A stretch of DNA of 63,364 bases, the filler included, from Octopus bimaculoides (taxonomy: Eukaryota), in NCBI RefSeq assembly GCF_001194135.2. It is 4 parts of 3 records of this genome, joined end to end, with 100 filler letters (N's around TTAATTAATTAA, not from the genome) between each part and the next. Parts side by side here need not be neighbours in the genome. Positions count along the whole stretch, not along the records: positions 22,585 to 32,075 come from NC_068991.1; 3 more parts are not named here. The stretch is one strand, 5' to 3'. This document shows, piece after piece, positions 1 to 63,364 of the stretch. The first letter of the stretch is position 1, and every line of letters begins with the position of its first letter. A model generated the notes under the pieces. It had not been told where the DNA came from and ran no database searches. It saw only the letters and a list, made by a program, of their open reading frames with translations. The position numbers were made by a program, and so were the translations under genes.

Positions 1-186
1 GAAATAACCCTGAAATCCGGATACGTTCGTGCTGCTGGTCGTGGTGAGAGGGATAACTCCCTTGGCAAACAGGACACAGTCGTGTGTCGATAAGCCAGCT
101 GGAGGAGATGTCCTCCTGGGGCTAAAAGCAACAGTAACATCCACCCCTAGGGGTCAGCCACACTTAAGTGGCAATATACTACACTT

Positions 187-218
<32 letters not shown>

Positions 219-227
219 TATACACAC

Positions 228-950
228 ATCACCATCATTTAACGTCCGTTTTTCATGCTAGCATGGGCTGGACGGTTTGACTGAGGTCTGGCAAGCCAGT
301 AGGATGCACCAGGCTCCAAGGGTACTTTTAAATGGGCCGATCATGCAACACTGACATCGGCCATGGCTGCAATCTCACTTCACTTGTCAGATCTTCTCAA
401 TCACAGCATATCTCCAAAGGTCTCAGTCTCTTGTCATTACCTCTGTGAGGCCCAACGTTCAAGGGTCATGCTTCACCACCTCATTCCATGTCTTCCTGGG
501 TTTACCTTTTCCACAGGTTCCTTCCACTGTTAGTGTGGCACTTCCTCACACAGCTGTCCTCAGCCATACGTAACACATGACCATAACAGCACAGTTGTCT
601 CTCTTGCACCCCATATTTGATGCTTCTTATGTCCAACTTTTCTCACAGGACACATACACTGTCATGTATGCACACTGACATTACAGATCCAGTAGATCAT
701 ACTAGCTTCATTTCTTTCAAGCCTATGCACGTCCTCAGCAGTCATGGCCCATGTTTCACTGCCATGTTGCATGGCAGTTTGCATACATGCATCATACAGT
801 CTACTTTTCACCCTGAGCGAGAGACCCTTAGTTGCCAGCAGAGGTAAGAGCTCTCTGAACTTTGTCCAAGCTATTCTTATTCTAGCAGCTACATTCTCAG
901 AGCATCCCCCCTACTACAGACTTGGTCGCCTAGGTAGCGGAAGCTATCAA
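228..950 (-). mobile_element. RTE-clade LINE 3' fragment
   Basis: Minus strand reads SFRYLGDQV...ARIRIAWTKFRELLPLL, similar to 11900-12460. Ends in the shared tail ...catgctagcatgaaaaacggacgttaaa(tga)n. Confidence 0.85.
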
Positions 951-1155
951 CTACTAATATATGCATGATATATATCACCATCAATTTTACATTTGTACGT
1001 CTACACAGGATTATAACTTGATCTTGTAACATACTGCCTAAGATCTTGGTTTCCAGTATATGACTACGAATTTTGCATGTGTATACATGCATAACATTCA
1101 TGTATAGGTGAATAAGTGTAAAAAAATAAAAAAAAATAAAAAAAAACAATCTTAC

Positions 1156-1246
1156 TTTAGATTTTGTTCTTCAAAAAATTTTTTGTCTCCATTTGGCAAA
1201 AATTTCCACTGGAATTCCATACCACTCAGAGTAGTGAAGACATTTT
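1156..1246 (-). CDS. NUP210: NUP210 coding exon 4 (91 nt); gene continues beyond the left edge of the window
   Basis: Acceptor tttttag|. ENVFTTLSGMEFQWKFLPNGDKKFFEEQNL parallels human GNTFSTLAGLVFEW. Donor AA|gtaaga, phase 2. Confidence 0.9.
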
Positions 1247-1854
1247 CTAAAAAAGATAAAAATTAAAGAATTCAGTCAAAAGCTGTACAAAAGAAATAGA
1301 AAATAAAAATATTAGTGTCTCCCTCTAACTCTGACATGAAAAATCAAATACTTGCTACAGGTGTCTGTTAACATTTATCACTAATCATTGTTACAAACAT
1401 CTTTATGGATAGGGAGGTCTTGATAGTAAAAATCATCTCAAAGCATTATTCTCCAAATTTAATTATCTATGAAGGTATGTTTTATCCATGAAACCAGATT
1501 TATATTTTACCTACTGAAGTAACTACAAAGTCTAGCTTAATCTCAATATATGTCAAAAGAACATAATTATTATTCTCGTTTCAGTCACTGACATCATTGT
1601 TTAAAGAGGATATGTAGTACACACACACACACGCACACACATTCTTTAATTCTTTTACTTGTTTAAGTCATTTCACTGTGGCCATGCTGGGGCACCGCCT
1701 TGAAGGACTTTAGTCAAACAAATTGACCCCAGGACTTATTTTTTTAAGCCTAGTACTTATTCTATCAGTCATTTTTGCCAAACTGCTAAGTTATGGGGAT
1801 AAAAACACACCAACACTGGTTGTCAAGCGGATATGGGCAGACAAACACAGACAG

Positions 1855-1890
<36 letters not shown>

Positions 1891-1893
1891 TTC

Positions 1894-1926
<33 letters not shown>

Positions 1927-2995
1927 ATAATATATATATGACGGGCTTCTTTCAGTTTCTGTCCACTCATAAGGCTTTGGTCAGCCCGAGGCTATAGCAG
2001 AAGACACTTGCCCAAGATGCCACGCAGTGGGACTGAACTCAGAACCGTGTGGTTGGGAAGCAAGCTTCTAACCACACACCCAAACTTGTGTAGTGCTAAG
2101 CAGTGTTTCAGTATGAGCAGAATTTAGGTCAGCTGAAATATGTTTGTGACATATTTCAACTGCTAAAAGGCAAATACAATGCACCTACCACGGAGAATAT
2201 ATCTCTCTTACGGTAAAGAGGTGTGAAAACACCCCGTCCGTTCAGTGTCGCCATCTATTAAGAATCTCAGACATCGATGTTTCAAGATTCTTGGCTTTTG
2301 TCAATGAGATGTACCTAAGAGAGGCAACTCTGAATACATCTATAAAACCATAGCTTTATGTATAATTCAGTCAACATGTTGACTGATTTGTGCTAGTAGA
2401 TCACCCAATCGAGGAAAATAACATAAATTGAATGATCACAGTGTGCATTAAGTTACAAACACTGCTTCTGGCATTTCTTGTCAACAAATCACCTGTTAGC
2501 TCTGCGCTTTTGAATTCTTCTGGAATATAAAATCCCTAGTTTGAAATCTAGTTACGGGTTAATGACAAGAAGAACAGCCAGCCATAAAAATTTTGCCCTC
2601 AATACCATCTTTACAAGCATGGTAAAACAGACACACAATGTTTCCCACCATGGAAACATGGGCATAAAACAATGATGATGATCTATACACAAACACAAAT
2701 ATATAAATTTGCAAAAATCTTTCAATCAAAGCTGCAAGTATCGTTAATGAAAAGTAATAATTAACAAACTAAATAGACTGTTGATATGCTATGAAGTTGT
2801 GTATCACTCAAGTATGTCAATAGATATTCTGTTTTAAAGTAAACAAGAGCTGTTTAATTCACATGTTAAATCCATATCACATGCATGGTACACAAGAAAA
2901 ACAAAGTAACAGAGTCACATTATTATATCAGCAACAAAGTGAAAATGCAGAAGAAAATTGATGAAATTATTGTAAGCCTAATAGCATAAGGTTAC

Positions 2996-3127
2996 CTTCA
3001 TTATCATAAGCATGAACTGCAAGTATTTCAGGAGTGTCATCAAGAGATATTAGTCGAGTTGTAGTGGAGATTGAGAAACGGGATATCAGGTCAACAATAA
3101 CATAGCAGTGAAACACCTCATTTGATA
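2996..3127 (-). CDS. NUP210: NUP210 coding exon 3 (132 nt)
   Basis: Acceptor tttttcag|. ISNEVFHCYVIVDLISRFSISTTTRLISLDDTPEILAVHAYDNE parallels human QVLRCDAIVDLI...[23 protein letters not shown]. Donor G|gtaacc. Frame-consistent with exons 2 and 4. Not in the supplied ORF track. Confidence 0.92.
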
Positions 3128-3329
3128 CTGAAAAATAAATTTTTTTTTTTACAAATTAGATTTAGAAAAAAAATAACTAAATTTAGATACAAAATTGGAC
3201 ATGCAATTTCTAGAATTTAAAATGACTTCTTTCTAACCAGGCTCGAAGGGAATTAAGAAGAAAAAGAATAATTCCCTATGAGACATTCAACTTAGTTTCA
3301 TAATATTTCTGTTGAAATATATTGCCTTT

Positions 3330-3735
3330 CATCATCATCATCGTTTAATGTCTGCTTTCCATGCTAGCATGGGTTGGACGATTTGACTGAGGACTGGTGC
3401 AACCAGATGGCTACACTTGATTTGGCAGAGTTTCTACAGCTGGATGCCCTTCCTAACACCAACCACTTAGAGAGTGTAGTGGGTGCTTTTACGTGCCACC
3501 AGCACGAAGGCCAGTCAGGAGGTACTGTCAACGGGCACGCTCGAAATGGTGTATTTTATGTGCCACCCGCACAAGAGCCAGTCCAGGGGCACTGGCAACG
3601 CTCTCGCTCGAAAGTCCTTACACAGGCCGCGGGCACAAGTGCCAGAAAGGCGATGCTGGGCACAGGTGCCATCACAATTTCGCTTTCGCTTGCCCCAATA
3701 AGTTTTCGCAAGCTGAGTTTCGTGTCCAATGAAGG
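3330..3735 (-). mobile_element. Non-autonomous element or LINE 3' end sharing the RTE tail and ~65-bp units
   Basis: catcatcatcgtttaatgtctgctttccatgctagcatggg is the reverse complement of the tail at 12940-13000. Related gtgcca... units inside. Confidence 0.7.
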
Positions 3736-5570
3736 CTTTTGATTAATTATAAAAATTATGAAGAATTTACTAAAATAACTGATACTATGAAGCAACACAA
3801 AATGACATGAAATTTGATGGAAGGTTTTAATTTAGATCACTTTAACTCTTTTGTTACCATATTTCAATTGAAATATTACCACTTTTTTCTTTCAATTAAT
3901 TCTGAAATTAATGAAGAAGTTAATAAAATACATTGCTTTTTAAAATTGGCGTTTTGAAACAAATTAACATGAAACTGATTGAAGATTTTCAACTTGGGTC
4001 AGTTTCTGGCAGATTCAAATGCAAATATTCAAATTACTGTTGTATTTTGTCTGTAGAGAATATCATTCAAACAATAAGTTCACAACACAATTCATTGAGA
4101 TAAGGGAATTTTGAGACATCACAGTGTTTCAACCTGAGAAAGGAGCAGACTCCAAGTGTCAGAGAAGCTGATTGTAACCTTATCAAATTTAAGACGTTGG
4201 AAGTGATACATCAATAGTTGATAATATCAACAAAGCCCATGAGCGTGAAACAGAGTAACATGTTTCCAAAGAACATGACAAATTCCCAAAGAGAGGAAGA
4301 GTTTGGCAAGGATAGGAGCTAGATCTAGGACACACAACTCAAAGGTAACAGAAGAGTCAGTGTCAGGACCATTGGCTTTGTTGCTCTAAAGTGACCAGAA
4401 GTGTTTTAAATGTATCTTAATATGTAAATGTGGTGGTGAGATTCATGAAACGAAGAAAAGTTAGGCCAAATGTGTACATAGTTTGATGTTGAATGCAAAC
4501 CTTCTCAATAGGATTGTTGTTTACAGAGCCATTATAGTTTAGGAGTGTTTAGGCTTTCAAAATAGGGGCCATAGTTGACATCATAAACTTAATACAACAG
4601 TGTAAGTGTTTTCAGTTCATCTTATGTTAAAAGTAAATAGATACAAACTATACATATTTTGTGCTGCTGAATATTTCACTAGGTTGTAAGAGAAAGAGGG
4701 ACCTTCAGGTCTAAGAAAGTTCTTGCATGAAACTGCTTAAAAATTCTTCTCAAGCTACACAAAGCAAAATGTAAATTGAATTCTCAAATATTCAAGATGG
4801 AAACATTCTTTGAATAGATACATACCAAAGAAAGGTAAAACATAAAATTAAAATTTTCATCTCTGAATAACCATATTAAGAGTTAAAGCTTACAAGAAGA
4901 GTTTATAGAATTACTACACGATAACCTTTAAAATAATGTATCTTTAAAAATGACTGTATTTGAGATAGGCAGAAACAATTACTAAAATTATTGCATCATG
5001 TTGTAGCAGAAATGGTAAGATAGCAAGTTAAGGTAGTTGATTTATCACATTAATCTTTTTAATACCAACCTACTCGAGACTATCTCTGATACTATGATTC
5101 AAAATTTCTGCTCTAGAGTGATTTAAATTAAAACTTTCCATCAAAAAGTTAATCTATGTTCCTAACACCAGCTCAGTAACAAAGTTTACTAAATTATTTT
5201 CAAAATAAAATGAAACAAAGGCACATTTCTTCCTCTCTCTCCCTTTAGTTCTATCAGTGAAAATCCATTTTTTCTATCTCAATCATGCTCTCACTTACAC
5301 AAGTTGCCTTCAATTTAACCACACATCTTTAACTATGATACTCCAATTTCTGGCCCTCAGACCTGCTGTCACCTCACTGCCTCTATTACTGCTACTACAA
5401 TGGCCTCTGTCCCTTAGAGCTGGTTCATTTCATGCCACCTCCACTCAGACCCAACCAAACTTACCTGTCTTCCATCCTCTCATCACCCACATCATGCCCA
5501 TCTCGCAGTAATCAATCAATAATAAACCATTTCCTAGTACTTGAAACAAAATATAAAAATAATGACTCAC

Positions 5571-5707
5571 TCTTATCTTCAACAAATATGATCGAAGTCA
5601 TTTTGTGGTCAGTTCTTGACACAGTTGAAACCACAGCATGCAACGAACAATCTTCCTCCAGCAAATTCATAGGGGTCACAGCAACCACTTCAGGGTGGGT
5701 AGATCTC
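5571..5707 (-). CDS. NUP210: NUP210 coding exon 2 (137 nt)
   Basis: Acceptor ttcaaag|G completes the Trp codon. RSTHPEVVAVTPMNLLEEDCSLHAVVSTVSRTDHKMTSIIFVEDK parallels human STRPEVASIEP...CSQKAVV...TSIIFAED. Donor A|gtgagt, phase 1. Confidence 0.93.
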
Positions 5708-5792
5708 CTTTGAATGTAGAACACATAACATGTAATAATGTTAACTTCTAATGCATGAGAAACATGGTAACAGACAAAAGCCAAGCATCACA

Positions 5793-6020
5793 TTAACTCA
5801 TTAGCATTTAAACCAGCCACATCTGGCCCAAATATTTTTCCTGTTTTATGTTCAAACCAACCGTATCCAGCCTTTCACACCTACCCTACAATGTCATTCT
5901 AAAAATGAACAATCACATCTTCAAAATATTGAAGCTACAAGATACTACATGATTAATTTTTTAAAACGTGGATAAATAAGCATTACATTCGATAAGTTAA
6001 TCTGAATGCTAAAGGGTTAC
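5793..6020. mobile_element. piggyBac-like MITE
   Basis: ttaa-ctcattagcatt ... aatgctaaaggg-ttac: imperfect CCC-type TIRs with a TTAA-like target. Related remnants near 3790-4000 and 5045-5220. Confidence 0.6.
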
Positions 6021-8264
6021 ACTTACCGTATTTCCTGACATACAAGTCAAATTTTTCAGACCAAAGTTTACAGCCCAAAAATGGCAAGCTAACTTATACA
6101 GAAAAACAACTTCATATCAAATATTCCATGTGAAATGTAGCAGGACTTGGAAAGATGATGACAATGCTTGAATATTTACAATACAGATTTACAATATATG
6201 CTATGTCAACTCGTATGCCAGAAAATATAGTATATGGGTTTATCTGTCACTTCATTTTTCAGTGCACCTCAAACATTTAAATTCATCTGTTTATTTCTAA
6301 GCTCATTTTTCTATGCTAGAATGGGTTAGATGAATATATTATTGAGGCATTGTTTTATAACCCTTCGTGTCAGTAACACTCAGCTGTTTTTTAAGTAAGG
6401 GGTCTCTTATACCACGTTTTCAAAAGGTGTGAAGCAAGCAGATTATTTGTTAACAGGAGTGACAACACTACCCACATGTATGTGATTATTTGGTTAAGAA
6501 GTTTTCTTCTCAACTACATGGTTTCAAGTTCAATCCCACTGCATGGCATCTTGGGCAAGTGTCTTCTACTATAGCCACAAGCCTTGTGAATAGATTAGGC
6601 AGACAGAAATTGAAAGAAGGCTTTTATATATCTTATGTATGTATGTATACATCACACGCTAGTAGTGTAAATGAGTGTCATTGTCAAAAAAAGCAATGTC
6701 ATTCACTTTTGAAACTCTTCGCAAACATATCTGGTCATGTAGAAATATTAGCCTGCTTGTAAACAGGTAAAGTTGGCAACAGAAAGGCCATCCAGCCACA
6801 GAAAAAGCTATCTCAATAAATTCTATCAGATGCATGTAAGCATGGAAAAGAGAGTGTTAAAGCAATGAGATATATAATTATATATATATATATATAATAC
6901 AAATAATAAATGAGTATATACATATATACGTACATGTATGTACACTTACATCTACCTGTATATATAGATGCATATCTGGGTACAGGACATTGCAAACAAA
7001 ACGTAGACAAAATGATAAACAAGTACAGAAAACACACAGGTCACATAGAGAACATTTCCTTCATCAGTTGCCACCATTCAACACTGGCGTTTTCAAAGGA
7101 CATACTAAGTATGTCTACTTGCTGGAAATAACAGTCAAAACTCTTATTTAAATCGCCAAAATACACTGATGATAACTAAAAATCAGTTGTGGTGCAGACT
7201 TCAAAATGATAGGTTGGGGGTCTCCATCATGGTAATGCGTGCTGAAGAAGCAAAGGCAATTTTTGCCAGTGCAGAAACAGGTCCACCTGAGTCCAAATAC
7301 TTAAATGTACGTTCGATTTTAATAACCTGATCTGCCTTCGGTTGATTTCTGTAGTTATCATCAGTGTATTCTGGTGATTTGAATAAGAGCTTTGACTTAT
7401 TTCCAGCAGGTAGACATACCTAGTACGTCCTTTGATTATTTTAATCCTTCAGCTATTTAATGCTTTCTTGGGGCCTGCAATCACCTATATTATTGATTCT
7501 GTTATTATTCATGGTTCAAAACATGTCTTACTCATTACTCAACCTGATAGATGAACAGATGACCTCTCAGTATTTATTTTTAAGTCTGACAATTGTTCTA
7601 TCAGTCTCTTTTGCAAACCAACACCAGTTGTCAAGTGGTGAGGGTGGACAAAGACAGACACAAAGATATACATATGTAGTGAGTCAAGGAAGTGCTATTT
7701 CATTGTCACAAATTAGCACAGTTATGCTTNNNNNNNNNNNNNNNNNNNNNNNNNNNNNNNNNNNNNNNNNNNNNNNNNNNNNNNNNNNNNNNNNNNNNNN
7801 NNNNNNNNNNNNNNNNNNNNNNNNNNNNNNNNNNNNNNNNNNNNNNNNNNNNNNNNNNNNNNNNNNNNNNNNNNNNNNNNNNNNNNNNNNNNNNNNNNNN
7901 NNNNNNNNNNNNNNNNNNNNNNNNNNNNNNNNNNNNAATAAGCTTGCACAGTGAATCCCATTATTCTCTATGGATGGAACCTGCCTGTTCAAACTTCTCA
8001 CTACCTTTATCATGGTATTCTTCTATCCATTTGTGTGATAGTAAAGCCAATGGCCTTCTTTGACTCCTACATACAATTGACTATTCTCACTGCAACCCAA
8101 ATAAACTATGACATTTGTTTTAATATAGCCTTCTGACATATTTTCTTAATACCTCACAGATGCAACTGTTTCACTGACTTTCCACATAGGTGTACTTATT
8201 TGGTAACACTTTGCTCAAGTTACTTTCTTACATAGTTACATTCGAACACAGAAACAACTCCTCT

Positions 8265-8295
<31 letters not shown>

Positions 8296-9699
8296 AAATG
8301 GGCTTCCACACAGTTACCATCTATCAAATTCACTAACACGGTATTTGGCCCAGGGCAATAGTAGAAGACACTTACCCAAGGTACCATGCAGTGGGACTGA
8401 ACCTGAACCCACAAAGTTGTACACAGCCAAAAAGAACTTTTTTAAAAATTAAAAAAAAAAGCTCCCTTTTGGAATTTTCAGATGAAACATGGCCACCCTC
8501 AGTGAGATTTGTCAAAAGAGTTACATCCCTTCAATTTTTTAACATCTATTCTTTTATTGCTTTATTTGTTTCAGTCACTTGACTGCAACCACGCTGGAGT
8601 ACTGCCTTCAGTCGAACAAATCAACCCCAGGACATTCTTTGTAAGCCTAGTACTTATCTTATCGGTCTCTTTTGCCAAACTGCTAAGTTATGGGGACATA
8701 AACACACCAACATAAGTTGTCACGCGATGGTGGGGGGAACAAACATAAATACACACACACACATATATTTATATGTATAATGTAACCTCGTGGGCATCGG
8801 TACCATTTTCCTCTTTCTCCGTTCTTCCATTCTCCGAACTTTCTATCTTTCCGACGAAGGGCTACGCCCGAAACGTCATACACTCTCTCTTTCCTTTCCT
8901 GAGCGTCCAATAATACTATCCATATCACGTTCTCACTTTGTTGTTTTTTTGTTATTGTTTTTTTTAACTATATATATATATATATATATATACGACAGGG
9001 TTCTTTTAGTTTCTGTCTACCAAATCCACTCACAAGGCTTTGGTCGGCCTGAAGCTATAGCAGAAGACACTTGCCCAAGGTGCCATGCAGTGGGACCAGA
9101 CACAGAACCATGCGATTGGTAAGCAAGCTACTTACCACACAGCCACTCCGAAATCTTAATTTTGTAATTAAAGTGATAAAAAAATACTTGTTTAAATATT
9201 GATAGAAGACCAGGACTTGAAATCTAGTTTCTTAAATGTAATGTTTATTCATTTTTATTAAAGATAATTATTTTTCTTAAGGAGTTGATAAATCTATTTC
9301 TTTTGAAATTATTCCACCTTTATATGTTCCTACTTTTTGTTGTTTCTGTTTATTGATATTTCATTACTATTTTATAAGTTCTATCCAGTTGACTGGTTGT
9401 GAGTAATGACAAATTACTATAGTACATCCAGTCATTATTCACAAACAAGTATGATTTAATAACTTCAGTTTCACCAGTTTCATGGTCATGAGCACAGCTT
9501 CTGTTGTTATTAAATTATGAAATAGCAAAGTGTTAAGCTCCCTTAGGCAACTGGTCTCTCTTGAAGCTCAGTCCAAAGTTCCAAATCTGAGATCTACAGT
9601 GACAGTTACATGAATTTCTATTGATTTTAGCAATCATAATCCCAATTATACAGTAACATGAAATGTATCGTAAACTCAGTTAAGGAAAGTGGTAGGGAT

Positions 9700-11450
9700 T
9701 TACCAAGTGACTAGAAAGGCAGCTAGGTGAGGAAGAAAGGAAGAAATTTGCATATGACCTGCAATGTAAGGTGTGAAATGTTCAGGATTGTGAGACAATG
9801 CACGAGAGAGAACTAAGATGTATTCAGAATGATGAAGGCATACTCACTAATGATATAGAAGATGAAAAGGTGATGGACATGGAGAGTGCATGGGATAAAG
9901 AGAGGCTATTCGACAAAGGGACCAGCAATTCAAATTGACAGCAGTGTGATAAAGCGAGCGAGGACATGAAGAGAAAGTTGTCGGTCCATCAAGGATAGTT
10001 ACAGAGATGCTCAAAGTATCTGGTGAGATAGGATATGCAATTACCACTCAGTTAATTAAGTCATACATAATTAAGTCATATCCCATAACAGGTGTAGCAG
10101 TACCACTGTAACTGCAACAAAGGCAAAGGAGATGCCTGAGAGAGAAACAATAATACAGGAATCAAACTAGTTGATCAGGTTATAAACATCATGGAGAGAG
10201 TCACAGACAATTGTTCCATGATAGAGTAGACCTAAATGAGATGTAATTTGTCTTTATTCCCAAAAGAGGTACCACAGATACAAACTTCCTAATGAGGCAA
10301 ATGCAAGAGAAATACTTGGCTAAGAATAAACCACTAATCTAGCATTCATTGACAGAGTACCATGCTCAGTAATTTGTGGTCATTGAAGAAGCGAGCTGTT
10401 GACGAATGGCTTATGAAGGCTGTACAAGTTACAGTACAAAGATGCACTAAGTTGACAACAATTTCAGTGATGAATTTAGCTTGAAGGTAGTTTATCAGTC
10501 CTAATCCTCTTTTATTCATCACAGATCACCACAGAGGAATTTAAGGTTAGACGCCTATGGGAACTCTTATATGCTGATGATCTGCTTCTCATAGCTGAAT
10601 CTATATGAGAATTAGGAAATTCCAGGTATGGAAGCTAATCCTAGAATTATCAAATGATTGGCACTAGAATCAAGAGGACTTAAGGTAAAATAAGCAAAGG
10701 TGAAAGTTTTAGAAAGAAAGATGACAAGACCCTGATATCGTCAGGGAAATAGCCTAGCTCAATATACAGAAATGGAATAGGTATAAACTCCATACAGTGT
10801 ACCCAATGTAAGCTATGGACACACAACAGGTGTAGAGGAGTCAAAGGCAAATTAACAGAGAACATTAACTTCATATATGATAGATGCACTAGAGCAGTAC
10901 ATACTACGAACACACTGGAAATGGATGCTCCTGAATGCTGGGCTGGTTCACTCAAAGTAGTTACTTTTGTTACTTAGCAAGGGAAGTGATTGCTCTGGAA
11001 GTATAGTAGCCAGAGTAAGAACAGGTTCAAGAAAATTCAGAGAGCTATTACAGTGACCAACAACTAAGGTCTTTTTCCTTACAGTGAAGGGCAGATTGTA
11101 CAACACTTGTGTTAGAACTGCAATGCTGCAAGACAGTGAGATATGGGCCTTAAATGCAGAGGATTTGAGAAGACTAGAAAGAAATGAAGCAAGCATGGTC
11201 CATTGGATGTACATGAGAGAGAATGTACGAATGTATTGAGAGAAAAACTGGGTATAATAGGAATCAGATGTAGAGTGCAAGAAAGAAAACTGCACTGGTA
11301 TGGACATGTGATGCATATGGATGAGGACAGCTGTATAAAGAAGTACCAATTACTTAATCAAGAGAGAGCTTGAGAAAGAAGACCAAAATATACATAGGTT
11401 GAAGTGGTGAACACTGATTTAAGGACCTTGAACTTCATGGAGTTAGTGAC
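9700..11450 (+). mobile_element. Degenerate RTE-clade LINE (RT and downstream region)
   Basis: WELLYADDL motif near 10560, followed by frameshifted RT C-terminal similarity to the adjacent copy. Confidence 0.8.
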
Positions 11451-11479
11451 AAAGGACCAGGATGGTCCCTCTAATTCAC

Positions 11480-13000
11480 TATAGTCCTCCAAGCAATAAC
11501 AGAGGAATTCAAGACAGAATGCCCCTGGGAGCTTCTCTATGCTGATGACCTTGCTCTAATAGCTGAATCACTATCAGAACTAGAGAAGTTTCAGGTGTGG
11601 AAGCAAGGTCTAGAATCGAAGGGCTTTAGAGTCAATCTAGCAAAAACCAAAGTCTTAATAAGTAGGAAGGCAGACAAACTACAAATCCCTTCAGGTAGAT
11701 GGCCCTGCTCAATCTGTAGAAAAGGCATCAGTAGAAACTCCATAAAATGTACCTGGTGTAAGCTATGGACACATAAGTGCAGCAATATCAAAGGAAGGCT
11801 AACTGGGAAGATAGTTTTTGTGTGTGGCAAATGCTCAGGGGCAATAAACACTGAAAATGTGCAGAAAACAGCTTCCATCTCATGCCAGGGGGAAAAACTA
11901 GAAGTAATTGATAGCTTCCGTTACCTAGATGACCAAATCAGTAGCAGGGGTGGATGCTCTGAGAGAGTAGTGGCTAGAATAAGAATAGCCTGAGCAAAGT
12001 TCAGAGAGCTCCTATCTCTGCTGGTGACAAAGGGCCTCTCGCTCAGAGTAAAAGGTATACTGTATGACATGTGCAAACTGTCATGCTACATGGCAGTGAA
12101 ACATGGGCCATGCCTGCTGAGGACAAGCATAAGCTTGTAAGGAATGAAGCTAGTATGCTCCACTGGATGTATAATGTCAGTGTGCATACATGACAGAGTG
12201 CATGCGCCCTGAGAGAAAAGTTGGACATAAGAAGCATCAGATGAGCATAGCTGTGTGAAAAAGTGTCACACTCTAGCAGTAGAGGGAACCTGTGGAAGAG
12301 GTAAACCCAGGAAGACCTTCAAACGTTGGGCCTCATAGAGGCGATGACAAGTGACCGAGACCTTTGGAGATATGCTGTGCTTGAGAAGACCTGGCAAGCC
12401 AAGTGAGACTGTGACCATGGACTATGCCAGTGCAGCATAACCAGCCCATTTAAGAGTACCCTTCAATCATTGGGCAATAAACTGCTCTTGCAAAGACCTG
12501 AGTCAAGTAAAGTCATTGTTATGGCCGCTGACAGTACCGCCTGATTGGCACCCATGCTGGTGGCATGTAAAAAGCACCATTCAAGTGTGGTCAATACCAG
12601 TGCCACCTGACTGGTCCTGTGCCAGTGGCACATTAAAAGCACCATTCGAGTGTGGTCAATGTTAGTGCCGGCTGACTGGCCCCGTGTCAGTGGCATGTAA
12701 AAAGCACCATTTGAGCATGGTCATTGTCAGACCCGCCTGACTGGCTCCCATGCCTGTGACATGTAAAAAGCACCATTCAAGCGTGGTCGATGCCAGTAGT
12801 GCCTGACTGGCCCTTGTGCCAGTGGCACATAAAAAGCACCCACTACACTCTCGGAACAGTTGGCATTAGGAATCCAGCTGTAGAATCTTTGCCACATCAG
12901 ACTGGAGCTTGTTGCAGCCTTCTGGTTTGCCAGCCCTCAGTCAAACCGTCCAACCCATGCCAGCATGGAAAACGGACGTTAAACTACGATGATGACAACG
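11480..13000 (+). mobile_element. 5'-truncated RTE-clade LINE with 3' UTR containing a 65-66 bp tandem array
   Basis: AITEEFKTECPWELLYADDLALIAES, then GFRVNLAKTKVL, SFRYLDDQ and ETWAM. Same 3' tail as 228-310. Confidence 0.88.
12545..12845 (+). repeat. Five diverged 65-66 bp tandem units
   Basis: Anchor aaaagcacc recurs at 12570, 12635, 12700, 12766 and 12832. Confidence 0.9.
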
Positions 13001-14841
13001 ATTAGTATAATTTTTGTGTATCTCCATAGAATCTTTTGGACAATAAGTACCACTGTGAAAATTCCTGAATATGTTAGTGTATTACATTGAGTGAAACAAA
13101 TAAACAATGGTTTCATTTTGTCTATTCTCTTGTTGAGCTTTATCATCACTTCATGTTGCTTTTTAGTAGTCATACAGGGTCTTTTTAAAAGCTTAGCTAT
13201 CACTTTCGCTAATCGTCAATGAAGCCACGAGCAGACAGGCACTCTCTCAGCCTGCCCACCCTTGACCCAGGGGAACACTGAGGATGAGAAAGCTAGAGGA
13301 AGAGAGCGTAGCACCAGCAGCTGGGTGGTACAGAGCAACACAAAATATTGTCTCTTAGCTAAGGACACAACATTCTGTCCAGTCTAATATTCGAACCCAC
13401 AGCCTTATGATCATGAGCCCAACACACTAATCACTAGGCCTTCCAGCTTCATCAAATATCTATACTAATCTCAAAAATGTATCATTCATAACGTTTATGA
13501 AACCCATAACATTTAAATCCCAATTCCTTTTGTTTTTTAAGTTTTTTTTTTCAGCAAATTTAGATTCTACGGAGTATATAGAATCTAAATTTGCTAAAAA
13601 ATAAAACTTCAAAAACAAAAGGAATTGGGATTTAAAACTTGTTGACACGATCTTATTTTAACAGTAAAAGAAAAAGAAGGATAAATTTTTACTAGATCAC
13701 TCTGAGAGCGAAATATGTGCATCTCCTCACCGCTCCCGTTTTTTTTTGGGGGGGGGGGTGTTTTAAATGAATTTGATCATTGGAAATTACGAGTTTTTAA
13801 GAGATGAGTGTTATAGTAAACATCTGCCACAAAAAAAAATTATTATATGTACACTAAAATGAATTTTGAACATTCAAAATTCATTTTAGTGTACATACAA
13901 AAAAGCCGTTATAACAGAAAAAAAATGTTACGCGAAAAATAACTGAAAGATGAAATACGATGAAAAATTAACTAGTTTATTTATTTATTTTTTTTGTTGT
14001 TCTCTCTAGTTTTAATTCTGGAACAAGATTTGGCGGAGTTTTGGAATAACAGACCCTGGAAATCCGTACCTCATGGTGGAAGGAAAACGATGCGGAAGTG
14101 GGTTAAAATGTAAAAAAAAAATCGGGTGGGTTGTTTTTTTTTTGTTGTTTTTTTTTTTTTGTGAATAACGTGGGGTGGTAAAAATTTATCGAAAAAAATT
14201 CACTTTTCCTTTCTCGTGAAGTAGGAAACTTCAAGGAGCAGATATTTCCAAAAATCCGCCAAGGATTTTAAAATTATTGAAAAGAAAGCTTCTTAAAATT
14301 GTTGTTTTAAGTTAATATCGGAAGCTATATAAAACTGATTTATTTCTGATATTTTTACGCAAAGAGCTATTTCAAAATTTCCTCGAGTCTACAGGGTGCC
14401 TAAAATATACGAGAACATTTTCCGTGGATGGTGGAGAGGGGGGGGGGTAAATATTGCATAATTGTAAATAATAAAAAATATATATTTAAGGTTAGAAAAT
14501 TAAGTGAAAAAGCAAACAAAGTATATAAATACAACAGAATAACGAGAAAGAGTAAGGAAGTATAAACTGGCATAAAAACAATGATAGATTAAGGATTGTC
14601 AATATTGTGAAGTGACATGGATTGAAAATAAGAGATATGAACCGACACTTGAACTAGAGCGGAAACGTTCTCATTGTAAGACGGATGTATATGAAATAAA
14701 TCAAATAATATTAATCATAATATGGCTTAAATAAACATTATAGCAGCGACTATATGGTATATAAGATGCAGCAATAGATGCGTAGAAAGGTTATAAGTAA
14801 ATAACAATGAACAAGTACAAAGGTTAAGACAAGATACGCAC

Positions 14842-15017
14842 CATGTGTAGCAGTGGTTATGTTCGGCTTGCTCTTCTTTCGTTAAGTTTACCTTTAAAGT
14901 AAAGTTCGAGATTGTTGTAGGACTGTACGGTAATAACACTTTAGGTGCATTTAATTTTCCACCACTGACACATGCTAAATTAACAACGGCGAGAAAGAAA
15001 ACTAGAAGAAAAGCCAT
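14842..15017 (-). CDS. NUP210: Nucleoporin gp210/NUP210, coding exon 1 (signal peptide plus start of luminal domain)
   Basis: MAFLLVFFLAVVNLACVSGG-KLNAPKVLLPYSPTTISNFTLKV...CYTW resembles the vertebrate NUP210 N-terminus as I recall it (KLNIPKVLLPF...VNFTL...CYRW). Hydrophobic signal peptide present. Phase-2 donor TG|gtgcgt at 14841. Confidence 0.93.
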
Positions 15018-15508
15018 TATTGAAAATGTTAAAATTGACCGCCAGTCTTTTTGTTTATCTGATAATGACTTTAGACGTTAGAGAGTTCTACTATCACGAG
15101 AATCAAGAGTTCTTGTTCTTAGTTGTACACAAAACTTTGAGGTCGTCACTTCACAGCAGATAGTTTGAGGCCGTGATACAAGTTTAACGAATATTATTAT
15201 TGTGTTTATTCCGAGATAGTAAAAAAAAGGATGGGATATAAACACTTGATCATATAATATGTATGGATGTCATCTGAGTGACCATAAGTGAGGGAAAAGA
15301 TGTACTTGTAAACTTGATCATATATATGTGTACGTGAGTCGTCTAAGAGACCATAAGTCAGGAAAAAAGTGCACTCATGTTTTGTCAGTAGAGTGGGTAT
15401 ATTATCCGAAATATATAGTATTAAATATCCATCACGAAACCAACTGGGAAGATCAGCCGTGATGGATAGTTAATACTATATATTTCGGATGATATATATG
15501 TATGTATT

Positions 15509-15555
<47 letters not shown>

Positions 15556-15777
15556 AGATAGACGAACTATTATATTATATATATACTCATACATACATAT
15601 ATTAGATACTATTTAATTACTCTGCTGCTCTATAACTTAGACTGCGCTTCTCTTTCGAATTTATGATTTACCTACAATATATATGTGTGTGCGTATGCTC
15701 GAGAGAGCGATCAGGCGTAGTTTTGTATGTATATGGATGAGTGGGAGTGAGACTGTAACTTCATTTACATAAAAAAA

Positions 15778-15785
15778 TTTGGCGC
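15778..15785 (+). promoter_or_regulatory. E2F consensus TTTGGCGC upstream of NUP210
   Basis: Exact consensus match in a CpG-richer patch ~760 bp upstream of the ATG. Motif match only. Confidence 0.3.
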
Positions 15786-18700
15786 TAGAAAATAACCTAA
15801 ACGAGGGAAAAGTAGTTATATAGTTTGGTAGTATCAACTCCTGAATTTAATTATGCAGGATAAAAAGTAGTTCGGCGTGTGAAAAATACTCTTAGCGCTA
15901 AAATATCCTTTTCCACATAAGTTTTGCGTCGCGCAAAACGGTGCGGAAATGTAGATCCTTATAAAAGGGGTTTCCGTCATACAGTTACACTTGAAAGGTA
16001 TTATCAGTCTGAGAATTTTTCGAGACATGATCCTGCCTATGAATCTATGTTACAAGGTTAAGAAAAAAGGATTCTTCTAAAGGTTCTGTGAAAAGATCCT
16101 CGAAAGAACTATTGAGGGTTATTATTGATTTATTTTCTGTGTTAAAGGACTTCATCGTTGATTTAGCTTTTCATTGAACGGGATCGTCGACAAGGGTTAT
16201 TCTTAAAATTTCATCTCAATCACTTGTACGTTAACTTAGATTATCAACCAAAGATTATTGGTTTAAGAGTTAATTTGATGCAAATCAAGAAATATTGTAG
16301 AAATAAAGGTTAAAACAAAACAACCCCATGTAGTCGAACACCTTTTTTTTATTGAGTTTCGGGGGTGGGATCCTTGAAGTCCTTTTTACTGAGAAACTTG
16401 GCCGGACTTGGTTGTTTGCTCTCTGGTTTCGATAAACACTTGATCTGTTTAGAGTCAGTCCCACTGCCTAATTTAGAGGAATTAGTTAATAAAATGTCTT
16501 CTTACAAGAGCTATCAACTTCCGTAACATCTTTCATTGTGTCATGTTGTATCCGATGGTAAAGTATTTACAAATTTCGAGGCAGACGCTCAACTGTGTCG
16601 ATTTAAACGTTTTAGTTTTGGGACTTGCAAACGGTTTCCAATGAATTATAGGTTATTTTAGTCGTGGAAATGAATCGGAATGTATGTACACCTGTTAGGT
16701 GGCGTCTCCATAAGAAGTAACATGAAAGAGCATAACAAAAAAAAAAGTTGCTCATAAGGCTAATATAACATTGAATAACGATAAATGTAAATTTTCATCT
16801 AAGCGTATAAGTTCTCTAATTTATCAAATGAGCCTGAACAAATTTCAACCCGGCCTCACACGTTTAAACCCACTTAAATAAATACCTTTGCATATTAATA
16901 AAGTTTTTATCTCATGTGATGGATCTGTTCGCTTATTATTCCACATGCATTTTTCGATTCCTGAAAGAATATTTCTAATCAACCGCTCAAATTTCTCTCT
17001 AACTTTCTACACGCAAGTGCTATCCACATATAACATTGATATTGCCACGCTTTAAAATGCTAGGACTCACTATCATCGAAGATCTCTTTCAGTGATGGGA
17101 TCTTAAAGACTGACCTTCCTCTTCAGGGTCAGAAAATACTCCCCCTCCTCAACAACTAATCAGACACAAAGCTCTTATATGACCCACAATGAAACAGCAG
17201 TGTTGATAGATATTGTAGCGGTGATTCGAAATCCCAACAGCTAGATAACCGGTTAGACACCACGAACAAACCACCACAGTGTCACGTAATCGGTCTATTA
17301 ATTGACCAAACAGCACAATGCTGTGGCGTAATATGGGTATTCTCGGATGTTCTTCTTGTACCCTATAAAAGACCTTTTTGCTGCTCAATTAATCGCACAG
17401 TGCTGAAAGCGGCTGAGCGATATGCGCCTCTACTCTTGCCAATGCGGATGGTCCTAGGGACATTACGCAGACGGCTTCAGGTTCCAGGACAGACCCATTC
17501 TGAACATTCATACAATGTCTTATAAGTAACTTCTATGGATGTGGTGCAGTTTTTTCCTCTATCCCAATTGGAAATTATTAATATTGTTCATTGTAAATAG
17601 TCAACACCAAAAGTCTTTATGTCCTGCAATAAATATTTCAGTTAAATGTTCGCGGATTTGCTTCAGTTATTATTCACGTAGCCAACGAAATATATCTTCA
17701 TTTACCAGCTCCACATTGCATCAAGCAAATCACCTCGCGATAATCTCTAAGACTGCATTTTAAGCAAGATAACTCAACTGATTAGTGTAAAGCTAGTCTC
17801 ATTTACATTCCAGCCTATATGACCATCACCGTCATGATGGCCTATATGACCATCATGCTGTGGTTTGTTAGTGGCGTATGTTAGTGTTCCATTCTAGTTT
17901 CCTATTCAGGCTAGGTTTCCCTTCTATTATGTGTGTAGCTTCAGTAATTTGTCTAAGTGCTGCAGCACTAACATACGCCACTAACAAACCACAGCATGTG
18001 ACAACATGTTACCCATAAACCAATAATAGGAACAAAGTATAATACAATACATAGATAANNNNNNNNNNNNNNNNNNNNNNNNNNNNNNNNNNNNNNNNNN
18101 NNNNNNNNNNNNNNNNNNNNNNNNNNNNNNNNNNNNNNNNNNNNNNNNNNNNNNNNNNNNNNNNNNNNNNNNNNNNNNNNNNNNNNNNNNNNNNNNNNNN
18201 NNNNNNNNNNNNNNNNNNNNNNNNNNNNNNNNNNNNNNNNNNNNNNNNNNNNNNNNNNNNNNNNNNNNNNNNNNNNNNNNNNNNNNNNNNNNNNNNNNNN
18301 NNNNNNNNNNNNNNNNNNNNNNNNNNNNNNNNNNNNNNNNNNNNNNNNNNNNNNNNNNNNNNNNNNNNNNNNNNNNNNNNNNNNNNNNNNNNNNNNNNNN
18401 NNNNNNNNNNNNNNNNNNNNNNNNNNNNNNNNNNNNNNNNNNNNNNNNNNNNNNNNNNNNNNNNNNNNNNNNNNNNNNNNNNNNNNNNNNNNNNNNNNNN
18501 NNNNNNNNNNNNNNNNNNNNNNNNNNNNNNNNNNNNNNNNNNNNNNNNNNNNNNNNNNNNNNNNNNNNNNNNNNNNNNNNNNNNNNNNNNNNNNNNNNNN
18601 NNNNNNNNNNNNNNNNNNNNNNNNNNNNNNNNNNNNNNNNNNNNNNNNNTATATATATATATTTGTGTGTGTGTATAGTACAGGTTAGTTAAAATGTTTG

Positions 18701-18794
18701 CAATAACAAATGTCGCGTGGTGGGAATAAACGCAGTTACCAAACTTTCATTCATAAATCCATTTATTATTTCGTTCTTTCGCATTTCAATTTGT

Positions 18795-19425
18795 GCATTT
18801 GTACCCAGAAATTTTCAACAACTGCACGCCAGAAGAAATGGAAAAATGAGTAATTTTATCTCCTAATAATTCTGACTGTGTTGCAATAAATGAAAAAGTT
18901 CTTAATATTTTACCAGAGGCACTCAAAACATACTTAAGCACAGATTCAGTGTCCTGCAATATTGAAGAGGAGGTTCAGAACTATCCATTTGAATTCATAA
19001 ACTCGCTCTATCTGGTATGCCTCCTCATCGCCTCAACTTAAAAGTAGAGGCTATTGTAATGCTGCTAAGAAGTCTTTCAATCAGCCAAGGATTATGCAAA
19101 GACTTCATGAACATTGTATAGAGGCATCATTGGTAACAGGTCCCAACAGAAGTCGTACAGTTCTAATTCCCAGAATTAAACTTAGCCCAAGTGATGCAAA
19201 TATTCCATTCACACTAAACAAACTTCAGTTTCAACTTCGACTTGCATATTCAATGACTGAAAATGTTGGAATACATTTGCCTCATCCGGTATTTTCTCAT
19301 GGCCAATTATATGTCGCATTTTCAAGAGCACGAGCTATGAACAATATCAAAGTAAGAGTTATGACACCCACTTTGGATGACAAGGTCAAAAACGTGGTGT
19401 GACACATAAAATATTGTCTACCATG
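18795..19425 (+). mobile_element. Helitron PIF1-helicase C-terminal remnant (frameshifted)
   Basis: SGMPPHRLNLKVEAIVMLLR, VLIPRIKL, QFQLRLAYSMT and PVFSHGQLYVAFSRA are PIF1/Helitron motifs. Confidence 0.92.
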
Positions 19426-20301
19426 AAGTACTGTGAGGAAGACCACCGCACCAGACGCTCCATCATTACACATCCACGTCACACCTTTAAGATTAGGGGC
19501 CCGCTGGATCTCTCTCAGCTAACCAGCAAACCACATAATCGCACCAGCCAGCATCACCACTACCGCCAAATCCATAATATATATATGTATACATGTATGT
19601 ATGTATGTATGTATGTATGTATGTGTTTGTCCCACCACCACTACCATTGCTTGACAACCGATGTTAGTGTGTTTGCGTCCCTGTAATTTAGCTGTTCAGC
19701 AGAAGAAACTGATAGAATAAGCACCAGGCTTACAGGGAATAAGTCCAGGGATCATTTTCTTCGACTAAAGGGTGGTGCTCCAGCATGGCCACCGTCAAAT
19801 GACTGAAACAAGTAAAAGAATAAAATATTAGCAGAAAAACGTTCCGTACCACTAAACCAAGAAGGTTCTTTGAATATGTACAATATATTTTAAGTTTAAA
19901 TAGTAATTCCGTTTAAGTTTGTGTAACATATTTTGGTTGGATTATATAGTCATTGGTGTTACATTACTTTCTATATTCTGTAACTGCTACAATATACTTT
20001 TTTAGGCCTAAAATTTTTGTGGGGAGGGGCCAGTTGATTAGATCGACCCCCAGTACACAAGTGGTACTTAATTTATGGACCCCGAAAGGACAAAAGATAA
20101 AGTCGACCTCGGCAGCATTTGAACTCAGAACGTAAAGAAAAACGGTCATAATATAGAAACGTTTCTCATGGCACCAGTACACTGTTTACAGATGCTTACA
20201 TTTTTTGTTTTCCGTGAATTTTTCACGGGTCCAGCTAGTTCATATGATTATGCAAAAAAAAAAAAAAATAGGTGCGTGATTTAAGGTCTATTTAAAAAGC
20301 C

Positions 20302-20307
20302 AATAAC

Positions 20308-20360
<53 letters not shown>

Positions 20361-20388
20361 TAATAATAATAATAATAATGATAATGAT
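20302..20388. repeat. (AAT)n microsatellite
   Basis: Direct reading. Confidence 0.95.
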
Positions 20389-20820
20389 ACAAGCGAGTAA
20401 GCAGCCTGGAAACACTTTAGCCTGTTACTATGGCAACAGACACCTATATGTCTGTGGCTTTCGATTGGCTAAAATTACCCAAATTTTGCAAACTTTAAAA
20501 GCTATTAACTCTTTATTATGATTTATGGTGAAAATGAATTTCATGTCAATGATTACCTTAAAAAACTACACCATTATGCCAAATATGAAATAAACTGGAA
20601 CAAAAATCGGAGGAAATTGAAAAGTGGCAGCCAAATAGCCCTATAAGTCCTAGAACTCGAAACAGTAGTTTTCAGTTAACTTTTACATTTGAAGACGCAC
20701 ATTAACCAATGTATATTTGCCTTTTTTTTTCTTAGATAGTGGAAGGATGATTCGAGGGAGATTTGGCTGCTATTTCTAGCATATCGAGTGACCAGGAATT
20801 AGCTTGTTTGTGCAAGTGCA

Positions 20821-20946
20821 GTCAGTCGAATACTCCGCATAACGGACGCTAGTAGGTTTTAGGGAGTGCGTACCGTTTTGGGACCTTACTTTCGACGGCC
20901 TTACTGCGCACCGTTCACTTCTCTCCCACTCACTGGTTCGACTGAC
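20821..20946. mobile_element. pogo/Tigger-like MITE remnant
   Basis: gtcagtcgaa ... ttcgactgac 10-bp inverted termini with a CAGTCGAA-type start. Confidence 0.4.
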
Positions 20947-21289
20947 AAGTAGTGTTCGCCCTTAAGCCCATTTCGGAATCCAAGCTTCATCATTCCTTTT
21001 TAGCCAAATCCAACTGTCGCCTGGAATTTTCATCTTCGTTATCTCGTAGTAGTAAGTTTAGGTGGATCAGTTTAATCTAGAATAAAATGATTGCAGCGTG
21101 GAAGTCATATATTGGCCTTTCAGAAAGACACAAAGACTGTTAACCTCACTAAAACACTTATTATTTGTAATATGGTGTCAAGATTTTCGTTGCCTGACAC
21201 TGCGCCTTATCTCCATGCTGCAATAGTTTTAGTTTCAACGCACGGTCTCTGATAAGTACACTTCCGTGGATTAAACGTTCTGTCTAAAG

Positions 21290-21535
21290 ATAGAGGAAGA
21301 GAGGCAGAGAGAGAAGGGTAAAGTGATGAGTGGGGGGATGGAGAGAGAGAGAAAGAGAGAGGCAGAAAGTGAAGGGTAAAGTGATGAGTGGGAGACGGAG
21401 AGAGAAAAAGAGAGGGAGAGATAGACAGACACAGATAGACAGATGAGAGAGGTAGAGAGAGGCAGAACGAGACACGGAGAGAGGGAGATGGAGAGAGAGA
21501 AATACAGGGGAGGGAGAGACAGAGAGTGAGCATGT
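21290..21535. repeat. GA-rich low-complexity tract
   Basis: (GA)n-like sequence with a duplicated gaagggtaaagtgatgagtgg. Confidence 0.85.
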
Positions 21536-21972
21536 TTTTTATGCTGATTCACTGCGAATGTTCTCTTTTATGACTTAACAAACATAAGAATAAAACTAAT
21601 GCAAACAATAATAACGGTTTCATCAATTATTGAAAAAGGCAGAGTCTTCACATTGGTTATTTGCATTTGTAAAGAGGGAAGGGGAGCAAAAGACTACACT
21701 GAGATACATCTTTCGATGGACGGCTGACATTAAAAGGCAGCTGCTTCAGTGAGGCTTATTTTCTATAGAAAAAGTCACTTCTGTAATTGCCTGGTTGATC
21801 ATTAAGAAAGTTTCAATAGCGGTTGAATAATAAATGTGACGTGATGGGATGAATATACGCAAGGTACTTTGAAAGGGATGGAGAGGACCATTGAATTGAA
21901 TATAGTACCTTTAGCATTACTAAAAAATAAATATTTGCCACATTATGTTGGCAAATAATCTTTACTCTAGAG

Positions 21973-22138
21973 CAGTACTACTCAAAGTGGTGGTCAGCGG
22001 ACGGGTGTCGGTTCGCGAGCCATCAGCTGCCGGTACGCTGCGAGTTTCCAGACAAGAAAGAAACATTATAAAATGCTTATGTAATATTGTTTACAAAATA
22101 AATATAAGATGAAAAATCAGATAGTTTGAGATGCACTG
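21973..22138. mobile_element. hAT (Charlie-like) MITE, 166 bp
   Basis: TIRs CAGTACTACTCAAA / TTTGAGATGCACTG. Exact 8-bp TSD ctctagag at 21965-21972 and 22139-22146. Confidence 0.85.
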
Positions 22139-22484
22139 CTCTAGAGGACTGCCACACAAAAAAGACACAGTGTGTCGTGTAGCCAGCTGGAGACGATGTT
22201 TCCTGGGGCTAAATAGCAGTAACATTCGTCCAAACCAGGACTGCCACATTATGTTGACAAATGACTTTTACAAATAGAGAGAAAGGAAATCCCTTTAATT
22301 TCGTCAAAAGCTAAGTAAAAAAAGAATTTTTTTTTCAAAACCCTGATAACATAATCATCTCTCCCTTTTTATTTATTCATTTATATATTTATTTGTTTAT
22401 TTATTTATTTGTTTATTTGTTTATATCAAAAAATGAAGGCAAACAGAAGATCCATTTATTTTTATTATTTAACTTTTCTTCCTT

Positions 22485-22584
22485 NNNNNNNNNNNNNNNN
22501 NNNNNNNNNNNNNNNNNNNNNNNNNNNNTTAATTAATTAANNNNNNNNNNNNNNNNNNNNNNNNNNNNNNNNNNNNNNNNNNNN
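22485..22584. other. Artificial 100-bp scaffold spacer: 44 N + TTAATTAATTAA + 44 N (also 32076-32175 and 62086-62185)
   Basis: Identical architecture three times. The 12-mer gives stop codons in all six frames. Confidence 0.93.
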
Positions 22585-23209
22585 CTCTATAATGTAAAAA
22601 GTCGGATTTCCTGTAGCAACTTGGTCTTTTCCCCGCTACTAAAAGACATGAAGAACTATGAAAGAATGCGAATAAGTACCGGAGGTGGAGGAAAGAAGGG
22701 AGAACTAACACTTGATCGTTCTAGAACTCCCAGAAAAAAACACCTAAATACCTGAAATATTTTCCCTCTATTCATTACTAAATGTCTTTCTCTCTTCATT
22801 GATGCCATGAGAAATGTTTGTGTATTGTGACAGTTACATAATATAGAAAGAAGTGTAAAACCGATAAGTATATAATCCAACTAAAATGTCACAGTTACGC
22901 AAACGTAAACTGAATTAGTATTTAACCTCAAAATACGTTGTACATATTATAAGAACACTCTTGGTTTAGTGGCACGGAAAGTTCTTCTGGTAGTCTTTTA
23001 CTTGTTTCAGTAATTTGACGGTGGTCAAGCTGGAGCACCGCCCTTTAGTCGAAGAAATCGACTCCTGGACTTATTCTCTGTAAACCTGGTGCTTAATCAA
23101 TCGGCCTTTTCTGCCTAACAGCTAAGTTCCGAGGACGCAAACAGACCAACATCGGTTGTCAAACATTGGTGTGGGAGGGACAAATATAGACACACACACA
23201 TGTACGTAC
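22585..23209. repeat. Diverged paralogue of the UGT downstream region (26265-27135), blocks in permuted order
   Basis: 22800-23205 matches 26265-26665; 22637-22790 matches 26985-27135; 22586-22625 matches 26738-26775. Roughly 85-90% identical by eye. Confidence 0.85.
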
Positions 23210-23917
23210 NNNNNNNNNNNNNNNNNNNNNNNNNNNNNNNNNNNNNNNNNNNNNNNNNNNNNNNNNNNNNNNNNNNNNNNNNNNNNNNNNNNNNNNNNNN
23301 NNNNNNNNNNNNNNNNNNNNNNNNNNNNNNNNNNNNNNNNNNNNNNNNNNNNNNNNNNNNNNNNNNNNNNNNNNNNNNNNNNNNNNNNNNNNNNNNNNNN
23401 NNNNNNNNNNNNNNNNNNNNNNNNNNNNNNNNNNNNNNNNNNNNNNNNNNNNNNNNNNNNNNNNNNNNNNNNNNNNNNNNNNNNNNNNNNNNNNNNNNNN
23501 NNNNNNNNNNNNNNNNNNNNNNNNNNNNNNNNNNNNNNNNNNNNNNNNNNNNNNNNNNNNNNNNNNNNNNNNNNNNNNNNNNNNNNNNNNNNNNNNNNNN
23601 NNNNNNNNNNNNNNNNNNNNNNNNNNNNNNNNNNNNNNNNNNNNNNNNNNNNNNNNNNNNNNNNNNNNNNNNNNNNNNNNNNNNNNNNNNNNNNNNNNNN
23701 NNNNNNNNNNNNNNNNNNNNNNNNNNNNNNNNNNNNNNNNNNNNNNNNNNNNNNNNNNNNNNNNNNNNNNNNNNNNNNNNNNNNNNNNNNNNNNNNNNNN
23801 NNNNNNNNNNNNNNNNNNNNNNNNNNNNNNNNNNNNNNNNNNNNNNNNNNNNNNNNNNNNNNNNNNNNNNNNNNNNNNNNNNNNNNNNNNNNNNNNNNNN
23901 NNNNNNNNNNNNNNNNT

Positions 23918-24187
23918 TATACTAAATAAAGAACTCACGAAAACTTTCCAAAAGGAACAGAACATAAATATCCTTCCAATGAATGAGATACCAGAAATTG
24001 AAGAAATTCGCAGTGCTTCAGAGAAGCAAGAATGTAGAAGAGTATTCGTGATGAAAAAGGCCCTAAATTTATTCCCTCCAGTGTGCGAGAGAATTCTAAG
24101 GGATGAAAAATCGATTGAAATGATGAGAGCAGTGAATGCTAGTTTAGCTGTTATTAATGGATTATTTGTGACAAACTGTCTTACAAT
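23918..24187 (+). repeat. 270-bp exact direct repeat, copy 1 (copy 2 at 31806-32075)
   Basis: No differences seen on base-by-base reading. Offset is 7888 bp. Both copies abut N gaps. Confidence 0.95.
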
Positions 24188-25265
24188 AATTGCTTATAAA
24201 TTGTCAATTCCGTTTGTTCTGACAGGATCTGAGATACTTCCTAGTCTTCATCGTATTCCATGGAACCCCAGTATTTTTCCAAACAGCTTCCTGTCATCCT
24301 CCGATAAAATGACATATTCAGAAAAGTTAATAAGTACTTTGGTTGCTATTGTAGACTACACTATTCTTTCTATTGGAGCACCTACACACAGTGTCAAAAC
24401 ATATGCGAAAGACAAACCTGATATTTCATTCATAGATTTGCTACACCAGGCACAGTTTTTTCTTATTGAAAAAGATGTACTTCTAGATTATCCGCTGCCC
24501 CAACTTCCAAATGTAAGATATGTTGGTGGCCTGGCAGCAAAACATTCATTGCCTTTGAAGGGAGGGTTATTGAATTTCGTAAATGCTTCCACGAATGGAA
24601 TAGTTGTGGTGTCATTTGGCAGTAATATCAATGATTTCCCTGCTGTTCAGCTAGAAAAGCTACAGAGCGCATTGAAACAAATAAAATATGATGTTGTGTG
24701 GAGACAGAAGAAAACATCATTTTCTCATAAGAATATTTATATCAGTGATTGGGTACCACAAAATGATCTGCTTGGCCATCCTAAAACTAAATTATTTGTT
24801 ACTCATTGTGGAAATAGCGGTCAATTTGAAGCTTTGTTCCATGGTGTGCCAATGCTGGGAATACCTTTATTTACAGACCAATTTTATAACTCTCGCAGAA
24901 TGACCGAGAAAGGATACGGATTGTCACTAGATATAGAGAACTTTACCCCGAAGGAATTAATAGAGAAAATAAAAGAACTGATTGAAAATAAAACATATTC
25001 TGAGAAAATTAAAAGAGCTAGTGAAATATTCCACTCCCGACCCGAATATCCATCGAAGAAATCAGCCCGCCATATTGATCACATCTTGAAATACGGTGGA
25101 GAATATCTAAAGTCTCCATGTCAAGAGAGTCGATTGTATGAATTTTTCATGATCGATGTATTGGCTCCTATATTTGTAGTAATATCACTTTTGATATATT
25201 TGACCTGTCTAATTGGGAAAAAATGTTTAACTATCTTTTGTAAGAAGAAAACGAAGACTGACTAA
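23919..25265 (+). CDS. UDP-glycosyltransferase (GT1, metazoan ER-type), 5'-truncated by gap; residues ~58-505, intronless
   Basis: UGT signature WVPQNDLLGHPKTKLFVTHCGNSGQFEALFHGVPMLGIPLFTDQ, GIVVVSFGS motif, C-terminal TM helix, and KKTKTD end fitting a KxKxx ER-retrieval signal. Frame is open from the contig start. Confidence 0.96.
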   Translation: MLNKELTKTFQKEQNINILPMNEIPEIEEIRSASEKQECRRVFVMKKALNLFPPVCERILRDEKSIEMMRAVNASLAVINGLFVTNCLTIIAYKLSIPFVLTGSEILPSLHRIPWNPSIFPNSFLSSSDKMTYSEKLISTLVAIVDYTILSIGAPTHSVKTYAKDKPDISFIDLLHQAQFFLIEKDVLLDYPLPQLPNVRYVGGLAAKHSLPLKGGLLNFVNASTNGIVVVSFGSNINDFPAVQLEKLQSALKQIKYDVVWRQKKTSFSHKNIYISDWVPQNDLLGHPKTKLFVTHCGNSGQFEALFHGVPMLGIPLFTDQFYNSRRMTEKGYGLSLDIENFTPKELIEKIKELIENKTYSEKIKRASEIFHSRPEYPSKKSARHIDHILKYGGEYLKSPCQESRLYEFFMIDVLAPIFVVISLLIYLTCLIGKKCLTIFCKKKTKTD

Positions 25266-25564
25266 ATTATGTTTCGGTAAGCTCAAATATGTAAATCATA
25301 CCTCTTTTGTTTTGCTTTATGTAAATCAAGATCTAACTGCAATAACCCTGAAAGCATAATTTTGTTTTCGTATAGAAATTTTAATTTGCATCGTAATTTA
25401 TCTTCAGCTTTTGTAAACCAACACCCGCTGATTGTTTTTATATGTAATTTTCCCAGATAAAGTGACATTGTATATCCAGTGTCCAACGGACTCCCATCCT
25501 GATGATATATAGAAAAATAACGCAGCCTAATGCAGCCGTTTGTCTTATGTAATGAACATACATA

Positions 25565-25764
25565 AGAGTGACAGAGAGGTGGCTGTGAAAATACTTAGAA
25601 TAAACTTACATCATCAGTGAATTGTAAAAGCTGTGAAAAATTAGTAAATTAATGAAACAGTTACGTACCTATATAACTGTTTACTAATTTTTTCGCAGCC
25701 TTTACAATTCATTGATAAAATAAGTTTATTCTAAATATTTGCACAGCCACCTCCCTGTCACTCT
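25565..25764. mobile_element. Foldback MITE-like element 3' of the UGT stop codon
   Basis: TA|AGAGTGACAG...CTGTCACTCT|TA with ~90-100 nt arms that pair almost to the centre. Confidence 0.75.
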
Positions 25765-28700
25765 TATAATTAAAAATCAGAAATATTAGTCTCATTTGTC
25801 CAAGAATCAAATCAGAATCATTGTCCTTTTCCCCTTTATCTAACGTCTAATTTCACTTCACATCGTTAACATTTGAATTCTGTTTGCATTCTCATATCTG
25901 GTACTAGTTGGAAAACTTGACAGCTACTACGAGACCCAAGGATTAAATTGTGCGCTTCTATCTGTTTTGGCATTGTTTCCTAACGTAAATGCCCTTCCTA
26001 AATACAAAACCTTTGCAGTGTGTACTGGTTGCTTTTTTTGTGCCACGTGCACTAGTGAGATGAAAATGCAGCTGGAAAATGATAACCCGAAGAGAGGCGG
26101 ATTTTATGCTAAAAGATGAGAAGTGAAAGTAAGACGAAAGGAGGCAGAACAGAACAGGTTTCTTGATGTAGTATGAGCACATGACAATTCATATTTTACT
26201 AGCTGGACACGTGAAAATTTCACGGTAAACATAAAAAATATAAGCATCTGTAAATTGATTTCTGGTGCCGTGAGAAATGTTTGTGTATTGTAACAGTTAC
26301 AGAATATAGAAAGAAGTGTAAAACCGATAACTTTATAATCCAACCAAAATACCTCAGTTACTCAAACGTAAACTGAATTACTATTTAGTCTCAAAATGCA
26401 TTGTACATATTAAAAGAACATTCTTGGTTTAGTGCCACGGAACGTTCTTCTGGTAGTCTTTTACTTGTTTCAATAACTTGTCGGTGGTCAAGCTGGAGCA
26501 CCGCCGTTTAGTCGAAGAAATCGACTCCTGCACTTATCTCCTGTAAACCTGGTGATTAATCTATCGGCCTTTTCTGCCTAACAGCTAAGTTCCGAGGACG
26601 CAAACACACCAACATCGGTTGTCAAACAATGGTGTGGGAGAGACAAATATAGACACACACAAACACACATACACACGCACATACATACCTATCAGTTTTC
26701 GTCTACCAAATTCACTCACGAGGCTACAGTAGAAGACACTATAATGTAAAAAGTTGAATTTTCTGTAGCCACCTGTTGGCAACTTTTCTCCCCCATCTAT
26801 TTTGTAGGGGGTGTTACTCAATTTTCTGCGATTTTTTCACAACTATACCACGTTCGAAATTTGCATTAGTTTTTGTATGAAAAATAATAAAGGAAATTAG
26901 TGAGGGGTGCTCGTTTGTATTTGGTAGAGAAAACATTAAACGTGCCTTAAAAAAAATAAAAATAAAAAAAACAACTTCTTCGAAACTAAAAGACATGAAG
27001 AACTATGAAAGAATGCGAATAAATACCGGGGGTGGAGGAAAGAAGGGAGAACTAACACTTGATCGTTCTAGAACTCTCAGAATAAAAACCTAAATACCTT
27101 AAATATTTTCTCCTCTATTCGTTACTAAATGTCTTTCACTTTTTCTTCGTTGTTAAAAGTAAAATTGCTAGAAAAGATCGTCTGAATTTCAGTCTAATTG
27201 TCATTTTAAATGACTGAGGCTTTCCTTTCCCTGACTCTATCCCTTCAATGCTTTCTTCTACGGTTAAGAGTGTGATGGTGAGTGGTTCAGTGGTTAAGGA
27301 TATTCGGCCCACAATCGTAAGGTCATGAGTACGATCCTCGGCGGCGCGCCGTGTTCTTGTGCAAGTCACCCTACATCACCTTGCTGCAGTTCACACGACT
27401 GGCGAGAATGAGTTGTTGCTGTAATTCAAAGGTGTCAGCCATGGCACATTCTGCGTGAAGCTGAATCTCCCTGAGAACAATGTAAATGGTATGCATATCT
27501 GTGGAGTACTCAGTCATTTGTGCGTTAATTTTACGAGCAGACTGTTCTGCTGATCAGATAAACAGGAACCTCGTCGTCGTAACCGACGGAGTGCCAGTTT
27601 TGAAAAAGATTGAGAAAGGAAATGTTTCATATCGTAAGGCAAAAACGTCATGTGTTTAGTATAAACAGTGAAAGCTACGACGAAATAATTGCTATTCCGT
27701 CGTGTATTCGCCCTCGGCTCACGCTCAGTTTGATACCAATAGCCAGCGCATCGGTGTTTAACTGGGGGCTTGGCCTCCAGATCTGTGAGACCCACAAATA
27801 TCGCTGTTAGGACCGGATTAATACCCATAGTGACCCTAACGACTTAAAAGATGTTCCTACCTCTATATAGGATCTTGTTTCGTTTTCTTTGAAACACTTG
27901 AAGGTTTATCTTACTAGATAGCCACTCAGCTAGCCAAAATGAGTTGTAGCTGTAATTGAAAGGGGTCAATATTGACACATTCTGTGTGAGGCTGATTCAC
28001 CTTGACAACTACGTTAATGATATGCATGTCTGTGGAGTACTCAGCCATTTCCGAATTAAATTTATCCTCGTGAAAGTGACGTCCAATATTTGCAGCGTCT
28101 ACGTATCTATGTATCAACTTTCTTTTCCATCTATGTATCTACTGTCTCTCTCACTTTCTCTCTTTTTCTTTCATTTCATCTGTGTCCTTCCTCTCTCCCG
28201 CTTTTAATTTAACAATGTGTTTATGTATCTATGTATCAACTTTTGTTTCGATCTATGTATGTACTTTTCTTGCGATGTGATAAACATTTAAAAATACAAA
28301 ACGAAAGCCGTCACCTCTCACTCCCTCTCTTTCTCTCTTACTCTCTCTTTCTCTCTCACTCTCACTTTCTCTATCACTCTCTATTTCTCTTTCACTCTCT
28401 CTCCTCTCTCACTCTCTCCGTCACCACTCACTGTCTCTTTCACTCTATTTCTCCTTCTCACTCTCTCTCTTTCTCACTTCCTCTCTGAAACATTTAAAAA
28501 CACAAAACGAACGCCGTCAGCACTCACTGTCTCTATCACTCTCTCTCTTTATCTCTCTCACTCTCCATTTTTCACTCTTTCTTTCTTACTTCCTCTGTCC
28601 TCCTCTTTTTTGCTTTGCCACTGATTTCTTCCTTTGAAGTAAATGTGACACACACCGCAGGTAAGGAAAGAAACAACTACAACTAAGCGCATTATTATTA

Positions 28701-29279
28701 TTGATAAGATTGGGTGGAGGTGATCGGGTGGAGCGGAGAAGAGATAAAATAGTGGTGATGGGTTGCCCGTGTCTTCTTTCAAAGTAAAAGGTGAGTAAAA
28801 GTGAATGGAAGCAGCAGAACGGTAGATCTAGCAAAAGTGAATGGGAGAATGAGTAATGAGAAGGAAGGGAGTGACTATAATGAAAGAAGAAACGTTGAGT
28901 GTTCATAAAAGGGTGGAAGAAATTGGGAAGCGTGGTGAATGCTGTAGTAAATGGTGGATAAAGGGTGAGGGTGACCAATTATGCATGGCGGTGGGGAGGG
29001 GAAGAGCAGCAGAACAGTAATATTGGTTCGGTATACAAGGTAAGGAAGCGAGAAAGAGAGAGAAAGTTAGAGAGAGAAAGGCGGTTAGAGAAAGTGATGA
29101 TTTGACAGGTTGTAAGAGTGTAGGGAAAGGGGAGAGAGAGGCAGCTGGAGGGCATGGGGTGGCTAAGAAGGAGAAATTAAAAATTGCTTTGCTATTCATT
29201 ACTGAGTTGGATAGTCACGTATGGGGTTTGATATCTAATGCAACACCACATGTGATTAAGTGAAAGGTAATTGAAAAAT

Positions 29280-30360
29280 CCACACTTATTTTAATGGACC
29301 AAATAAATGTAAAATATGTTCAGCTGAAAGAACTCAGCTCCTTTTCAGATCCAAGATCCCTAACTCATCACTGAACTCTAGGTCTGAAATTTTCAGGGGT
29401 TGTAAACATATGTCTAAGTACGTTTTGAAGAATTGAAAAATTCCACCTATATCTGATCAACTTGTTGTTATCTTTCCAGCCTTATAAAACATTTCATTAT
29501 AATGCCCCAGCTGCAGCATCATGTCTCATCGGTAGATGATACCGTGATGAAATTTTCAGACAACTGCTTATGATGTCGGTGATATCTTTGGTGTTAATTC
29601 CACAAAGTCTGCATCGGTTGTCACATTTTACTGCTTTTCTTGCACCTCTATCCCTTTTGTGCATCGGGAACTTGGTTGATGTTCCTTTTCCTTGATTGCA
29701 AACGCATTCCCTTCAAAGTGGAAAGTAGTAATCGTGCTATTGGTCCATGATAGACTGCTTTGATGATTAATGTTACTGTCATCTTGGAGCTATCTACTAG
29801 TATATCCATGCATGGTTTTCTGCTTATACAGGCTCATCCTTTCATATGATGATATGTTGCGGTAGAGTCGTGCGACATATTTGGTCATGTATTCTAGGTT
29901 ATGACAGAGCGTTGCTCGATGAGCTACCTTCCATCTCTTATGATGTTATCAACCTCATGTATGCAAACTTGATCAAGGGATGCAGTTCGACACTTTGTGA
30001 TTAAAGGATGTTGCCGAAGGGATATGATACAACAGTCAAATGTATTTTGGATCAATGTTAAGCCTCTGCCGCCTTGTTTTCATTTTTGGAAGAGGTGGTC
30101 TACGTCACTATTTATGTGGAAATGATTTGTGCTTGTCAGTATTTTTCGGGTTTTGACATCAATGGCTCAGATCTCATCAAGTGTCCAATCAAGCTGCCAA
30201 AATATGGGTATGAGTACTAGCACTGCAAACACATTGTGGGCCAATGTTTCATTGAATGCAAAGAGTTCTGACGTCCAAATTTTCTTTATTGGGCTGTAAT
30301 ATTCTTTAGTGACAGGTGTTTTGTTACAGGTGTCATTGTAAGATATGTTTTCATTCACCC
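29280..30360 (-). mobile_element. Degenerate RLE-type (R4/R2/NeSL-like) non-LTR retrotransposon
   Basis: Minus strand 29690-29510 reads DNRCRLCGINTKDITDIISSCLKISSRYHLPMRHD, a decayed CCHC knuckle plus RHD motif. Outer limits approximate. Confidence 0.7.
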
Positions 30361-30810
30361 CTAGAAACCTATAACATTATTTGTCAGATATATGGGACAC
30401 AGTCAATCATTGATGGAGTAGTTGCTAGTGTGGTTTATAGTTTTCCCTCTTTTCCCAACAACCATATAACAACATAATTTATGTAAACCGAAAAGAAGAG
30501 TAGCAATATTCAGACGAGCTTGTGTTAAAACGAAAAACATAATGCCGAAAATTGGTAAAATGAAATCCAAGAACAAAGTGAATTAAAGTAAAAAAGAAAA
30601 AGAGAAGAAACGAAGAATTACTAAAAAGAGACAGAAATGTTATTTTGACGTAAAATAATAGATGTTGAAAATTGTATGTATGTATGTATGTATATATGTA
30701 TGTATGTATATACATACATACACCCCCCACATATATGTATATAATTACATATGCATATATACTAACGTATATATGCGTATGTATGTATGTATGTATGTAT
30801 GTGTGTATGT

Positions 30811-31142
30811 GAAGGCACATGGCTCAGTGGTTAGAGCGTCGAGTTTACGATCGTGAGGTTGTGAGTTCGAATCCCGGACCGAGCTGCGTGTTGTGTTCTT
30901 GAGCAAGACACTTTATTTCACGTTGCTCTATTTCACTGAACTGTAGAAATGAGTCGCGACGTCACAGGTACCAAGCTGTATCAGCATTTGCCTTTCCCTT
31001 GGATAACATTGGTGGCTTGGATAGGGGAGACCGGTATGTATGGGTGACTGCTAGTCTTCCATAAACACCCTTGCCTGGACCTGTGCCCGGGTGGGTAACT
31101 TTCTAGGTGCAATTCCATGGTCAGTCATGACCGAAGGGAATC
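30811..31142 (+). mobile_element. SINE family 3 with intact Pol III A and B boxes
   Basis: A box TGGCTCAGTGG at 30820 and B box GTTCGAATC at 30865. Relatives at ~27280-27600, 38770-39090(-) and 40715-41090. Confidence 0.85.
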
Positions 31143-31198
31143 TCAGCATGTATGTATGTATGTATGTATGTATGTATGTATGTATGTATGTATGTATG

Positions 31199-31229
<31 letters not shown>

Positions 31230-31589
31230 TTATCTAATGTACACATTTACGTATATCAATGTATATATGCACACGCATGCATCTATGTATGAGGTTTGTA
31301 TATATTTATGCTTCTGTATTTGTACAGAAATATGGTTCTATTAATTCTATGGATATATTAATTAGTACTAAGGTAGTTATGTGCTTTGTTGCTGTTTAAA
31401 AGATATGCATAAACCATTTCTAATAAAGCTCTAAATAGTTTGGTTAGTGTATCGAAGTTACTATACAAATTTGCTACCATAATTTTGGCATTGTGGTGAC
31501 GGATGAGGTGAGACAGTCATAAGACACAAGTTGCTTTCCTTCCATCGCAAATATCATTCGAATATATAATCACAAATTTATTCATATGT

Positions 31590-31617
31590 CTTTCTATATC
31601 TTTTCTCTTTTTTTTAG
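31590..31617 (+). promoter_or_regulatory. Polypyrimidine tract and AG splice acceptor of a 5'-UTR intron of the UGT
   Basis: ctttctatatcttttctcttttttttag|gtcaac lies 18 nt upstream of the ATG. Confidence 0.6.
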
Positions 31618-31635
31618 GTCAACACCTCCTGAAAA

Positions 31636-32075
31636 ATGATAGAGAAGAATCTGTTTTTCTGTTTAATGGTGCTATGCATCATTGTACGTCTAGAAAGAGT
31701 CAACAGTAAAAATATTTTATACATAGCATGGCCTGCTTACAGTTATGTATATCCAATGATTTCTATAGCAAACGAATTATCAAAGTATGGACATAATAAC
31801 TATTTTATACTAAATAAAGAACTCACGAAAACTTTCCAAAAGGAACAGAACATAAATATCCTTCCAATGAATGAGATACCAGAAATTGAAGAAATTCGCA
31901 GTGCTTCAGAGAAGCAAGAATGTAGAAGAGTATTCGTGATGAAAAAGGCCCTAAATTTATTCCCTCCAGTGTGCGAGAGAATTCTAAGGGATGAAAAATC
32001 GATTGAAATGATGAGAGCAGTGAATGCTAGTTTAGCTGTTATTAATGGATTATTTGTGACAAACTGTCTTACAAT
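31636..32075 (+). CDS. UDP-glycosyltransferase N-terminus (signal peptide, residues 1-146), 3'-truncated by gap
   Basis: MIEKNLFFCLMVLCIIVRLERVNS signal-like peptide followed by NILYIAWPAYSYVYPMISIANELSKYGH, the UGT N-terminal strand/helix. 31806-32075 is identical to 23918-24187. Confidence 0.93.
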
Positions 32076-32175
32076 NNNNNNNNNNNNNNNNNNNNNNNNN
32101 NNNNNNNNNNNNNNNNNNNTTAATTAATTAANNNNNNNNNNNNNNNNNNNNNNNNNNNNNNNNNNNNNNNNNNNN

Positions 32176-32229
<54 letters not shown>

Positions 32230-33842
32230 TGTGTGTGTGTGTGTGTATGTGTGTGTGTGTGTGTGTAAATGCTTGTTTGTCTGTGTTTGTTCCCCCAGCA
32301 TCGCTTGATAATAGATGCTTGTGTGTTTACGCCCCGTAACATTAGCGGTTCGGCAGAACAGACCGATAGAATAATTACTAGGCTTACAAGTAATAAGTCC
32401 TGGGATGGATTTTCTCGACTAAACGCGGTGCTCCAGCATGCCCGCAGTCAAATGACTGAAACAATTATAAAAAAAAATAAAAGAATACATATAACATCAA
32501 CATATGTTATATGACGATGTACAATATTCATATAAATGCAAAAGTAATTAACATAGAGATGCAAATCAGGTGGGTGTATACAAATATAAGCAACTATCAA
32601 ACAATTTCATAACGTGGTATTACTCGCCTATCTTAGTTTTCGGACATTAATTTTCCGAATTTCATGAATAATTAAAGATATTCCCAGTTTTACCACAAAT
32701 TGAATATTTTGTGATCAAGTTTCGCATTGCATCGGATTATCATTTTTAGCAATGAGTGGCTGTGTCGTAAGATGCTTCCTTACCAACCGCATGGTTCAGT
32801 GCCGATGTGTGGCACCTTGGGCAAATGTCTTCTACTATAACCTCGGGCCAACCAAAGCCTTGTGAGTGGATTTGGTAGTTGGAAACTGCAAGAAGCCCGT
32901 CGTATATATGTATATATGTATATATATATATATATATATATNNNNNNNNNNNNNNNNNNNNNNNNNNNNNNNNNNNNNNNNNNNNNNNNNNNNNNNNNNN
33001 NNNNNNNNNNNNNNNNNNNNNNNNNNNNNNNNNNNNNNNNNNNNNNNNNNNNNNNNNNNNNNNNNNNNNNNNNNNNNNNNNNNNNNGTGTTTGTGTGTGT
33101 GTGTTTGTCTGTGTATGTATGTGTGTGTATATGTTTGTGTGTCTTTGTTTGTCCGCCCAACATCGCTTGACGACTGATGCTGGTGTGTTTACGTCCCTGT
33201 AATTTAGCGGTGCTCCAGCATAGCCGCATTTAAATGACTGAAACAAATAAAAGAGTAAAAGAGTATATTGTTGTGCGTCGAGAAACATTGCAACTGATTT
33301 CAGTCTGAATAATAATCGTTGCCTCAGAATTATAAATGTTTTTTTTTTACAAGCAAATGGAATTATTGTTAGTTGAATAATTCAAAAAACATGGCGTCAG
33401 TATGTTGTCTTGCTCAGTTTTGATGGAACGGACATACAATCAAAGATATTACGTTTGTAACCATCCCTAGATAGTCGAATTATTATAGAGATGGACTTGC
33501 TGTTTCTACTCAGTTGAGCACACGCGTATTGTTCTTCTGAATGAATTGTGTTGTCTAGGTCTTAATCTAGTCATGAGGATTTAAATACCAGTCCTTGCTA
33601 ATCATGATAATACTCGCTTGATTTCACGTGGGTTATCACAGGGTGGCATTTACAATTTCAATATGGTAATTATATAAAGCAATGCTAGAAATGAAAATTG
33701 TAGTATTGATAACGGCTGCCTATAGGTACTATAACGGGTATGTAATGGTCAATAAGCAATAATTATTTACATAATGAATTACACATGGCCAAGCTTGTAT
33801 ACTTTTCTATTTAAATAATTGTTAATATTATTAATACTTCTC

Positions 33843-34965
33843 AGGTGGTGCACCGGCAGAAACGTTAGCACACCGGGCGAAATGCATAGCGGTATTTCAT
33901 CCATCATTGCGTTCTGAGTACAAATTCCACTGAAGTCCACTTTGCCTTTCATCCTTTCGGGGTCGATAGATTAAGTACTAGTTGCGTATTGAGGTCGATG
34001 TAACTGACTCATCCTCACCTCCACTAAAATTTCGAGCCTTGTGCCTAGATTAGAAAAGAATATTATTAACACATCTAACACGGTGAGCTGACAGACACCT
34101 TAGCACGACGGGCGAAATGTCTAGCGGTATTTCGTCAGCCGTTTGGTTCTAATTTCAAATTCCGCCGAGGTCGACTTTGCCTTTCATCGTTTCGGATCGA
34201 TTAAATAAGTACCAGTTACGCACTGGGGTCAATATAATCGACTTAATCCGTTTGTCTGTCCTCGCTGTCCCCTCTGTGTGTAGCCCCTTGGGGGCAGTAA
34301 AGAAATAACAAATCGTTAGAACGCTGGTCGAAATGCTTAGTGATATTTCGTCTGTCTTTAGGTTCTGAGTTCAAATTCCGCCGAGGTAGGCCTTGCCTTT
34401 CATCCTTTTGGGGATAATAATTTAAATACCAGTTGCATACTGGTTCGATCTAATTGACTGACCCCGCTCCCCCAAAATTTTTGGCCTTGTGCCTAGAGTA
34501 CAAAATAATATTATTAATACCTCTGTGGAGGCGGCGAGCTGGCAGAAACGTTAGCATGCCGGGGAAATGCTTAGCAGTATTTCGTCTGCCGTTCCGTTCT
34601 GAGTTCAAATTCCGCCGAGGTACGCTTTGCCTTTCATACTTTCGGGGTCCATAAATTAAGTACCAGTTACGCACTGGGGTCGATGTAATCGACTTAATCC
34701 TTTTGTCTGTCCTTGTTTGTCTGCTCTACGTTTAGCCCCTTGTGGGCAATAAAGAAATAAGAAACGTTAGCACGCCGGGCAAAATGCTTAGCTGCTTTTC
34801 GCCCCTGTTTATGTTCTGAGTACAAACTGCGCCGAGGTCGACTTTACACTTCCTCCTGTCAGTGTCCATAAAATAATATCACTTGAGCACTGGGCTTGAT
34901 GCGATCTACTTACATCCTACCTCGAAATTACAGACCTTATGTCAACATTTCTAATCAATATTATT
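33843..34965 (+). mobile_element. Tandem array of five tRNA-derived SINE monomers (family 1)
   Basis: Recurrent gaaacgttagcac.ccgggcgaaatgcttagc...gttctgagttcaaattccgccgagg head with two alternating 3' tails. Confidence 0.88.
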
Positions 34966-35529
34966 TACTTGTGATATTCCTGATGGCTCGTAGATATAGT
35001 AATAGCATGGCAGTAATTTTTCTACTTGACCTGGTGCCAGTAGAACTGTACATTTACGAATTTATGTAAGACATGCTGTAGTTTTGATAACATTCGAAAT
35101 AACATTTATTTTAGTGGACTTTATGGCATAGCTGGTATTGTTTTTAACATTTACATAGGGTTTTCTAGCTTGACTATCAGTATTGGTTGCCTTAACGTGT
35201 GTGATTTTGAGACTCATTGACAATTTCATATTTATAAGATGGAGCGGCACCCGGTCTGTTTTCTATGACTGATAACGTTTTGAATTAAAAAAATATTTTA
35301 AAATATTATATAGAATGTGCGCATTGATGTTTGTATTGATGGCGTCTATGTTTAAACAGATAGCGGATTTTACCATCTCCTGAGACGGAATTAAGATTTC
35401 CTTAACAACCCATTTAATATTCATAAACCGTACTAAGATTCATCCGTTGTATATCAAAGTTCATATAAAATTAGTGATAGCACTCTCTGCGTGTTTTACA
35501 GTCCGCAGAACAAGACTTGTTTTACATTC

Positions 35530-35770
35530 AATGCAAAGAGTAGGACAAATTCCTCTCGGAAACTTGTACACTGCATTGAGTATTTCCTGGAGAACAGAAC
35601 ACAACATGTTCTGATAGGTGGAATTCACTCAAGCCCAGCAACAGTAACCGGTGGTGTCCCCCTGGGGATTCTCGTGGGTCCGCTCCTCTTTATAATCTAT
35701 ATAAACGACCTTTCCAGCGTTATTTTCCGCAAAGTGAAAATATTGGTTGATGACACTACAGAAGCTAAAT
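35530..35770 (+). mobile_element. CR1/L2/Jockey-like LINE RT fragment
   Basis: FLENRTQHVLIG...VTGGVPLGILVGPLLFIIYINDL resembles GVPQGSxLGPxLFxIYINDL. Confidence 0.85.
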
Positions 35771-36112
35771 TTTCATGGGTAAATTATGGCTTTTATACTC
35801 AACGTTATAGCAGAAATTGCGTTGTTCTCACTCTCAAGCTACTCTATTCGCACAATCTTCCTCGCTGTGTTCAACATTGTTTTTTCAAAGTACAATAGTT
35901 TAATCAGATATTAAGTAGACATCTATCACTATGCAGACACAAAACTTAAGTATACACACGTATATACTCTCACACATAAATCACACATACATATATGTAT
36001 ATAAACGTATTCATACACACATATTCACATACACCCATATATGTTTATACAGATATAAATGCATAGATGAATATATGTTCATGCGTAGCTGTGTGGTAAG
36101 TAGCTTGCTTAC

Positions 36113-36215
36113 CAACCACACGTTCAAAGTTCAAGGGCAAGTCTATCACCTCATTGCTTTCCTGTTTACCACAAATGAACAACCACAGTTCCTCTAAATT
36201 TACTTTATGAGTGAT
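36113..36215 (+). mobile_element. Helitron Rep-domain fragment
   Basis: FKVQGQVYHLI...PQFL*IYFM resembles the Helitron motif GQxYHxIG...PxFxQLY. Confidence 0.7.
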
Positions 36216-36803
36216 GTAGGGCAACAAACACGAAGACGACGGGTCGTGTTAGATGCAACGCTGACCACCGCAAAGGAAAATATATCCACTGACAGCTTTT
36301 CGGTGCGTTCTAAAATCGCATAGTCTCTCCCACTCCCAATTTTCCATGACAGGTTACAGTCTGCTATACTCCACACGAACGCGTGACATATCGGTTCCTC
36401 AAATTAGCTCATCATTTACTCCACAAATGTTTTGTCGTCAATGCTGCACTTTCCCGTATCACCTGTTTCAACATAACTAATATATATATATATACAAACT
36501 ATTTTAATCCCGAGCAACGCCTGGTATTTCTGCATATTGAAACTTATTCCTCTTCGAAAACTATTATTTTAGAGATACGCGCCTTAATGCAAGTATAAAC
36601 AAAATTGTAATTTAAAGTATAGATAAAGCTACGTTTACAGAATAATTAAGAATAGATAACCAATGTGGATTTGGTTACAATAATGTTATCTCCACTGCAT
36701 CCAAGGCTTCGTTCATAAATCCCATTGTTAGTAAATCACAGAATAAACAAATGTTTTAATTACGACAGCGTAGCACTAAAACGCACATTGCTTCAAATAT
36801 GTA

Positions 36804-37345
36804 TATGAGGGGGTATATAAAAGACAATGCAATTTTGCAGTATTATTTTATTCACTTAGTTTTATATGTTTACACTTTTATCACCTTCAAATTAGTCTCC
36901 ACTCGAAGCAATGATCGGTCCAGATGCATTTTCCACTGTCGGAAACAGTGCTGGAACTCTTGGAAAGTAATGCCTTTTCTCTCCTCTGTGTTTTATTCAT
37001 TTCTTGTTTGTTTTTGTTTCCCTCTTCCACGTCTGCAAATTTTGTCGCACCAGCTTTCGTCACCAGGGATTACCTTCGAAAAGAGATCAGGATCAACTTC
37101 CAACTGTTCTCTCAGCCCACTTGAGCGAGCGAGGAACATATTTTGCTGCAACTCTTTTCATTCGAAGTTCCTAGCTCAAAATGGAAGGTGCTCCAGGACA
37201 AACCAGTCATATCAAAAAGTTCGTCAATTATTCGGTCGTCCAAATCAGTTTATGAATTTTCATGTTGTTTTCATTCGTTGAACGCGGTTGGTCCTCAAGT
37301 GACCTTTCATGAAATGCCTAAAATATTTCCTCCTGTTTAAACTCT
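36804..37345 (-). mobile_element. Internally deleted mariner transposon
   Basis: Minus strand reads SLEDQPR, MKRVAAKYVPR, LFSKVIPGDESWC and C-terminal FQHCFRQWK...GD*FEGD. TA-TGAGGGGG TIR-like end at 36804. Confidence 0.85.
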
Positions 37346-40300
37346 GACTTGAATATGTTTTAAGTATAGTTTAATTTATATTTGCCGTTTGTTAAATAAT
37401 TACCAGTAGTAAGCTGTGGTTAAATCCACATCATTTCCTGCGCCTACACTTATATTAAAATTTTACAGTGATGCGCTAATATACAAGTATACACTATAGA
37501 ATCGAACCTGTTAATATGTATTTCAAAGCTTGCTATATTGTTAGAAAGTGGAGCAGGATAATTTCATCTTGTCACCTCTCAGTTTTAAAATATAGAAAAA
37601 TAGGAAGCTTGAAACTTAGTGCACTTGTTATCTAATCTGTCACAAATACAATTGTCAGAAGGAAAATCTGTAAATAGATACTTTAAGCATTAACACTCGA
37701 TGCTGCACAATTTCGACCATCCAGTGAATTAAGATGTTTTGTTATTTATTGACCCCCGAATGCCAGGATAATTTTGGCTGAGACTTGTACACAAACTTGA
37801 CATAAAAATGAAAGACTGCAAAGCGCTCCAATGACTGTCCATATACCGCTTTGAACGTAAAAATGACATCAACACAAATGTAAATCACTAGCAAAATTAA
37901 TCAATTTCTGAGTATTATTTCTCTTCTTATTTCTGTGGATTCAATCAGTAAAACTTGTGCTCAGAAAATACAAATTTGCAAGTATATTTTACTATATGTC
38001 TTATGTGAATCTGCATAAAGATAATCATTATTTTTGATAGCATATTGATGGGATGGTATTGTTGCTGTTTCCTCCCTGATGCACGCTGATTAAAGTTATA
38101 GCCGTGAGCAGAACGCCAATTGAATGGAAATTAAGAGAACAATATCAGACTACGGTGAGATGCAATAAAGGTGATTTGGTAGTATTTCTTAGCTGGTAAA
38201 ACGAGCAGATTTAAGTTCCATCGTTGTCTAATTTGCTTTGAAAGTAACATTAGTGGCGAAAATATTCAGCATTCGTACCCTATTGCCGTTACATAGCCGT
38301 AACCATGTCTAAGTGACTCAGAGTATTTACGTAATTTCTATAAAATTCAAATAATCAACTGTTACCACTTTGATTTTAATTGCAAGGCATTGCCAGGCAC
38401 TCATAATGTGATAATAATATCAATATTGAGAGTAATTATTTTGGAGAAAAACCGGGTATTTTCTAGAAGTTATAAGCCGGTGTCTGTACCGATGGCAATC
38501 ACTATATGTAATGTTAAGCAAATGATGAAACGACATGTGACACTTGTAAATATATATCATATTCTAGAGTTGTCTATATTAAAACACTTAGATTACTAAC
38601 CAAAATCCTTTTTCCTGTTCAATTAACTTAACTTTTAAATGAAGTCAAAAACGTAAATTCATTAACCGTGGACCATTTAATATCTTTTTCCTTCAAAACG
38701 TTGCTCGTCCAAAGATTCAAATCACATTGATGTCGTAGCCAGGAATATGTAATGTCAGTCAAGGAGAGGAAGATGTTAAACTGGCACTCCGTCGGTTACG
38801 ACGTTGATGGGCCTAATTGCTCTGATCAACGGAAAATCCTGCTCAGGAAATTAAGATTTGCAGTGGCTGAGCACTTCACAAATATGCATAAATTTAACTG
38901 CAGTCCTCGGACACGTTCAGCTTGACACAGAACGTGATACGGCTGGGCCTTTAAGATACAGGTACTACTAATTTTCGCCAGGTAAGAGGACTGGAGTAAC
39001 GTGAAAATATAGTGTCTTGCTGAAGTACTGAACCTGCCACTTGGTATCGAACTCATGATTCTATTTTCGTCAGAAGAATACCGCAAACACTAACCCACGT
39101 GACTTCACACAGGGTGTCATCTTGAACAGCGAGAAAGGCTTCACACACTTTTGAAGACGTAAAACAAAATCTTATTTTACGAGTTCCTGTGAATTTTGGA
39201 TTTCTCGCTTCGAATGTGTAAAAAGTATGTTTTAGCACCTCAATAGTTGCAACAGGAATATGCGAGAGGATGAAAACATCCTTATATCGTTAAAGTAATA
39301 ACGTTTCAAAAACAAAATATCAAACTGGATAAAAATAAACAGATATAGCAATTTTGAGGTGATGCGTTTAGTAAGTAAATCTACGTTGTTATAATGAAAA
39401 GGAAATATATCTTAATACAGATGCATTATTGAAACCCTAGGAGAGAAATTGTGCTCTTAACCATGGAGTAATATGATTGGATGCAAAATGACTTCATTGA
39501 AATTTCAACTGTTGTGGGTTTGAAATTCTCATGAGAATGAAACAAGACGAAAATGGAGAAGGAGTGGAGATGAGAAGAAAACGAAGTGGAGGAGGAGTAG
39601 GAAGGTTATGAGGCGAAGATGGCCTCCATATACAATAATCTTGTACCAAAACGCGAAAACTGGATTCTGTATTTGAAACAGTTGCGCAGTTTATCATTAA
39701 ATAGATAACAAAATACAAATTCCGCTATTTGAATCAGTTTTCAACATCACATTTTAGGTGAATTAGCTGTTTCGTTTTCAACATTAAATGCAAAAGCTGA
39801 AATTATTCACAGCGTTGACGAAACAATGAAAATGTACATATTGCATCTGAGATTCAAGATGGAGAGAGAAAAAAAACGGCAGGAACTCCAACGCTGTTTC
39901 GCACAAGCCATATTAATAAAAAGAAATAGTCAGCATTTCTCTAGTCTTTATGGAAAATCTCAATGTTACCACGCAGTTGTTGAGGACCTCGACACTAAGT
40001 GATCCAATATTCACGATTTCAAAGCGACTGACAAACGTTTCCATATGTAATGGAGCGCTTCCTGTTAGAAGCAGAAGCCAAATATCTGTCATGCTACTGT
40101 TTTAAGAAATGGGGTGGAGATTCATCAAATAATATAACTCTCACCTTGCTGTCAAAAATGGAATATATCTTGACAACAGTTTTATCGATTACGATTGACC
40201 AGGTTTTCCTCAACTAGATTCCACAATACATCGAGCTGCAACAGAAATGTTATGCAAAACTATCATTTGGAGGAGCAAATGTTATCGATATATTGTAGTT

Positions 40301-41087
40301 CTGCATTCAAAGCTTTTTTATGTCTATAAGTTGGTGGATAACGAATAGATCTGACGTCTCATGCAAAAACTAATTACATGAAAAGAGTTCAGGATCTCAT
40401 ATTTAATAAGACTGAAACATATGTTGTGGGTTATTTCCATCATTACCAATGATCAAACTACAACCGCATTCTCCATTTAAAATCTATTCTATTTTCATTT
40501 TAGAATTTATACCTTTGATTACCTGGACACGAATTCTCAGGTGCAATTGCGATTAAAGATAAAATCATTTTCGTAGGCACTATTATTTAGGTTATCTACA
40601 ATTTGGTTATAGAAATCATTTATATCTATTGTTATTCGCACAAGGATACAAAATTCATTGATACCCGTGGTTGTGCGTGTAGAGAATTATAAGGTAAATA
40701 TATAATGTGTGGAGGGGCAATGACCGAGTGGTTAGGGCAGTACACTCGTATTCGTAGGATCACGGTTTAGATTCCCAGATCGGGCGTTGTGAGTGTTGAG
40801 CGAAAACACTTAAAGCTCCATGAGGGTCCGGCAGGGAGTGGTGGCGAACACTGCTTTACTCCTTCACCACGACTTTCTCTCGGTCTTTCTTCCTGTTTCT
40901 GTTGTACCTGTATTTCCAAGGACCAGCCTTGTCATACGCTGTGTCACGCTGAATCTCCCCGAGAACTACGTTATGGGTACACGTGTCTGTGGAGTGCTCA
41001 GTCACTTGCACGTTAATTTCAGGAGCAGGCTGTTTCGTCGATCGGATCAACTGGAACCCTTGTCATCATAACCGACGGAGTGCCACG

Positions 41088-41181
<94 letters not shown>

Positions 41182-41446
41182 GTGTCTGCATATGAGTCTA
41201 TAGAGTTATGTATATATGTGACTGCATTTATACAGATGCACTAAATGAAGGCATAGATGTTAATATTGTCACAATGCGCTATTTGTCATCGTCCGTATTT
41301 ATATTTCAATACGTGTATTATACATGACTATACTCGATAAGACATAGACGGAACGCTTATACTGCTTGTATTTCTAAATATTTGCTTTTATTACCGAATC
41401 AATCTTATGTTATTTGACGTTTAGCGCACAATCTTATTGATACATC

Positions 41447-41885
41447 TGTGGCGAGGCACAACGAGCCAGCGCCATTTTGCACGATATCTCACCGAGACAA
41501 GAACGAGATCCTGAATGCAACTATTTGCCATGCGCAAGACGACAACGAGGCTCTCGCCGGCAACTGGTATTTAAGCAGCAGATAAGAGAATTTTCTCCTT
41601 TTTCCTTCTCGCTTACGCTGAGAAACGCTGCAAAGCTAGCAGCTCACAACGGACTCTTGTCCCGCTCTAACTCCACCAGTTGATCTCCAGTAGTAACAAA
41701 CATCACGTGTATGGAGCTATAACGAACCACGTGCTGCTATATAGATGGTCACTGAGAGCGAACCACATAAACGAGAACTCTGTAAATAAACGGCTTTTAA
41801 ATTGTACTCCGCTTATGAACTTCTTTGTGTTCCAGATCCTTGAAACTACAAAAATAATTATAATGCGATAAGGAGAGACTCCACA
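41447..41885. mobile_element. Possible solo-LTR or TIR-bounded element
   Basis: TGTGG...CCACA ends, CpG-richer interior, TATA-like tatttaagc and aataaa. No matching TSD. Confidence 0.35.
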
Positions 41886-42789
41886 TGTATCATAAACCTT
41901 CCATTCCATTATACATCAATCAAGGATTGGTAAAAGGAATACATAACTGCTACATGAATGTATGCGATATTAAATTCGTTTTAGTGAACAGAAATTAACC
42001 TTATAATTTCAGTTAATTTTTCCTTCTGTACATTCCATGAGCTTTAGCATGGATACGTATTCAAACGTTCTTTACACTATATTCTTATTAAGCTGCCCAT
42101 AAGACGGGATTTAATAGTTGGAGATGAGATTTCATTCATTTTACTCCATTCCTTATTTACCAACATCGTGGATTCATAGAGATAATCTTTTCAAATTCTT
42201 GTCCCAAACCGAAGGTTAATATCAGCCTCGGATAAATATAGAAAACGTATTCTTGGGTGTTAATAACTTTATATAACCTGAAATATGAAACGAATATTAA
42301 TCTTGGCAATCACTATTCGGCAATTTCCACATTATATTTATTCATTCGCTGATACTCGTCTTCCATATTTTATTCGCACGAATCTCTGTACGAATCTCTG
42401 TGCGAATATATTTACGTATCTCTTCATGTAATATTTTTTCATTTGAAGGTGGTGAGCTGGGAGAAATGTTGACACACCAGGCGGAATTCAAAGTAGTAGT
42501 GAATCTGGGAGATATTGAACCACTGATGAAAAATGAGAAAAATGATGTAGGTTGAATGATGTTATTTTTAGGAAAACAATGCTGATAAAGTAGGAAAAAC
42601 GAACAATTGTAGATAGTACATATAATGGTTCAAATGGTACCGCATGGGAGTGGGGCCCGAGTGGCCATCTTCATTTTTCCATTATTATATAATTTCATCC
42701 CATTTACATTCATTTTGTTTTTGTCCCCACTCTAAACTTGTCTGTCCTTGTGGTGTCCGCATCTGTGTTTAGAGCTTTATACCTAATAA

Positions 42790-43195
42790 AGAATTCGTTA
42801 TTTCGTCTGTCTTTACGTTCTGTGTCCAAATTCCACTGAGGTCGATTTGCCTTTCACCCTCGGGGTCGACATATTAAGTACCAGTTGCGCCCTGGTTTCG
42901 ATTTAATCGACTGGCCCCCTTCCTTAAAATTTCAGGCCTTGTGATTACAGTAGAAAAGAATATTTATTCATTTGAAGGCAGCGAGCTGACAGAAGCGCTA
43001 GCACGCCGGGCGAAATGCTTAGCATTATTTCGTCTGCCTTTACGTTGTGTGTTCAAATTCCGCCGAGGTCGACTTTGCCTTTCATCCTTTCAAGGTCGAT
43101 AAATTAAGTGTCAGTTGCGAACAGGCGTCGATGTAATTAACTGGCCACCTCCCCACAAAATTCCGGGCCTTGTGCCAAGAGTAGAAAAGAATATT
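42790..43195 (+). mobile_element. Two family-1 SINE copies; others at ~20010-20150(-), 44830-45010(-), 54200-54410(+), 59260-59455(-)
   Basis: Same head and body as the 33843 array. Confidence 0.8.
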
Positions 43196-45099
43196 CATTT
43201 GTTTATCTGTATAAATGTACGTAAGAATCATTATCACGACTGAACATCACGACTGATTATTACGATAAGCACGACTGAAGCTTATATGGCCGTAGTGATG
43301 ATAGATATATTCATATCTCTTACACATGATTTCATTTTATTGCATATCTCTATTCCTCTTTCCATTCGTTTACAGCTTCTGACCTTTTGTGCACAAACCT
43401 ATTGGATGGACGCGCGCCGCATTTTTTCGTCACAGTTGCTCTGATTCACACCTACGCAGTTTATTTATTTCTTCATTACGAAAAGTGTATCCTGTTGGAA
43501 TATCTGCTTTCTACCTTTACGCAATGACATAAATCCGCTGACATCTATGACGAAGTTCTTACAAATAATGGAGCTGTTTTTTTTTTTTTACACAGAGAAA
43601 AAAAAAGAACATGTATTTACAATAATCGTATTGAACAATCGATATTCATGCAAATACCTGGCTTTTAATGCTTTCAATCCTTTCCCAATAAAATATACAC
43701 ATACTGATGATTATGTAATTCAAAATTGTCATACGTAGGAAATAACATTCCGAGCCATTATTTGAATACATATTGTTGCGTGATTCAGTAACAGGGCGCC
43801 CCAGAACGTAGCATACATAGTTTAGATTTCAGCTGCAATTTTGATATTGAAATATAAAATCACGTATTGATACCTTAATAGGGGTATTTAAGTATGGAAA
43901 TACACAAAATTAAACGCAAAGTGAGTTATTGAAATTCTTGATGGTGGATAAGCATACTTTCATTTTTACGGTAACATTGACACGTTCTAAAAAGATGTTT
44001 TGTGCATTAATCTATAGTTGAGATTTATTTGTTTGCCATATTTTATAGTTGTTAATACCGATGTTTATATAGATCTAACTACTAAAGATTGGCAAGATAT
44101 TATTTGCGGGTGTTGCCCTTATCTAATTTCCTCTTTCTCATTCATGGACTAACTTTATATGATGCAACTATAGTTTACTGTGTAAGAAACATTAGTTTTA
44201 TAAAAATTGGATGGCGAATTATTGTGAGCATCGTGGAAAAGCACACTGCGTTTGGTATTTAAGCTTCAACGATCTATTAAAAATGAACATTGATATGAAA
44301 CAGATGAAATGCATGTAGAATATTCTACAAAAATATCTATAGGAATGATTTCTCATACAAGAAAAACGCTCGAAAGTTTGTGGAAACGTGATTAACTTAA
44401 TAAATGATTAGGAATGTTAACTTCCTCGAACGACTCCTTTTTCACGCTTAAATATATAGAAAAAGGTAGAAAAAAGCGGTTGAAACTCAGACAAAGAGAA
44501 TAAGTCATAGAACCGCGTAAGTTTGATCTTATGACACATGTAAAAGGGTGCTTTTTGCAAATATTGGAATCCCGAGTCTCACATTTTACTAGGGCGGTAT
44601 AAAATGCGTTCCTTTTCTACTTCTAGCAAGATAATCTCATCCTTATATAATTTGTCTCCGTTATTTATCAACAGTGTTTTCGTATTGAGTACATGCGTTT
44701 AACAATGGATGCATTTATGTAACTGGGTTTGTCTGACAACAATCGTGTATGTAGCAACTGAAGTTTAGATTCAATTTTAACTTTATTCGGCTTACCTCAA
44801 TTATAATATCTTCTTCGACAAGCACAAATCTTGATATTTGGGGTGGGTTAGTCGACTACATCGATCCAGGGGTTCAACTCGGAAAGTAAGAAAAGCAAGT
44901 CGACCTCAGTGGAATTAGACTTTGGAACGTAAAGAAAATTCGGCTAAGATATTTATCCGGCGTCGCGAAGACTGTGCCAGGGTGCTGTAGTAATTTAGCT
45001 CTACTATAATAACGATAAGTAACACAGGAAAAATATGGAAGGAGATAGATACTTACATACATAAAACAAATTTTATTTTCGTTGCCGTGAGGTGTAACA

Positions 45100-45136
<37 letters not shown>

Positions 45137-45296
45137 ACTGTGGCGTATAAGCTGCATGTTGATTAGTCAAATCCGTATTCCAAATATTCAGTTTGTCGGA
45201 GCCTTCTAAAAAGTATAAAAAGGAAAAAATCAAACTATTATACTTGCTTCTTGTTCCTACGACTGTCTTCATCTTTTGTTTTTCTATAAGATTCAA

Positions 45297-45346
<50 letters not shown>

Positions 45347-47140
45347 NNNNNNNNNNNNNNNNNNNNNNNNNNNNNNNNNNNNNNNNNNNNNNNNNNNNNN
45401 NNNNNNNNNNNNNNNNNNNNNNNNNNNNNNNNNNNNNNNNNNNNNNNNNNNNNNNNNNNNNNNNNNNNNNNNNNNNNNNNNNNNNNNNNNNNNNNNNNTA
45501 TATATATATATATATATATATATGATGAGAACAAGTGTGTACGTACGCCGCTGTATGTAAATATAAATATTTTTAAAAAAAACGGAAAGAACATGCAATA
45601 AAGGGCAATAAAACATTCAGACAGATAGATAATACAAAAGCGGAGGCACAAAAGGACGGGTCATTCGTTGCCTTGCTTCTTCAGTCAAGTTACCAGATAT
45701 CCTAACAGTTTCGGACAGTCATACTGGTTACCCCCATTTTTTATATTCATGCATAGTTATAGCGGCGTACGCACACACTTCTGCTCACTTTATAGTAGGT
45801 ATCTAAATTGTGTACGATTCTTTTACTCTGTCATTTAGTCTCCTCATACTTTCTTCCCCTTTTCTTTTTCTCGCTCTCCCCCACTCTCACATACACATAT
45901 TTCATGGTCCTCTCTTTCTTCAACTCCTACTTTTCCTCCTCGTTTATCTCCCCTGTACCTTTTCCTTTGTCTCTTAGATTTTTTGCTAATCCTCCAATCT
46001 CGCTGCCCCTACCCCTCTTTCATCCTTCCATGTGACCGGTATCCGCCCAGCCACGATCTGTCTTTCTTGGCCTGACTGCCGCCCGCCAAAACCTCTTATG
46101 TCCATCTCCTACGTTCATGCCTTAAGGCTTTTACTTCATACATGCCAGCTCAAATTTATTGATCCTCAGTCGAAAGACAACTGTTGTTATACTCTTGATT
46201 GTATTTGCAGTCATGTACGATGTTCTCCGTTTTTTGTCTTTGTTGCAGTATAGATTTGTTAGCTTTCTTATAAAAATTCTAATGCTCTTAGCTTAGACGT
46301 TTTCGGAGACAACCAGATCGAACAGTTTGATGTGTAACTGCCCGAAACTGTAACGATTTCTGGTAACTTGACTGAAGAAAGAAGGCCAAGAATGACCAAT
46401 CCTTTCTTTCCTCTGTCCCTCTAACTGTTGTTTTCCTGTCCGCCTTTGTATCGTCTACTTTCCGGATGTTTTGTTGTCCTCCATTGCGTTTTGTTCCATT
46501 ATATATATATATATATATATNNNNNNNNNNNNNNNNNNNNNNNNNNNNNNNNNNNNNNNNNNNNNNNNNNNNNNNNNNNNNNNNNNNNNNNNNNNNNNNN
46601 NNNNNNNNNNNNNNNNNNNNNNNNNNNNNNNNNNNNNNNNNNNNNNNNNNNNNNNNNNNNNNNNNNNNNNNNNNNNNNNNNNNNNNNNNNNNNNNNNNNN
46701 NNNNNNNNNNNNNNNNNNNNNNNNNNNNNNNNNNNNNNNNNNNNNNNNNNNNNNNNNNNNNNNNNNNNNNNNNNNNNNNNNNNNNNNNNNNNNNNNNNNN
46801 NNNNNNNNNNNNNNNNNNNNNNNNNNNNNNNNNNNNNNNNNNNNNNNNNNNNNNNNNNNNNNNNNNNNNNNNNNNNNNNNNNNNNNNNNNNNNNNNNNNN
46901 NNNNNNNNNNNNNNNNNNNNNNNNNNNNNNNNNNNNNNNNNNNNNNNNNNNNNNNNNNNNNNNNNNNNNNNNNNNNNNNNNNNNNNNNNNNNNNNNNNNN
47001 NNNNNNNNNNNNNNNNNNNNNNNNNNNNNNNNNNNNNNNNNNNNNNNNNNNNNNNNNNNNNNNNNNNNNNNNNNNNNNNNNNNNNNNNNNNNNNNNNNNN
47101 NNNNATATATATATATATATATATATATGCATATACACAC

Positions 47141-47171
<31 letters not shown>

Positions 47172-47172
47172 T

Positions 47173-47215
<43 letters not shown>

Positions 47216-47700
47216 CATAAATTTGAAGGTCAGTGTAATATTTACCATTGTAATATTTACCAATTTCTGCGCATGTATTTGATAACACATGATTCAATGA
47301 TATAATGGACTCTTACTCATTGGTATTTCTGTAAGATTCACTGCCCGGATGTCTCAATGTAACGAGGAATCATATTAAGCTTCTTACAGAATTCAGCAAA
47401 CAAAATGTTTGGCGATGCAAGCTAATGTTTACCAAGGTGATATTGAATTATTGTGAATACACAAAACAGCGAGAATCAAAATAATGATGTGTATATTCGT
47501 CCTTAATTCGTTCCGGTAGATTTGGATACTCGCTGTCGTAAATAGCCTTCGGAGAACAACTCCTTTTACCCAACATGATAAATTAACAACAGCAATAATA
47601 ATTAAAAGTGGAAAAACAGGATGAATCTCATGATGATCATAATGAACAACAACCAGCATTATTACTATTGAGTAGTTTTACTTTTATCACGTGCTTTCAC

Positions 47701-47749
<49 letters not shown>

Positions 47750-47750
47750 T

Positions 47751-48011
47751 TATTGTCATTGCACGGCTTCTACCGCTAGAGATGCGCTACGTTGCCAAGC
47801 TATTCACTACCAATGAAATAAGGTAACACGCCTAATTTTCGAGCACCATTCCGTGTATTCGAGCGGTTCCAAGCAGTGCTGTTTTCTGTAATTGCTCTAC
47901 CCTTATTGCAACCCCGTTTTGTTCCATGTACTTCTCAAAATGTTTACTTACTGTTCCCAGGGCTCCGACAATTATTGGTACAATGCCACCTTTATCAGCG
48001 ACCACAACTGC
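47751..48011 (-). mobile_element. 5'-truncated R4/Dong-like RLE retrotransposon inside a (TAA)n microsatellite
   Basis: IVPIIVGALGTVSKHFEKYM...EQLQKTALLGTARI..VLEN* (stop 47832-47834), a short 3' UTR, and (TAA)n on both sides. Confidence 0.85.
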
Positions 48012-48038
48012 TAATTATTATTATCATCATTATTATTA

Positions 48039-48084
<46 letters not shown>

Positions 48085-51000
48085 GGTGCACAAATTATTA
48101 GTGTATATGAATAGGACTAAAACTGGTCTAACGGGTTTACTCTCTCTGCTAAAACACGGAATTTGATTTTTCTGCTGGTGAAAAACGAGAATGTCAAGCA
48201 GAAATTGATACTGGAACGAATGGGCAGAAAATCTATACAAGTAAAAGTAAAATGAGAAAAGAGCAGATATACTAGAGAATTCTCCAGCATTGCATAGCGG
48301 TGAACCGCATTGATATACAAAGAAAATATCTGCTTGTACTTATGTAGAAGAGTAAAGAGTTTAATCTAACGGATTAAAAGATACACTTGTGGATATAGAT
48401 GAAATCGATGTTTTAATGGAATAAGGAATCAAAGAACATGATGGTTATGATTGGATAGAACTTATTTCATATATCTGGAAAATATAAAGATGCTAATGAT
48501 TTTTATTTCCATTACCTAGTTTTGAAACTGTTCCATGGTGCATTATAACCAGTAGTGAATATTTTGAGGGACAAATGATAGAAGGATAAGGGGACTGATG
48601 ACATGCTTTTCGGGTGTTTAGGTCTACAGTTCCAGGAAAGTAATCTTTTACGGAGACGTTAGAGAGATGATATTGAACTTGTTATCACTATAGATTTCTA
48701 TACCATATTTGTCTAGATAATTACCTTTAAGACAAGAAGTGTTTTCAGTTGAATTGCAAGAAGAAGGGTTTTACAGAAGGGTTATGTTTAATCATGTCTA
48801 TGTAACGCGATACACTATTAATCGCGTTGCAACAGACAAGTATTACAACTAACTTATTAAAATTATAAATTATTTATGTGATTTCAGGGTGAATCATTGT
48901 ATAATTCAAGTTAAACCAAACGAGACATATACGCTCTCGCATTGGTCCGATCGTTTAAGTGATCTTTAAAACACCATACAACGTTGAAAGCAAATCATTT
49001 TACATCAGGAGTGACAAAGACAATAGTTGTGTGATACGAATATTCATTAAATATATCATCTCCAACTATGTCGACAAAAGGGCTCTAAAATGAAATTCAT
49101 TGCTCAAATGCTATGTCTCCTGAGTTTTCTTAGACTGGCTGAGACACAGAAATGATTTAAATTATTAATCAAATCCGATGATATGTAGATTATATTAAAA
49201 TATATTCGTTGTCTTGACAGTTATGGATATATGAAGCAACAAATAATATTAAATTTGAGAGTGGCACTGTGATGGTCGGAATTCGTAATCTCTCATGATT
49301 CAATTCAGGATTAAATTCAAACATAATAAATAATATTTGGGAAAAGTGCCAGGGAATTTAAATAATCTGATGATTCATATTTCCAATCTCATTATTTTGT
49401 CCTTTATATTCTGTTAACGATCTCAATTGACAGTAAAACGTAAAATGATTACACTAACTCGACCTAAAACAAAGATCTCTAATGGACTTCAGATACCACG
49501 TACTGTCTTCAAAATGAAGATATATTGAATAACGTCGTCCTAGCTATAATGTGAGATATGATAGACTAGATCATGGAAACAAGATTCCAGACACACTACA
49601 ACCCGAAACAAAAGAACATGGATTTGTCTCGAATTCATCGATATGTTTCTGTAAAACACAGATGGAAATAAAACCAAATGTGGCTATTGAAATTCTTCGG
49701 GTTACGTTAACCTTTCAACAGTCTTATTCACAAGCGTCTATCCTGAAAATGTTCATTAGTAACTGTGGAATATTTTATCGCTCCTCTTACTATTATGATT
49801 CACATTTGAATTAGATCCACCATTTCCCCCAAAAAACAATTTCGTTTCAGTTAAATTGACAAATGATCTGTTCCTACACTGATTATAAGAATAAAACGTT
49901 GTGTCCAGTATTTTTACTGAATCTGATGGGAAAATGTTGAACATTAGCATATACGTAAGTATTCTCTGGCAAATTTAAACAAATTGATAACACTTGCCCA
50001 GATTCTTTCTGATTTCTATCTTTAATTAGTTAGCAATAGTATTATTCTGCACACCGACAATTGTGATATTTAATTATAAGTCTGAGTAAAAAGTAAGCAA
50101 CGTTTTGAAACATGAAATTTATCACAATATATTTCAGTTATGAGGAAATTTTATGCATCAAAGTAAGTACCATGAAAATCAAGGCGTAGGAGTGGCTGTG
50201 TGGCAAGTAGATTCCTTACCAACCACACGGTTCTGGGTTCAGTCCCACTACGTGGCACCTTGGGCAAGTGTCTTCTACTATAGCCTCGGGCCGACGAAAG
50301 GCTTGTGAGTGGATTTGGTAGACGGAAACTGAAAGAAGACCGTCGTATATGTGTATANNNNNNNNNNTGTCCCCCCAGCATCGTTTGACAACCGATGCTG
50401 GTTTGTTTACGTCCCAGTATCTTAGCGGCGCGGCAAAACAGACCGATAGAATAAGTACTAGGCTTACAAAGAATAAGTCCTGGAGTCGATTTTTTCGACT
50501 AAAGGCTACAGATACAACATCCTTATTAAGTGAGTAATATTACCTGAAACATATTTTGTAGTGTTTACCGCTGACGGCAACATGTCCAGTTGTTTAAATT
50601 TCGCATAGCGTAATCTTTGTTTGAATATTGTGAAAAATAGAGCGCTATGGTTGCAGCTTGTTTGTTTGTTTTAAGCCTGCGCAACAGTGAGTTTACAGAG
50701 ATGTTATAATGCGGGGAAGCGTATATATAGAAGTGCTCTATCAGCTCTATAAATACATAGTACAAATCTCGCCGAAACTATTTGTGACCTTCGTTCTAGA
50801 GGATGCAGTAAATGACCTCTGGAAATAAGCGGATTACCAGAAATATAAGCATCATGCAACAAGTTAAAAATTCTGGTAATCATCTTTCTTTATAGGACGG
50901 GTTTTGCGTTATCTTCCCTCGTTTTATGCTTTCATTTTTAAAATCCTGGCTAAGGTGAAATGGTTCGGATGTACGACGAAGTGAAGCATCGGCTAGAACA

Positions 51001-51184
51001 ATATTGGGTGACACGAATAGAAGCGAATCCAGTAGGGATCGACATAAACGTTTACATAAAAGACGTGCACGTTTGCGTGGCAGCTGTTGATAAATGGTAT
51101 ATTTATAAATTCCTTAAATGCGCGATAGGAAATATATAACCCAAATCCCCTGTGACTCCAGGGCTTTCCCGATATGCATCTTAA

Positions 51185-52098
51185 AACTATAAGACGCATA
51201 TCAGAGAAACATGTAAAGCCTTTGGTTTGACCATCAGCATAAAGAAGACGGAAGTAATCCATCAAACATGCCCTACTCCTAAACAAATTCGAGGTGTCAA
51301 GCAGAGACCACTGGTTCCCAATTTTCCTGACACTCCTGTACAGGTTGATGGGAAAAGCCTAAATTATGTGAAGTCCTTTACGTATCTCGGTAGTAAAGTG
51401 AATTTGAGCGCTTCCTTTGATGACGAAATCACCAACCGTCTTGCAAAGGCAACCAACTCATTTGGCAAACTCCAACATCGCCTATGGAATGAAAGGAGAA
51501 TCAAACTGGACACCAACGTACAGGTCTATAAAGCAGCCATTCTTACTGCTCTCTTGTATGGCTCAGAATCGTGGATATCATATAGACGACATATTAACCA
51601 ACTACACATCTTCCACAAGGACTATGTGAGATCAATATTTGGTCCTTCACCAAAAGACAAAGTTACTAATGAGGACTTGTTTAGCAAGTGTAAGATTGGT
51701 AGAATTGAGAGCTTCCTTATAGATTCACAATTGCGCTGAGTGAAAAAAGAATGCCGAAAGTTCTCGTGTACTACGAGGTTGAGAGTGAACACAAGAATGT
51801 TTGTCGACTATGACTCAGATATAAGGACAAACTGAGGAGTAATCTATCACCTTTGAGTGAACAAGCTTGGTACGAAGAAAATGGAGATCGTTGTGTCAAA
51901 GTGGTATCAAAAACTTTGTTGCAACCAGCATTAATAGGCTTCGGGGTGCAAGGCAAAAGAGGAAAGCGGCTGCAAATATACCACCTACACTCACCTGTAA
52001 TCCGTTGAAACAGACCGAGAGTCCATCACACACAGACCGAGAGTCCATCACACACAGACCGAGAGTCCATCACACACAGACCGAGAGTCCATCACACA
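51185..52098 (+). mobile_element. RTE (BovB-like) LINE 3' portion
   Basis: FGLTISIKKTEV, FTYLGS, EITNRLAKA..SFGKL..RLW and LLYGSESW motifs. Ends in a 22-bp x4 tail. Confidence 0.9.
52010..52098 (+). repeat. 22-bp tandem repeat x4 (acagaccgagagtccatcacac)
   Basis: Units start at 52010, 52032, 52054 and 52076. Confidence 0.95.
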
Positions 52099-52989
52099 CA
52101 CACACTCACACACACACACACACCACTCACAATTACATAAACACACATATATTTACATACACGCATACACACACACAAACACACAAACACACACACACAC
52201 ACATGTATATATACACACACAGAAAGGAAGAAAAATAGATTGACAGAGAGATAGATACATGCATACATATATATACAAATATATGTACGTATGCATGTAT
52301 ATATATATATGTGTATGTGTGTGCGCGTGTGTGTGTGCGCGCGTGTGTTAGCGTATTATGTATGTTTGTCTGTATATATTTTGGACTATTTTATATGGTA
52401 AATTTTTTTCTGAGGCGCTATGAATATTCCTTTATTGATAATCAGCATCTATGTTTAGAAAAGACACGAACATTAATTCAATAGATAAGGATAATGGGGG
52501 AAACGTTTTTGAAGCCGATTATTTCGCCATGGGGCAACCTTTATCGAAGTGGGAAGTGATAAAATCTCCTTTTCCTCCTTGGACTTCCCTATTACCAATT
52601 CATTTTGTAAATAGCGTTGTTTTGTTTAAAAACAACTCCAACAAATTCCAAATATGTATTCAAATGTCTCTTTATGCCGTTCGCTGTTTTCACAGAGTAC
52701 TGTAGTAAGTACATCACTTTTTCTATTGTGGTGTTAACCAATTGATTGTACTTATTATCAAAATTATTACAGCAATGGCCAGTCTTTGTTTCAGTATACG
52801 AGGAAATATATTGCTCAGTCATTGAAGTAGTTGAATGCTGTCAACTTAATGTGACAGTCCCCTGAAGGGAATAATATTACTGTTGGTTAGACCGAGGAAG
52901 CTTCACCGATTCCTGTCAGCCATGACACATTTTCTGTGTCCTAACGTTTACAAGTGTGAGACAAGCACCCACACCCAGCTAAGCCTGCA

Positions 52990-53031
52990 TCAAGAGACAT
53001 GTTTCTGAGTCTTTGCTCGTCATCAGTCTGG
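52990..53031 (-). ncRNA. Type I minimal hammerhead ribozyme motif
   Basis: Minus strand: aga-CTGATGA-cgagcaaagactca-GAAAC-AT-GTC-tct. Confidence 0.5.
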
Positions 53032-53093
53032 AATAGCATGACCTGCTAGTCGAAGATGCCGGTCAATAATAAAAATAATAATAATAATTCTAG

Positions 53094-53140
<47 letters not shown>

Positions 53141-53683
53141 TAGTGAAATAAATTCAGTGATTTCAAATTTAGAAATAATACATTTCTAAATCTCTCAGAG
53201 AGATTTATGCAGTAGTGATACGATGAAGTAGTTGTATGCTGTCAACTTAATGTGACATTCCCCTGAAGGGAATAATACTACTGTTGTTTAGACCTGAGAA
53301 CCTGCAACGCTTCCGTGTCCGACGTGTATTATTTCTAAAATTGCTCAATTATTGTTTTTATTAAAGCCCAAGAGTTGAAAATATCCGAAAGTTTCTAGCA
53401 GAATGAGTGACAATATTTTGTGAGCTCATAAGTTTGAGGAAATCTTTTCACTTACATTTTATTCGGGCTTAAATTCTTCTCCATTTAAGACGTTGAGTGA
53501 GCATATGCTGCAATGAATTTTCCATCCGTTGTGAAGACGGAAGATGTTCGCTGATTTATAATTTCTCTAATTAATTTCAAGCTCGTCTCTTGCTGTAGGT
53601 GTAGTTGCTATATTTAACAAAGGAAAGATATTCAGACATTGACTAATCTCATCAAAAGAAATAAATATTAACTGGTAAATTCT

Positions 53684-53730
53684 CTCATGATGATGATGAT
53701 CTTGATGATGATAAAGTTGTTGATGGTGAT

Positions 53731-53766
<36 letters not shown>

Positions 53767-53813
53767 CATGAGTGCGATAATAATAAGAAGAGGAAGAAGC
53801 AGATGAAGAAAGA

Positions 53814-53854
<41 letters not shown>

Positions 53855-53884
53855 GTCACAAATAATAGAGTTACGTCAATCCTT

Positions 53885-53921
<37 letters not shown>

Positions 53922-53957
53922 GATTAAGAAGAAGAAGAAGAAGCAGAAGAAGCAGAA

Positions 53958-53992
<35 letters not shown>

Positions 53993-54030
53993 AGAAGAAG
54001 AAGAAGAAGAAGAAGAAGAAGAAGAAGATT
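53684..54030. repeat. Compound trinucleotide microsatellite (GAT/GAC/AAT/AAG)
   Basis: Direct reading. Confidence 0.95.
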
Positions 54031-54834
54031 CATAACAGTTTCATTGACAAGCATTTTTCGGTTTCGTAATTTTGATAAATCAAGTTAATTTCATCCGTTT
54101 TTAGTTCTTCCTTCGATTAAAGAAGAAAAATTGCTCTTAAGCTATGTAGCTTATGCTGTGGGATTAACACATTGAAGTAACAATGTTCGTATTCATCTTA
54201 AAGCGCCGAGCTCGCAGAAACGTTAGCACGCCGGGTAAAATGTTTAGTGGTATTTCGTCTGGCATTACGTTCTGAGTTCAATTTCCACTGTGGTCCACTT
54301 TGCATTTTATTTTTTCGGGGTCGACAAATTAAGTACGATTTTCCTACTAGGATCGATCTAATCAACTGGCCCCACTCTCCAATAAATTCGGGCTTTGTGC
54401 TTGGAGTAGATAAAAAAAAGAATGTTTTACTCATCTATGTGAAATGTAACGTTATAAACTATTTGCATTGGTTATCTGCCCTTATCTGAAATATTTTAAG
54501 TGCAAGTTAGTGTGTCGCTAAAGGAACGGAAATGTTTGTAAAAATGATAAATCATTGTTTGCAATTTATCATTAAATTAGGGCGCAGGAGTGGCTGTTTG
54601 ATAAGTAGCTTGCTTAGCAACCACCCGGTTTGGGTTCAGTCCCACTGCGTGGCACCTTGGGCAAGTCTCTTCTACTGTAGCCTCGGGCTGGCCAAAGACT
54701 TGAGAGTGGATTTGGCAGACGGAAACTGAAAGAAGCCCGTCGCATATATGTATATATATATATATATATATNNNNNNNNNNNNNNNNNNNNNNNNNNNNN
54801 NNNNNNNNNNNNATGTATGTATGTATGCATGTGT

Positions 54835-54871
<37 letters not shown>

Positions 54872-55374
54872 TGTGTTTGTCCCTCCAACATCGCTTGACA
54901 ACCGATGCTGGTGTGTTTACGTCCCCGTAACTTAGCGGTTCGCCAAAAGTAACGATAGAATAAGTCCTGGGGTCGATTTGATCGACTAAAAAGGCGGTGC
55001 TCCAGCATGGCCGCAGTCAAATGACTGAAACAAATAAAAGAAAGAAAGAAATATACACAAAGCATATTTGCTACACATCCATTGATATCACGCATTTATA
55101 TCAATCCCTCCTTGACATTGAATCACAAAGCTTAATCAAATTGCTCAAACAAAAACCCAACAAAGTAGCATAGCTTACACTTTCCATTCGTTAAGCAAGC
55201 GGAACACGAAACAAATTAGCAGAAAAAATCCAGATCATTGCAGTACAGCGTTCGCATTCCGGTATTAAAAAATAAGGGTACCGCACGATGATATTGAAGT
55301 GAACACACGAACAAAGTCGTACATGGAGTTATTCAGAAGACAGTCTCAGAAAAATGTTGTAAGCTCAGTGATGG

Positions 55375-55380
55375 TGAAGT

Positions 55381-55417
<37 letters not shown>

Positions 55418-55565
55418 AATGATGATGATGAGGGGGAGTGGGGAAGAGGGGGGAGGTGGTGGTGATGACGTTGACGATGACGACGACAAAGACGACAAAG
55501 ACGACGATGACGACAAAGACCTAGACACCACCTAGGAACACGACCAAGATCATGCTGACGACGAC

Positions 55566-55597
<32 letters not shown>
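55375..55597. repeat. (GAT)/(GAC) microsatellite
   Basis: Direct reading. Confidence 0.9.
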
Positions 55598-55598
<1 letters not shown>

Positions 55599-57929
55599 AA
55601 TCATAATGTGTGGAGTTGGGTGATATATTGATTGTAAATTATCAGTTGTAAAGATAAACTAATCACATGATAAGCAAATACGTTATGTGACAACTGATCA
55701 TGAGACAGAAATATTTAGCTAAGTGTTCGAGGAATAATTAAATAAGCGTTCGAATTTCCTGATAGGCTAAGATGGTACTCTCACATAAACAGTACATCCG
55801 GTTACAGAGGTCAAAGCTAAATCTTTATCGCCCAAGGGGATCCGAAAACAATAAATTTACGAGCGAATCCATTAGTAATAAAATTTTAATGTTCGCATCG
55901 TTCGAGTTATATATATTGACTGTTCTATATTTCGACCTTTAGAAGGAATATATGGAATGAAACGGCAGCAGGTTTTCACCTTTTGTCATTTTATGACATG
56001 TCTACAACATATATGTGTAAAAGAATAAATAAACAAAGCGTACACTATAATCGAGAAAAAAAATCGTAAGGTGACATTAGATGTGTTTCGTTAATTAATT
56101 CTTCAGCGTCGAATGGGCACACAGCAATTTGAAAAAGAAAAAAAAAAAGTAAAAAAGAAAATATATAATGAATAATATTTTTCTGTGTTATAAAAAAAGT
56201 TTTCTATGTTATTAAATTGAACTTAGATATTCAGAAATCAAATGGATATTTTCAATTATGTCTACCGATGAAACTGTAGATGGAATGGAAAATATCCTTA
56301 CAATTTTGAAATGCATACAAACAAATACAAAACAAAAATCTTATAAAGTTTGATGTACATACATAGAAATAAAAAATACTGACAGTTTCTGTTGTATAAA
56401 AACGAAGGCTTATAATTGCCGTCCTCATTACGTTGGACAAACGGCAATGACTGAACTGGATTTTTCGCTATATATACTCCAGAGGCAAAATTGTACGTCA
56501 TGATAAAATGTCATCAATCTATAGCGAACTCGCAAATATGAACTGATAAACAAATCCCATTTGTACGTATCTATTCCATCATTTCTCTTATACTTTTTGA
56601 ATGAAGTGTCTATAATATCTTAAAATAACAAGACAATTGATCTATGACATCAAATACCTGAATAAAGCAACACTTTCAAATGAAATGGCAAGAAACACAT
56701 AATACGCAAAGGAAAAATCTCTAACGAAAATTATATTCTACGATTTTGTGTTTTGCAATACAACATAATTATAAATAAGTGAAAATAAAAGCTAAAAGCT
56801 GTCAAATATAGCAAACATTTCTATTATATCACCGAATGAAATGTACTTGCATATTCATGGACGAATTTAATTTCATTATAATTATACTTAAGAAGGTCTT
56901 GCGCTTATAGAAGAAAGAATTATAACAGTACTTAACCAAGCGTATAATGATGTTCTACGTAAATCGATTTGAAGTTAAATAGCAAATTCAACATATTACT
57001 GAGCAGACATATATATATATATTTACGGAAATATTTCATGAAGCGTGTTTTACAACTGAATCCTGTACATTACTGAAGGAAACAAATACTCTTATATCTT
57101 ATACAAGAGAAAAAAAAATTAACATGTCGAATATTCATAGACTCTGAACGAATGTAGTGTGTACCATGTAATGTGCACCATGTGCAGGTGAGATAGTATC
57201 GAAGCTGTAGTAGAGCAAGACAAGGTCTCTCTCTCTCTTTTTCACTGTCTCTCACTTTTTTGTCTATCTATCAATCTCTCTCACTCTCTCTCTTTCACTC
57301 ATATCCGGTAGTTGATTCTTGCCTAAGTCTTGTAGTTTCCCATCAACATCATCTGTGTCACTCATCATGCATCGTCTCTAGATTTTTAAAGTGCGACATC
57401 TAATGGCAGTAGTTGCCGGTTGATAGAACCAATATTCATCCAGCAACATTCTAGATGCTAGTGGTCTGTTTCAGTCTTCCTTTCTCACGAGGCGCATTGC
57501 AAGATACATGCGGCATACTGTGTCAGCTAAATTGTGACTAAAATCGCTTATGAAGAATGTTTGTTGAAATATCAGCCTCGGCACGAAATGCAACGCATAC
57601 CGAGGGGAGTGCTGACTGGAAATGGAGCACATAACAGTCTGAACCTATCTCTTTCAGAAGACAAAGGGTAGACACCAGAGTCTGGTAAATCGAAAACTTG
57701 GGCAAGGAACGACGGTGGATATGTAATATATAACGGCAATGGCGTGCGCGTTTACCACCTGTACTTGACATTTCCTACATGTTCCTAAGAACTTGATCAA
57801 GTCAGACGATAGTATGTCTCATACTCCTGTATTCATTACAACTTCAGAATATAAATTTCTGAATCGGGAGAATATGCGATAGAAAAGGTTATGTAACTAC
57901 TATTCATTAGATATTGCACCATATTAAAC

Positions 57930-58089
57930 GCAGGAGTTGCTGTGTGGTAAGTAGCCTGCTTACCAACCACATGGTTCTGGGTTCAGTCCCACTGTGTGGC
58001 ACCTTGGGCAAGTGTCTTCTACTATAGCCTCGGGCCGACCAAAGCCTTTTGAGTGGATTTGATAGACGGAAACTGAAAGAAGCGCGTCG

Positions 58090-58156
<67 letters not shown>

Positions 58157-58390
58157 GTGTCTGTGTCTCTGTGTGTGTCCGTGTCTGTGTTTGACCCCTA
58201 CCATCACTTGACAACTGATACTGGTGTGTTTACGTCCCCATAACTTAGCGGTTCGGCAAAAAGAGACCGGGAGAATAAGTACTAGGCTTCCAGAGAATAA
58301 ATCCTGGGGTCAATTTGCTCGACTAAAGGCGGTGCCCCAGCATGGCCGCAGTCAAATGACTGAAACAAGTAAAAGAGTATAGAGTAAAAG
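57930..58390 (+). mobile_element. SINE family 2 (tRNA-like head, internal (TA)n(TG)n tract, conserved tail); representative copy
   Basis: gcaggagtggctgtgtggtaag...gggttcagtcccactg...ccttgggcaagtgtcttc. Other copies at ~1645-2090(-), 8560-9150(-), 26455-26740(-), 32750-33265(+), 50185-50510(+), 54580-55050(+), 60265-60455(-). Confidence 0.88.
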
Positions 58391-61058
58391 AGATATTGAG
58401 GACATATTATTTTTAGTTTTATATAGCACTCGTTTATTTTTAACTCTATTTTACGTAATTCTAATTATATTCTTCCTCAATTTGTCGTAATCAAAAGTAT
58501 GTGATTTACGCGTTGAATTAAGAATAAGTTAAGATTTTCAAGAATCAATTGAAAAGCCGTCAGAACATAAAGAAATACATGATTATGGATGTCATCATTT
58601 TAATGTATGTGTAGATCATTTGGTCTCATGCAAGAATTTTAGAGAGACATGGCTGATACTAGATAGAAACTGCTGCTTCAGATATTCATTGTTATATATT
58701 TCGTTCACAGACTAGCTTTATGTTTCTCCAAATTAATCTGTGTTTTTCTTAGAAGGCGGTGAAGCTCTAATTTTCTACGTTGCATCTATTGCGCATTTTG
58801 TTTTCCGCAATAAACTGTCTAAAACAACATGTCAAACAACATCGTAAAGAAATCTAGCATTCTTGCTTCATCATTTTGAATCTCATCCTCAACAGTTGTA
58901 CTCTGCTTGCGCAATAAACTAATTAACAAGTTAATAAATAGACCCTAGTTATGCTGATTAGCATCCCTAAATTGTTTAAAGTATATCGAAAATGTTAATT
59001 GCACCCGGTCACGACCCATTGATAATGATAACTTTGCATATACCCCAACACACTTTGAAAGACATGTATGTCTCCACAGAGAAGCTTCATGGACGTTTTT
59101 TTTATGTAACTGTTGAATACGTTGAATACATCACAACCAAAACATTCAGACTCTTTCCAGTTTTATTACGTATAAATCGCCTATAATAATCCATACACAT
59201 GATCACGTTTTCAATTGTGACTATATAAATAAAATGCCAATGCAATCTTTTTCTACTCTAGGCACAAGACCCGAAATTTTGGGGGACGGGGACAGTCGAT
59301 TAGATCGACACCAGGACGCAACTGGTACTAAATTTATCGACTCCGAGAGGGTGAAAGGCAAAGGCGACCGCAGCTGATATTGAACTCAGAGCATAAAGAC
59401 AGACGAAATACAGGTAAGCATTTCGCCCGGCGTGATAACGTTTCTGCCAGCTCACCGCATTAATGCCAATGCAATCCTGCGACCTATATATATATATTCG
59501 CCACGATAGATCGCTGACCACTACACACATTCTTATCTCTCCTATCTTTCTCTCCGTTTTTTCTCTCCTTTTTTCTCTCCTTGCTTCTTTCTGCGTTCCT
59601 TTCGGTGGAAGAGCGTAGGCTCGAAACGTTAAAGACTTTCTCAATTCGAACTCGGAATCTTGGGGTTAGTAGCCCGCGTTCTTAACCACTATGCCATATG
59701 TCCGTGGGATTATAGCAACAGTTTCGCGGTCGAGAGATCGAGCGTTCAAATTTTAGACCGGGCGATGTGTCTGTTTATGACCGAAGCATCTAACCCCCAC
59801 GCAGATACGCAGAAGGTAATGGCAAGCTTCTACTGACACTTTTACCAAAACATTCTCTCAGTTTTTTCTCCTGCATCTAGCAACTCACCAGCGACGGATC
59901 GGCCTCCCGTCAAGGTGGGGGACCTGTACAACAATGAAATTGGGAAACGGGCCCTTATGCGCCACACATTTACTATTTGTTTTTTTCTTTAAATAGTGGG
60001 TACATTAAGTCAGACTATCGTATCTGCAGCTGCTTCAGGTGCTAAGATATCCAAAATTGTAGAACTGAAGTACAACGGTTTTGCTATGGAATGGTAGTAT
60101 TATTTTTTCGTTTTCTGAAAAATCAAAAATAAGAAATTTTACCGGTGAGTGTGTTAAATTATAAGGCACAAAAAGAAAATGACTCTCCCCAGACACAATT
60201 AAAATATCAACGTTCTGGACATACGGTATTTTTTGCATAATAGCAACGATATATTCTCTCTATCTCTTTTACTCTTTTACTTGTTTCAGTCATTTGACTG
60301 CGGCCATGCTGGAGCACCGCCATTAGTCGAGCAAATCGAATAAAAGGACTTATTCTTTGTAAACCTAGTACTTATTCTATCTTTCTCTATTGCCGCACCG
60401 TTAGGTCACGGGGACGTAAACACATCAGCACCGGTTACAAGCGATGTTGGGGGGNNNNNNNNNNNNNNNNNNNNNNNNNNNNNNNNNNNNNNNNNNNNNN
60501 NNNNNNNNNNNNNNNNNNNNNNNNNNNNNNNNNNNNNNNNNNNNNNNNNNNNNNNNNNNNNNNNNNNNNNNNNNNNNNNNNNNNNNNNNNNNNNNNNNNN
60601 NNNNNNNNNNNNNNNNNNNNNNNNNNNNNNNNNNNNNNNNNNNNNNNNNNNNNNNNNNNNNNNNNNNNNNNNNNNNNNNNNNNNNNNNNNNNNNNNNNNN
60701 NNNNNNNNNNNNNNNNNNNNNNNNNNNNNNNNNNNNNNNNNNNNNNNNNNNNNNNNNNNNNNNNNNNNNNNNNNNNNNNNNNNNNNNNNNNNNNNNNNNN
60801 NNNNNNNNNNNNNNNNNNNNNNNNNNNNNNNNNNNNNNCCCAATTAACGTTTAAATTTGGCCGACCTATTAACTGCTTAGGTATATCAAATATTAGTAGA
60901 CGAGTAAAAGAGATTTATACGCATGTGATGAAGATACGGTTTCCCAACGTCATGACTTTCATTGCATTTGACAGTGTGCTGTTTCTGCAGATGTATATTT
61001 CCGTGATTTGTGGTTTAGTGTGATTGTGCGTGCATACGTGTGTGTGCATGTGTGTGCA

Positions 61059-61131
<73 letters not shown>

Positions 61132-61832
61132 ATCTATGCTCGCGCGTATGTGTGCGTATGCAATTTGATTCCTATTACATTAGCTACAGATCACGTTGCC
61201 TTCTCCAACGTGGTATAGTCTAGCTTGGAATCCTGTGTACATACATTTCATACTAAAGCGATTTTTATATTTATGTTTCCGCTTACACTCAGATTAGAAA
61301 ATTTCGCATCGAATGAGATGGTATCCATAGTTTATAAACTACTTAAAAACTAAACATAATAGCTCCACCTGCTTAGTATACGATAAATCATTTTTCTATA
61401 ACAACTAGTCAAAATTAAGAGAAGTATTCGAATGTATAGAGAGGAACACGCATTTTTAAATACATACTTGTCAAAATATGTTAGAATATTACCTGTGCTG
61501 GTGAACAACCATATAATTGTAAAGTATACAACGTTTAATTGCTCATGTATATATGTTTTAATTTTATCTTATTCTTATTTCAGATACATCCTTGAAAGGT
61601 TTAGTCAAGCAAATCGACTCCTCTACTCAATTTCGTTAAGGCTAGTACTTATTGTATCGGTGGGTTTCGGCGACCTGCTGAGTTATGGGGATGTAAAAAA
61701 AATTTTTGTCAAGCATTGCGTGGGGAACCAGTGCTACAGCAGAAGTCACCTGTCCAGGATTCCACGCAACAGGATTGAATTTGCAAATATGTTGTGGGAA
61801 ACAAGCTGCCTTGCCTACAGCTAGACCTACTC

Positions 61833-61918
<86 letters not shown>

Positions 61919-61920
61919 CA

Positions 61921-62085
61921 TCACGAAACTAGAACGCATACTTTTCCGCTTTCTGTGGAAGGGTGGCGTTCCGATGGTGAGGCGATCCATTTGCTGTCAA
62001 CAACCGTTACGTGGAGGACTGGGGATGCCGTGGTTAATGATGCGCAGACATGCGCTGAGACTGCGGCATCTCTGGAACTTCATTG
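61921..62085 (+). mobile_element. Tx1/L1-clade LINE fragment
   Basis: ILFRFLWKGGVPMVRRSICCQQPLRGGLGMP matches the post-RT FLW...GGLGxP motif. Confidence 0.75.
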
Positions 62086-62891
62086 NNNNNNNNNNNNNNN
62101 NNNNNNNNNNNNNNNNNNNNNNNNNNNNNTTAATTAATTAANNNNNNNNNNNNNNNNNNNNNNNNNNNNNNNNNNNNNNNNNNNNATTTTTCAACCAAAA
62201 GGACAATAAAGACAATATACAAACACATATGACACTCTATTTCATATCAACAATTAAAAATTTAAAAGTCTCAAAGCTGTTTCGGCCTGTAAGTGGCATG
62301 CCCCATTCTATCTATATAACTCCAGTAAGCTGGCGTAATTGGTAGATGAAAAGGATGCAATTGAGATACATGCATGATTCTCTTGGCCTTTTCAGAGTTT
62401 TACAAAATTCAGTACATGAAGTTTACAAAATTAAAATATAAATATAAAAAACCATATAAAGAGCCATAAAAATTCACATGTATATGCATATGCATGCATA
62501 CTTTAACAGATACAGATATACATAAATACATAAACATAAATACATGAATACCTATATGTGTGTCTAGATGTACATACATGTCTATATATGCACATCAAAG
62601 AGTCAAATGTTATTGTTACTATGTATGAGGAGGACAGGCACATATATATACATACCCATCCACACATACATCCACACATACATACACATATGTATATATA
62701 AACACTCCCATAAATACATGTCCCTGGTACATACGCTTTTAGTTGCGTTTGGAAAGGAGCTCCGGTGCAACGGTTCTTATCACTCTATTTTCAGCACAAT
62801 GTTCAGACCTATATGTATATATATATATATATTTGTTTATATGCGAGACCTGTGGGTTACGAACGTGTAAACTTCATTAACTGAACTTTGT

Positions 62892-63027
62892 AAATCTCTG
62901 AAGAGGCCTAGAGAATCAAGCATGTATCTCCATTGCATCCTCTTCATCTACCAATTACTCCAGCTTACTGGAGTTATATAGATAGAATGGGGCATGCCAC
63001 CGCTAGGCCGAAACAGCTGTAAGACTT
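62892..63027 (+). ncRNA. Type I minimal hammerhead ribozyme motif with extended stem II
   Basis: CTGAAGA (62898), 7-bp stem II GGCCTAG/CTAGGCC, GAAA, AC-AGCT-GT, predicted cleavage after GUA (63021), imperfect stem I aaatct/agactt. Confidence 0.6.
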
Positions 63028-63364
63028 CTTTAATTTTTTTATTTTTAATTGTTGATATGACATAGTGTATCATATCTGTTTGTATATTGTTTTTATTATC
63101 CTTTTGTTTGAAAAATAAATAGGTTAATTAACATAGTGCAGTGTCTGCAAGTTGATGTGTACCACATATTCCCATCCATTTTCTTATTGCTATATAAATT
63201 TAGGGTAAAACCTCCTTTTGCCCGCACCGACTTATTGCACTTGGTAAAAACACTAGTGTAATAATGATTGGGTACCCTCCCAGCAGTATATTGGATATAT
63301 ATTATCCCTTACTGGGTTGGATTCACAGCCCCTAACTCTCTCGGATTATATATACATATATATA

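What the first reader, a model, noticed from the sequence alone, without database searches (positions are those of the whole stretch)
23918..32075. Terminally redundant 7888-bp unit carrying a circularly permuted complete UGT gene
Seen: this gap-free contig starts and ends with the same 270 bp. The UGT 3' part is at its start and the 5' part at its end. Joining the ends gives one intact 505-aa ORF (77+428 aa). Inference: a head-to-tail array of near-identical copies collapsed by the assembler, meaning a very recent amplification of a detoxification or glycosylation gene. A circular DNA or a plain assembly error are the alternatives.
Basis: partly seen in the sequence, partly recalled or inferred. 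Interest (0 to 1): 0.75.

Follow-up and report, generated by a model that had tools for sequence, protein, structure and literature searches.

The report
Assembly-duplicated end of an octopus UGT gene
The identical 271-bp contig ends are real in the sequence, but reads from four animals show that stretch once per genome, so this is most likely an assembly artefact splitting one ordinary octopus UGT gene within an old tandem array.

Summary
Contig 23917-32075 (8159 bp, no N) has identical ends, 23917-24187 = 31805-32075 (271 bp, not 270). Joining them gives a 505-aa UDP-glycosyltransferase ORF.

The piece is Octopus bimaculoides GCA_001194135.2, chromosome CM046611.1, about 29.065-29.075 Mb. 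It lies in a gap-ridden head-to-tail array of at least six UGT units that are 79-97% identical to it. A similar array exists in the gap-free O. vulgaris assembly, so the array is old.

The repeat's core (24016-24123 = 31904-32011) distinguishes this unit from its closest assembled paralog (15 differences). Its k-mer depth is single-copy in three resequenced animals and in the 2015 sample. It matches the depth of the unit's other private segments and of unrelated repeat-junction contigs (ratios 0.78-1.17). Segments shared with one paralog sit near 2x.

So the assembly holds the repeat twice and the reads once. That is a false duplication: a circularly permuted contig of a single-copy unit. A collapsed recent amplification and an amplified circle both predict excess depth, which is absent.

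The 505-aa gene is probably real and is strongly transcribed. I could not find where the spacer is misjoined, and no long-read runs were listed.

In passing: the whole coding sequence is one exon, and a donor 11 nt past the stop splices into another unit's coding exon.

The parts
23917..24187 (+). Left copy of the 271-bp terminal repeat (X). It holds codons 58-147 of the UGT and starts right after a 707-N gap.
   Evidence: 100% identical to 31805-32075.
31805..32075 (+). Right copy of the terminal repeat (X). It ends at a 2900-N gap in the chromosome record.
24016..24123 (+). Core of the repeat (= 31904-32011). It differs at 15 sites from paralog U4, the closest assembled copy, and is spanned by the diagnostic unitig 23986-24153 = 31874-32041.
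   Evidence: Differences from U4. Unitig depth 45.8 / 48 / 49.3 in X1 / X2 / X3, about 1x. Present twice in the assembly, once in the reads.
31764..31903 (+). Segment shared exactly with paralog U4 (= 23876-24015). The left contig end, 23917, lies inside it.
   Evidence: Depth 94.1 / 101.2 / 93, about 2x. Identity to U4 over 31776-31903.
24124..24197 (+). Second segment shared with U4 (= 32012-32085). The right contig end, 32075 = 24187, lies 10 nt before the A/G fork between this unit and U4 at 24198.
   Evidence: Depth 107.8 / 100.2 / 119. Fork position.
31753..31793 (+). 41-nt block shared among paralogs, with high summed depth. The left contig end falls 12 nt after its equivalent.
   Evidence: Summed depth about 590 in X1, very roughly a dozen copies. 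Conservation shown in the alignment.
31618..31804 (+). Start of the coding exon (segment A). AG acceptor at 31616-31617 after a pyrimidine tract, ATG at 31636.
   Evidence: RNA contigs begin exactly at 31618 and carry an unrelated upstream leader exon ending ...CCGAAAAATCTTGGTATTTCAA. The acceptor is conserved in U2 and in three O. vulgaris units.
23917..25265 (+). 3' 449 codons of the UGT coding sequence (X plus B). Stop TAA at 25263-25265.
   Evidence: RNA contigs with 0 mismatches at depth about 800-1850 in X25 and about 280-900 in X26.
25277..25282 (+). GTAAGC splice donor 11 nt after the stop codon.
   Evidence: RNA depth falls from about 1800 to 46 here. Contigs join 25276 to GTCAAA..., in X30 to GTCAAAACCTCTTGAAAAATGATAGAGAAGAA, the start of a U2-type UGT exon.
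25283..31615 (.). Spacer between UGT units. It contains very high-copy repeats (26157-28090, 29474-30360), (TGTA)n runs (30657-30815, 31133-31236) and CT-rich tracts (28282-28606). No protein domain was found in its ORFs.
   Evidence: Colinear at 87-94% identity with the U1-to-U2 and U3-to-U4 spacers of the same chromosome.
22585..23209 (.). Separate 625-bp contig of repeat sequence, placed 707 N upstream. It is 92-95% identical to 26263-26661 and 26985-27137.
   Evidence: Its first 190 nt are 100% identical to L001 15246-15435, another contig edge beside a gap.

Best explanation
The 8159-bp contig is a circularly permuted, falsely duplicated representation of a single-copy unit. That unit lies in an old, diverged head-to-tail array of UDP-glycosyltransferase genes on Octopus bimaculoides chromosome CM046611.1.

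Shown: the real gene reads leader exon, acceptor at 31616-17, then one exon of about 1.55 kb, in the order A (31618-31804), X, B (24188-25276). That exon encodes a 505-aa ER-type UGT.

Shown: more than half of the contig's 31-mers also occur in neighbouring paralog units, so the short-read assembly graph is tangled here. Both contig ends fall beside forks. The left end is 12 nt after a 41-mer shared among paralogs. The right end is 10 nt before the fork between this unit and paralog U4.

Inferred: the stretch between the two forks (X) was written onto both the piece ending in A and the piece beginning with B. The two pieces were then linked through the repeat-rich spacer in the wrong cyclic order, so the gene's 5' third sits 7.9 kb downstream of its 3' part.

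Nothing biological is amplified or circular here.
For: 1. Location and context. The piece matches GCA_001194135.2 CM046611.1 with 0 mismatches over 9491 bases. L001 and L003 show at least six same-strand UGT units, 79-97% identical to this one, spaced about 6.5-10 kb apart, with 15 N gaps.

2. Copy number. Contigs private to this unit have these k-mer depths. In X1: 42.7, 52.4, 45.8 (repeat core), 51.5, 46.4, 48.1, 53.4, 47.3, against a baseline median of 49.1 from unrelated repeat-junction contigs (ratio 0.97). The ratio is 0.95 in X2, 0.78 in X3 and 1.17 in X8. Segments shared with paralog U4 are 1.5-2.2x. Pooled 2015-sample runs X8 + X10 give 44.1 for the repeat core against 49.3, 50.7 and 46.1 for other private segments.

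3. One path. At both shared segments the second path is U4: 15 sites in the core, plus 24198 and 24244-24301. A, X and B therefore form one single-copy path.

4. Contig ends lie beside graph forks.

5. RNA. The exact A, X and B sequences are all transcribed. A receives only a leader exon. The donor after B, in contigs carrying this unit's own letters 25136T and 25177T, splices to a U2-type acceptor exon (GTCAAAACC...) and not to this contig's own A (GTCAACACC). The contig after the 2900-N gap is nearly identical to U2 over the aligned stretch, whereas A-X is only 87% identical to U2.

6. Gene form. 505-aa single-exon ORFs with the same acceptor are found in two of the three full O. vulgaris units.

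7. The pattern meets published criteria for false duplications: read k-mer multiplicity below assembly copy number, and gaps beside the copies (PMC9516828).
Against: The spacer of this contig is colinear over its whole length with two independent paralogous spacers, U1-to-U2 and U3-to-U4. It therefore looks like an intact inter-gene spacer, and I could not locate a misjoin.

Depths come from Logan contigs at k = 31. These drop variants and pop bubbles. The 2015 sample is noisy: the repeat core is 33.4 in X8, 10.7 in X10 and absent in X11.

I could not confirm that the 2015 sample is the animal that was assembled. X1-X3 are other animals, so a duplication private to the reference animal is not strictly excluded.

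The baseline comes from repeat-junction contigs, not from a known single-copy gene.

The phasing of A to the repeat core across the 128-nt-plus shared segment rests on elimination, not on a spanning read.
Confidence: 0.68

Rival explanations
1. The contig is correct. Two adjacent UGT genes (n = ...X-B, n+1 = A-X...) truly share an identical stretch of at least 271 bp, for example a gene-conversion tract. The contig simply runs from one gene into the next and stops at forks. The 505-aa joined ORF would then be a chimera of two genes.
For: The order B, spacer, A is how the array is built, and the spacer is colinear with the U1-to-U2 and U3-to-U4 spacers. Contig ends lie at forks. In X8 the repeat core is 33.4 against 21.2 upstream. 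RNA depth of A is lower than that of X: 253 vs 903 in X25, 39.6 vs 284 in X26.
Against: The repeat core would have to be 2x and the U4-shared segments 3x. Observed values are about 1x and about 2x in X1, X2 and X3, and about 1x in pooled X8 + X10. The donor after B does not splice to A in RNA. A-X (87% identical to U2) followed by a nearly U2-identical 3' part after the gap would make an odd mosaic gene.
Confidence: 0.13
2. The whole 7888-bp unit is present as two or more near-identical head-to-tail copies that the assembler collapsed. The duplication may be polymorphic and carried by the reference animal.
For: Terminal redundancy is the classic signature of a collapsed tandem repeat. The locus is duplication-prone. 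29110-29421 is 2.3-2.9x in X1 and X2.
Against: All private segments are about 1x of baseline in X1, X2, X3 and X8. Units that are assembled nearby differ by 3-21%. A similar array exists in O. vulgaris, so no recent burst is needed.
Confidence: 0.07
3. The duplication is an artefact, but A does not belong to X-B. The true 5' end of the X-B gene is another variant, for example the second N-terminal type seen in U1 and U3, and A belongs to a neighbouring gene. The 505-aa ORF would then be a chimera.
For: U1 and U3 combine the second N-terminal type with a 3' part 94-97% identical to this unit's. A fragment of that type lies upstream in the scaffold at L003 5117-5488. A-to-core phasing crosses a shared segment of at least 128 nt.
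Against: Paralog U4's core is linked to the other upstream sequence in a 562-nt X12 contig, which leaves A for this core. The contig itself joins A to the core. RNA contigs of A and of the shared segment plus core are both exact in runs where U4-type RNA is absent.
Confidence: 0.09
4. The unit is an extrachromosomal circular DNA of 7888 bp carrying the UGT gene.
For: Only the geometry: identical ends, and an ORF closed by joining them.
Against: Depth is single-copy and equal across animals. No replication or mobilisation gene was found in the spacer ORFs. The unit sits in a chromosomal array of homologous units with the same order. Hi-C scaffolding placed it on a chromosome.
Confidence: 0.01

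Closest known systems
False ('homotype') duplications in short-read, gap-filled assemblies (Ko et al. 2022, Genome Biol 23:205, PMC9516828)
   Same: Sequence is present twice in the assembly but at single-copy k-mer multiplicity in reads. Both copies abut assembly gaps. The error produces a truncated gene model (a 428-aa product starting at Met78) plus a stray 5' fragment.
   Different: The two copies are the two ends of one contig, a circular permutation, rather than flanking a single gap. Discordant read pairs could not be examined here.
Tandem UGT gene clusters of animals (vertebrate UGT2, insect UGTs, the cephalopod 'UGT2A1-related' expansion reported for Sepia officinalis, PMC13218726)
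   Same: Head-to-tail paralogs on one strand. The N-terminal (acceptor-binding) part is variable and the C-terminal (UDP-sugar) half is conserved: 75-87% vs 97.6% identity to P0001. ER-type architecture with signal peptide, signature motif and C-terminal anchor.
   Different: The coding sequence here is a single exon. The units are neither identical nor recent. Nothing about this unit's copy number is unusual.
Read-through or conjoined transcripts between tandem genes, and variable-exon clusters such as UGT1A and the protocadherins
   Same: A splice donor just after the stop of one unit is joined to the acceptor just before the ATG of another unit. A distant leader exon feeds the coding exon.
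   Different: In UGT1A and the protocadherins the variable exons encode only the N-terminal part and share constant 3' exons. Here each exon encodes a complete protein. The post-stop GT donor is present only in some units (this one and U1); U2 and O. vulgaris have GATAAG there. Whether the leader is shared among units was not tested.

Membership tests
UDP-glycosyltransferase (GT1, Pfam PF00201 UDPGT) | Full-length match to the UDPGT profile above the gathering score | tested here: met
   E = 3.9e-74, 250.7 bits against a cut-off of 19.5, residues 88-502 on profile positions 76-497 of 499.
UDP-glycosyltransferase (GT1, Pfam PF00201 UDPGT) | UGT signature motif (PROSITE PS00375 pattern, written from memory) in the C-terminal domain | tested here: met
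   WVPQNDLLGHPKTKLFVTHCGNSGQFEALFHGVPMLGIPLFTDQ at residues 335-378.
UDP-glycosyltransferase (GT1, Pfam PF00201 UDPGT) | ER-type topology: N-terminal hydrophobic signal, C-terminal transmembrane anchor, basic tail | tested here: met
   The N-terminus is MIEKNLFFCLMVLCIIVRL. The hydropathy maximum is at residues 465-490. The tail is KKCLTIFCKKKTKTD. This is a simple hydropathy scan, not a dedicated predictor.
UDP-glycosyltransferase (GT1, Pfam PF00201 UDPGT) | Enzymatic transfer of a UDP-sugar to an acceptor | not testable with these tools
   Needs expression and an assay. Sugar donor and acceptor are unknown.
True tandem or segmental duplication of the 7888-bp unit | Read k-mer multiplicity of unit-private sequence at least twice the single-copy level | tested here: not met
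   Ratios to baseline are 0.97, 0.95, 0.78 and 1.17 in X1, X2, X3 and X8.
True tandem or segmental duplication of the 7888-bp unit | Single molecules spanning two copies | not testable with these tools
   No PacBio or Nanopore runs were listed.
False duplication in an assembly (criteria of PMC9516828) | Assembly copy number exceeds read k-mer multiplicity | tested here: met
   The repeat core occurs twice in the assembly and at about 1x in reads of four samples.
False duplication in an assembly (criteria of PMC9516828) | Assembly gap beside or between the duplicated copies | tested here: met
   707 N lie immediately before 23917 and 2900 N immediately after 32075 in CM046611.1.
False duplication in an assembly (criteria of PMC9516828) | Discordant read pairs, or a stretch unsupported by reads, at the false join | tested here: inconclusive
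Exact-contig coverage is thin at 25600-25880 and 30514-30650, but an inverted repeat and a microsatellite explain that equally well.
Extrachromosomal circular DNA or episome | Depth decoupled from chromosomal depth, and/or own replication functions | tested here: not met
   Depth is 1x in all samples. No Pfam domain in the six spacer ORFs scanned.

The most novel reading that the evidence does not exclude
The octopus UGT array may be organised as 'whole-protein cassette exons'. Each complete 505-aa coding sequence would be one internal exon, with an acceptor 18 nt before the ATG and, in some units, a donor 11 nt after the stop. The exons would be fed from a distant, possibly shared leader exon, and units would be chained by splicing into multi-ORF transcripts. 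The stop lies too close to the junction to trigger nonsense-mediated decay (the roughly 50-nt rule, from my own knowledge). This would be a variable-exon cluster that selects entire enzymes rather than N-terminal domains.
Probability: 0.2. Interest if true: 0.5.

Novelty: not a real feature. Interest (0 to 1): 0.12.

Why it matters
Mostly as a caution. In the public O. bimaculoides chromosome assembly this UGT appears as a truncated 428-aa product plus a stray 5' fragment, and it could be miscounted as two genes or read as a recent amplification.

Counts of detoxification-gene 'expansions' in cephalopods that rely on this short-read assembly will be distorted in this array. The 38 kb I examined around the locus holds 15 gaps.

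The real biology is ordinary: an old tandem UGT cluster with variable N-terminal and conserved C-terminal halves. The inter-unit splicing is a modest lead for anyone annotating the cluster.

Tried and rejected
I worked in sub-stretches instead.

I used unrelated repeat-junction contigs as the baseline.

3. Searches for PacBio or Nanopore runs listed none. The 2026 raw Illumina runs would give under 1x at the 2-Gb read cap, so I did not use them.

4. I first read the sequence ACAAGCATGACC...CACGTAAAC, seen as loose ends upstream of 31753, as the true 5' end of the X-B gene. It is a 5'-truncated fragment of the second N-terminal type (L003 5117-5146) that shares the conserved 41-mer.

5. I considered that about 49x in X1 might be haploid depth, with this unit and U4 as alleles. 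I rejected this. More than ten unrelated repeat junctions sit at the same depth. Three animals show the same 1:1:2 pattern. U4 and this unit have separate places and flanks in the assembly.

6. The 5' leader exon was not found in the window or in L001-L004, allowing up to 4 mismatches.

7. P0001 (XP_014776558.1, 91% identical) is not this gene. It carries U4's version of X.

8. Spacer ORFs have no Pfam domains.

9. The 2015 genome paper was not held in the library. That the assembler was Meraculous is my recollection only.
Full report
**Observation**

The piece holds two contigs. The first is 22585-23209 (625 bp). Then come 707 N, then the second contig, 23917-32075 (8159 bp, no N).
- The repeat finder and a direct string comparison show 23917-24187 = 31805-32075: 271 bp, 100% identical, spacing 7888 bp.
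- Reading 31636-31804 and then 23917-25265 gives a 505-aa ORF.
- The ORF matches Pfam UDPGT at 3.9e-74. It has the UGT signature motif at residues 335-378, an N-terminal hydrophobic segment and a C-terminal anchor.

**Where it is**

The closest proteins are Octopus bimaculoides UGTs at 91%, 87% and 83% identity. The joined 505-aa protein itself is not on record.

The 428-aa ORF from 23979 is on record in GCA_001194135.2, chromosome CM046611.1. Locus L003 (29,056,507-29,077,793) matches the whole 9491-base piece with 0 mismatches.

L001 plus L003 cover about 38 kb and show at least six same-strand UGT units:
- They are 79-97% identical to this contig.
- Their spacing is about 6.5-10 kb.
- They are interrupted by 15 N gaps.

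The contig's order (3' part of a UGT, spacer, 5' part of a UGT) is the order of the array. Its spacer is colinear with the U1-to-U2 and U3-to-U4 spacers at 87-94% identity. Relative to the U1-to-U2 spacer it has an extra 2.4 kb.

The gap-free O. vulgaris chromosome OX597824.1 (L004) has a similar array. Two of its three full units carry intact 505-aa single-exon ORFs, and all three keep the acceptor just upstream of the ATG. The array is therefore old, not a recent burst.

**Copy number**

Only Logan contigs (k = 31) were useful. The closest paralog, U4 (L003 2940-4049), compares with this contig as follows:
- It is identical over 31776-31903 and over 32012 to 24197.
- It differs at 15 sites in 31904-32011, at 24198, and at 24244-24301.

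The unitig 31874-32041 (= 23986-24153) is therefore private to this contig's repeat.

| Run | Upstream 31372-31540 | A 31567-31780 | U4-shared 31764-31903 | Repeat core | U4-shared 32012 onward |
|---|---|---|---|---|---|
| X1 | 42.7 | 52.4 | 94.1 | 45.8 | 107.8 |
| X2 | 56.3 | 62.3 | 101.2 | 48 | 100.2 |
| X3 | 45.6 | 44.1 | 93 | 49.3 | 119 |

Private spacer unitigs lie in the same range as the core, 41-72 across the three runs.

Contigs from unrelated genomic copies of the spacer's repeats serve as a single-copy baseline. Their medians are 49.1 (X1), 55 (X2), 61 (X3) and 18.8 (X8). The ratios of private sequence to baseline are 0.97, 0.95, 0.78 and 1.17.

The 2015 sample is noisy per run. 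Pooled X8 + X10 give 44.1 for the core against 49.3, 50.7 and 46.1 for other private segments.

So the repeat core has the same copy number as everything else private to the contig, about one per haploid genome. Segments shared with one paralog are about 2x.
- If the contig were literally true, the core would be 2x and the shared segments 3x.
- If the unit were a collapsed multi-copy array or an amplified circle, all private segments would be raised.
- Neither is seen.

**Why the contig looks like this**

57% of the contig's bases lie in 31-mers that also occur in neighbouring units, so the assembly graph is tangled here.
- The left end (23917 = 31805) is 12 nt past a 41-mer (31753-31793) shared among paralogs, with summed depth about 590 in X1.
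- The right end (32075 = 24187) is 10 nt before the 24198 fork with U4.
- X is therefore the stretch between two forks.

My inference is that X was attached both to the piece ending in A and to the piece starting with B. The two pieces were then chained through the repeat-rich spacer in the wrong cyclic order.

This fits the published signature of false duplications: read multiplicity below assembly copy number, and gaps beside the copies (PMC9516828).

I could not find the misjoin itself. The spacer looks like a complete paralog of other spacers, which is the main weakness of this account.

**RNA**

The exact sequence of X and B is abundantly transcribed in X25 and X26, at depths of 280-1850 with 0 mismatches.

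A is transcribed too. Its contigs start exactly at 31618, after the AG at 31616-17, and continue upstream into an unrelated leader exon (...CCGAAAAATCTTGGTATTTCAA). That leader is absent from the window and from L001-L004.

Depth collapses at 25278. A GTAAGC donor sits 11 nt after the stop codon. Contigs carrying this unit's own letters (25136T, 25177T) join it to GTCAAA.... In X30 the join is to GTCAAAACCTCTTGAAAAATGATAGAGAAGAA, the start of the U2-type coding exon, not to this contig's own A (GTCAACACC).

The contig after the 2900-N gap is almost identical to U2 over the aligned stretch, while A-X is only 87% identical to U2.

Together this suggests that the gene downstream of B is a U2-like gene and that A belongs in front of X-B. 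That agrees with the depth result.

**Verdict**

The terminal redundancy is real in the file but most probably not in the animal (confidence 0.68). The joined 505-aa gene is probably a true single-copy member of an old UGT array.

The rivals are:
- Two adjacent genes that truly share X (0.13).
- An artefact in which A belongs to a different gene (0.09).
- A recent or polymorphic whole-unit duplication (0.07).
- A circle (0.01).

Interest is low. The useful outputs are a flagged assembly and annotation error, and a side observation on splicing between units.

Noticed in passing
window 25263-25282 and 31600-31640: The whole 505-aa coding sequence is one exon. It has an AG acceptor 18 nt before the ATG and a GTAAGC donor 11 nt after the stop. 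In X25, most RNA with this 3' end (about 1190 of 1288) is spliced from that donor into the start of another unit's coding exon (U2 type), giving multi-ORF transcripts.
   Followed up: partly
upstream of window 31618 (RNA contigs of X25 and X26): The coding exon is fed by a leader exon ending ...TTTATACACCGAAAAATCTTGGTATTTCAA. That sequence is not in the window nor in about 80 kb of fetched loci (L001-L004). It is either far away or in a gap, and it could be shared by several units.
   Followed up: partly
L001 5125-5141 and 11519-11580; L004 6972-7030 and 11288-11350: The post-stop GT donor exists only in this unit and U1 (CGGTAAGC). U2 and both O. vulgaris units have TTTGATAAG there. The donor therefore looks like a lineage-specific gain in some units.
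   Followed up: yes
window 24366-24371: This unit encodes Ile-Leu-Ser where every other paralog and ortholog has Ile-Pro-Pro (DYTIPPIGAP). The variant is present in abundant RNA (X25, X26), so it is not an assembly error.
   Followed up: partly
L001 3521-3901 and 12152-12479; L003 5117-5488: A second N-terminal type, 78-85% identical to this unit's, is combined in U1 and U3 with 3' parts that are 94-97% identical to this unit's. The paralogs are mosaics: variable N-terminal parts, homogenised C-terminal half (97.6% vs 75% identity to P0001).
   Followed up: partly
window 22585-22774 vs L001 15246-15435: The first 190 nt of the small upstream contig are 100% identical to another contig edge that abuts a gap 27 kb upstream. 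This may be a second falsely duplicated or misplaced piece in the same scaffold.
   Followed up: no
window 29110-29421: Spacer unitigs that match exactly are 2.3-2.9x single-copy depth in X1 and X2, but only about 1.2x their neighbours in the 2015 sample (X8, X10). No second exact copy is assembled nearby. This could be a copy-number or gene-conversion difference between animals, or the shared segment that closes the false cycle.
   Followed up: partly
window 26577-26716, 27557-27696, 29526-29629: Short segments with summed k-mer depth of 1.5-3.3 x 10^5 against about 50 for single copy. That implies thousands of genomic copies, so these are very abundant interspersed repeats inside the spacer.
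   Followed up: no
window 25562-25640 and 25689-25767: A 79-nt inverted repeat (89% complementary, 48-nt loop) lies about 300 nt downstream of the stop. It is conserved in the downstream flanks of U1 and U3. Exact-contig coverage is thin here in all DNA runs.
   Followed up: no
L004 5454-6971 and 9770-11287: In O. vulgaris the called products are 428 aa, starting at the Met78 equivalent, although intact 505-aa ORFs with signal peptides start 231 nt upstream. The public models are probably N-terminally truncated.
   Followed up: partly

Follow-up and report, generated by a model that had tools for sequence, protein, structure and literature searches.

An octopus UDP-glycosyltransferase copy with Tyr and Asn at the catalytic His-Asp positions: a subfamily-wide and a private substitution

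A UDP-glycosyltransferase (UGT) gene copy of Octopus bimaculoides has Tyr at position 37 and Asn at position 137, the two places that hold the catalytic His-Asp dyad of glycosyltransferase family 1 (GT1). The gene adds to a known family a member with an unusual active site, and its sequence puts it in a subfamily of ER-membrane UGTs that is specific to octopods and tandemly duplicated. The two substitutions have separate histories: Asn137 is spread across the subfamily, and Tyr37 occurs in this copy alone. On firmer ground, and more general, is the result for the subfamily, which has retained Asn137 under purifying selection from before the Octopus-Argonauta divergence and is a candidate animal example of His-only catalysis. 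The Tyr37 copy is best explained as a young paralogue, disabled or made strongly hypomorphic only recently and with its frame still open, in an array that evolves by birth and death, a reading given about even confidence.

Locus and array architecture

The window is the whole stretch of DNA analysed, 63,364 nt including filler, and the piece of it considered here (22585-32075) is a 100% match to O. bimaculoides chromosome CM046611.1 (GCA_001194135.2) at about 29.065-29.075 Mb, where intronless UGT genes form a tandem array with many gaps. The piece is made up of a 625-nt contig (22585-23209), a gap of 707 N (23210-23916) and an 8,159-nt contig (23917-32075); its end is also a contig end, and 2,900 N follow in the chromosome assembly (L001 18098-20997). 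The long contig opens within one UGT coding sequence and closes within another. Since the same 271 nt stand at its start and at its end, the tandem unit measures 7,888 bp and exists in at least two near-identical copies. Such near-identical units were possibly collapsed or broken by the short-read assembler. The features are as follows.

23210..23916, no strand: 707-N assembly gap, which conceals the leader and the first 57 codons of copy 1
23917..24187, plus strand: 271-nt stretch identical to 31805-32075, found at both ends of the long contig
23919..25265, plus strand: copy 1, an open reading frame (ORF) with codons 58-505 and the stop codon of the same or a near-identical UGT
24156..24158, plus strand: codon 137 of copy 1, AAT (Asn), within the 271-nt identity
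24750..24881, plus strand: intact UDP-sugar donor signature, residues 335-378 (alignment with UGT2B crystal structures and alignment A1)
25152..25262, plus strand: C-terminal transmembrane (TM) helix (about residues 469-498) and cytosolic tail KTKTD (model helix 469-498 and sequence)
31596..31617, plus strand: polypyrimidine tract with AG (31616-31617), 18 nt before the ATG (leader alignment A2)
31636..32075, plus strand: copy 2, the first 146 codons of a UGT coding sequence (signal peptide, first strands and helices of the N-domain), cut at the contig end
31744..31746, plus strand: codon 37, TAT (Tyr), at the catalytic His position in the motif AWPAYSYVYPM
32044..32046, plus strand: codon 137 of copy 2, AAT (Asn), at the catalytic Asp position in the motif ASLAVING

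Copy 2 has its ATG at 31636 and matches L001 17658-18097 at 100%. In copy 1 the reading frame is already open at the gap edge (23917), the coding sequence runs to 25262 and the stop codon occupies 25263-25265; the corresponding NCBI product is a protein of 428 aa, begun at the internal Met78 (23979). The 505-aa protein, which the first-pass annotation treated as a single joined product, takes codons 1-146 from copy 2 and codons 58-505 from copy 1 by way of the 271-base overlap. As a reconstruction of the repeat unit this join is reasonable, but it combines two gene copies, with 359 codons unseen in copy 2 and 57 in copy 1. No continuous molecule is therefore seen to carry Y37 together with the elements that the first-pass annotation called intact: the UDP-sugar signature, the TM helix and the KxKxx ER motif are seen on copy 1, the Tyr codon on copy 2.

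The coding sequence of the subfamily is a single exon. Upstream of it, the leader and its AG are conserved in the paralogues, in O. sinensis and in O. vulgaris (alignment A2). The AG at 31616-31617 is a likely splice acceptor, through which an exon of the 5'-UTR would be joined to this coding exon. Past the 2,900-N gap (L001 20998-21287), a leader 94% identical to 31535-31622 is fused to the last 68 UGT codons, a fragment that arose either by deletion or by misassembly. In the UniProt model A0A0L8H0D0 (P0186), copy 2 appears to be spliced across the gap to such a C-terminal segment. The NCBI models XP_014776558.1 and XP_014776554.1 (P0001, P0125) also appear chimeric (L002 3456-3902, L001 2941-4047 and copy 1 of the window): their N-terminus matches one copy, their middle part matches the adjacent 338-aa fragment and their C-terminus is identical to copy 1.

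The intergenic DNA is rich in repeats. Two dispersed repeat pairs, one of 300 nt at 90% and one of 168 nt at 85% identity, link 22629-23099 with 26263-27143, and a 79-nt inverted repeat (89% complementary, with a 48-nt loop) lies about 300 nt past the stop codon (25562-25767). Further along are a CT-rich microsatellite with a strong strand skew (28315-28486) and (TGTA)n tracts upstream of copy 2 (30673-30810 and 31148-31233). A tRNA scan of the piece 22585-32075 found none.

Residues 37 and 137 in the UGT fold

The joined protein matches the Pfam family PF00201 (UDPGT) over residues 88-502 with 250.7 bits against a cut-off of 19.5 (E 3.9e-74). Its AlphaFold2 model (pLDDT 89.7, pTM 0.86) has a GT-B fold with two Rossmann-like domains, and the top Foldseek matches in the PDB are all GT1 structures, namely TuUGT202A2 (E 1e-20), UGT51 and OleD. 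The C-domain aligns with the crystal structures of UGT2B17, 2B15, 2B7 and 2B10 at E values from 4e-38 to 2e-32. The columns of the donor signature (pattern W..Q..LL.HP...F.TH.G..S..E...G.P....P...DQ), which is seen on copy 1 only, are nearly invariant in A1, a MAFFT alignment of 39 sequences from cephalopods, gastropods, a nemertean, fishes, frogs and mammals. At codon 354 (24807-24809) the signature reads THCG in place of the vertebrate THGG; this Cys is common to nearly all molluscan relatives in the alignment, and Gly is found in vertebrates and in one Haliotis sequence. The signal peptide, placed by sequence at the hydrophobic residues 2-22, is encoded on copy 2, and the TM helix and tail on copy 1. 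The KTKTD tail has the KxKxx pattern of a putative dilysine ER-retrieval motif.

Codon 37 (31744-31746) and the Asn codon of ASLAVING (32044-32046) read TAT and AAT, as the first-pass annotation described them. Within 31700-31800, TAT and CAT at codon 37 are told apart by the strings TACAGTTATGTATAT and TACAGTCATGTA. Although that annotation had relied on a manual alignment, its assignment of both residues to the canonical dyad agrees with A1, with a wider alignment of 213 sequences (the query and 212 related UGTs) and with a GT1 profile. In A1, Y37 shares its column with H35 of mammalian UGT2-type sequences (YSHW, FSHW, MSHW), and N137 shares its column with D150-D154 of the same sequences (FADA, LADA, IIDP). 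When the N-domain profile is set against the solved Bacillus GT1 enzymes YojK, YjiC and UGT109A1, the same columns hold a Gly-His and the Asp at a strand end. Tyr37 thus stands in the column of the GT1 catalytic His, and Asn137 in that of the dyad Asp, which closes the fourth strand of the N-domain.

Helix 35-49, which follows strand 26-30 in the AlphaFold2 model, has Y37 near its beginning, and strand 133-137 ends in N137. The three-dimensional placement combines secondary-structure position with the profile alignment to solved GT1 sequences, and on the model both residues are at the canonical GT-B locations of His and Asp. Displacement of the dyad by another His or Asp sliding into the catalytic columns was considered and ruled out, as Tyr and Asn occupy these columns in the 39- and 213-sequence MAFFT alignments and in the HMM alignments. 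Two other His residues, H53 and H167, are conserved in the relatives whatever the state of their dyad and are therefore not specific substitutes; H167 is a possible alternative base.

Asn137 in the octopod subfamily and dyad variants in other UGTs

The arrays were read as DNA from three gap-riddled O. bimaculoides loci, a gapless 25 kb of O. sinensis (with three intact copies, a truncated one in inverted orientation, and fragments), a gapless 21 kb of O. vulgaris (two intact copies and one frameshifted) and one Argonauta copy. Protein identity to the query is 93% for the adjacent O. bimaculoides fragment P0123 (over 369 residues) and 87% and 83% for further paralogues of this species, the 87% belonging to XP_014776559.2 (P0002, annotated as 'UDP-glucuronosyltransferase 2A3'), about 17 kb upstream. 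The O. sinensis and O. vulgaris copies reach 83-85% and the Argonauta hians gene 66%. P0002 and the relatives in these three species share with the query the single exon of 505 codons, the leader with its acceptor, the signal peptide, the donor signature, the TM helix, the KxKxx tail and the Asn at the Asp position. They differ from it in retaining the His, where the query has TAT together with about ten further changes at sites that are invariant among them.

Every other copy that covers position 37 encodes His by CAC or CAT (three in O. bimaculoides, four in O. sinensis, three in O. vulgaris and one in Argonauta). Position 137 is Asn in every subfamily copy examined in the four species except Osin_c and Ovul_b, which have Ser. 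This Ser (AGT versus AAT) is confined to one orthologous pair, at L004 14915-16429 in O. sinensis and L005 9770-11284 in O. vulgaris. The other cephalopod UGT clades in A1 have Asp at this position. Because Asn and His occur together throughout the four species, the Asp-to-Asn change is placed at the base of the octopod subfamily, before the Octopus-Argonauta split. Pairwise dN/dS within the subfamily is 0.18-0.43, with 0.24-0.43 inside Octopus and 0.18 against Argonauta at a dS of 1.25.

Low dN/dS combined with a kept His points to working His-only enzymes, not dead ones, and by analogy with known GT1 enzymes the subfamily members that carry His and Asn are probably His-only transferases. The alternation of Asn and Ser at 137 would fit a position without a remaining catalytic role. 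A reading of N137 itself as a sign of decay was ruled out, the residue being clade-wide and accompanied by low dN/dS. The suggestion of an amplified pseudoenzyme runs together two changes that differ widely in age: it is the subfamily bearing the His that is amplified, and Tyr replaces this His in the present copy alone.

According to a review of plant GT1 enzymes, O-glycosylation is abolished or strongly lowered when Ala or Asn is put in place of either dyad residue; AtUGT89C1 and ZmUGT706F8, which have no Asp by nature, are reported to rely on the His as their sole base, and N- and S-glycosylation can proceed by spontaneous deprotonation (PMC10641439). These two plant proteins have the same His-positive, Asp-negative state as the octopod relatives, but they are soluble and distant members of GT1, and the query is also without the His.

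Non-canonical dyads are not confined to octopods. In the 213-sequence alignment, the His column holds a residue in 193 sequences (H 161, Y 10, R 9 and others 13, hence non-His in 32/193) and the Asp column in 209 (D 164, N 17, E 13, S 5 and others 10, hence non-Asp in 45/209). The Tyr/Asn pair is unique to the octopus copy, and about 12 other sequences lack both residues, including named proteins of Physella acuta and Lingula anatina; several of them lie on contigs whose length, about 2 kb, suggests transcripts. Lophotrochozoan UGT expansions have thus lost the dyad repeatedly, and its loss does not automatically mean loss of function. Departure from the dyad in these lineages may point to a reservoir of non-canonical UGT chemistry that is still unexplored.

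In further lineages the His column contains R, V, L, F, A, Q or N. Heterobranch gastropods (P0029-P0033, P0037, P0054 and P0150) have Ser-Tyr in place of Ser-His (Ser-Phe in P0032), followed by the pattern SYxxxH, whose His may be a relocated catalytic residue. These UGTs, among them the 'UGT 1A9-like' protein of Physella acuta and proteins of Candidula unifasciata and Biomphalaria glabrata, resemble the query in the Ser-Tyr of this column and are full-length with intact signatures. They differ from it in being conserved across species, in keeping Asp or Glu at the second position and in having a His four residues downstream, none of which applies to the query, and identity to it is about 36%.

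An expansion of cephalopod UGTs is known from the Sepia genome, with expression in skin, retina and brain (PMC13218726). A literature search returned nothing specific on the catalytic residues of mollusc or cephalopod UGTs or on UGT pseudoenzymes.

Tyr37 and the fate of the copy

Tyr37 was found in no other copy in the four species examined, so that the dyad-less state is conserved in neither orthologues nor paralogues. The first-pass annotation had noted that TAT is one transition away from CAT, and the nearest paralogue, P0002, indeed has CAT, a single C-to-T step from the query. The 146 and 448 visible codons contain no stops or frameshifts, and the ATG and the leader acceptor are conserved. 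Parsimony assigns 12 nonsynonymous and 9 synonymous changes to the terminal branch, an omega of about 0.4 that is similar to the family background. Compared with a neutral expectation of about 16:5 (one-sided binomial p = 0.044, on a short branch that is partly older than H37Y), this ratio indicates that some constraint acted on the branch, though it may predate H37Y. The proposed dN/dS check therefore gives a value away from 1, though with so small a sample and so recent a change it does not tell decay from new function.

The placement of the changes leans the opposite way to their number. Eleven of the 21 residues unique to the query fall at sites that are invariant in eight other full-length copies, Argonauta included; they include H37Y, W122S, L126M, V176I, P207L, P208S, E273G, K276N and A436S. 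Unique residues arise at equal rates at invariant and variable sites (0.040 vs 0.045). The corresponding shares are 4/16 in P0002, 4/33 in P0004 and 10/30 in Osin_a, or 18/79 when pooled, and the query differs from the pooled value (Fisher p = 0.014) with no single comparator significant. Number and placement combined look like relaxed constraint on a young duplicate, for which they are modest evidence. Two residues from Y37, in the helix of the acceptor site, the copy has a further Tyr (N39Y) that is specific to it within Octopus and is also found in Argonauta; this change could equally reflect remodelling of the acceptor pocket.

The array shows birth-and-death dynamics, and the favoured reading places the copy within them. 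The Asp that normally polarises the His was replaced by Asn in the octopod subfamily before Octopus and Argonauta diverged, and the members kept their His, stayed under purifying selection and most likely work as His-only transferases. In one young O. bimaculoides duplicate, the CAT-to-TAT transition would then have taken out the remaining general base. On chemical grounds, a Tyr beside an Asn should be a poor general base. As H37Y removes the only base left, transfer to hydroxyl acceptors is expected to be lost or greatly reduced. The predicted product would fold, insert into the ER membrane and probably bind UDP-sugar, but most or all deprotonation of ordinary hydroxyl acceptors would be gone. 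If the gene is merely a freshly disabled duplicate, as seems most likely, it offers an ordinary snapshot of birth and death in a detoxification gene cluster.

A different fate would be that of a neofunctionalised enzyme, which transfers sugar to nucleophiles that need no catalytic base (amines, thiols, carboxylates or acidic phenols) in a pocket reshaped by Tyr37 and Tyr39. The proximity of N39Y to H37Y would suit such a change, as would the intact donor signature, TM helix and leader and the terminal omega of about 0.4. Tyr is also the second commonest residue in the His column (10/193), and Ser-Tyr recurs in gastropod lineages; these Tyr-type UGTs, however, combine SYxxxH with Asp or Glu, and the octopus copy has neither. 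Many of its unique changes affect conserved sites distant from the pocket, and no orthologue or paralogue carries Y37.

Two human enzymes, UGT1A4 and UGT2B10, were invoked by the first-pass annotation as a parallel, and in these the His is replaced by Pro or Leu, not by Tyr. Like the query they are ER-membrane UGTs of the same Pfam family, with the canonical His naturally replaced, and they are conserved, characterised N-glucuronidating enzymes that are not orthologous to the octopod subfamily. The parallel is a loose one: it holds for the loss of the His and fails for the Asp, which the human enzymes keep (D150 in UGT2B10; PMC8781437) and the query has exchanged for Asn, so that it has lost both residues. 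Dyad-independent N- and S-glycosylation in GT1 (PMC10641439) also speaks for a new enzyme, which is on balance unlikely. Were the Tyr/Asn copy active, it would be a natural test of how much an animal UGT needs the His-Asp relay for GT1 catalysis, and it could point to classes of acceptor (such as amines, thiols or pigment precursors) that bear on the UGT expansion in cephalopods. It is doubtful that a dyad-less UGT, arisen inside a cephalopod subfamily presumed to run on His alone, is expressed and kept in the octopus, whether as a base-independent conjugating enzyme or as a non-catalytic binder of UDP-sugar or another ligand.

Slightly less probable again is that TAT reflects a base-call or consensus error, a heterozygous haplotype, or a variant of a collapsed unit, in which case no full-length gene would unite Y37 with an intact C-terminal half. 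The locus is a short-read assembly riddled with gaps, and the 271 nt shared by the contig ends are a sign of repeat collapse. As the short-read contigs recur in the chromosome-level assembly, that assembly is no independent check of the TAT codon. The joined 505-aa protein is absent from a collection of 15 billion proteins in both its Y37 and its Y37H version, and the only contig with the 428-aa ORF comes from the same O. bimaculoides assembly. When the 146-residue N-terminus was used in a word-indexed search, the old model P0186 (A0A0L8H0D0) was the sole match; like XP_014776558.1, this model appears to be a chimera across gaps. Against an artefact, single-base consensus errors are rare in deep short-read assemblies. 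In addition, the surrounding 440 nt contain several further copy-specific differences, which argues for a distinct paralogue sequence and not a stray read.

A selected pseudoenzyme, which would bind UDP-sugar or a lipophilic ligand or modulate active UGT partners by hetero-oligomerisation in the ER membrane (a behaviour established for mammalian UGTs), is very improbable, for although the dyad is gone while fold, donor site and membrane anchor are intact and the terminal branch has an omega under 1, no other copy or species conserves the dead state, the change is too recent to demonstrate selection, and the excess of changes at conserved sites argues for relaxation.

Disabled copies of several kinds were observed in the arrays and document their birth-and-death dynamics, to which the leader fused to the last 68 codons also testifies. 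P0004 has a premature stop that truncates the TM helix (L003 10001-11437), the frameshifted O. vulgaris copy has a scrambled C-terminus (L005 16365-17803), the truncated inverted copy of O. sinensis lies on the minus strand (L004 17640-18578), and a degenerate N-terminal fragment with stop codons is found at L001 5135-5485.
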